64,000 nt of DNA from Raja brachyura. Lineage: Eukaryota. The stretch's first letter is position 1. Every line of letters begins with the position of its first letter. Below are positions 1 to 64,000 of this stretch, one piece after another. The DNA is taken from contig OY740814.1 in assembly GCA_963514005.1 (NCBI GenBank), forward strand, positions 13,206,001-13,270,000. Reading direction: 5' to 3'. Both the position numbers and the translations under genes were made by a program. Below the pieces are notes generated by a model, which saw only the letters and a list, made by a program, of their open reading frames with translations, was not told the origin of the DNA and made no database searches.

Positions 1-790
1 TTGTCACCAAGCTTCCTTACTCCCACTGGCCATGCCCTTCACTCTAACAAGAACATGCATGCCCTGAACTCTTGTCATCATACTTTTAAAAGCATCCCAC
101 ATTCTGGATGTTCCTTTGCCGCAAACAATCTACTCCAAGTTCCTGTCTAATATCATCAAAGATGGCCTTGCCCCAAGTCATAATTTTAACTTATGGGCCC
201 ACACTGTCTTTATCCGTAACTATTTTATAGCTGATAGAATAGTTGTCGCTTGTCCCAAAAGGCTAGCCCGCGGACACTTCAGTCACTTGCTCTTCTCAAT
301 TTCCTAAGAGTAGATCAAGCTTTGCACTCGCCCTCCACATATTGCCTGAGGAAACTTTCCTGAACACGTTTGACAAATTCCATGTTGTCTAAGTCCTTGG
401 GAATATAACAGTCCCAGTCTATATTGGGAAAAATTAAAATCTTACTATGTCAACTTTACTAGTCTTGCAGCTGTCTGCAATCTCCTGGCATATTTGTTCT
501 TCTAATTAACGTTCACTATTTGGGGGCCTATAGTATACTGCCAAACAAGTGATCATCCCCTTTTTATTTCTTAGCTCTACCCATCTACCCTCATTGAATG
601 AACCATCAGTAATGTAATCTCAGATACTGTGATGACATTCTCTTTTATCAATAAAGAAACTCTCTTCTTTTACCCCTGCTGCTATCTCTCATGCAGCACC
701 TGTAGTCAGGAACATTAAGCTGTCAGTCATGTTCCTCTCTTAGCCAGATTTCTGTAATGGCTACAAGTTCCCAGTCACAGATCACATGCC
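1..790 (-). mobile_element. Degenerate CR1 LINE fragment (endonuclease region)
   Basis: Minus-strand ELVAITEIWLRE motif (ORF 723..923) and remnants of GDFN..I.W. Confidence 0.65.
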
Positions 791-2139
791 TGATTTCTGC
801 ACAGGAAAGGAAGTAAAGGGTTTGTGTTCCAGCTTCTGGATTGGAACTGATAACTGTCTGTCCATAGTCATACAGAAATGTTACAAGAGATACCCCTTGC
901 ATGGTATTGTAAGGTGGCGGCAACCCACCAACTTTAAGATAGCAGATTTGTTTAGCTCATTAAAACAATTCTCCTTTAAAAAGGACATGAACAATGCATT
1001 ACAAACAGATAAACATATATATATCGGATAAAACCCAGCATCTCTGAAAGGGATGGATAGGTGACATTTGGGTCAGGACCCTTCATTTGAATGGTATTGA
1101 TACTGGAGGTTGAAATATATTGATAAGTCAAGTTATTTTTTGTAAACTTACATCATTTGATGTAAGAAACATTTTAATTCATAGGAATAGTTACATGATC
1201 TGTCATAATCTATTTATTCATCAAAAACTGAAACGTTAAATAATTTGTTATCATTCCTTTTTATTGCTTTAAAAAGGTAAATCATGAAGTTTTAAATGCA
1301 GTTCAGAAGATTTTTTAGCTTATTAACAATTAAAATTCAAGATTTCACTGTAAAGCTTTCAAAGACAAAACAATCTGATTTATACCAACTAATATTCAAG
1401 GTTAAGAAAAATATTGTAAAGATAGAACTTGTTCTTACAACAGAATGGTAAAAGGAGCAAGTTACACTATTTCCACCATTTATTTATGTTGATACTTTAA
1501 AGTTGTTACCCTTGGATTGACTCATATTTTGTGATCCTAAACACAAGATCATGGACACACAGGTCCATGGCTATTGTCATTTGCATGATCAGTGGGAATG
1601 ACATGATGGAGTGAAAATACAGAAGTGGTCTGATATAGGGTTAAAAGATTCCAATGCACTGATATTATATTAAACTTTTTTTTAACCATAGTTAGATCAC
1701 ATTTAGGGAAGTCTGAACAATCCTGATCATAATAGAAATACTGGAGAATGTGCAATAAGGATTCACGAGATTAACAGCAGAACTAGGAAGTTACTACCTG
1801 TCAGGAAGGAGATACACAGCTCGTTTCTGCAGATTGTGAATAGGATTAATAAGGAAGGTGCAGAGATCATTGCCTTTGTGAGTGTGATGAATCGTAGGAG
1901 AGCTGTCACCATAAATCCAAAGAGCATTCAGGAGAAACTCCTTTCACCAACTCCATTAAAGAAGCAGCTGGTGGTGTCTTTGCACATTTGCAATTTGTCT
2001 GGTAATAATTTTACCTTCAAGTGTAAAGATTATAGATAGAGTTCTATTGTAGGACTTGAAAAGGTCTTAAATGATTGGGCCATTTCTATTGAAAAATTCT
2101 GAATGCCAGGTGATAGACATGATTAAAGCTTTAAAAGCA

Positions 2140-2900
2140 ATGTCAAGGACAATTGGTGATGTTGTGGGGAGTGAGGAGGACAATCTTTGGCCATATAATG
2201 ACACTGATAAGCTGGTAAAATGGGCATAGCATTGGCGGATGGAATATAATTATGGCAGGTGTGAGATTTGTATTTTGAGGGTCAAATAAGGGTAGGTCAT
2301 GCATCATGAATGGTTGGGCCCCAAGTGGTGTTGAGCAACAAACAGACTTTAGTGTGCATGTGTAAAGATTCCTGAAGATGGCAGCATGGGTATGTAGGAT
2401 TGTGGAGAAGGCAAATAGGATGCTGGCCTTCATTAATCAAGGCAGACAGTACAAAAGCAGGGAGGTCTTGATACAATGTTATGAAGCCCACAGCTGGAAT
2501 GTTATGTATCAGTTCTGATCAGCATTTATTGAAAAGATGTGACTGCACTGGAGAAAATGCAAAGGAGATTCATCAGGATGGTACCTGGGTTTCTACATTT
2601 CAGTTATGAAAGGCTGGATAGGTGGGTTTTCCTTGGAGCAGATGAAGCTGAGGGGAACTATAAAGAGATGTACAAAATTATGAATAGATAGGGTAGTTAA
2701 TAAGAAAATATTCCGATGGAAGAGATATCTAAGACCAGAGGGCATAGGGTTTAGGTGAGGTGTAAGAAGTTGAGAGGGGTCATGTGGAAGATCTCTTTTC
2801 ACCCAGAGTTTGAAATCTGGAACACACTGTCTGAGGTGGTAAAAACAGGTGCTCTCACAAAAGTTAACAAACTTTTGGAAGAGCATTTGCATCACCGAAC
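2140..2900 (+). mobile_element. Degenerate CR1 LINE 3' fragment
   Basis: KANRMLAFI-like segment, 'accagagggcatagggtttaggtgagg' and other CR1 3' hallmarks. Confidence 0.8.
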
Positions 2901-4594
2901 ACAAAGAAGAATGCTGGAAATGCCCACCTATTCCAGCAGGACAGTGGAGATAAGGGTTGGGGTAATGGCACAGATGTAGCAGGACTCTCCACTCCCAGTG
3001 CTGACAGAAAGGGAGAATAGTAACTCAAAACTAGCAAATGATCTTGAGTCCCAGATGCTGCAACGTGCCTGGACAGAAAATGAAGTGTTGCACTTCCTGT
3101 AGATCCCTTCGAAGATGGACCAGCCAATGTTCATCACTTTCTGAAGCCTCCTACAAATTTCAGAACCACATCATGATGCAACCAGTCAGTATGCTCTCCA
3201 CCATGCATTTGTAGTGGTTCCAGTTTTGATGACAGGTCCATGACTCTATTTCCCCAGTGATGCGGCCTGATTTGCTGAATGCTTCAACCACTTTCTCTTT
3301 TGTTTTAGATTTCCAATAGGTTGGTTGACCCATTAATGCCTAAGATTTGTAAATCATAGGTTCCTGTTTCCCTTTGCCCCATCATTATGGGGCTTTGGGG
3401 CTGTAATTAAAAATAAAAGCAAAAAATGCTGATTATCATCAAAATCTAAGAAAAGAAACAGCTAATACTTCAGGCAAATGACTGTTCATCAGAGCTGGAA
3501 TAATGAGATGTCAAGTTATATGGTGCAGAGAAATGTGGAGAAGGGGAAGAAGGAGATCTCAGGGCATCAATCCACAATGCTCTGGCTGTATTCCCTAATC
3601 GACACAGCTAAAAAGGTAGCAGTTATCAGATCAATGTCTCAATACTGTTTATTGAGTTTGCTGTGTGTAAGTTGGCTGTCCTTCAACAGTCTTCACTGGT
3701 ATGAAAGCACATTAGCAATTACCAATGCACAATGAAGTGGATATCTGTAAAATGTTCCTTAAGACCTAAATTTTAAACCATATTTTGTCTTCTAGTTCCC
3801 CATGTTGCTCAGTTATTATATTTTCCTTCTTGCACTGCACTTTGGAAAATTTTGCTACATTAATGCTGACTTGTTATGAGATGATTTACCATCACACCAC
3901 ACTTTGCACTTACTTACTAAAACCATTGGGAGGAGCTCCAAAGAAAGAATTGAACAAAAGTAAGTTCAGATTTTCTAAAATGAATTATACATTACATAGC
4001 ATTCCAAATAGTCACGTTTTACATCTCGATCAAATGTTTTATGCCATTTTGATACATTTGTTTAAGAAGACTCAAATTATCATACAATCTAAATCAAAAC
4101 TGAACTTCAATTCAAGATCCCAGATGCAAAAGAATAACTGTAAAATCGGACTGAATGAACAGTACATCTTTCCCAACGAACCAGCAGATTTGGTGGAATG
4201 CTGAAGTATACAATGTTGTACGTAGGCCACAGGCATTCCTTTTAACAAGATATAGATTCCTTAGTTCTCAGGGTAAATCTATCATGAACAATTTGGCTTG
4301 CAAAGTTAATCTTACCTTCAAAGTAATTATGCAATGGAATTAATATTAAGTTGAAACAAAGGAATAATGACCTAGGTTTGATCCTGTTCAGATGCTGTTT
4401 GTGGGCAGTTTGCATTCTTCCTGTGACCATGTGTATTTCCTCCAAATGCTACATTTTCCTCACACATCACAAAGATGAAGGTTGATAGGTCAATTAGCCA
4501 CTGCAAATTTTCCTTAGGATGCGGGTGAGGGGTAAGATCTGAGAGCACATTGAATAAAATGGGTTAGAGTGAGATTTGTGTAAAAATGGTCCCG

Positions 4595-4890
4595 TTTAGT
4601 TTAGTTTAGAGATACAGCGCAGAAACAGGCCCTTTGGCCCATTGAGTTAGCGTGGACCAGTAATCCATTCACACTATCACTATCCTACACACCCAAGGGA
4701 CAATTTACAAATGTACCAAGCCAATTAGCCTACAAACCTGTACATCTTTAGAGTGTGTTAGAAACCGGAGAAACTCATGCAGGTCATGGGGAGAACATAC
4801 AAACTCCATACAGACAAGCACCCTTAGTAAGGATTGAACCCAGGTCTCTGGCGCTGTAAGGCAGCACCTCTACCGCTGTGCCACTGTGCC
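4595..4890 (-). mobile_element. tRNA-derived SINE with CR1-like 3' tail (chondrichthyan type)
   Basis: Minus strand starts ggcacagtggcacagcggtagag with a B-box-like ggttcaatcc; (gttta)n tail. A decayed + copy lies at ~4365-4590. Confidence 0.8.
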
Positions 4891-6777
4891 ACCCACATGG
4901 TGGGTTAAAAGACCCTTTTTCATGCTGTACCTCTCTATGACAGTAAAATGCCTACTGTTAAATACATTTAAAGTAATTGTAGTTTTCAAAACTCGTCATT
5001 GGATTTGCAAAAATACAACTTCTAATATGCATTTGCAATATTGTATATTCAAATTATTACTTTGGAGGTGGTTCCGCAGAGTTTATTTTCCATTAATCTT
5101 GACTGAAGGGTGGGACAGCCACAAAATCCCAAAGCATGCATTAACTTTGTTTCTTTTGCCATTAATAACTGATAGCCACCACTGGATGTTCAGATTTTAG
5201 TCTCATTATCATTAAAACAGAAGTGTCGTGTCCCTCTCTGCCTTTTGTTGAACGGGCCACAGTCAGATAAGAAAAGGAAATACAGTTCTGCTGAGTCTAT
5301 TGACAAGTTAGATTTCTGTTATTTGTTTCAATGCCACAGGCTCAGGATGGAAAAATTGACTCATCTTCTCAGTTCCAATTGTTTTTTGACTGCTGCACAG
5401 CAGCAGTCAGCTCCTAGAGGAGTGCAAAGAAGAAAAATGGTTGGCCAAATGGAATTTCTTGACAAGATATCGTCCAGAATCTTTGATCAACCATGGCCAG
5501 AATCTCTCTGAGATTCTCAGGCTGATGTTTAGATGGTTTGACCCAAGGTGGCCCTGTGTCCATAAATAGAACATTAGATGTCAAATATGGCTTTGGCATG
5601 TGGCCATTGCTGGCTAAACAACCTGGTGGTGCAGTGCTCTGTACAATTCGGTGGCAGAGTTGTTGCCTTACACATTCACCAATGTCAGCGCATCAAGGTG
5701 GCAAAAAGGGTGCTCAGGAAATTTAGGTACTTTATAGTGGGCATGATATGTAATCTCTGCCCCACTATCCCACCCAAGTAACAGATTGGACTTAGAACTT
5801 GTATCCGATTGCAATAGCCCGGCATGTCAGCTTTATATAAATCTGTATAATGTTTATCTCTGGGTTGCAAATTGATAAACTTGAAGTGCAATAGATGGAC
5901 TAATTCTCCTCGGCTTGTTGCCAAGTAACCACTGTTGCTCCTGGGTTGCTGCTGGAACTTCTGATGCAGTTGCTTTTCTCCATCTGATTAAGAATTCAAG
6001 AGTCAAATCAAGAATGTTGTTATATGCACCGACAATCGAACAATGAAATTCTTACTGTAGCATCTTAAAAAGTCCCGTAAATGCAGTATACACACAAAAT
6101 ACAATGCATTCCTGGTTGACCACAAGAATTTCCCTCACCTTCAAACTTTGTCTTTAATTTCTCAACTAACAGCCTTGACAATTGGTGGGAATTTTGGATC
6201 TAAGATGTAAACCTGTCGTTTGTAAGGTTTGAGTTGAAACATTGTAGAAAGCTCAGGATGATAACATAAGGGAGAGTTGTGCCATGGACTGAGCTGTTCT
6301 GAGAAGAGTTACATAAACTGGCAGCAATGGAGCCACTGGCGCCAAGGGCTGAGAACAGTGTTAAGTCCAGATCTGGTCCACTTGGCAAGTTTCACAACAA
6401 TGGTTCCATTTGCCACATTGCCATTTTCATTAAATTTAATATGGCTAAGCAATTGAGGAGATTTAAACTTAAAGAGCTTCAAAAAAAATTGTTTTGACCG
6501 AGTTTCTCTCATGTTTTTAAACAATCTCAAATGAATCCTCGAGGTTCTGTCAGCACTCTGGATTTAAACCCCCAAAATGGAAAAGACTGCCAATATAACT
6601 AAGTGGGTGGAAATTATTTTGAGTGCCTCACCTCAAAGGACATTTAGGGCTCTGTCAAAATAGTTCAGGCAAGTGGTATGATACTTTCTGTAGAAAGAGG
6701 AGGGGAGAAGGGAATGGCTAGCCCAGTTGTGTTTTCAATCAGAATTATTGCATGGTGTTCCCTGCACAAAAGGCAGC

Positions 6778-6817
6778 TTTCTTAAGTAGACTAGCAGTTT
6801 CTTAAGTAGACTAGCAG
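6778..6817. repeat. 20-bp tandem duplication
   Basis: tttcttaagtagactagcag occurs twice in tandem. Confidence 0.9.
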
Positions 6818-6839
6818 CCACCCTGGAAGGTTATGGAGA

Positions 6840-7500
6840 CTTCAGAAAGGTGCAGCAGAGGTTCACCAGAATGTTGCCTGGATTCAGTTTGTTTTCTCTG
6901 GAATGTCAAAGCTGAAGGGTGTTGCCTGGATTGGAGAGTATCAGCTAACTTGTATAGTTTTCTCGTGAGCACTGGACACGGAGGAGTAATCTGATAGAAA
7001 TATATAAAGTTATGAGAGGCATAAATAGAGTAAATGGTCAGAGTCTTTCTCTTAGGATAGAAATGTCAAATACAAGGGGGGATAGATTTAAGGTGAGAGC
7101 ATGAAATTTTAAAACAGATTTGCAAGACGTTTTTTTTACACAGAGATTGATGGGAGCCTGGAATGCACAGACAAGGGAAGTGGTGGAAATATATATGATA
7201 TCATTGTTGAAGAGCCATTTAGACAGCAACATAAACAGAGGAATATAAACTATGTGCAGCTACATGGGATTAGTTTAGATTGGCATTCTGAGCAGCACAG
7301 AAGTGGTGGGCTTCTTCTTCTTGCGTATGGCGTGCACAGCCTAAAGTTGGAGGACAACTTGTTCTATTTGATCTTATTTGATTGTGCACACCGGGTTCAT
7401 TGCATTCGTCGAAACAGGGCAGACTACGTGAAGTTCGCAATCTTCCACCTGGTGGGCTGAAAAGTCTGTTCCCATGCTGTACTGTTCCATGTTCTATATT
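6840..7500 (+). mobile_element. CR1 LINE 3' fragment interrupted by a short SINE
   Basis: 'gcagcagaggttcaccagaatgttgcctgg' through the CR1 tail 'ctgttcccatgctgtactgttccatgttctat'. Confidence 0.75.
7311..7449 (-). mobile_element. ~140-bp SINE-like retroposon with (AAG)n tail, copy 1
   Basis: Homologous in reverse to 11694-11833; TSD tggtggg at 7304-7310 and 7450-7456. Confidence 0.8.
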
Positions 7501-7519
7501 CTGTGCTGGAATATATATA

Positions 7520-7765
7520 TATTTTTTTATTCATACAAAATGCTTTTATCCAGAACAAACAAAAATACAAAGTAGTAACACGATCAAAGAATGCCTATAT
7601 TGGCATTTTACAAACAATAGTGTTGGACTAAAGTGGAGCCAAAACTTGAGGAGAAGCCCCTTCAGATACTCGAACAGGGGCTACAACCTCGAACACTCCA
7701 TGTAGACGTGGAACACGGTCTCTTGCTCGCCACAGAAGTGGGCTGCTTCCTCTTGGGAGTGTGGG
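7520..7765 (-). mobile_element. L1/Tx1-clade LINE 3' fragment
   Basis: Minus strand reads HFCGEQETVFHVYMECSRL*PLFEYLKGLLLKFWLHFSP, a remnant of the ORF2 C-terminal Zn-knuckle. Confidence 0.7.
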
Positions 7766-8464
7766 ATGGTGGGTTCAAATACAACATAGTCAGTAAATCT
7801 ATGATGAAATCTTCCATTAAAAAATTGTATTTATTATCCAATAATACAAAATAATAATCTACAATGAAACAAAACTGGAAGATATTTTGAATAATCTGAA
7901 TTAATCTGTAATTTGCAGTTAGCAAATTTGGAAAAAAATGGTGGTCAAATCAAGGTGTCTGAACTACTCACTCAGGAATGCCAATATTGCAGGGTCAATC
8001 ATAATGTCATGGGTGGAAATTTATTTGAGGACAAGTTTCTACAGTAGTCCCCAAGGGTAAGAAGCCAGAGCATAATCCGAAAGGTTAAAGTTAAAAGTGC
8101 TCTGAATCGCAAAGGAAGATTGCCTCAAATAATAAAACAGCAGGAAAACAAGGCTCAATTGTAGCTTGCTGTGGAGGGGATGGGAATGAAGCCATATCTC
8201 TTACTCCTGGTAATTTTTTTTAAGGAGGGTTGTGGAACACAAGAAAACTTTCAAAGGAAAATGAAATAAATATGCAATTAAGGTATTTTTAGGAAATGGC
8301 TGGAACCAAGTGGTACTTTTGCTTCATAAGCTCGCTACCTTAAAGGAAGTTGTTTGTTACAGTCCGGTTGGGCAATGATCTGAGCCTTGGGACAAAGCCA
8401 ACTGGGAAATAAACCCAGCTGATATTATGGATGAAATAAATCAAGATAATACTTGTGGAGTCAT

Positions 8465-8795
8465 GGAGAGATGCAGCACAGAGATCGGTCCTCTAGCCCA
8501 ATGCCACTATGCCAACTAGCAAGTGCCTATGTGTATTTATACTAATCTAATTTTTCAACAATTCTCCCCACATTCCTTTCAACCCCTCTAGATTCTACCA
8601 GTCATGTAACCAACAGGGACATTTCCAGTATCCATTTAACCAACCAATCTGCACATCCTTGAGATATGGGAGGAAACGGGAGCACTTGGAGGAAACATAC
8701 AGCTGAAGGGAGAATATACAAACCCCATACAGACAGCAATGGAGGTCAGGATCACGCTCAGGAGACGCAAGACAATGGGTCTACAAATGTACCAT
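8465..8795 (-). mobile_element. Decayed SINE of the same family as 4595-4890
   Basis: Shares 'gggagaatatacaaaccccatacagacag' and 'ggaaacgggagcacttggaggaaac' blocks; other decayed copies at ~17700-17940 and ~36935-37100. Confidence 0.6.
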
Positions 8796-10693
8796 TTTGG
8801 TGCTCAAAAGGAGGATGAAGAGAGTGATTTGGTGTGTAAAGTGATAGTGCCACAGAAACCTTTGATTGGGTCTCTTTGATAGCAACTTACTCAGTCTAAT
8901 TACAAGGAGACAAAGCATTAAGGGCCTGTAGAAAAGCAGAAAAGTGATACAGACCCTTTATTAAAAAAACTGGTCTAGCTTCAAGCCATGTCTCAATTCA
9001 CATTGCCTCGGAGGATCAGCGTGAAGACATTAGAGAGGGTCAAGAAAAGAGGATGGTTGCTGGAATGAGAAGCAACAGTTAAAAGAAGATATTGGAGAAG
9101 GAAATGCAGAATGCTCTGTCTCCAGATGTGATGGAGGCAAGTTTCACTTTTGAGGGAATTCAAAAAATATGTATTGAAGGAATTATTTCAGGGCTAAGGA
9201 CAAAGGACTAAAGTATAGGATTGTTTTGTAGAGAACTAGTATGGACATGCTGGGCCTCCTTCCCTATAATTGTTCTTGGAAATCAACAACAGTGAGAGTA
9301 CAAGGGAGCAAAAAAACAAACAACAATAATGATGAAGGGAAAAGGTGAAATTCAAGAGCAGCATTCTCAGGAGAGAAGACAAATCCAACAGCAACGATTA
9401 AAAGGTAAAGACTGAGGTTGTTGGAAATGCAAACAATGGCAAAAAAAGTACTGCCTGGCTCACCTGAGGGCAGGTACCAGGTGAAATTACAAGATTAACA
9501 TTTAGATGTGCAAAAACATTTAACCACCATATAGGTATTTTTAAGTATCAATTCCTTTGGTAAATGGACTGTGGTAAACATTTATGTGAGAGTGTGTATG
9601 TAGGTGAGAGAGGGAGAGTGTGTGCTTGTGCATGTGTGTGTGTATGCAACCCCTTTAAATGCATCTTTTGTAAAATGTTGAGGTTAAACTATGAGAGGTA
9701 ATTGCAATAGAAATGTACACTAGTAGTAGCCTCTGCAGCTGAAATCAGTAAACACAGCACATGACAAAAAAACAAACGTGGGCTGAAGGCGCTGCTTGGT
9801 AAAGCTACATTGAGTTTTTGCTAGTTGAATTAACACAGATATTATTGTATTTGTTTCGAGATCTGCTATTCTTTTAATAGTCAAGTTTCTTGAAGAAATA
9901 TTTCCAGAAATGGGGACATAAGTTAAATGCTGGTGAACAACCTTTGGTTAGTTACCTCGATGGGATCTTATTGCAGCAAAGTTTTACGTCAATACTGCAC
10001 ACTGCCCAGGACCGTGCAGAAGATTGTAAGTGTTAATGCTTTTCGATGCATGTGTTAAACACACATTGTCCACATATGTGTTCCCAATCTCTGTTTTAGA
10101 TTGGCTTATGATTATTGGTGGGATGAATCCCTGTCTGAAGAAGGGTCTCAACACGACATGGCACTGATCCCTTTTTTCCAGAGATGTTGTCTGACCCGCT
10201 GAGTTACTCCAGCTTTTTGAGTCTATCCTTGAAGACACACTTTTGATTTGGAAAGTGACCAAATAACATGGTGCCCTGTTGCAACCACCTGACAAAGCTG
10301 CCAAGACTGAGATGAAGATCAACCTAATCCAAAAAATAATGAGGAGCAGCAGCATCAGTGTTATGGACATCAATGTTGAGCCCGCGTACTCTATAGCTGA
10401 GGGTCATTGAAGCAGTAGGTGCACCTGTTGACATCACTTTGAATACCGCATAGTTGTATGTCACTGGAAGCCTCAAGTATGCCCACCGATATCTTGGCTG
10501 GACACAGTCCACACATAACCCCAGTATCCTTTCTCCACAATGCAGCAACTCCTCATGAGGTCCAGTAATTGAAGAAAATAAAATAATCTCCATTAACCAA
10601 GACTTTAAACGTACCCATTACCATTGCTCTGTCATGCAAGATTTCTGAACCCACACACTTAATCTTCAGAAAGGGACTTCAATTATGATGAAA

Positions 10694-10901
10694 TGTGTAG
10701 GAAGGAACTGCAGATGCTGGTTTAAACCGAAGCTAGACTCAAAAAGCTGGAGTAACTCAGCGGGTCAGGCAGCATCTCTGGAGAAAAGGAGTAGGTGCTG
10801 TTTTGGATCGAGAAGAAGGGACTTGACTCAAAACATCACTTATTCCTTTTCTCCAGAGATGCTGCCTGACCCGCTGAGTTTCCCCAGCTTTTTGTGTCTA
10901 T
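10694..10901. repeat. Hairpin-type short retroposed element (Penelope-terminal / hammerhead-like family)
   Basis: Inverted arms gctggagtaactcagcgggtcaggcagcatctctggaga / tctccagagatgctgcctgacccgctgag; TSD-like cttcaat(ta/cc)tgatgaaa at 10677-93 and 10902-18. Confidence 0.8.
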
Positions 10902-11693
10902 CTTCAATCCTGATGAAACTTGGAAAAACAAATGCAGTCCAAATTAAGCATCAATTAACTGACACAGTGCCAAAAGTTCCCGATTTTTATTTTCCACATC
11001 ACTGATAAAAATCGTATCTGCGCAAACCATGCAAGAAACAGATAGTGATGCAGAAAAGAAAACAAAAAAACTCTGGAAAAAATCTTGGAACTTACTTGCG
11101 TGCACAGATATCTTGGATGAAACGTTAAAACAAAACTCCTCCCAAAGAGTTAGGGATGGCTGAGGATAAATCATAGAAAATGCCGAAACAGTCTTGAAAT
11201 TATTTTTTAACATTCGTGAACAACATTCTTTTAATAGTTTGGACTCTGCAGTCAATAATTAGTTAAATGCTACCCACCCTGAACTGGAGAAAATATATTT
11301 CCACAAGAATTCTGCCATCTTTGGGACATGGAATATTCCCTTTCCTGAAACCTGATGATGTAAAGCTTCCTGTTCAACATGATACCTGCCCGCCTCTCCT
11401 CCGCATTCCAGCAATTTCTCTCAAATTGCAGGGTAATTGCAGTGGCACATAGCTTACATACTTCATATATTGTAGATGGCCAAACAATGGAAAGAGGCGG
11501 GGCAAGGTTACAGGTGATCACCAGATAAGCAGCAACTTTTTCAATCACCTGGTATTGTCGCCAATGATCCATGTGTGAACTGATAAATGTACAGTTTAAG
11601 AAAGAACTGCTGATGCTGGAAAAATCGAAGGTGGACAAAAAATGCTGGAGAAACTCAGCGGATGACTGATCTTTCTTCTCAAACTAGTATATT

Positions 11694-11833
11694 GGGGTGG
11701 GAGATTGCAACCTTCAAGTGGTCCGCCCTGTTTCAACAAATGCAATCAACCTGGCGTGCACAATCAAATAAGATCAAGTAGAACACATTGTCCTACAACT
11801 TTAGGATGTGCACGCCATATGCAAGAAGAAGAG
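11694..11833 (+). mobile_element. ~140-bp SINE-like retroposon with (AAG)n tail, copy 2
   Basis: Imperfect 13-bp TSD aaactagtatatt / aaactaatacatt at 11681-93 and 11834-46. Confidence 0.8.
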
Positions 11834-12329
11834 AAACTAATACATTGTAGACATCCAGCATCCCTGAGCTCTCCCATGCTCTGTAGCTGATTTATCGATG
11901 ATGTTTCATTTGATATGTCTGAAGGAAAGGAATCATTCTTGGATGTAATATTGTGTGTTGTAGCAATGTTAAGATCAGTTAATGCTAAGCTAATGAAAAA
12001 TTTGAAAATTCTCAGACACAGAACATGACATTCATGCTATTGTGTTCTTGCAAAAACTCTGTACATCAACGCTCTTAAAGGTCTTGCCATTTACTGTATA
12101 CTTTCCTCGTACATTTTATCTCCCAAAATGCAACACCTCACATTTTTTCCAGATTTAACGGCATTTACTATTTTTCCGCCCATATTAGCAACTGATCAAT
12201 ATCCTGCTTACCCTTTGATAATCTTCCTCAGTGTCCACAACTATGATGATTTTCATGTTGGCTGGAAACTTATTAATCAGCCGCCGGCATGGTTTTTTTT
12301 CCCCACAGTAGGGGAATCACAGGTGTGCG

Positions 12330-12630
12330 AGAACTATTATCTTCAGGTTCAAGAACAGCTTCGTCCCATCAGGCTCTTGAACCACCCTCCACAATCCAAA
12401 CCACAATCCTACCTCAGCACCAAACAACTATGGAGTTTGTAGTACTTAAGGTTGCACTGCGTAGTTTAGCTTGCCCTATTATGGTCTGGTTCACATGATA
12501 TAACTGATAATCTATTGTATATTTATTTGTTGTGTTGTTGCATTTAATGTGCCTGTAAAACTGCAACAGGAAACAATTTCATTGTTCTGGTCCCAGTGCA
12601 CTTGACAATAAAATATTGTCGAGTCTCTTG
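12330..12630 (+). mobile_element. Rex1/Babar-like LINE 3' end
   Basis: 'aggttcaagaacagcttc..catcaggctcttgaac' (RFKNSF..IRLLN) plus 3' UTR with aataaa. Related tails at ~6000-6090, 48215-48310 and 53850-53940 (minus). Confidence 0.6.
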
Positions 12631-13804
12631 ATTTTGGATTTAAACGTTCTTGACTCTTATACTGTCAATTTAATTGCACCCTATCAGAGAGTAACAGGTA
12701 CCTGGAAAGCGATGCCAGGGGTGCTGGTGTAGTCGGATAAGATAGTGCCATTTGAGAGGCGTTTAGATATGCACATGGATATCTAGGGAATAGAGGGAAA
12801 TGTGGGGTATAGAGGGATATGAATTCAGTGCAGAGGAGATTAGATTAATTTGGCATCATGTTGAGCACAGACATTGTAGGCAGTAGGGCCTGCCCCTGTA
12901 CTGTGCTGTTCTATGTTGATCCAACTCTACCAGCCTACCTGGACACACAACAACATTTAATACTAAGGCCCCATGACAAGCCACAAGAAGAAGTTGCCTG
13001 GATGACTTTGGAAATACTTCAAGGATAGTTTGGTAGAATTGTTGGCCCATGGTTGTTCATAATGGCAACGCATCTGGAATGGCCCCTGCAACCTTGAGTC
13101 CCCTCATCAGGAGCAAGTGGGTGTCCAGTTCAACAGTGAAAAGTGTGCACAAACTCTCACATTACCTTCCACCACTTCCTGCTCCATCTGTCCGAGGCAG
13201 CATTTCGGGCATGATATTGGCTTCGAATGTCCTCAGAACCCAATAAGCTGGAGTGGAAGCAAACCATCCTCATGTCCAAGGCCATCCTGAAGAAAGGATA
13301 ACTGTGGTTTTGGAAGCTCACGGCGTCAGGTGCCATTAAATAAACAAAGTGTTTCGTGATGGTAGGTGTCTTCAACTAAATCACAAGAATGGCAGAGACC
13401 ATATAACAATAAATAACAATGGGACACAGACTCTGAAGGTAGTCAACTAATCTGAAATAAGCTAACACAATCTACCACCCAAGTCACCCCATTCTGTGCA
13501 GGATTGGAAGATTAAATTATCTCCACTAGTGGTCGAAAACGAGCCTGTCGCCATTTGCAGCTCAAATTTCCTCACAGCTATTTGTTTTCTTGGTTCCTCA
13601 TGACAAGGGACAAGAGGCGAACAGCGGCGGGCTTGAGGGAGAGAAGGCTCCTGGACAGCCAGCGCTTGTTTCGAGGGGAGGGACGGCGGTCGCACTCGGT
13701 GTGTATTGAGCGGCTCGGGTTCCGTCGGGGGCCGTAGCGACGGCGGGGCGGGGTTCGAGCGACGTGTTTATGCGACGCGGATCCACCCAACCCCGAGCAA
13801 CAAC

Positions 13805-13843
13805 ATGAAGCTGGCGGCGGTCACGGTTCTCGTCTCCGTCTGA
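13805..13843 (+). other. Upstream ORF MKLAAVTVLVSV-UGA, in frame with the SECISBP2L start
   Basis: caacATGa at 13805 (A at -3), TGA at 13841-13843, then 11 sense codons to ATG 13877 (offset 72 nt). Whether it lies within the transcript depends on the unknown TSS. Confidence 0.55.
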
Positions 13844-13876
13844 CAGCGCCTGGCCGCCGTGGGTCGGGTAGCGGGC

Positions 13877-13900
13877 ATGGAGAAGGGAGAGGCGGCTAAG
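13877..13900 (+). CDS. SECISBP2L: SECISBP2L exon 1 (MEKGEAAK)
   Basis: Strong Kozak ggcATGg, 8 codons, donor AAG|gtgaga, phase 0 matching exon 2. Confidence 0.85.
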
Positions 13901-14128
13901 GTGAGACGCGGACCGGGCGTTCGTGCGGGCGGGCTCGGCTCCCGGGCCTGCAGCCCTGTACTGAGAGGAGGCCCGGACCCCGCCGGAGCGTTGCTCCCGC
14001 ACCCGAGGCCGGACGGCAGCCGGCTTCCCGGCAGTGGCGTCCCCTCCTCTCCCCTCTCCCCTCGCTGCTCACTGCCAGCCCGGGTCCACACTCGGGGGTC
14101 GCGGCGGCGTTTAGTCAGTAGTACAGAG

Positions 14129-14159
14129 CAAAGATACTAGCTCCGCTATAGGATCTTTG
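14129..14159. mobile_element. 31-bp palindromic mini-element with 8-bp TSD
   Basis: gtacagag at 14121-28 and 14160-67 flanks caaagatactag...ctataggatctttg (inverted termini). Confidence 0.75.
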
Positions 14160-17100
14160 GTACAGAGAGCGGCGACATGAACATCCCTCCGTTACAGCTG
14201 GAACTGTGGAGCAGCCCGGTCCAGTCCTTAAACCAAGGCGAGCACAGTTTGGATGGTCAACTGGGGAAAGCAACCAACAAAATAGTCGTCAAGTGTTTTA
14301 TTAATTCTCTGTTAACTGTCCAGTTGCATTGTAATACTAGCTTTGTACTTTCCATATCTGATCCTCTGGTGATAACGCAGCTTTTGCCTCGGGATCTTTT
14401 GTCAGTGGCACACTTAAAGAATGTGGCATAACCTGCGCTGCAGAAATTAGATCGTTAAGAATGCCCTGAGTAAAGGAATGAAAACTATGTAATGCTATCG
14501 AACTGATTCGAAGTTATGGGAGTAATTAAATTAAATTTATGATTAAACAAATGTTATTATAGAACATAAGACGTTCGCTGTTCCTCTAGGTAGGCGTTCT
14601 CCTTAATTGTTACAGATTCCAGCATCTGCAGGATATTGTGTTTTATGATTTAAATATTTACAATTCTGAATTTAAACTATAAAGACCTCAATGATTTTGC
14701 TGAACCTGAGAACATTTAAAAAGACAATTGCAATTCAATTGAAGCAAATGTGGTTTCCCTGATCATAATATGTAATATTTGAATTGTCCTCGGGTTTTTG
14801 ATACCATTTTAGTAGCTTTACACAATTTACTGGCCCAGTTAAAAATGTTGAAACAGCCTCTATACATGACTGTACCTTGTGGTGATTTTGTTTCTTGCTA
14901 TTTTTTAAGTTTAATATTTTCTTAGTAATTGCATTCTATATTTAAGTTAATTTATCAGGAATTCGTATAGTAATTCTACTTGATAGTATGGTCTGAAGTT
15001 CAAACTGAGAACATGGCAAGATTAGATCCTGATGGGTTAATTTGGGACTGTGGCTGCACGTTTGATCTAAAAACTGAAAGTCGCCATTCCCCACTATCCA
15101 TTTATCGACATTTTAGTAATTATTATTTCTTACTTCATACACACTTAATCAAACTATTGTGGATGGTGGCCAGATAGCAATATATATCTTATAGAGTAAT
15201 GCAAGTCATTTTTTAGAAAAAATATTTTTAAAATTATCTTAATTTCAATCTACCCTAGACCATAATTTTACTTAATTAAACTTATTTGTGAAACATAATC
15301 AAAACCAGTCCATAATTGCAATGTATTTATTAAAACAAAATTAATTTTTAAGTTGTGATTGTGGGTGTTGCAACAGAGGCTTGGGAAATTGACCTCTGAA
15401 CATTACACGTGAGCGGTCTTATCTCTAAATGTAAATTGGTTTTTGCACCAGATTTCAGATAACAGTTGTTAGTCCAGGTAATTGTGGCTGTCTTTGTAGC
15501 TTGGTATCTCAAATTAATCTTTGAAAGTTACTTGGTGCTCTTGATGGCTGACTTCTTGCAACAAACCACCCCATCTCCTCCTTGTTAAATTTTTGAATGT
15601 ATTGTTCCTATTTAAGCACTGTTTGAAATTGTCATTAAATGATATCTCAATAGCTAGAGATTACCTTTAAATTATTCCATACCTGCTAATCTTTGAGCAG
15701 CCTCTGTTTCCACGAAGCATTCTCTCAAGGTCCCTAATTACTTTTTAAAATGTGTGAGGAACAACAGTCATTCCTTTGTCTTTCTCATTGGCATAGTATT
15801 TTGATTATATTTCTCATGGGGGCAGGATCAACTTCCAATTGTTCTGTAAACACCGTCCAGTTGTATCTCTCTGGTTCCAAAAATACTTTTTATGGTCACT
15901 GAGCCAGAATTGCCTGTTGTGGGAAAATAAAGCCTCTGTTTTCCTTACATAGATCCAGTCTACTTGCTTGGCTGCTAGAATTAATGAGATAGAATGAAGC
16001 CTCAGATTGTCCAGTTCAGAACTGTGCTTAAAATGGTACATCGCAAAAATTAACTTTGTGGTTCATAGCATAATGTATTTCCAACTCAAGTTTGACCTAG
16101 CAATAAAACACATATTCTTTTACTATCCCAATAGGATGGATATCAGTTGAAAGATTAGTTGTGCTTGTGGTAAAAGCAAATTATTTGAAGGGGGACTTAA
16201 TTTTTCACATGTATTGGGATGAACAGGAATGTTAATCAGATAGCTTTAGAATTCCTTGAATACATTAAAGTTGGATTACTGGAGTGATATATTTTGGAAC
16301 CTACAAGGGAATAACCCATAATATACTATGTAAGTAATAGACCAAAAGAATAAGGAAGTGCATATATAGCTAAGCATATTACATTCAATGTTAATTTTAT
16401 GAAGAAATAACTGAGTTTCTAAATGGTGATTGAGCTCCTTTTAAAACGATGAGAAGGAGACTGACAGCAAAGTTTTTCATCTATATCGTAGAATATGTGA
16501 GAATAATAAACCAATATCAAATTGGGCAAAACCTGTAAAGTTAAATCAGAAATGGATAGTTGCACATGTTCAAAAGGAATTGAATATAGAATCGGCATGT
16601 ACTCATTGGGGGCAAGGGGCTCGACTCACTAAAATTAAGAAAGGAGAATTACTGAGATTGTTTCCACACCAGGATTAAAAGTTATTTCAGCTGCACTCGG
16701 TACAGGATTTATTTTTATAGATTGAGGAAAGATGCAGATGCTAAATTTCCACATGAAAAAGCTGTTTGCTCAAAATTAGTCCTCTTAAAATTGAAGGCAA
16801 AATTATTGTGTTGCGTAATGATTAGTTGGTCAGTAGATGATGGAGAGCGTGGACAATGCAACATTGAAACCAAGCTGCAGGTGGTGTCCAATTGGATTCT
16901 ACACTTGGTTCTCAAAAATTCTCAATAACCTTTCTTCTTTGGTAATGCAAATAATTTGGCCGTGTGTCCCGGTTTGCTAAATGTAGCTCGGAAAATAAAA
17001 TCTGAGAAATTGATTATTATTGAATTAATAATCGAATAATTTAGGGGAATTAGATTTTGATGCAGATTTAAATCTGAGGTAATTTATTTTGAAACTAACA

Positions 17101-18319
17101 ATAAGGAAGCATCCCTGCATTTTCAAATGGTGAAAATCTAGAGATGATGGAAATCCTAATGTAATAGTTGGGGGGGAATAAAATGAAATAAATAATTTAA
17201 TTTCAAAGGATTATATGTTACACTGGTGAAGAAACCACTGGCTAGAACAAGTCTGGAACCATATTTCATACTGATCATCTCTCCTTGAAAGATCTGTTAG
17301 CTGCGAGTGCACTTTTACTAGGTTCAAGTGGTCGTGTTTTCATAAGAAATTTAATTAACCAGGCTGCATTTTTCTGAGATATGAGGGTTGATTTGTTTAT
17401 TTCTGGGATTTTATATGGATTTAGTAAGGTACATAGAAATAAACGTTCCACTAGTGGGTGATTTTAGAACTAGATGACACTTCATTAAAATTACACGGGT
17501 CGTTCAGATGTTCAGAAATGTTTCTTTTTTAAAGTTAGATGCAACTCTGTCCAAAGCAGTTAATGTTATCTGAAATAATTTTAAATCTGTGCTTCTAAAC
17601 AATAGTTTCTGTTCCTTGAGTATTAAGGAATCATAGAACATTGGGATGAGGGTGGCCCTGACTTGAGGTGCTCACATTTAGAGAGAGCCCAGAAACATTT
17701 AGAGAGTCCCCAATCCACTGAGCTAATTTCAACACTATTACAATCCTATTCCATTCTCATTGTAGACCCCTCCTTTACACCAGGGACAATCTGCAACAGC
17801 CAGTTATCCCACCTATTTACATGCCCCCAGGCTTTGGAAGGAAACCTGTGCCTGCAGTGGGGAAATCCATGAGGCCATGGGGAGAATGAGCAAACCCCAG
17901 ATAACGAACGCTGGAGGTCGGGACCAAATCTGGAATGCCAATGCTTTTAAAAAATGCTTGTCCATGCGTAAAAATTGCTCTGAGGCTCCATCCTGCTTCC
18001 GCAGCGTTCTACATTATCTTCTGCAAATTCTTTTTGCAAGTGGCAAATAGGGTCAGGAAAGCGAGATGCAGAGCTCATCATTTTCATAAACTCTCTGATT
18101 CTGTCATTGAGCATTTAGATTAAAAACATGTATGTCTCTCAGTTTTGTTTTAAAGGAGTTGATGGCTATGAGTAGTGGCATGAGATGTGACATTAACTGG
18201 ACATTTCTCAGTATTCACCAAGGTAGAGTATTCACCAACGAAGGGGTAAACTGATATTTTGAACCATGTCTGTATCAGGAAGGTGGAAGAGCTTTAAATA
18301 TATGGATGGATATTAAGAT

Positions 18320-19270
18320 GGTCGTATCTCCAAGGATCTAATCTGCGATTTTGCAGGAAGCAAGAAGATTGCTGGGCCCCTTACAGGGATTTTTGTCAGC
18401 CTCTGGTGATGTGCCAGAAGACTGGAAGATAGCTAATGTTGTCCTCTTATTCACAAAGGGCAATGCGATAAGCCAGGAAGCTTCAGGTTGGTGATCCTGG
18501 CATCAATAGTAGGGAGATTATTGTATTTGTGGACACTTGGAAAGGCATGATCTGATTAGGAGTCGGCATTGTTTTGTGCAGCAGAGATCGTATCTCGTAA
18601 ATGAGCTTGGGATTTTTGAGATGTTAAGTAAAAACATTGATGAAGGCAGAATGGTCATTATGGTTTACATAGACTTTCATATGGCTTTTGGCATGTTCCT
18701 TACAGGTAGGTGGGTCCAGACAGTGAAAGGACATGGAATTCAAGGTGTGTTAGCAAATTGACCCAAATGGGGTTGGTGACAACATGCAGAGAACAGCGGT
18801 GGAGGTTGTTTTTCTGCCTGAAAGTCTGTAACCAGTGAGATACCGCTGGGACTTTTGTTGTTTGTCAACACAAAAATTGATGGAATCATAAATAGCAAAG
18901 AAGGTTATTGAAGGATACAGAGAAACATAAAACAGCTGTGAAGTTGGGCAGAGTGGTGACAAAGGGAATTTAATCTAGACATGAGTGAGTTAATGCATTT
19001 TGAGATGGCACGGTCATGAGGTGGGTCTGCATTCATAATTCTCTGAAATTGGTGTCGCTGGTGAATTAAGGATTGTAGAAGGCATTTTGACATGCTTGCC
19101 TTCATAGACTGAGACATTGAGCATGAGAGTTGTATTGCAGCTGTGCAAAACATTAGTGAGGCTGCACTGGACCTATTATGTATTGTTCTGGTTGACATAC
19201 AATAGAAAGGATGTGGTAGAACATAGGGAGTCCAGATGAGATTCTCCAGATGTTGCCTGGAATATAGTGA
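18320..19270 (+). mobile_element. Degenerate CR1 LINE fragment
   Basis: VPEDWKIANVV-like and VYIDF..AF motifs (ORF 18537..18761). Confidence 0.8.
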
Positions 19271-19674
19271 TTTACTTCCAAACTGAAAATAGATAGGCTG
19301 AAATATGTTGCAATCCCTTTGACTGAATGTTGATTTTAAATAACCAGCCTTTCCAGAACTATGAAAAAACAAGGAATAGTCGATGCTGGTTTACAAAAAA
19401 AGCCGCAAATTGCTGGAGTAACCCAGTCTGAAGAAAGTACTCGACCCAAAACGTCACCCATCCATGTTCTCCAGAGATACTTCCCAATCTGCTGAGTTAT
19501 TCCAGCATTTCTTTTGTCAGAAGTAGCCAGTTCTGATTAGGTTCATCAACTTGTAATGTTTACTTGGTTTCTCTGTCTCAGTTAATGGTGCTTGAGCTGC
19601 TAAAATACTCTTTCATTTCAGATTTGCAGTAAGTGTTATGTTCTGTACACCTCAGTTGTTTTCATTAAGAGTTA

Positions 19675-20252
19675 AGGGCCTGTCCCACCAGCATGCAACT
19701 CCATGCGATAAGCGCGACCTAACGTGGTCGCTTGAGCCGTCCGGCGTCGCGGGGCCAGTCCCACTTCGATCGCCGGAGCCGTGCGGAATTGTGCGGAGTT
19801 CGTCCCAACCGCACGGGGCTCCGAAAAACTGACCATGTTCAAAAATTCTGCGCGGCAACGGCTTGTCGGCTTACTGTCGCCTTGACGCATTACGCATCGC
19901 CTCGACATCGTGCCTCCGTGAACCTATCTGTAGGTGCCTCCGTGACCCTCTGTGTGTGTGGCTCCGTGACCCTCTCTGTGTGTGCCTCTGTGCCCCTCTC
20001 TGTGTGTCCCTCTCCGTCCTGGCGAACTTACCTTTAAGACTTCGCTCCAAGTTCGCCTCACTTTGCGCTGCGTTGCGCCATTCACCGACCTCCGCGCGGC
20101 CCCTGCTGCCGGTTTGGTCGTGCTTGCCGCATGCAGGCGCATGCTGGTGGGACGGCGGGCCCTGTACGGGGATCACCCGACCTCCGCACGGCCCCCGCTG
20201 CCAGTTTGGTCGCGCTCACCGCATGGAATCGCATGCTGGTGGGACAGGCCCT
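19675..20252. mobile_element. PIF/Harbinger-type MITE, CpG-rich
   Basis: TIRs agggcctgtcccaccagcatgc / gcatgctggtgggacaggccct; TTA TSDs at 19672-74 and 20253-55; internal short tandem repeat at ~19935-20015. Confidence 0.88.
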
Positions 20253-20643
20253 TTAGGAATTTCACTAAAACATTTATTTGTTAGAAGAATTTAATTATGT
20301 GTATTTGTACCCAGTATGTGGATTGATATAAAGACATCAGTTCAACTTGCTGGCCTTGGACAGAAATGTTTCATTTTCTGTTAAAGGTTAAGATTCCCAC
20401 TGAATTGAAACACATTGTCTTTTTAATGCAGATATTACATATGTGGTGACCTTTTGCAAAGTGTAATGATAATATCACAAATGGTGTCTCAATGTGCAAG
20501 TATTTGCAACTGCTGTTTTCGTGCCAAGTTGAAGGTTAACAGAGCCTTCAGGTTAAACTATAATGTGATATGTGTTTGAAAATAATTCCTATTGGCTGCA
20601 CTTAAAATTCTGTAATGGCGACTGTAATACATTACGTATGTAT

Positions 20644-22260
20644 TAGACAATAGGTGCAGGAGTAGGCCATTTGGCCCTTCGAGCCAGCACCGCCATTCAA
20701 TGTGATCATGGTTGATCATCCCCAATCAGTACTCCGTTCCTACCTTCTCCCCATATCCCCTGACTCCAGAGAACCTGTCTCCATCGCCCTCTGAGGCAGA
20801 GAATTCCACAGACTCGCCACTCTCTGTGAGAAAAAGTGTTCCCTCGTCTCCATTCTAAATGGCCTACTCCTTAATCTCAAACTGTGGCCCCTGGTTCTGG
20901 ACTCCCCCAACATCGGGAACATGTTTCCTGCCTCTAGTGTGTCCAAGCCTTTAACAATCTTATTTGTTTCAATGAGATCCCTTCTCATCCTCCTAAACTC
21001 CAGAGTGTACAAGCCATTCTCTCGGCATATGACAGTCCCGCCATCCTGGGAATTAACCTTGTAAACCTACGCTGCACTCCCTCAATAGCAAGAATGTCCT
21101 TCCTCAAATTAGGGGACCAAAACTGCACACAATACTCAAGGTGTGGTCTCACTAGGGCTCTGTACAACTGCAGAAGGACCTCTTTGCTCCTATATTCGAT
21201 TCCTCTTGTTATAAAGGCCAACATGCCATTCGCTTTCTTCACTGCCTGCTGTACCTGCATGCTTACTTTCATAGACTGATGTACAAGGGCCCCCAGATCC
21301 CGTTGTACTTCCCCTTTTCCCAACTTGACGCCATTTAGATAGTAATCTCCCTTCCTGTTTTTGCTACCAAAATGGATAACCTCACATTTATCCGCATTAA
21401 ACTTCATCTGCCATGCATCTGCCCACTCCCCCAACCTGTCCAAGACGCCCTGCATTCTCATAGCATCCTCCTCACAGTTCACACTACCACCCAGCTTTGT
21501 GTCATCTGCAAATTTGCTAATGTTACTTTGAATCCCTTCATCCAAATCATTGATGTATGTTGTAAATAGCTGCGGTCTCAGCACCGAGCCTTGCGGTACC
21601 CCACTAGTCACTGCCTGCCATTCTGAAAGGGACCCGTTAATCCCTGCTCTTTGTTTCCTGTCAGCCAACCACTTCTCTATCCATGTCTGCACTCTACCCC
21701 CAATACCATGTGCCTTAATTTTGCCCGCTAATCTCCTATGTGAGACCTTATCAAATGCTTTCTGAAAGCCCAGGTACACTACATCCACTGGCTCTCCCTT
21801 GTCCATTTTCCTAGTTACTTCTTCAAAAAATTCCAGAAGATTAGTTAAGCATGATTTCCCCTTCGTAGATGCTTGCTGACTCGGACCGATCCTGTTACTG
21901 CTATCCAAATGTACGGCAACTCACCTTTTATATCCAGCATCTTCCCCACCACCGATGTCAGGCTAACAGTGGGATAACATTAGCTACCCTCCAATCCACA
22001 GGAATTGATCCTGAGTCTATAGAACATTGGAAAATTATCACCAATGCATCCACGATTTCTAGAGCCACTTCCTTAAGTACCCTGGGATGCAGACCATCAG
22101 GCCCTGGGGATTTATCAGCCTTCAGTCCCATCAGTCTATCCAACACCATTTCCTGCCTAATGTGGATTTCCTCTGTCACCCCAGATCCCATGGCCACTAC
22201 TATATCAGGAAGATTGTTTGTGTCCTCCTTAGTGAAGACAGATCCAAAGTACCTGTTCAC
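20644..22260 (-). mobile_element. CR1 LINE, 5'-truncated, RT region and 3' end
   Basis: ORFs 21958..22260, 20985..21908 and 20740..21012 contain KSPGPDGLHPRVLKE, FQKAFDKV, SGVPQGSVL, KFADDTKL, YCVQFWSP and RTRGHSL; internal deletions and frameshifts. Confidence 0.95.
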
Positions 22261-23990
22261 TTTGAATTACTTTGAATTTAGATCAGCAAGATGCTTTCTT
22301 ATGGCACTTGGATGTCTGCACTTTACAGGTTGTATTGTACCAAACAGCTAAACAAGAGAAAGAATGTTGAAAGAATAAGAATGGTGTGCAAAAAACATTT
22401 CATCAGCAGATCTATAATCACTTGTTTGCGCTATTTAAACATAATTCATTCAGAACTTAATTTGATAGTCGTATTGTTTTGATCATTGATAAACATTCAA
22501 GTTGTTTGAAAAGGCTTCAAAATTTTGATTTTGATATCTTAACTAAGATTAAAGACTTTTGGAGACTAATTGGCCGCGCATCAAATCTGATGTTCCTGAA
22601 TTCCACATCTTCATAATTTAATTTATTCTTTTTATTGTGAAGTCGGGATGTAGTAAAAATTGTTAGAACACATCTTTCAGCATTTGTTTTTGCAGCCCAA
22701 GCTAAGGCAAATGTTACTGATATGTGATAAGTATTTAATGAATGGGTGTTTTTGGTGATAGGCAGTGCAATGTATGGTGAACACTGTCATATTCATTGAG
22801 TCATCCAACTGCACTTGGAGTTCAGCTGCACACTTCATTTTATTTTCCTTTTTAATTTCTTATTTTTTGCCACGTTGGCACCAAACTTTAACTAACGACG
22901 TACATGAATAGATTTGGAGGCAAGTGACTGTAGATGTTGCAAAATTTGGAGCAATAAACTAATTGCTGAAGGGACTCGGTGAGTTGTGCAGCAACTATGG
23001 TGACGAAGGGATGGTCGACATTTACGTCAAGTAAGGCTCACCACTGTGTAACGCTCACTTTTCTCATGCAGTTTTTGTTCCTGCTAATCTTATAGGAACT
23101 GAGAACTAAACGCATTGTTGTTTCAGGATGGTACTTGGCCCATCATTGCACTCATCGGCCCCTGTCCTACCATCCTCATTGGTCGCACAATGGTCATTTC
23201 ACTGTGGTACAAACATGTCTTTCTTTAACAGTATATCCATTAATAAACATAAAGGAGTTTTCATGAAATGAACAGACCTAGCTTTACCCATTGTCCTTTT
23301 TTCTTTTATATCTTTGTTCTGTTCATCTGCTAAAGTCTTCAGTGCTTAAATACAGTACAATTGGCCTTTTTCAGTTTTGTTTTGCATGTGCTATAAAACA
23401 AATTCTTAAATTTTCGTAATCTTTGTGGTATACGCAAGCAATATAGGACTAATGGTGAAGTGGCTTCAACTGTTAATATTTAGATTGCATTATTTTATTT
23501 AAAATCTGAGTTTTAATTGATGTGGTGTATATGTGTATTTTAGCTCATTTCTATTGTTAAAATCAGATCTTTAACAATACTTGAAATCTATCTTCACCCT
23601 CATGTCCAGCAGGACTTATCATCTGCCTAATCACTTCCTTATCTTTTTCCACCTATCACCCACCAGCCTCCATCTCTGAACTTTTCTCTCTTCCCCCCCC
23701 CCCCCCGTTTGTGCTCCATCTGCCCATCTTTCTTTGGCTTCCCGGGTTTCCTCACCCTCTTCCTCCCTCTCACCTCCTCACATTGGTTATTTTCCCTCTA
23801 CATTATCTATCCCGTTGCAAAATCTCGACCATATACATCGACCATCCCATTGGAGGCTGTTAAGTTCCTCCAGCAATTTTTTTTTTTTTAATTTGCTTCA
23901 GATTTCAATGTCTGCATTCTCTTGAGTCTTAAATGGAACCTTATTTATTTTAAAGATGAAAGGTTTATTTGTCTACCGCTCATTAATCTT

Positions 23991-24113
23991 TAAGAAAGAA
24001 CTGCAGATGCTGGAAAAATCGAAGGTAGATCGAATGTAGAAAAAAGCTGGAGAAACTCAGCATCTATGGAGCGAAGGAATAGGCAATGTTTCGGGTTGAG
24101 ACCCTTCCTCAGA
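23991..24113 (-). repeat. Same family, single arm, with the best-preserved hammerhead-like core
   Basis: 12-bp TSD ctcattaatctt at 23979-90 and 24114-25; minus strand ctgaggaagggtctcaacccgaaacatt. Confidence 0.8.
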
Positions 24114-27029
24114 CTCATTAATCTTGTTATTTTTGTGGCCTGGAGCTAATTTCGATTGCAATAATTTATTTCAAACAATTCAAATGCCTGAAATGTTTTG
24201 ACTTTGAAGCAAGTGGGAGGCAAGTGTCACACATTAGACTTGGAATTTATTCCATTGGGGAGTAAGAAACAACAGACCACTATCTGGAGGTCCAACCCAT
24301 GAGTGGGCTGAATATTGTTTTCATTCTACATTGCAAATGTAGGTCACAATATTTTAAGTTGAATATTAGATTTTATGTATTGGATAGTAAAGCACTTCCA
24401 ATGAAATCAAATGAATTGGAATAAGTGTATAATTTTTCATATCCAGTTGCACATTTCCTGACAGACAGGGTCAAAATCCTATGATTTTCTGATCTAGATA
24501 GATTTGTCTGCTTACAGTATCTTCCAGGATCCAGATTCACCAGGACATACACAAAGAGCATGCAAATAGATCCAAGAGATGCATAGAACAGAGTGAGCAT
24601 TATATTATGGGATAAAAAAACGGGTTTGGCTAAGCTTGCATTTACAACTATTTAACGCCACCCAATAAATTTGTGTTCCAGATTCAGCATTGACGGTCTC
24701 TTTTGTCTTCCTAATAATTTGAGTATCTAATTTCTGTGATTGCAAAAAAATCTAAAGCTGCATTGGATATGACTTGAAAACTTACTTTCCTTTTATTATA
24801 AAAACATTAAATGTTAGAAATACTAAGTAGGTCAAAAATACAAATTGGGTTATTGTTTGGGTCAAAGACCCTTACTCAGAACTAAGTGAAGAAAAAACAA
24901 GTCTGAAGAAGAGTCCCAGCCAGAAATATTGTCCATGCATTGCCTCCCCAGATGTGCTGCCTGACCTGCTGGGTTCCGCCAGCATATTAATTTTTGCAAA
25001 AGGAGAAAATAGTTGAAGTTGCATAGAGCTTGGGAGCAGAATTGGGATGATGAGGAATATGTTTGAAGTGTGGCAGGGTTGCTTTGAGAATAAGCTGAAA
25101 ACAATGTTATTTAATCAATGGGTTTATGGGGGCAGCTGTCAATCGGACTCGGTGACTGTTATGCCCACCACGTCCACGTCAACTTTTATATCCAACTACA
25201 CTAACCCCATTTGCCCGCATTATGTCAATGGTCTTGTATGCCTTGCCTATTTAATGCTGCACTCCATTTTGCTATCTTTTTAAAATGGCTATCTCGATGT
25301 AGAATAATGCTTTCAAACGCTTTGTTAAGCTGTTTTGGTGCAACTCCTCATCTGATCTTCATGGCTCAGGCTCCAACAGATTTTCATTTGTAAGTTGCTT
25401 GCATGAAGTTCTAATATCCCTTTCACATTATGCTGATCTACTTCAGGGTGTCTATGTAGAAGCCATTCATGCTTAGGCTAGTTCCTTTCAGCATATTTTA
25501 TTACTTTGTCTAGATATTTCTTGCAAAATTATTCTGAACACTTGGAGGTGGGCTTTTGATACGTAGATGAACGTTACGTGTAGCGAAACCACAGGGTGTG
25601 GTCAAATCAGACTGGAGCGGGCACGGTAGAAAGAATACAGTTTTTACCAGATCAGATAGTAAGAAGGGAAAGCTACAATTTGTATATAAATAAAGAGAAT
25701 CTGGTATGTTCACTTCTTTGTACAACTACTTCAACAAAGATTCAATTAAACTAGAAAGAACGACTGGAGGATTTGTTTTTGTTATTGTCTGCGTAAGTTC
25801 TACTCCTCCCCGCCTGTGTAGTAATGGCAATGAAAAGCTGAAGCTTGGAAAAGTTTGAAATTTCCTATACAGTCTACATATTACTTTTAGCAAAATTGTA
25901 AGCTGCTTATCTAATATTGCCTTTCGCCACCTTAGTTAATTACCATTGGATCAATTTTGTAAAATTGTAATGGTGTTACTTCACCGAGAATATTGAAATT
26001 TTGAAATGCTTATCTTCTGGCAAATGTTATAATCTATCTTCCCCATCAAATTTAGCTAAATCATCCCATCTATCCCAACATAATTGGCTTTATTTCTGTT
26101 CAAGACTTTTTAGCTCGGGCTGAGACAATTCTGAGATTATTTGTTTTCATTGTATTGAATACGACTTGTACGTTGACCAGGCTATCAGGCAAAATCCACT
26201 CATCTTTCCAATGCGTCCTTAGATTATTCTTATCTGAGAAACCAAAACATGCCGCTCATTTTGTAATCATCTAAAATATTCATTAATAGCTGTCAATGTT
26301 ACAAAAATTTCTGTGTGTACAACAAGGTTTTTCTTCAAACCAGTTTGAAAAAACATGAACTTACAAGTTACTTTGTAATAGTGCAAAACTATCATATCAG
26401 AAAACACTAATATTTTATTTTTGCTTTATTTACAGAAACTAGTATTCCAGTCTGCCATCATGTGCTAAAATATAGTGAAATAGCCAACTTGATAATAGGA
26501 AGCTGGAAGGATTGTTTTGTAATAGCAGGTAAAATATTATTTAGTTCCCCAAGACTATGTCACTGGTCTTATTCCTTACACATTACCCAGTTTATGCAAA
26601 AGTACATAATTAAAAAATTGTTACATTTATAATGTTTAATGAAATATCACATTGATGAATTTTATTGTAGGTGAAAGGTATATAAAATTATTGTTGCTGT
26701 TATTTTAATCGCCCTAATATATTCAGTTGTTTTGTTGTATTGCTATTTTACAGTGCATGATAGCAGGAAATTTATTTTGCAACTTTGGTCCATTCCAGTC
26801 TACAATCACATTTTCCACTAATATATGATGTACAATGGCTAATAGCAAACATTTGTTGTAATTTCTTAGTTAATGGAACAGCAGGTTTTTTCCATCCAAA
26901 ATATCTGAAGTTAATTTGGAGAGACATTTTTTAAATAAAATTACTGTCAATTTCTATTCCAATAAAAAGCATTGTTGTTTCATAGAACAATGACCAATGA
27001 ATAACAGAGCAGAGGAACAGGAACTTTGA

Positions 27030-27575
27030 CCCACAATGTATATATGCCGAACATGTTAATCTCTTTAGCCTGCAAGTGATCCATGTCCCTCCGCTCCTTG
27101 CATATCCATGTGCCTCTGTAAAAGCCTCTGAAATGTCAGTGGTATCTGCTTTCATCTCTGCTGCAGGCACCCGCCACTCTATTAAAAAAATATTTGCCCC
27201 ACACATCTCTTAAAGTTTTCACCCCTTTGCCTTAAAACTATTCCTTCTAATGGAAAAAGGTTCTGATTATATACCCTATGTATATATCTCCTCATTTTAT
27301 ATGCTTTTAGCAGGTCTTCCTTCAATATCCACTCTACATTGAAAAGGATCCAACCTCTCCTGAAACCTGATACTTCTAATCCAGGTAGAATTCTGGTAAA
27401 TCCCTTCTGCACCTTCTCCAAAGCGTCCAGATCGTTCCTGTGATGGAGTGACTAGAACAGAATACAATATCCAAATGTGGTGTAACCAAGGTTCTGTAAA
27501 GTTGCAATGCGCCTTCCTGACTCTTATACAAGCCCCAACCGATGAAGGCAAGCATACCGTAGGCCTTCTTTACCT
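27030..27575 (-). mobile_element. Degenerate CR1 LINE 3' fragment
   Basis: EKVQKGFTRILPGL (ORF 27182..27421) and a CR1 tail. Confidence 0.8.
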
Positions 27576-28902
27576 CTTTTCTACTTGAATTGTATTTAAA
27601 TTATCCTTTCGATATTTGAATAAATTAGTTAGAACTGATTATGTAACTTTTTCCACAATGAAAATGGTTGTCTACATAAAATAGTACTTGTTTTGACCAA
27701 GAACGTAGAACAGTACAGCAAAGGTAGTTGCTCTTTGGCCTGCAATATCTTTGCCGAACATGATGCATATGTTGATGCAAAGTGCTAGAGCACCTCAGCA
27801 GGTCAGGGAGCATCCTTGGAGAACATGGATAGGTGATGTTTCAGGTCGGGACACTTCAGTCTAAAAAAATGGTCCTGACCCAAAACATCACCTCTGTTCT
27901 ACAGGGATTCTGCCTGATCTGCTGAATTACTCCAGCACTTTTTTTGGAAATCAGCATTGCATTATTTGTTTCTACATTAAGCAAATATTAATCTCTTCTT
28001 CCTGCACGAGCAATATTCTTCCATTCCTTGCAAATCCGTGTAAAAGATTTCTAAGCGGCACTATTACATCTGCATTCACCATCATCCCTGGTCTTGTGTA
28101 CCAGGCACCCACCACTCATTGGTAAACCCTTTCTGCATTCTCTGCATGGTAATTGCCCAATCTATATCAAAACTGCATTTCTTGAGAAAATAATTCTCAA
28201 AATCATTGGCTGATCCTCGTGTCCTTTTGCCTGTAATTAAATCAACTTTGTGAAAATGATGTGTAGAGATTTGTTTCCTCAGCAAAAACATGGTCAAGGA
28301 GCAATACGGATCACAGTGGGAGGAGCAGTGAGAGGGATTCTCAGTGCTCCTGTCTGCAATAGGCGAACTTCTTCAAAGTGTGTGTACTCCGAAGGCATTT
28401 AGCAGTGGAGGAGTAAAATGCAAATACAAGAGACTGCTAGAATCCTGAGCAGTAATCAAACTGCTGAAGGAACTCAGCAGATCAAACAACATCTGTGGAG
28501 GGAACTGGACCTTGCGACCAATCGTCGACTGTCCTTTTTCCTGCACAGATGTTGCTTGACCCACTGAGTCCCTTCAGCATTTTGTTTATTGCTCAAAATT
28601 GCAGCATCTAGTCTGTTATGTCTCCATTTTTACTGCTTTTAGTATTCCATGTCTATTGCTTTTTGGCAGATGTAGCTTACCACAATGCTTTCTTTGAGGT
28701 ATTTTTTGCCGATTGATGCAACAATCTAACAAGAACAAATTGTTGTTGTTACAATAGAACAGAAAAGCTTTCTTCTGAAAAAATGGCTTATTCTCAAGAG
28801 GTGGTTTGCACTGAATAATCATAGGCAGGCAGCAAAGAAACAGGCTACACACACCACCCTGTCCATACCAACCATTTACCAGCACTTGGTCCATAGCCTT
28901 AA

Positions 28903-29132
28903 TGGGCCTGTCCCACTTCGCCTTAATGGGCCTGTCCCACTTTTTTTTTGGGCAGATCCAGGCGACTGCTGCAAAATTTTCAACATGTTAAAAAAAAAAA
29001 AATTGGTGACAGTGGCGCCAATTTTTGCAGTCATAGGTGCTGTCGTAGGTTGTCGCCAGGTGTCGTAGGGGAATTCCATTAAAATTATTCCCTGGCAGTT
29101 GCCGAAAGAGTCGCTTAAGTGGGACGGGTCCA
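28903..29132. mobile_element. PIF/Harbinger-type MITE with duplicated left end
   Basis: tgggcctgtcccactt / aagtgggacgggtcca termini; 24-bp tandem duplication at 28896-28943. Confidence 0.75.
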
Positions 29133-29139
29133 CTATGCC

Positions 29140-29905
29140 TTGGTGATTCAAATGCCATCCAGATGCAGTGAGAAGCTTTGTCGCTCCACCCTCTAAGGCA
29201 ATGTGTTCCAAATTTCAGTCACCTTCTGGATTAAAAAAAAAAAAAGTTTCATCACTTAAATTTCTTAACTTAAACTATGCAACCTGGTTATGAATACTTC
29301 TGCTTTGAAGCAAAATTTACTCGATCTATCCAGTTTGTCCCTGTGAACTGTAACATTACATCCTAGTGAATCTGCTCTGTATCCTTCCCAGAGCAATTCT
29401 AAACTGTGCTGACCAAAACTATACACAATATTCCTGATTTGGCCCAGCCAATATCTTATAAAGCTGTATCATAACTTCCCTATTTTTCGGTGCTGAGGGG
29501 CTAGGCATGAACGGTATAATTTCCATTTACATTCGACTTCCCAAAGTGCACCAACTTACACTTGTTCAGATTAAACTTCGTCTGCCATTTCTTCACTCAT
29601 ACTTGTAACCATTCAAAATCCAGCTGCCTTCCTCACTGTATCCTTCTGCCTTCCAAGGAATACAGTCCTAGACTGCCCAACTGCTCCATTTTGCTCAACC
29701 CCTCAAGTCCTGCCAACATCCTAGTAAATCTCTGTACCATTTCCAGCTTAACAACATCTTTCCTATAACAGGGTGACCAAAACTGAACACAACACCAACT
29801 GTGGCCTTACCAGTGCCTTGTAGAGCTATAACATAACATCCCAACTTCTATACTCAAAACCCTGACTGCAGAAGGCCAATGTGCCAAAACCGATCCAGAC
29901 CACCT
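29140..29905 (-). mobile_element. Degenerate CR1 LINE fragments
   Basis: Repeated 'gaccaaaact..acacaa' (VQFWSP) blocks on the minus strand. Confidence 0.65.
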
Positions 29906-32600
29906 TATGAACTTGAAATTGTTCAATGTTTCATATCGCAATTTGCATTTTGGAAAGCTACCTGGCTTGCTCAACCAATATATAAATCCTACATCTTTGA
30001 ATATACGCCTTAAAGCTCTGTCTCTTTGGGAGGAGGGAGAAGGGTAGGGAGAAATGACTAAAAATAGCCTTTGAAAACCGTTTTGTAAATTTTGTTGAAT
30101 TTCATTTGTGTTTCTTAGCTCTGCAGGTAGGAACTAATTACATGTCCACATTGATTCATATGTTAATTCAGTAACATCAAAGTAAACCTATTATTTATTT
30201 GGACAGATGTACACTTAATTACAAGCTGGAATCTTTTTGTTTACTTAAAACAAACTGTTCATTGTTGTTGGCAGTCTTGATGAGTTTGGTTTTCTGTTCG
30301 GCTGTAAATGTAGAAGTTTGCAGGAAGCAGGATACTTTATCAAGTGTTTCAAAGTCGCTGGTTATCTGCTTTTGGGCACTAATATTCTGCTGCTGCTTGG
30401 ACATTGTCTCTAGGAGTTGGGCTGCCAGGACTTTGGTATGGCCGAGCAAGAAATGGCAGTGGGAGGGGGTGAGTGGGTACTCTGCACTGCCAATCCACTG
30501 CCTTCAGAAATTTGACAAAGCTCTTATGTTTGCGAACACTTAGGACCATTTTTAAACAAAGATATTGTAACATTTGCCTTTTCTAGGTTTAGTACAATAT
30601 ACAACAGTAAAATATACACTAAAAATTAATTTTAAACTGAATTAAAAAGGTTTGCATTTTTTGCAACCTGATTTCACAGAATCTGATGCAGGGGGAAGAC
30701 TGTTCAGTCCATTAAGTCTATAGAATTTTCCCCAGTATCTCCCCATTGCCTGCAGTTTTTTCCTTTCACTGTCATGGTCCAGTATGACATGTTAGCCATA
30801 TACTGCCATGGTAGCATCTAATGTGTCTGTAAAGCAGATAATTGGTAATCATTTCAATATTTTGCTTCTTATCCAGTCCATATGACAAACACTCTTGGCA
30901 CTTGACTTTCAGATATATAAGCAAGTCCCATAATTATATCCTATTAGCCCTGTGAGTACATTCGAAATCCTTACTGCTTGCCTTGCTTTAAAGAAAATGT
31001 TCCTCACGTCAGTTTTGATTCTTTTACAAATTACCTTCATTTTATGTCCTGTATTCTTCACCTATTTGCCATGGGAATACTTTTCCTCTATCTTTGTCAA
31101 TACTCTGTGGTTTTTCCTTCATGGATCCTGTCTGAATCTTAGTTTGAAGGAGAATAACATCCAGCTTTTTCAGTCTTTGCACATTATTGAAGTCCTGCAT
31201 CCCTGGATTTCCTTTGGCAAATGTCTTAAGCATGTTTTAAAAAAATGTTCTGGTCTCGATACCTGTAACCTAATAAAGCTATGTACAACTTTCCTAATAT
31301 GTAGTTTCCAGAGCAACAAACAATCTGCTTAAGGAACTCAGCAGTTTGAGCTGTATCTGTAGAGTCATTTTTGGTCCAAAACCTGCGTCGGATCGCTAAG
31401 TTCTACCAGCAAATTGTTTAATGCTGGAGGTAACAGCATCTACCATTGCGTCTCCTCCATGTGGTTTCGAGAACTGATACACAATTCTGGTTGTGGTTGA
31501 ACCAATTTATCAATGTTCATCGCTTCCTTACCCTCATACTCTTATATTTCTATTTAAAATGCTGGGATTTGGTATTTGTTTCTATCTTCTATGCCACTCT
31601 CAACAAACAATGCATGAACATTCCCCAGATCTGTTCTTGCACTGCTTTAATAAATGTGCCCTCTTATTTGGATTGCATTTTCTCATGAAACCAAAATATA
31701 ACACTTTGCATCTCTCAGTCAGTTTATATCTTGAAATCTCATGTTATCCTCCTCCCAGTTCATTATGCTTCCATTTTTTGTGTTACTTCCGTTTTTGAAA
31801 TTGTGCTATTGCATCCAAGTTGTGGTCCTAATACTGAATACTCAGTGCGCCATTGTACAATACACCTTGGTCTTTGGTGACCCTTGGACTATCCTTGATC
31901 GGATGTAGCGGGCATTACCTTGCACTAAACGTTATTCCCTTATCATGTATCTATACATTGTAAATGTCTCGATTGTAATCATCTAATGACTTTCTGCTGA
32001 CTGGATAGTACACAGATGGAAATTATAGAGCTGTTAATAGAGCTAATGCAATTTTGAGCAATGTAATTGCCAGAGATAGATTCAAAAAGCTAGAGTAACG
32101 CAGTGGGTCAGGCAGCACGGGTCTAGACCCGAAACATCACCCATTCCTTCTCTCCAGAGATGCTGCCTGTCCCGCTGAGTTACTCCAGCTTTTTGTGCCT
32201 ATCTTCGGGTCGGAGGGCATCTCTAGAGAAAAGGAATAGAGGCTCTTCAGTCATTGGTGTGATCATCAAGTTGAGTTCTGTAAATATTATCATGGGCAGA
32301 TTCATCTGCAGTACAGAATGGTGAAGATGCTAGCGATGCTCTTTACTATATTTGACTTCAGAGAAGCTATCAAGTGCTTGTGAAGGGATCTATCTCAAAA
32401 TGATAGACAAATTATACTCACTGCATGTATTTTGTGTTGCTCAGGAGGATGGCAGCATTTTATTCTCACTTTTGGACTGTAATTGAAACTTGTCAACTTT
32501 GTATATCCATGTGGCAAACCTTCAAACCATGTTTTCAGTTGTATCATGTTAGCATCATATTGGAGGAAGATGAAAAGAAAAGCAGGGCTCTCTTTAGTAA

Positions 32601-34567
32601 AGGCCCTGTCTCACAGTGCGAGTCCACCCAAGAGTGACCCCAAGTGAAAGAAAAAAAACGGACTCGTGGTTATGCACGAGATTCAAAGTTTATGGTCAAG
32701 TGTTTAACCGAGTTCCCACGGGCATGTTCTTTATGCGATGTTCCAAGGTGCTCTCCCGAGTTACCAAGTTCCTCTCCCGTTACACTTGAGCCAACCGTGA
32801 ATGAAGGTATGTTTTAATAAAGCAACGATGTTAAAGAAGACATCTCCATCCTGTGGCTTTGAGTTAAAGATAGAAATCAGCGCGGCTGCATCTATTAATA
32901 TGACCTACAGAGGGAAAATGCGCATCAGATTGTTGGGAGACGGAGCTCAGGGTTCGCCTCCTGAGCTGCTTTGGTGCCCAGGCGTGAGGGAGGTTGGGGA
33001 GGGGGGGGGGGGGGGCGTCATTAATCTGTCTGGGGTGACAAGGCCCTTGGGTTAGGAGTGGTGTGCAAGGGAGACTTAATTCTCTCCGATCTCGCTGAAG
33101 CCCTGGACCAGAACAAAGGAAACCCATCTTGCCAGCGCGTACAAGCCCGTTGTATATAAGGGTCTCGACCCGAAACGTCACCTGTCTCCTTCATTCCTTC
33201 GCTCCTTAGATGCTGCTGCACCCGCTGAGTTTCTCCAGCATTTTGTGTACCCCCGTTGTATATAACTTTGCTGCTGACGCGCACACCCACTCTCTCTCCC
33301 TCCCTCTCTCTCTCTCTGCTCTCTATCACTGCAGCTCAGAGCCCAAGCTCGCCATCCTATAGTGGTAACATTCACATCGTGTCCCCTCCACACCCACACC
33401 CCCTCTCTCCGACACACACCCCCCACAAGGCAACAGGCAGCGTGAGAGACAGAGAGTTTGTAGGGTGTTAGTTTTGTATAAGGATTTATTTTTAAATTGT
33501 TAGCCAAGGTCGGATTTACTTATTTTAAACGATGTTTGGAGCGCTTGACAATACTTTTTACTCTTTGCGCTCGTTTTCAGAAAGGGTTCAGACCCCGCTT
33601 GGCTCGTTGCCCCCTTTGAACCAAGCCCTGCGAGAGGGATGGAGGGAGGGAGGGAAGATGTGAGTGAACAAGAGCGCCGAGGAGGAGAGGGAAATAGGGG
33701 GGGTGGGGGAGTGGGTGGAGGAGAAATTGGGAAGAAGTTAGTTGTTCAGATCAGAAACCTGTAGGCTGGGAGCCATAATGGTGAAGAGCACACCCAGTTC
33801 TTCTGAGGAGTGCATAAGAGACTTAGATCGGAAGCAATGTTCCTCTAGAACTGTAACTGAAACCGTGTCCACATCACCTCCTCTTGGCCGGACCGCAACA
33901 CCAAATCTACGCGTCAGGAAAATCCAATGTTCATTGATTCATCTCCATGGTTTTTATAGCTAATTTTCCAATAAATAACTGCAGTAATCACCCCCCGAAA
34001 GGGTAGGATAGGGCTGAAGCCCAGTGTTTAGACATTGGAATGTTTTTTTTTAATCATTCTAATAGAATGATTTTCCAACTCCTGTGGTAATTAAACTTTT
34101 TTTTCACTCCTAGTTTTTTTTAAACATATTTTTAGGATATACATTATATATAAAATTGTACACATGGGAAAATAAGACGAAAATGACCAAAAAACAAAGA
34201 ATATTTAGTCTAGGGTGAATTAAATTTTGTGATTAAGACTCAAATGTGAATGGCACTGAAATATTTTAAAGAGTTCCCACGGTAGACTCACGAATCACTA
34301 CGTTAAACGCACGGGCCCTACGTTCTTACAACGAGTCTAAATGTTTCAATTTTAAACTTGAACACTAAATTTGACTCGTGAAAAAAGTCAAACATGTTTG
34401 ACTTTTTTCACGAGTTCACAAGTTTCGCGGGTACCTGCCGTTAGCGCCACGAGTGGACAAGTTGATCGCGCGAGGTCCCACGTTCCCGCTACGTTGGCTG
34501 TACGTGATCACCACGAGTGAAAACTCGGGGTCACTCGTGGGCCAACTCGCACCGTGAGACAGGGGTT
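32601..34567. mobile_element. Non-autonomous PIF/Harbinger element (~2 kb)
   Basis: Long imperfect TIRs (aggccctgtctcacagtgcgagt / actcgcaccgtgagacaggggtt); TAA TSDs at 32598-600 and 34568-70; no transposase recognised. Confidence 0.82.
33160..33251 (+). repeat. Same family, nested in the Harbinger element
   Basis: 14-bp TSD cccgttgtatataa at 33146-59 and 33252-65; starts gggtctcgacccgaaacgtcacc. Confidence 0.85.
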
Positions 34568-34899
34568 TAAGCGATCAAAATGTGAAGGGTGTTCTGACTT
34601 GTTAAAGGTCAATGACAGACTTGCTAGTTTTGTATCTGAACCAAACATTCTATGGTATTCCAGGCCATCACTGATAAATTGACCTATAAATCCAGCTAAT
34701 TGATGGACCATCTGAGGCTTAGATTGACACAGGAGGCTTGTACTGTACTTTAAACTAGCAATAGATATCACAAATTCCATAACCTAGTGTTGATTAATTT
34801 GACTACTTCAGAGAATGTTCTTTTAATTTGAACGTAAAAATGTTGTGTACAGATGCCTCGGTGATTCGGATATTTTTAAAGTGATGATGGTTTTGTGTC

Positions 34900-35305
34900 G
34901 AACATAGAACAGTACAGCACAAGAACAGCCGTTATGCCCACAATAACTCTTATCTGCCTGCATTGAATCCATATCCCTCTAATCCCTGCATAACCAGAAT
35001 GCCTATCCAGAAGTCTCTTAAATGCCACTATTTTATCTGCCTCAACCACCACCTCTGGCAGCATGCACCAGGCACTCGCCACCCTCTATGCAAAAAAAAC
35101 CCACTATACCCTGCACATGTGGTTTAAACTTTTCCCCTCTCAACTTAAAGCTATGCCTTCTAATATTTGATTTGTCCATCCTGGAGAAAAGTGAATGCAA
35201 TACTCCATATGTGACCTAACCAAAGTCCTATAAAGCTGCACCTTGACCCTTATACTTAATGCCCTGACCTATGAAAGCAAGTTTACCATATGCCGCTTTC
35301 ACCAC
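34900..35305 (-). mobile_element. Degenerate CR1 LINE 3' fragment
   Basis: LPEVVVEADKIVAFKRLLDRH (ORF 34876..35082); aacatagaacagtacagcac tail. Confidence 0.8.
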
Positions 35306-35863
35306 ACAAGTTGCCTGTTTTCATTTTGAAAGAAAATAGAGACAAGGTCATATGACAGCACAAATTCTGAATACTGGACATTTGAATTTAAAACACAAAG
35401 TACAAAGTTCTGCTCACCAATTTCTCAGTATTAAATGTTGTCTTCTACCTTCCATTCCACCAGTGACCCATCTTTTGAATGTGCCTCATCTAACTAGCAG
35501 GATGGAAAACCAGACATTAGTGACATGGCTCATCTGATGAACTATTTTCCTTTTGCAAAACTCGTTCTCTAAATACTGTACTACATTTTCTTTGAGCAAT
35601 GTTAAGTGCAACTTTCAATTAACCCCAGTCATGATTAATACGAAATGTGCTATTTTTAAGATAAGCTCATGTTACAGATTCGTGCATGCCTATATCGAAT
35701 ACAAATGGAGTTGAATGCCACATTATTTTCTTCCTACTGTTGAATTTGTGTGAAGGTTGCTGTGAATGACTAGCATGGAATAAGCTTTTGTGGTATACGA
35801 GTGTGATATTAAAATTCTGGCTATGTTTTTTGAGTAATGGATTTTGTTTGACATTTTATTTAG

Positions 35864-36039
35864 GATATCCAGCTTTCAGCAGAGGTAGAGCCATTTATAC
35901 CCCAGAAGAAGGGTATTGAGACGGTTGTTCCTATGGCACTCCAAAATGATGGAAATGGTTGTGGTGTTGAAGGTCCGCCTATTCCAAGTTACTTGATAAC
36001 CTGTTATCCCTTTGTACAAGAAAACCAATCTAATAATAG
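35864..36039 (+). CDS. SECISBP2L: SECISBP2L exon 2 (DIQLSAEVEPFIPQKK...YLITCYPFVQENQSNN)
   Basis: tttag|GAT acceptor, AG|gtgagt donor; conserved SBP2/SBP2L N-terminal motif. Confidence 0.95.
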
Positions 36040-37278
36040 GTGAGTGTGGGTACAGGAACCACCGTTTGTACCCTTGCATATTTCCATTAAGAGCTGCTGA
36101 TCACATTCTCAAGTTGAAAAGTGTTCTCAAGTTTCAGCATTATGCCTGATTGAGGTAATTGTGGTGCATCATATAGTGAAATGCCGATAGCTACAGCTTT
36201 GTATGGTTTTTATAGTAAAACCACAGTCCAAACAATTTGAAAGATCCGCTGAGTTATTCCAGCTTTGTGTGTATATCCTGCATCTACCTTTAACCAGGGT
36301 AAAAGAGAATCCCTTAACAGTTTTTCTCAATGAAATTCCCTGGGATTTGTCCACTTTCTAGGCTTTACTGAATTCCTTTGGCATTTGCCTGTGCGTCTAC
36401 CGTCCATAGATGAGAATGTCATAAGTTTTGCTTTTCAAGCCTTGAAATGTGGGCAACAAGTTCTGTATGCTGTATCATTTGGAAAATGAGTTTGTCTCAA
36501 TCTCATGGACACATAATAGTTTGTGATTTGAGGGAGATCAAGAAATTTGTTTACCAAAAATGTTGATCCTCAAGAGGGGTGAATGAATAAAAGCAAGCAT
36601 GAGTTGCACATGGGTTTTTATGGTAATAATCTTTCTTGGTTTTTTTGGCTAATACTCTCCTGACCATTGTTCTCTGATGTATACTTTATTTATATATCGT
36701 TTGGTTTTTGAATATTTTCATTGAACACTACTGAAATTTAGGTTTAGTTTTAGTTCTGACTCGCATCAGTTTATTGTCGTATACATGATGGTTGGATGAA
36801 ACTCGATCACATAAAGCTCATAATAAATGGTATACATGGTAATGATAAATACAACAGTAAATAACTAGTGGAAAGTGATGCAAAGATTATAATGCAATCT
36901 GAAATAGTGCAAAAAGATCTCGTACATTAAGTTAACTGTGGCCAACAAACCCATCAGGGTGCTTGCTTTTGTGATGTGGGAGAAAAATAGATCACCTGGC
37001 AGAAACCTGTACAATCACAGGGCGAATGTACAAACTCCACACAGGCAATGCCTGAGGTACATAATCCACGCCGCTGGAGGTTTGAGGCAGCAGTTCTATA
37101 CACTTGGGTTTGAATTGAAACGTTATTGTTTCCATTTGATGGATTTATGAGAAAAGTGTATACTCAGCTGGACATTTCTCTGATGAGGAAGCAGAAGTTT
37201 GGGGGGGGGGGGGAGCAGAAGTGCAGAGATAGGGTGTAAATGAATAATTATACATATTTAATTATTTTGTTTTTATAG

Positions 37279-37597
37279 GCAATTGCCTGCGTACAATGGT
37301 GATATTCGGTGGCCTCAAGCGAGTCCAAACTCAGGAGGACCATACTTTGCTTATCCAATATTGCCAACTCCACAGCCTCTTGTTTCTACTGATTATGCTT
37401 ATTACCAGTTCATGCCAGCACCATGCACACCGATGATGGGTTTCTATTCCCCTTTACCAACACCGTATACTGCATCCTTCCAACCTGCAACCGTGGTAAA
37501 TGCAGTTTCTGACTGTAATGAAAGATCCGTTCCTGCTGGAGCTGTGTGTCCTACCACAACTCCAAGAAGCAGAGTCAACAGAGGGCCATTGCCAAAG
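37279..37597 (+). CDS. SECISBP2L: SECISBP2L exon 3 (QLPAYNGDIRW...GPLPK)
   Basis: tatag|G acceptor, AAG|gtaggg donor; lies in ORF 37283..37627. Confidence 0.95.
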
Positions 37598-37904
37598 GTA
37601 GGGATTTGCTGCCTTTTTGTCTTTTAACATTTATTGATCGCCTCTTGCATGTCTCCATTTAAAAATTAGTCTTTGCTTTTATTCTGAAATACTTGTATCA
37701 ATTTGTTGAAAAACTTGATATGGTACAGTAAGATGAGCAGTATGTTACGGCTGGCAGCTTTATAGCTGCGCAGCCTATTTGAAGTAATACAGCACTAGGG
37801 ATAAAACAGCAGATGCTAGAATTCCCTCCCAAAAAATCAGGAAACATGCTGCAGGTGGTGCAGCAACTATGGGGATTAGGTTAGCCACTCCAATAACCAT
37901 CATA

Positions 37905-38212
37905 AGATCATCAACTCCCACAGTTATCTCGACCACAAATCATTTACGTTAGGGTTACGAACTCCTACTTTCTCCATCTCTATTGTATATGCTATAATAA
38001 GAATTTTCGGACCAACACAAATAGGATGTCTTTTTTTCCTTCTATCTAACATTGTTGATGGGGTTCTCATTCACACCTCAATCCATCTCCCTCAATCCTA
38101 CTCTCACCCCCTCTCCTAGCTAGAACAAAAGAGTTCCTCTAGAAAGCCTACCATCCTTCCAATTCAGTGGATTGTTCGCCACAATTTCTGCCATCTGCAG
38201 TGAGATTCCACA
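37905..38212 (+). mobile_element. Penelope-like element fragment (RT thumb / linker)
   Basis: Remnant peptides HKIINSHSYLDH, NKRVPL and IQWIVRHNFCHLQ*D resemble PLE YKPTDSHSYL...RVPLV.TYHP...HLQ.DP motifs as I recall them. Confidence 0.55.
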
Positions 38213-38614
38213 GTCTATATTGGTTTAATTGTCTACTTTGGTATGGTGTTGCAGAGACATGCAGATGGAAATGGACCCACAATGTCCTCTGAACCAGTGG
38301 ATACCCAACTGTATTGATCCCATTTCCAGTATTTGGGTTATGGCCTTCTACCTAATGTGATTCAGGTGTTCATTCAAGATGTTGGTTAAATGCTGTCAGC
38401 AGCTCTGTTTCCACCACCTTCTCCAGCATTTATTCTCCACTCTCTGGGTCTCCATTGGATTCCCCTTAAAATTGCTTATCCCTTGCCCTAAATCTCACGT
38501 TGTCTAGCTTTTTCAGATAAGGGGAAAACTTTGTCTACCCGGTCCATATCATACATACGTTTATGCATGCACGTCAGTCATGCCCTCTCTTCACCTTCTA
38601 GGTGGTAAGAGTCA

Positions 38615-39080
38615 AGGGCCTGTCCCACTTTGCGATTTTCTTCGGCAACTGTGAGCGTCAGTGACTGACGCCCATAGTCGCCCTAAAAACTGTAAAGTTG
38701 TACGTCTATATACGACATGCTGCGACACTCCGCGTCACCCGCCTTCACAACACAAGAAGGTTACACTGAAGTATAATAATCACATTGGAAATAAACTTAT
38801 GGACAATCAATCTAAGGACCAATAACATTTTACGAAATGTTTATTTAACGTCAGCTTAAAAATAACATCATATTGAAAAACAACAATTTGTTTAACAAGA
38901 TGTGTTTAACTTCAACAAAATTAACTGTATATATTTAACGGCATATTTCAAAGAACATCATACTTAAGCAAAAATGTTATTCAGCAACAATAGTCAGATC
39001 TGACAATAACATTACAATTTACATCAACTCCAATGAACTTCAAGACAAAGATCTTTATTTTTTCACCACATTAGAAAGAA
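38615..39080. mobile_element. Truncated Harbinger-type element (one TIR)
   Basis: Starts agggcctgtcccactt, the same TIR as at 19675 and 28903; no matching right end found. Confidence 0.55.
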
Positions 39081-39084
39081 CATT

Positions 39085-39852
39085 TATTGATTTATTTGTT
39101 TATTTGTTCCGAACAAGCAAAGACATAAATAGGAATAAATAACAACAACAAAATCGAAATAGTCAAACAATTGGACATTCCAGGCAATATTTGCAAAGCA
39201 ATGAAAAGCATAAAGCAAAATTTAAATGTCCAACACTTTTTCTTTGCAAGCTCGAAAAGGAGTGAGAAGAAGAATAACTTATTTAATCTCGCCCCTTCCC
39301 CTAAACCTTTCTTCCATATTTAATAATTAATTAATAATGATTAACACCACTATTAATAACATTGCTAATAATAATAATGTATCAATAGTAATGTAATATG
39401 TAACATAATATACAATATATAATCTACAATAGCTAATTATTCATTTGAGATACAATTTAACCGTAGACGTACCCCAGACAATTTTTAGAGATGCATACAG
39501 ACATACATATATACATACAACTGATAAACACATACAAGTAATATGTATGAAGTAACCAAAAAAACATAAATAAATAATAAATAAAATAAATAAATAAACA
39601 TTAACCCCTGTTTGTCAACCATCCCCTTCATCCCTGTACCTTGTGAAAAAAAGTTTTTTGTATGTCATTTTGAACTATGTTTGGACATTGCTTTAACTCC
39701 ACATTCAAACTGTTCCACAATCCCACTCCACAGACCGAAATACAAAAAGTTTTTCTGGTCGTGCGGACTCTGTACCTTAAAATTAAATATTCTTCTTTCA
39801 GATGTTCTTAATAATGTACTTTGTAAACTAGCAGAGGTATTTGCATCATCGT
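39085..39852 (-). mobile_element. CR1/L2-superfamily (Crack-like) LINE 3' end
   Basis: Minus strand RTTRKTFCISVCGVGLWNSLNVELKQC; (aata)n tail; AT-rich 3' UTR. Confidence 0.6.
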
Positions 39853-39869
39853 GAGCCCTGGATTAATTT

Positions 39870-40242
39870 CTGGGAGGGTGGTGTAGTGGACAGTGAAGAA
39901 GTTAACAACGGGATAGATCATTTGGGAATGTGGGCCAAGGAAAGCTGGATGGAATTTGACTCTAAGTGTGAGATATTGCACTTTGGTGTGTCAAACCAGG
40001 GCAGGACATGCACCTGCATTCCCAGAGCTTTCTGTTCTGCAATTCTTTAGAGAGATCTACCATTTACTGTGCATGGTTTCCAGAAAATGGTGAGTTGGAT
40101 ACACTGTGGTGAAGAGGTCTTTTGACATGCTTTTCTGCATTGACTGATACGGGCCAAATGCAGGACAATAGCACTAGTTCAGGTGGGCAACTTAGCTGGC
40201 GGAGACAGCTTGGGTTAAAGGGCCTGTTTTCATTCTGTATGA
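39870..40242 (+). mobile_element. Degenerate CR1 fragment ending ~30 nt before exon 4
   Basis: WMEFDSKCEILHFG (ORF 39841..40050); CR1 tail 'gggcctgttttcattctgtatga'. Confidence 0.75.
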
Positions 40243-40271
40243 ACAGTAATTCCCATTCTGTGTCTGTGCAG

Positions 40272-40389
40272 ACTTTGAGAACCAGCAAGCCTCTGGTTAG
40301 AAGTGTGGCTGTACAGAAGGAGAGCAGTGCCTCAGGTCCTGAAAATAGATCAAAAATTGTTTTGCTGGTTGATGCCAGCCAGCAGACAG
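40272..40389 (+). CDS. SECISBP2L: SECISBP2L exon 4 (TLRTSKPLVRSVAVQKE...KIVLLVDASQQT)
   Basis: tgcag|ACT acceptor, G|gtaata donor; conserved motif. Confidence 0.9.
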
Positions 40390-41464
40390 GTAATATATAA
40401 TATTATTGAAAGCTTAATTTGAAAACAAACCTTTGCTAGAATACAAGCTGAGCAAAATGATGTTTCCTTCAATTATGCTTGTCTTATACTTCAGTATTGT
40501 TCAGTTTTATTATGTACTGTACAGTACTTCAGTTTTATAATGAAGTTCAAATTTGTTTCTGATTTATTTTGACTATATTAAAATATTTTTATGCTAGAAA
40601 CTCTTCTTCTGACACTGAATCCATTTATCAATTGTGGCCTGGCCAAATTTCAATCAAACTTAAAAGATTGATTGTATTAACCTTTGCAACACAAAAACAT
40701 GTGATTTAACCAGGAGAATATTGAGGATGACAAAATCAATTGTTGCATTGTGATTTTTGTTATAGTCTTAAACCACTATACTGTTGACAATTAAATGTTC
40801 TTTCAAGATCTTTGTAGAGCAACATGAATTGGATTTTGATGTTAAGAATCCCCATGCCATGGTTGGAATTGCAACTCCCATCACTGCTTCCAACTATTTA
40901 GAGTCTGATGTAATGGTGAATAAAATTGGTGCCTCAAACAGTGTAGCCTTTATTTAACCAGGGAACAATATTTAGCTGTCAAGTATGATATTTGAATTAT
41001 ATTTTGCTTACCACTTCTTATAAACGACATTACTAAGGCGATCACCAGAACATACCAGTCTTGTTTATATATTTACATCTGGCATGTTCTGTCAGTAATA
41101 TAATTTAGTAACGTCAACATTTTGATCTTCAGTTACAATGACATATTAATTTGGTTACCCTTATACCAAATTGTTTCTGTTTTGTTTTACCATTAAATGA
41201 ATGAAGTAGTGTTTGTAGTTTTTCTGGTAAATGCCCAAGAAGTTCTTTGGGGAAGTACTTATAGATTTATTGTGGAAGCCTCAGCAGAACAGATTGAATT
41301 ATCAATGCTGAATTATCAAAGATAAATATGCATTCATCTTTCCCAAGTCTAGTTTTGTGTGTAGACTAAATGGTGCTGAAATTTGTAGCATTTGATAGCT
41401 GTGATAATTTTTACTTTCATTATTTACAATGATTCATGCAATATTTATATTCTGTCATTTAAAG

Positions 41465-41694
41465 ATTTTCCTGGAGATGTAGCTAATAAATCTCTCTCGG
41501 AGAGGGCCAGTCCCATGCTTTGGAAATCAAAAGTCAGGCGAAGAAGAGCATCTCACCCTGCTGCTGAGTCTTCTAGTGAGCAAGGAGCGAGCGAAGCCGA
41601 CATTGACAGTGATAGCGGCTATTGCAGTCCCAAGCACAGTCACAGTCAGACCACGTCAACTACTGCTCAGAGTACAGAATGCAGCAATGTTAAA
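41465..41694 (+). CDS. SECISBP2L: SECISBP2L exon 5 (FPGDVANKSL...RRRRASHP...DSDSGYCSPKH)
   Basis: aaag|AT acceptor, AAA|gtatgt donor; lies in ORF 41392..41856. Confidence 0.93.
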
Positions 41695-42946
41695 GTATGT
41701 AAATTTACATTGCAATACAAGTTTACTTTGATTAACAATGTGTTAGAACAGAAGACGCTGATAATAGTTTTGAATCGCAGTCTTAATAAAATAATCATTT
41801 GGGCAATTTACATTATGCTATACCTTTTGTATCAGTATTTACCTTTCTTACTGTGAATTTACAATCAAATGCTTAAGGGAAGAAAAGATGGTGGTAAAGC
41901 TTTTGTGTCCAATAAACGTTTTTTAATATTGAAGGTTTCTGAGGAAAGAGTAAAGGCTAAGGGATCGACTGGAAAATGATCAATTGGAAACATTTGTTAT
42001 ATAATTGAATTTGGTTTATTTGTGGAATAGATGCAATATATTGAGCTGTATTTGATATCGTTAATATGTCTTAATGATGACTAAGTGTTTCATGAAAGGT
42101 CAATCAAAATTTGACATGGATCAATTTGATATGGAGATATAATGGTAGATCTTAGAGTTGGAATGAGAGTCGATGTGGCATGATTTCCAGATTTTTAATA
42201 ATTTAATAACTGAAGATGAATCACAGAACATCAGGAATACAAAATAAATTCATATATATCAAACATTTGTAGAGCTGAAGATTAGAGATGAGGTGGGGTG
42301 TTCCAATCCAGGGATTTGAAAATAAGGATATAAATATTAATATTGCTTGGTTGGTTGTCAGCGTAAGCAGGAAAAGATAAGGGGTGTTGGGTGAATGGGA
42401 TGAGCAAATCAGAACATAAAATCTGTATTATTACAGACTTTACACAACGTAGGTAGAGGAAAATAAGTGTTTGTGTATATCGAGTAAAGGGGCTTTGTTT
42501 TTCCCAAGAGAATGGGAAGAGATTTCTGCTTGTCCAGCACCGGATTTCAGCCAAACAGTGACAGGACAAGAGGGATGATGATTAGGTGGAGTCGATTTGC
42601 ATTCATTGTATTTATTAAAGCTGATACAGTACATTTTGATAATGTTACAAAGAGTTGTACTTTGATGAGAAGTGGGAGAGAGCAAATAAAAGACTCGACC
42701 TACAAGTGCAAGAACATGAAGAGAAGATTTGTGTTTGGAATCTTTGTAAAAAAATAATACAAACTATGACAGTTTAAAAATAGTTATTAAGAGGAAAGAT
42801 TAAGCAAGTTGAAAAAGCCAAGATGGATTGGAGTCCCAAAATTGGCAGATTAAATTGTAATTTAATAAATGGGTCTTCCAAGCGAAGATGCTTACACTAG
42901 AGATCCACTTTTTTTGAGTGAATTGATGAAAGAAAAGACGTACATA

Positions 42947-44504
42947 CAGTGCCCTCCATAATGTTTGGGACAAAGATCCATCATTTATTTGTTTGCCTCT
43001 GTACTCCACAATTTGAGATTTGTAATATAAAAAATCACATGTGGTTAAAGTGCACATTGTCAGATTTTATTAAAGGGTATTTTTATACATTTTGGTTTCA
43101 CCATGTAGAAATTACAGCAGTGTTTATACACAGTCCCCCGATTTCAGGGCGCCATAATGTTTGGGACACATGGCTTCACAAGTGTTTGTAATTGCTCAGG
43201 TATGTTTAAATGCCTCCTTAATGCAGGTATAAGAGAGCTCTCAGCACCTAGTCTTTCCTCCAGTCTTTCCATTACCTTTGGAAACTTTTATTGCTGTTTA
43301 TCAACATGAGGACCAAAGTTGTGCCAATGAAAGTCAAAGAAACCATTATGAGACTGAGAAACGGGAATAAAACTGTTAAAGACATCAGCCAAACCTTAGG
43401 CTTGCCAAAATCAAATGTATGGGACATCATTAAGAAGAAAGAGAGCACTGGTGAGCTTACTAATTGCAAAGGGACTGGCAGGCCAACAAAGACCTCCACA
43501 GTTGATGACAAAAGAATTCTCTCTATAACAAAGAAAAATCCCCCAACATCTGTTCGACAGATCAGACACACTCTTCAGGAGTCGGGTGTGGATATATCAA
43601 TGACCACTGTCCGCAGAAGACTTCATGAACAGAAAGACAGCGGCTACACTGCGAGATGCAAACCACTGGTTAACCGTAAAAATAGGATGGCCAGGTTACA
43701 GTTTGCCAAGAAATACTTAAAAGAGCAACCACAGTTCTGGAAAAAGGTCTTGTGGACAGATGACACGAGGATTAACTTGTATCAGAGTGATGGCAAGAGC
43801 AAAATGTGGAGGAGAGAAGGAACTGCTCAAAATCCAAAGCATACCACCTCATCTGTGAAACACGGTGGTGGGGATGTTATGACCTGGGCATGTATGGCTG
43901 CTGAATGTACTGGCTCGCTTATCTTAATTGATGATACAGCTGCTGTTGGTTGTAGCATAATGAATTCTGAAGTGTATAGACACATCCTATCTGCTTAAGT
44001 TCAAACAAATGCCTCAAAACTCATTGGCCGGCGGTTCATTCTACAGCAGGACAATGATCCCAAACATACTGCTAAAGCAACAAAGGAGTTTTTCAAAGCT
44101 AAAAAATGCTCAATTCTTGAGTCAGTCACCTGGTCTGAACCCAATTGAGCATAACTTTTATATGCTGAAGAGAAAACTGAAGGGAAAAAGCATAAGCTGA
44201 AGATGGCTGCAATACAGGCCTGGCAGAGCATCACCAGAGAAGACACCCAGCAACTGGTGATGTCCATGAATAGCATACTTCAAGCATTCATTGCATGTAA
44301 AGGATATGCAACAAAATAATAAACATAACTACTTTCATTTACATGTCATTGCTCTGACACAGACATTATGGTGCCCTGAAATGGAGGGGACTACGTATAA
44401 ACACAACTGTAATTACCCTTTATTAAAATCTGACAATGTGCACTTTAACCACATGAAAATAAATAAATTATGGGTCTTTGTCCCAAACATTATGGAAGGC
44501 AATG
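42947..44504 (+). mobile_element. Tc1/mariner DNA transposon, IR/DR type, full length but decayed
   Basis: TA TSDs at 42945-46 and 44505-06. Left TIR cagtgccctccataatgtttgggacaaaga matches the right end with few mismatches; inner direct repeats near 43145-43170 and 44355-44382. Confidence 0.95.
43306..44319 (+). pseudogene. Tc1 DDE transposase pseudogene
   Basis: HTH N-terminus, GRPTKT, VLWTDD, KHGGG, then QQDNDPKHT and SPGLNPIE. Premature TAA at 43996-43998 and frameshifts after ~44120. Confidence 0.92.
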
Positions 44505-45750
44505 TAGATCAAAATGCTTAGATGGCTTCAAATGTTGGAGTGAATCTTGCTGAATAAGGTCCACTGTCTATTGTTCTTGGCTTTACCTGTGCCATTGAGA
44601 AGGACTGAATTTGTTAACTCGTGAACAAGTTGAATGGCAAGGTGTCCAATGGCTTTGGTAATGTAGTCCTGAGACCCTTCCTCAGAATATCCTAACCACC
44701 TTTGACTGAAGGACAATTTCTGAATGGAATTTTGTTGCTTGTCAAAGCCTGCAGGGCATCTTTAGATATTAAATACCTCCTGATATTCAGAGACACAAAA
44801 TCACATTAACGATAATACAGAGCCATAAATATGGTAAAATAATTAAAAACAAAATGCTTGTCTTCCCATTTTCCAATCTAAAAGTCCCATTGAAATGAAT
44901 CTGCTCTCTGATTTCACCCCAGGCCTCACTAACAGTGAGTTCACAAAGACTAATTCCCCATGGTAATGGGGATTCCGAGCTAGACTGGGCTCTGCTGTTC
45001 TCTACTTGGAGGCCAGCTATAGAGAACAGAGTCGCATCTATCACTTACTAAGTAATGATTTTGCAGGAGGCCTGCGGAATGTCGAGAATTACTTTCACAG
45101 CCTTTGGCCACAACATTCCTCGCATTGAGAATTAATGGTAGCAAATAATGCCAAAGAATGCCGGACTGAATGTAGAAATTACATGTAGAAAAGGAATGTA
45201 CAAACTAAAATTCAAATTGAAAGGACAATATTAGTAGATTATGTACTGTAATTAAAAAGTAATCAATAAACTTTGATAAATTTGGAGTAGATATTCAAAG
45301 CAAGGGTGGCCCAATTATTTCTTATCACCAGATTGGATCTCCTTTTCATGGAGTATTTTTATTTTCTAACAATTTTACAAACCGCCTGTTTGAACACAAA
45401 GTTGCTGACACAAAAAAATTATAATCTTAAATCCACTACAACACTATTTGCATTCATCCAAGTTTTCAGTTCAAACGTTTTAATGATAAGTGAACTAATG
45501 TTTCAATTGTTAACACTTTCATGTAGCCATTCAAAACTAGTTTTTTATTTATTTCTCTCCATTCAGGAGATTTGTCTGTAAATGTTTAAATAAAATTGAT
45601 AATTAGCAGGTAGTAGAATTTCATTGATTTGGTCCTGAACAGATATTGTGTTCCTTTTGTCAACTTGAACATGCGCAATATTCCATTAGGGAAGAATGTA
45701 TTTAGATGTGCAGAGTTTTGTTAAATTAATGTTTTTGTTTTTAATTTCAG

Positions 45751-45775
45751 GCAGAGGATTCAGCAGGGTTCACAG
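45751..45775 (+). CDS. SECISBP2L: SECISBP2L exon 6, 25-nt microexon (AEDSAGFT)
   Basis: Strong T-rich acceptor tttcag| and G|gtaatt donor; needed to bridge phase 0 (end of exon 5) to phase 1 (start of exon 7). Confidence 0.85.
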
Positions 45776-46908
45776 GTAATTACCAATGATTGCAATACTT
45801 ATGTCTACCGTTTGCATGGTGATGAGCATGGCAGTCGTTGAGAGTTTGGAATGATAACTTCTGAGTAGTTGAAGGACAAACATAATGCATTTCAGAGGAT
45901 GATCGATACTTCTGTGATGAAGAATCGAACATTGTGTATGGAGGCAGATCTGATTATAGAAAGGCATGGAAGTGTTTGTTTCGTATGAATATTTGCATTG
46001 GCTCTCTGTCCAAAATGTGCTGTTTCTGTGGTAATATATACACTTTTGATGCTGGGTAAAGCATCTGTTTTGCTCAAGTTAAAATCAGTCCACATCAATT
46101 GAGGCACCCATCTCCTAGCTGGCAACTTGATTACGTTGGCATTTTGTTGTTTATTAGTTTGAGGCATACAGCAGGGAAATTCAGCCCAATTTATCAATGA
46201 TATCTAAATGTTAATTTAAACTAATCCTATTTGCCTCCATATCCCTTGAGACCCCCCCCCCCTTCCCCTCAATCCTTGTACCTGTCCAAATGTTTCAACA
46301 TTATAATTTTACCTACCTATTTATCTCCTAATTTTGATACAATCAGAAATTTATTTTTGTAAACCTGATCAATAATCTGAATATGGGACCCGAACTAGAC
46401 ATGGGATGTAGTTTTGACTGAGCGTTACTTGCTAAGGTTTTCAAAAAAATGTTCTTGTGGTTTGTGGCATGTTTGTATTTATTGTTTTTTTACAACTACT
46501 CTGAGAAGGTGATAGTGGACCTGCCTCCTTGCACACATTGCTTTAAATGCTTCCTGGCTTCTAATTACTGCTCCACTATATTGGGCATGTTGGCTGTTGA
46601 GCATTAATTTCCGCAACATGAATGGAATATGATTTGTGTGTTTTTTTTGGGTAAAGGAATATTTAGCCCAGTTAGATAAGTGTTCAGATTTTGGAAATCA
46701 CATTTATTGTTGAAGTTAAGTTTCCTACTTTCTAATCATGTAAAATTGTTAAATCCTTAAAGTTATAGCAAAAATTACTTTATCTGAGCTTGCCTGTACA
46801 TATCATTTAACGATGATTTATGTTAGTATGCTTTAACTATATATGTTGTCCTTTTAATGTGAAATGTTACCATAGTTATTAATAGAAATGAAATGATCAC
46901 TTCATCAG

Positions 46909-47024
46909 GAGCCCCTAGTTGGGCGAATATAGCTTCCCAAGTACCACAGAGGTTTGGGATGGATAGATTCCAGGTGATTCCTTGCAACAGAGGTGGAAGA
47001 CTAGTAGATCAGCGAAACACGCAG
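46909..47024 (+). CDS. SECISBP2L: SECISBP2L exon 7 (APSWANIASQ...NRGGRLVDQRNTQ)
   Basis: atcag|GA acceptor, CAG|gtatat donor; resembles the SBP2L W..V..Q...RGGR segment. Confidence 0.87.
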
Positions 47025-48502
47025 GTATATATATTTACGCAAATTTTGAATTTGTGCATCCAAGTTTGAATTATAGATTTCAGAAAATGGTACACTTTCC
47101 AGTTAATTTGCAAAGTACATTTCTGTACTAACATTGAGTGTTGTAACAAACTTGGATCCCCAGCACCATCAAAACAACAAAAAATATTTCAAGTGTTATT
47201 CTGACTATGTAAATTGAGGTTGGATGTTGTTTTATTCAACTTTCTTATTAAAAGGATTAAAAGAATACTTCCACAAGTACAAATCTGGTGGTAAATAGAA
47301 CGACTGAGCCGACCAGCATTTTGTTATAGATTGCTGGAAAGACTCATCAGATCAGAGAGCATCTGCTCAGGGGAAGCAGTTAACATTTCAGGTTTAAAAC
47401 ATGGTTTAAAATTGGGACTGCCGTGATGTTGAGCTCTTCTTCAATCACTCTTCTATCAGGTCTAAGACCTTTCATCAGAAATAGGAAACATTTGAAATTT
47501 AAGAGGTTTAAAGTTGTAGCGAAAGGGGAGGTTATGGAGAAAACGTTGGTGACAAGGTGCAGACTTTAAGAGATTCTCAATTGGATAAATGGCAGTGATG
47601 CTGGCTGAGGGTGAAGTTTTGTTAATTATAGCTAACTATCTGCAAGAAAGATAAATAGAAGATGAAAGGAGAATGCAGGAAAGGAGAAAAACGGTTGGAA
47701 TGATGTGTGTCTGGATTGTATAACTGGTCGCAGGAAGCTAGAAAGGAAAAGAAAGACATTGTGGAAAGACTGCGATTGTAGGAGTAATCTCCGCATAGTA
47801 ATGAAGAGGCCCTAGAAACTGGGGAAAAATTAGTGGTTTCTTACATAGAGTAGAACTACAAGTAGGTGTCATTAAGCAGAGAGAGTGTGTGGATTTGTGA
47901 TGGATATTGGATATTAATAGAAAATGCTGTTGCATTAGCCGATGTCCATGATCCAACTAACAATGTTCTGTTGTCTGCATTTTTCCTTGCTGTTTAAAAC
48001 TTAGTACTTGAAACGGGATGAAAAATGTTTTTTTTTAAATTATCTTTCTTGGAGAAAGCTTTTGAATCTGGTTTTGGGTTTTGCATTGTTAACTAAATAT
48101 TCATGTCATAGTTACTTGTAGAAATTATATAATTTATCTATTAAAATATTAAGCTCTTCACACTCGTTTAGTTTCCTTTTGCAAGACGATTAAGTTTTGC
48201 TTTGCGATGCATACAAGAGTTGAGAGTGTTTAATTGCCACATGCACTGGGACCACAACAATGAAATTCTTGCTGCAGCTTTGCAGGCACATTAAATGCAA
48301 AAACACAATAAATATACAAGACATTGTCCGGATAGAATGAGCTTTGAAGGTTTATTATTTGCAGAGCAGTGCAAATGCTCGGGAAAGATTGACATGAATG
48401 ATGTAAGAGATTTTCCTGGATCTTTGGGCTTGAATAATTGTACTGATTATGACATTTTGGAAGATCTGGGCTGTTTATAAATTGATCCGTTTTGGTGTGC
48501 AG

Positions 48503-48655
48503 GATTGTTTCAGAGGGAGGATGCAAGACCCAGACAGAGCACCAAGCCAACAGAAGAATCGTGATTGGACTGCCGGACAGTCCCCTGAAAAACTGCAGTT
48601 TACCAATGGGCGAAAGACCGGAGCTGAACAAAATAATAATTCGTTATATTTTAAG
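48503..48655 (+). CDS. SECISBP2L: SECISBP2L exon 8 (DCFRGR...NSLYFK)
   Basis: tgcag|GAT acceptor, AAG|gtattc donor; 153 nt, phase 0-0; ends in SLYF like the mammalian exon as I recall it. Confidence 0.82.
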
Positions 48656-49207
48656 GTATTCCAGTTTTGTGCACTAATGCACATAAAATGTTTGAATTTG
48701 TTTAGTTGCTTCTTCGATTGATCATTCCTAGTTTGGGACCTAATAAGTGTGAAGCTTTGTGTGCTGCAGCTATGTGCATGCAAAATGCGAGTTTAATCTC
48801 TATCCTGGCTTGCATTAGCTGATGAAAGCCCTGGAGTCTTGAACAACAAGCATTGACTAGGCCAAGCAGACTGATGTAGAGTTCTAAATATGTATTCTTA
48901 ATGTCTTGAGGCAATCTGTTATCAGGTACATTTAAATCCACAATAAATGTATTTCAATACTGTAATAACATTCCAAGTTCAAAATTCTCTGTTCTGTGAA
49001 CAGATATTTGACTTGCTATAAAGGTTTTCCACTAAATAGTATCATATCAGACAAATATTGTTTCCAGAACAATGACAAGACAATAATGGCAAAACAGTCT
49101 TCATAGAAATACGAGATACCCATCAAGTTATTACTGTTCATTGACTGCCACTAGTACTGCGTTTTATGCACTTGCCTTTCAACAATGTGTAAATCTTTTC
49201 TAAATAG

Positions 49208-49324
49208 GATGACAGTGAGTTTCCGGAATTGATTAGTGGAGCAGGGGTTTCTAAGAGAGTTGGCCTTGATAATGCTCAGACTAAATGTTCTTCCGTTTGT
49301 CAACTCCCTAAAAAGCCAGTGGGG
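49208..49324 (+). CDS. SECISBP2L: SECISBP2L exon 9 (DDSEFPEL...KKPVG)
   Basis: aatag|GAT acceptor, GGG|gtaagt donor; 117 nt open frame. Confidence 0.85.
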
Positions 49325-49571
49325 GTAAGTATGGTTTTGGATCTTGGTTTCCCATTATATTCAGCAAAATGTTACATTTGAATATCTGTATGTTTCACTC
49401 CAATCAAATTGGGGCAAAAATGTGCATCATTTTGTAGAGGATTGTTGATGATTTGCATTGCTTTTCGCTTAAGAATTTTGGTGTATAAATTTTTTTATTC
49501 TTGAGATAAATAAGTAATATAGGAATTTGGTTGTGTTGATCGTTGTTATGATTTACTATGCCTTTCCCTAG

Positions 49572-49739
49572 GTGGGTGATCTCCCAGAAACCTCTCCAAT
49601 CAACATCGTACAGACACCAATTCCAATAACTACAGCTATTCCAAAACGTGCTAAAAGTCAAAGGAAAAAAGCATTGGCTGCAGCACTAGCCACAGCTCAG
49701 GAGTATTCAGAAATTAGCATGGAGCAAAAAAAGCTCCAG
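49572..49739 (+). CDS. SECISBP2L: SECISBP2L exon 10 (VGDLPETSPINIVQTPIP...EQKKLQ)
   Basis: cctag|GTG acceptor, CAG|gtgagt donor; strongly conserved peptide. Confidence 0.96.
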
Positions 49740-50091
49740 GTGAGTACCTTTTTAGTAATGGGCCAGGTTTAGAAAGTTGGCAAACATCATGGTACACAGT
49801 TCATTGTTTACCTTTGATGTTGGGTTACGTTTGGCATCGATAAACCTAAAGCAGTTGTATTTGATTAGCAGGGTAAAGGCAAATCACAAAATTAATGCTC
49901 CGCCATGTAAGTCTATGGTTGTAAACTTGTGCACTATGATGGATATCCATTAAAATTGTATAGATTTTTTTTTTAAACCCTCATTATCTTCTTAAAAAAA
50001 ATACACTTGGGTGTTCCAAAACATTAACTTAGTGCATTGTTGCCTGCAGCTCTTTGTGCTCGGTCTTTTTCATGCTTTGCATTTTCTCAAG

Positions 50092-50233
50092 GAGGCTCTG
50101 AATAAGGCAGCAGGGAGGAAGAGTAAAGCTCCCGTACAACTGGATCTTGGTGACATGTTAGCTGCACTGGAGAAGCAGCAGCAAGCCATGAAAGCAAGAC
50201 AAATGACGAATACAAAACCACTGTCATACTCGG
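50092..50233 (+). CDS. SECISBP2L: SECISBP2L exon 11 (EALNKAAGRKSKAPVQLDLGDMLAALEKQQ...)
   Basis: tcaag|GAG acceptor, G|gtaaat donor; PVQLDLG motif at the start of the Sec-incorporation domain. Confidence 0.96.
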
Positions 50234-51214
50234 GTAAATTTCATTGTTGTATTTGGGTGCCTAATTTTCTTTCCTTGGACTACTTCCTCTTCATGTTTCT
50301 AGTAAAATACCAAAGAATTCAAATTCATCAAAGTAATTGCGCAGAAGGAAATATTGAGGCAATTCTAAAAATGTGTCGTGAGTGCGGCAGCATCTGTAGA
50401 GATCCAAGTGGTTGATGCTACTGGTCTATGATCTCTACAATTGCTGCCTGAACTGCTGTGTAATCAAAACTGTTTCTTCTTTGCAGATTCTACTATTTAG
50501 TTTGGTTTTGCACCCTGAATGGCACCTGCCATTCTTCGTGTGATTTTGAACGTTTAAATGTAACTTGTCAGAGATGTGGGTGAAAAAGACCGTGTAGAAT
50601 GCATTCAATAGCTTCCCATTGAGAAACATGATCCCTGCTTTGTCTGAATTACAGTCCAGATTTTCCCTTTTCTAATTTGATATGTCCATGGTTATTTTGA
50701 AAAAACGTTTGGAAATATTTGACAACATATTTTATCTCACTTTTTTTCCTGTAAACTAGATCCATTTTTATTTTTTCTACTATTGGAAGTGAGATACTAT
50801 ATAAGGAATATAACATTTCACTACTTTGGATGGATTGGAGCCAGAATAACCCCTAACAATGTCTCTTAGCTGCCATCGCCACAAAAATTGAGTTGTACTG
50901 AACCAGTATCAGTCTCTTAAATCAATTTTAGCTTTATATAAGTACATGGTTTGTGTTCTCGAGTGATAGGGCTATTGCAGCTAACCGAAAAATGAGTTGG
51001 ATTCAAAGCCAGGGGTCAGGATGTATAGGAGACCATCTGATGTTCCAGTTATCTCAAATTCTGTTTAAAGTTCATTTTATCTAAACAGTCTCATTTAATA
51101 TCTTGTCATTTCACAGGCATTGGTCTCAGAATCCTGGGGTCAGTTGCAGTGTACTAAGTTCACCTTTGTCCTTGAAATATTGTTCCAATAAATGTTTTCT
51201 TGTCCCTTTTCCAG

Positions 51215-51378
51215 TTGGTACAACAGCACTTTTTTCTGTCAAAGATTGTGGGAGCATGAAACATTTACACAATCAATTTGTTGGATTTCATAATCCATTG
51301 GATTCTAGTGTCCTGAGGATAAGAAGAGGGAAGGAAAGGGAGATTCCAAAAGCAAAACGTCCAACTGCTCTTAAAAAG
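51215..51378 (+). CDS. SECISBP2L: SECISBP2L exon 12 (...HNPLDSS...GKEREIPKAKRPTALKK)
   Basis: tccag|TT acceptor, AAG|gtaaaa donor; K-rich SID region. Confidence 0.95.
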
Positions 51379-51860
51379 GTAAAATATCAGAATTATCGAT
51401 CTTAATTATGGCTGGGTGTATTTAGTTGTATTTCATTCATTTTAATATAACTTGGTTGTAGTAAATGAAAGTCAACCATTGATATTAACGAGGAAAAGTT
51501 ATGATTTATCCTTAAATAATGACTAACTGGATATTTCCCTTGAATAGAATCTGAATATGGATGTCTGAGCAGTGAGTTTGGTTGAGATGGTTTGTTGAGA
51601 CTAAGTAATCCACCTTTTTAAGGAAGGTTCACCAAACCCATTATTTGCCTGAGCTGTAGCTTAAACAAAGGTTTGGCCATCCATCCTCCTTTCAATCAAA
51701 TGTGTAGTATTCAATAGAAAAAGGAGACAGCTGATTCAGAAAGGATTTGAAATGTTTTAGTTACCTATATAATGCAACATATGGATAACTACAATAGAGA
51801 ATTATTATACCTTAGTTATCGTTCCTAACAGCGCGTTAAAACCCTTTTTTCTCTACACAG

Positions 51861-51999
51861 ATTATACTGAAGGAAAGAGAGGAAAAGAAAAATAGATTTT
51901 CAATAGAGCCAACTATTGTTGGATCAGAGGAACAAGGTGATGTGCAACTAAGCTTTCAGGAGGAGCAGACATTAACCCAGGAAGTCGTTTCTCAGGAAG
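51861..51999 (+). CDS. SECISBP2L: SECISBP2L exon 13 (IILKEREEKK...QEVVSQE), GC donor
   Basis: cacag|ATT acceptor; the phase-compatible donor matching the conserved VSQE-D junction is AAG|gcaagt. Confidence 0.9.
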
Positions 52000-52500
52000 G
52001 CAAGTGCTCTACATGGAGTGAATTTATATTTTAGCATTTTTTGTTCTTTTGTAGCTGGGGTTAAATATCTCTTTTGAGATATTTTTGTGCACCATTGACA
52101 ATTTCACTAGTATTTACATGCCTTCCACAATATTCTTTGTGTGATGGAGCGCAACGTTTTTTGCAAAGGTGACAACAGAAGAAACTGAATTGTGAAATGC
52201 TGTTTCATTGAATCCTCGTGACTAGCCAACAGGAAGTTGGATAATTGAGTTGCATTTTATTCTTTCTGAAGTTCTCAGATAACTAATTTGTCCATCCGCA
52301 ATTGAAACCTATCAACAAATGATGGTGGACTTGTCTGATTGCTTAACATGCCTTTGAATAGAAGGATTTATTTTTTTTCCAGCAGTCGCCACCCCATTTA
52401 AACGTGAATTTTTGTTTAAGTTTTGAAGTTATTTTGTTGGAAGCTTAACCTCAACTAAACTGATTTTACTTTTTTCCAGAAATAAACCTTTATCCCTTTA

Positions 52501-64000: not shown

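What the first reader, a model, noticed from the sequence alone, without database searches (positions are those of the whole stretch)
13805..13879. In-frame upstream AUG separated from SECISBP2L by a single UGA plus a downstream stem-loop: candidate UGA-recoding autoregulatory switch
Seen: ATG 13805 (caacATGa, A at -3) opens MKLAAVTVLVSV-TGA (13841-43). The frame then continues without a stop (QRLAAVGRVAG) into the main ATG 13877. The stop reads UGA-C. A hairpin (gcctggcc 13848-55 paired with ggtcgggt 13862-69, including G-U pairs, 6-nt loop) starts 4 nt after it. Established: SBP2-family proteins recode UGA to Sec; UGA-C is the leakiest stop context; stem-loops just 3' of UGA (the SELENON SRE, readthrough elements) stimulate decoding. 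Inference: ribosomes either terminate here (repressive uORF) or decode UGA and make a 24-aa N-terminally extended isoform with a hydrophobic, Arg-containing leader. That could couple SBP2L output or localisation to selenium or readthrough status. Caveats: the in-frame arrangement has a 1-in-3 prior, UGA and hairpins are common in GC-rich DNA, and I found no SECIS in the visible 3' UTR.
Basis: partly seen in the sequence, partly recalled or inferred. Interest (0 to 1): 0.8.

Follow-up and report, generated by a model that had tools for sequence, protein, structure and literature searches.

The report
Ancient upstream brake on SECISBP2L translation
The mRNA leader of this ray-type SECISBP2L gene holds a real 12-codon upstream reading frame that likely just dampens translation, and its UGA is likely an ordinary stop rather than a selenium switch, because the same-length frame in rodents and birds is inferred to lie in another frame and to end in UAG.

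Summary
The anatomy is real. AUG 13805, in-frame UGA-C 13841-43 and main AUG 13877 are as described. Spliced RNA contigs of relatives start at 13736-13759, so the uORF lies in the mRNA, and 8 of 8 related runs laid keep AUG and UGA. The recoding idea is not supported. No SECIS was found in the 3' UTR. The hairpin is no more stable than shuffles (195 of 1000), starts 2-4 nt after the stop where known stimulators need 8 or more, and is weakened by both substitutions seen. The extension is unconstrained (5 amino-acid changes, 2 silent). Human and mouse carry a 39-nt uORF in this leader (Ji 2015). Rodent and bird leaders have no in-frame stop, and fit a 12-13-codon uORF in the +1 frame ending in UAG. 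So the uORF is conserved, while frame and UGA are not. Best reading: an old repressive uORF. That exon would cut the main frame after 18 codons and favour a shorter SBP2L.

The parts
13736..13736 (+). Inferred cap site (transcription start)
   Evidence: contig X20 has a loose 5' end that reads as a template-switch adaptor (adaptor identity recalled) followed by letters matching the window from 13736; the other three RNA contigs begin at 13750, 13753 and 13759. These are relatives, not this species.
13770..13808 (+). uORF1: 12 codons (MRRGSTQPRATT), weak start context (U at -3, C at +4), +1 frame; its UGA overlaps the uORF2 start as AUGA
   Evidence: no substitution listed in its 39 nt in 8 of 8 runs laid
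13805..13843 (+). uORF2 (the finding): 12 codons (MKLAAVTVLVSV), A at -3, ends in UGA-C, in frame with the main ORF
   Evidence: AUG and UGA kept in 8 of 8 runs; body has 5 substituted sites and one 6-nt deletion
13846..13872 (+). GC/GU hairpin between the uORF2 stop and the main AUG (core 13848-55 with 13862-69)
   Evidence: not better than shuffles; substitutions at 13848 and 13853 in relatives each turn a G-U pair into U-U
13877..13900 (+). Main AUG (strong context, G at -3 and +4) and 8 coding codons of exon 1; donor at 13901
   Evidence: all four RNA contigs leave the window at 13900
26436..26528 (+). Exon 1b: extra exon with a TAA at 26466 in the main frame. The 5' end is shown; the 3' end is inferred
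   Evidence: 4 of 4 RNA contigs continue from 13900 into it; exact single match; single match in the genome; branch-point-like and polypyrimidine acceptor, donor candidate at 26529; its last codons match LEGLFC in two shark gene models
35864..36039 (+). Exon 2 with the conserved LSAEVEPF (LSAD-type) motif
   Evidence: motif described in PMC2746813 (passages read)
35933..35935 (+). Next in-frame AUG (Met32), downstream of the LSAE motif; predicted start of a short isoform
   Evidence: first AUG of exon 2; invariant Met in alignment A1; 9 elasmobranch database isoforms start here
63080..64000 (+). Stop codon and start of the 3' UTR, which runs on beyond the window (AATAAA at +3038 and +3092); no SECIS found

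Best explanation
This is a 12-codon upstream open reading frame inside the SECISBP2L mRNA leader that likely lowers output of the main protein, and its UGA likely acts as an ordinary stop. Shown: the AUG lies about 70 nt downstream of the cap site seen in relatives, has A at -3, and the frame stops 33 nt before the main AUG. Inferred: most scanning ribosomes pass the weak AUG at 13770, many start at 13805 and terminate at UGA, and 33 nt is too short for efficient re-initiation, so full-length SBP2L would come mainly from leaky scanning. Inferred: the element is as old as jawed vertebrates in position and length, while frame and stop codon drift, so the in-frame UGA of rays is incidental. Shown in relatives: many transcripts add exon 1b, which stops the main frame after 18 codons. 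Predicted: such transcripts partly escape decay because the stop is close to the start, and yield either no protein or a short SBP2L from AUG 35933 that lacks the LSAE motif.
For: Cap site and spliced RNA cover the uORF. AUG and stop are kept in 7 of 7 related organisms, and the only indel in the uORF is 6 nt, while the first 100 nt of the intron show 5 indels of 4 or 8 nt. Ji 2015 (PMC4739776, supplement rows) lists a translated 39-nt human SECISBP2L uORF and a 39-nt mouse match. It appears in files 1 and 2 of 3, so not in the file of unusually strongly translated uORFs. Four amniote leaders readable as protein are open in the main frame for 34, 66, 70 and 74 codons. In rodent P0301 and buzzard P0146 the only possible +1-frame AUG (-62 and -65 nt) has as only possible stop a UAG after exactly 12 codons. 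Lemming is compatible with 12 codons and cormorant with 13. The uORF body is the most variable part of the leader (5 of 39 sites against 1 of 69 upstream, Fisher p = 0.02), as expected if translation of it matters and the peptide does not. Re-initiation is best about 78 nt after a stop (PMC6614817, abstract start in listing).
Against: No ribosome data or reporter exists for any ray, so repression is inferred. Keeping 6 given bases unchanged has probability about 0.7 at the local rate, so retention among rays is weak evidence, and the runs were found by shared words. The amniote AUG and UAG are deduced from amino-acid compatibility, not read from DNA. Ji's table gives no distance to the main start, so the human frame is undetermined. 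Both ray uORFs are 12 codons; uORF1 shares the amniote frame and uORF2 the amniote position, so which is the orthologue is open. No shark, chimaera or bony-fish leader DNA was obtained. The Bombina model has an in-frame Met 12 codons upstream with no stop and no possible +1 AUG in that stretch.
Confidence: 0.72

Rival explanations
1. The two overlapping uORFs and exon 1b form a regulated re-initiation relay (ATF4-like logic, recalled). Ribosomes that take uORF1 run over the uORF2 start (AUGA overlap) and re-initiate at the main AUG 68 nt later, and conditions that change start-codon stringency or ternary complex shift the ratio of long to short SBP2L.
For: uORF1 is invariant in 8 of 8 runs. 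The AUGA overlap is in the sequence. Exon 1b is used by 4 of 4 RNA contigs and its end is shared with two shark orders. Short isoforms are annotated in 24 of 383 proteins held (one false regex match removed).
Against: uORF1 has a poor start context. Its invariance may reflect promoter DNA and the way the runs were found. uORF2 does not overlap the main ORF as in ATF4. No second uORF is listed for human in Ji 2015. No condition dependence was tested.
Confidence: 0.12
2. The conserved block just after the cap site is kept as DNA (a downstream promoter or transcription-factor element), and the uORFs are tolerated by-products.
For: The invariant block 13755-13819 lies at +20 to +85 of the cap site; the uORF2 body drifts freely.
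Against: The 12-codon length recurs in rays, rodents and birds despite different sequence; the human uORF is translated; the one indel keeps the frame.
Confidence: 0.08
3. One reading: UGA 13841 is decoded (Sec or near-cognate readthrough) to give a 24-residue N-terminal extension, coupling SBP2L to selenium or termination status; at most a ray-specific feature.
For: In-frame UGA-C with an open spacer is kept in 7 of 7 related organisms, with no spacer indel. The hairpin is predicted to form in the free leader. The gene binds SECIS elements.
Against: No SECIS in the window or in the next 8.5 kb. The context is UGA-CAG, not UGA-CUAG, and UGA-C alone gives about 0.7% (PMC5868278, passages). 11-12 nt after the A-site codon lie in the entry channel and known stimulators have spacers of 8 nt or more (PMC13517186, passages), while this stem starts after 2-4 nt. 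Both hairpin substitutions break pairs. There are 5 non-silent against 2 silent sites. No extended homologue was found. There is no in-frame stop in 4 of 4 readable amniote leaders. In exon-1b transcripts readthrough would end at 26466 anyway.
Confidence: 0.04
4. The 12-residue peptide itself is functional (conserved-peptide uORF, for example ribosome stalling).
For: Human-mouse Ka/Ks of 0.285 and a BLASTP-defined match in Ji 2015; constant length.
Against: Twelve codons carry only a few changes, and the authors warn against single-ORF conclusions. In rays there are 3 non-silent sites, 2 silent sites and a 2-codon deletion within 12 codons.
Confidence: 0.04

Closest known systems
Human and mouse SECISBP2L uORF (Ji et al. 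2015, PMC4739776, supplementary files 1 and 2)
   Same: Same gene, 5' leader, 39 nt (12 codons plus stop); translated in human cells; matched in mouse
   Different: In rodents inferred to be in the +1 frame with UAG; here in frame with UGA. The human frame and stop could not be read. Listed in a table only, with no functional study found
Stem-loop-stimulated UGA decoding (SELENON SRE, recalled; viral readthrough elements, PMC13517186)
   Same: UGA followed by a GC-rich stem-loop
   Different: Spacer 2-4 nt against 8 nt or more for the viral elements; no covariation; no SECIS; not conserved in frame
UGA-CUAG cellular readthrough (PMC5868278)
   Same: UGA with C at +4
   Different: The context is CAG, not CUAG; the stop ends a uORF, not the main ORF
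5' alternative splicing of the paralogue SECISBP2 (Papp et al. 2008, PMC2602786)
   Same: 5' splicing creates early stops and shifts initiation to downstream AUGs, removing the LSAD-type motif (PMC2746813)
   Different: Here an added exon in intron 1 of SECISBP2L, shared by rays and sharks, rather than skipped exons
Conserved poison exons of RNA-binding-protein genes (e.g. Smndc1, PMC11357089, seen in listing only)
   Same: Stop-containing, conserved extra exon in an RNA-binding-protein gene
   Different: The stop is only 18 codons from the start, and the exon is in 4 of 4 RNA contigs, so decay is predicted to be weak; feedback was not tested

Membership tests
SECIS-dependent selenoprotein | In-frame UGA | tested here: met
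SECIS-dependent selenoprotein | [quoted passage not shown] | tested here: not met
   Rfam: 0 hits at gathering score in the window; no SECIS family among 4 hits at E up to 10 in the 10 kb from 62500 on. A pattern scan that recovers 3 of 5 Rfam SECIS matches of this genome finds one hit, a tandem repeat at +5244, beyond the likely poly(A) signals. SECISearch3 could not be run.
SECIS-dependent selenoprotein | Homologues with Sec or Cys aligned at the UGA | tested here: not met
   0 hits (short, low-complexity query, so weak tests); none of 383 proteins held carries the extension
SECIS-dependent selenoprotein | In-frame UGA conserved across the gene family | tested here: not met
   Kept in 7 of 7 close relatives; no in-frame stop in 2 rodent and 2 bird leaders
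Stem-loop-stimulated readthrough element | Structure placed outside the entry channel (spacer about 8 nt or more) | tested here: not met
   Stem starts 2-4 nt after the stop; criterion
Stem-loop-stimulated readthrough element | Structure conserved with compensatory changes | tested here: not met
   2 of 2 substitutions in the stem break G-U pairs, in 3 of 7 organisms; the one at 13848 is in a contig of depth 3.7 and may be an error
Stem-loop-stimulated readthrough element | Measured readthrough above background | not testable with these tools
   Needs a reporter or ribosome profiling
Repressive AUG uORF | AUG downstream of the cap site in spliced mRNA | tested here: met
   (relatives' RNA; none from this species)
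Repressive AUG uORF | Usable start context and a stop before the main AUG | tested here: met
Repressive AUG uORF | Conserved presence | tested here: met
   one-to-one orthology of uORF1 or uORF2 with the amniote uORF is open
Repressive AUG uORF | Lowers main-ORF translation | not testable with these tools
   Needs a reporter
Conserved-peptide uORF | Amino-acid constraint on the peptide | tested here: inconclusive
   Not seen in rays; Ka/Ks 0.285 for human-mouse on 12 codons
Poison exon (exon 1b) | Stop more than 50 nt upstream of a later junction | tested here: met
   TAA 26466, 60 nt before the inferred donor; the donor itself is not shown by RNA
Poison exon (exon 1b) | Inclusion triggers NMD and is feedback-regulated | not testable with these tools
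   AUG-proximal stops can evade NMD (PMC3273812, abstract start in listing)

The most novel reading that the evidence does not exclude
In rays, the old 12-codon uORF has slipped into frame, and its UGA is now decoded without a SECIS of its own, so that selenium status or SBP2/SBP2L activity switches the gene between repression and an N-terminally extended SBP2L: a selenium-machinery gene sensing UGA decoding in its own leader.
Probability: 0.04. Interest if true: 0.8.

Novelty: new member of a known kind. Interest (0 to 1): 0.27.

Why it matters
As a UGA-recoding switch it would be a striking feedback loop, but the evidence points away from that. What remains is modest and testable. SECISBP2L, whose role in vertebrates is still unclear, seems to have kept a 12-codon uORF from rays to mammals, and rays and sharks share an extra exon that would remove the conserved N-terminal LSAE motif, whose function is unknown. 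This gives a concrete handle on how SBP2L dose and its N-terminal isoforms are set. It also warns that database 'full-length' models may not be the main transcript in cartilaginous fish.

Tried and rejected
A metagenome scan gave 2 loci from 183 pattern matches, a bird-like and a fish-like exon 2, neither reaching exon 1 nor matching exon 1b. So shark, chimaera and bony-fish leaders stay unread. The run search listed no holder on record as RNA; the four guessed-RNA runs proved spliced. Searches with the read-through product found nothing (0 of 59 candidates; 0 hits); these are weak tests. Tables that might give the human uORF sequence or frame: not held; supplements too large to read (PMC7530721, PMC6007384, PMC4890304 files s1 and s2, PMC13010147); searched without a hit (PMC10032668 6 files, PMC7889888 11 files, PMC5701008 1 small file, PMC6283423 1 near-empty file). 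The unseen supplements may settle the human frame. The SRE paper was not held, so SRE details are recalled. Not in print as far as searched: SECISBP2L with 'uORF' gave 0 papers and with 'upstream open reading frame' 0. None of the 15 listed of 246 mentions the gene; of the 30 listed of 717, 2 mention it, 1 with a single 'autoregulat' hit that was not read. A PAM2-like reading of the LSAE motif (recalled) got no Pfam support. A complex prediction with a PABP MLLE domain was not run, because the domain is split over exons in this genome. Three look-ups in earlier findings returned nothing. A signal or targeting role for the extension was rejected on Leu-to-Pro in 5 of 7 relatives and a 2-codon deletion in 1 of 7; no targeting predictor was run.

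Full report
Gene and observation. The window holds a SECISBP2L gene on the + strand. Exon translations are recognisable from 35864 to the stop at 63080. Exon 2 is 97% identical to the Pristis pectinata protein, and the next hits are rays, then sharks. The 8-codon first coding exon 13877-13900 matches their N-termini. The stem 13848-55/13862-69 is predicted with pair probabilities of 0.91-0.99, and three of its eight pairs are G-U. It is not unusual for this composition: 154 of 200 shuffles and 195 of 1000 fold as well. Only 25 of 480 island 33-mers do, which is the one point for it. In-frame AUG plus a single UGA-C occurs in 313 of 20000 shuffles of the leader.

Is it in the mRNA? I laid 8 of the 20 runs listed: four DNA-type runs (organisms B-E) and four guessed-RNA runs (F, G, H, G). 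The latter leave the window exactly at the donor 13900 and so are spliced RNA. They begin at 13742-13759. One carries a loose 5' end that reads as a template-switch adaptor (recalled) joined to sequence matching from 13736, which places the cap about 70 nt upstream of the AUG. The first refutation test (start site downstream of 13805) is therefore not met. No RNA of this species was available.

Conservation among rays. AUG and TGA show no change in 8 of 8 runs. The only indel in the uORF is 6 nt (organism D), against five indels of 4 or 8 nt in the first 100 nt of the intron. This is weak: six given bases stay unchanged with probability about 0.7 at the local rate. What changes is informative. 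Over the 24-codon hypothetical extension there are 5 non-silent sites (13820 V>I, 13830 L>P, 13835 S>T, 13848 R>L, 13853 A>S) and 2 silent ones (13825, 13828), read by hand. Leu9 is Pro in 5 of 7 organisms. The uORF body is the most variable part of the leader (5 of 39 sites against 1 of 69 upstream, p = 0.02). Both stem substitutions turn G-U into U-U, with no compensation; one of them is in a low-depth contig.

Conservation beyond rays. Leader DNA of named vertebrates could not be fetched, so I used two indirect sources. First, Ji et al. 2015 (PMC4739776; supplement rows and passages) list a translated human SECISBP2L uORF at transcript positions 198-236 and a mouse match at 186-224. Both are 39 nt, the length of the uORF here. 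Second, of 383 proteins held, 27 have more than 16 residues before the LSAE motif. I dropped 20 of them as apparent alternative exons, intron read-ins or repeat expansions. The other 7 records, from 5 species, appear to read straight through the leader: a rodent-cluster Logan protein (P0301), lemming, cormorant, buzzard and Bombina. The four amniote leaders are open in the main frame for 34, 66, 74 and 70 codons, so an in-frame stop 11-12 codons upstream does not exist there. Enumerating compatible codons, P0301 and the buzzard allow only one +1-frame AUG (His-Gly, at -62 and -65 nt), and from it only one stop, UAG at Leu-Glu, after exactly 12 codons. Lemming is compatible with the same 12 codons and cormorant with 13 (-68 nt); each has one other possible stop. 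This independently reproduces the 39 nt of the mouse row. The deduction rests on amino acids, not DNA, and the human frame is unknown. Bombina has an in-frame Met 12 codons upstream without a stop and does not fit either pattern. Conclusion (inference): a ~12-codon uORF starting 62-72 nt before the main AUG is old, while its frame and stop codon are not conserved.

Recoding tests. Sec insertion needs a SECIS in the 3' UTR (PMC3328465, passages). Rfam finds none in the window or in 10 kb covering the whole likely 3' UTR. The same family does hit elsewhere in this genome (5 matches, 2 above cut-off). My pattern scan recovers 3 of those 5 and finds only a tandem repeat at +5244. Mammalian SBP2L does not promote Sec insertion in vitro, though it backs up Sbp2 in zebrafish (PMC8881744, passages). 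For plain readthrough, UGA-C alone gives about 0.7% and the strong motif is UGA-CUAG (PMC5868278, passages); here the context is UGA-CAG. Eleven to twelve bases after the A-site codon lie in the entry channel, and known stimulatory structures have spacers of 8 nt or more (PMC13517186, passages), so this stem would be melted when UGA is decoded. No extended homologue was found. One Narcine model starts MKLAV and then splices differently, which suggests the upstream AUG exists there too.

(a) A second AUG at 13770 in weak context opens another 12-codon ORF in the +1 frame, whose UGA overlaps the 13805 start as AUGA; it shows no change in 8 of 8 runs. It shares frame and length with the amniote uORF, while uORF2 shares position and length, so orthology is open. 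(b) All four RNA contigs splice from 13900 to 26436, not to exon 2. This single-copy stretch has a good acceptor and a donor candidate at 26529, giving 93 nt, with a TAA after 10 codons in the main frame. Two shark models from different orders carry the identical 11-residue insert KLLEGLFCKLQ, whose LEGLFC maps to the last 30 nt of this exon, so the exon end is shared with sharks. Contigs drop minor forms, so this shows presence and suggests abundance; it does not measure it. The first AUG of exon 2 is in frame at 35933, 129 nt after the stop and past the LSAE motif. Nine elasmobranch database isoforms start there, several from more than one transcript, and similar short forms are annotated in birds, lizards, marsupials and placentals (24 of 383). 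Whether those arise from a homologous exon is untested. The paralogue SECISBP2 is known to use 5' splicing and downstream AUGs in this way (PMC2602786 and PMC2746813, passages). In transcripts with exon 1b, readthrough of UGA 13841 would end at 26466 and make no extended protein.

Mechanism and verdict. Most likely (0.72) this is an ancient repressive uORF whose UGA is an ordinary stop; full-length SBP2L would come from leaky scanning, and exon 1b adds a second layer that favours no protein or a short isoform. Rivals: a regulated two-uORF re-initiation relay (0.12), a DNA element with incidental uORFs (0.08), a functional peptide (0.04), UGA recoding in rays (0.04). Shown: sequence anatomy, mRNA inclusion and exon 1b splicing in relatives, lack of a detectable SECIS, open main frame in four amniote leaders. 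Inferred: repression, orthology, amniote frame and UAG, the 3' end of exon 1b, NMD escape and the short isoform. It is a new member of a known kind: the mammalian uORF is already in a published table, though no paper on it or on the exon was found in the searches named. Interest 0.27.

Noticed in passing
window 26436-26528: Stop-containing exon 1b, used by 4 of 4 RNA contigs of relatives and partly shared with two shark orders; possibly the more interesting feature of this gene's 5' end. The 3' boundary is inferred. AATAAA at 26934 and 26961 allows an intronic end, but two contigs run on for 1.4 and 2.7 kb.
   Followed up: partly
window 13770-13808: Second 12-codon uORF in weak context, overlapping the 13805 start as AUGA, invariant in all runs laid.
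   Followed up: partly
window 35873-35899: The LSAEVEPFIP motif resembles a PABP-binding PAM2 motif (recalled); Pfam gave no match. It would be absent from the short isoform.
   Followed up: partly
protein P0002 (Narcine bancroftii isoform X4): A database model starts MKLAV and joins exon 2 in frame through other sequence: a splicing route, rather than readthrough, from the upstream AUG to an alternative N-terminus. No matching exon was found in this window's intron 1.
   Followed up: partly
protein P0103 (Bombina bombina): In-frame Met 12 codons upstream of the usual start, with no stop between.
   Followed up: no
window 20988-21920 (-) and 43252-43995 (+): Long open frames in introns that look like a LINE reverse-transcriptase fragment and a Tc1/mariner transposase fragment (labels recalled, not searched).
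   Followed up: no
L005 and L006 (G000:C3:132542440-132542501, G000:C10:66881609-66881673): Two SECIS matches above the Rfam cut-off elsewhere in this genome, used as positive controls; their genes were not identified.
   Followed up: no
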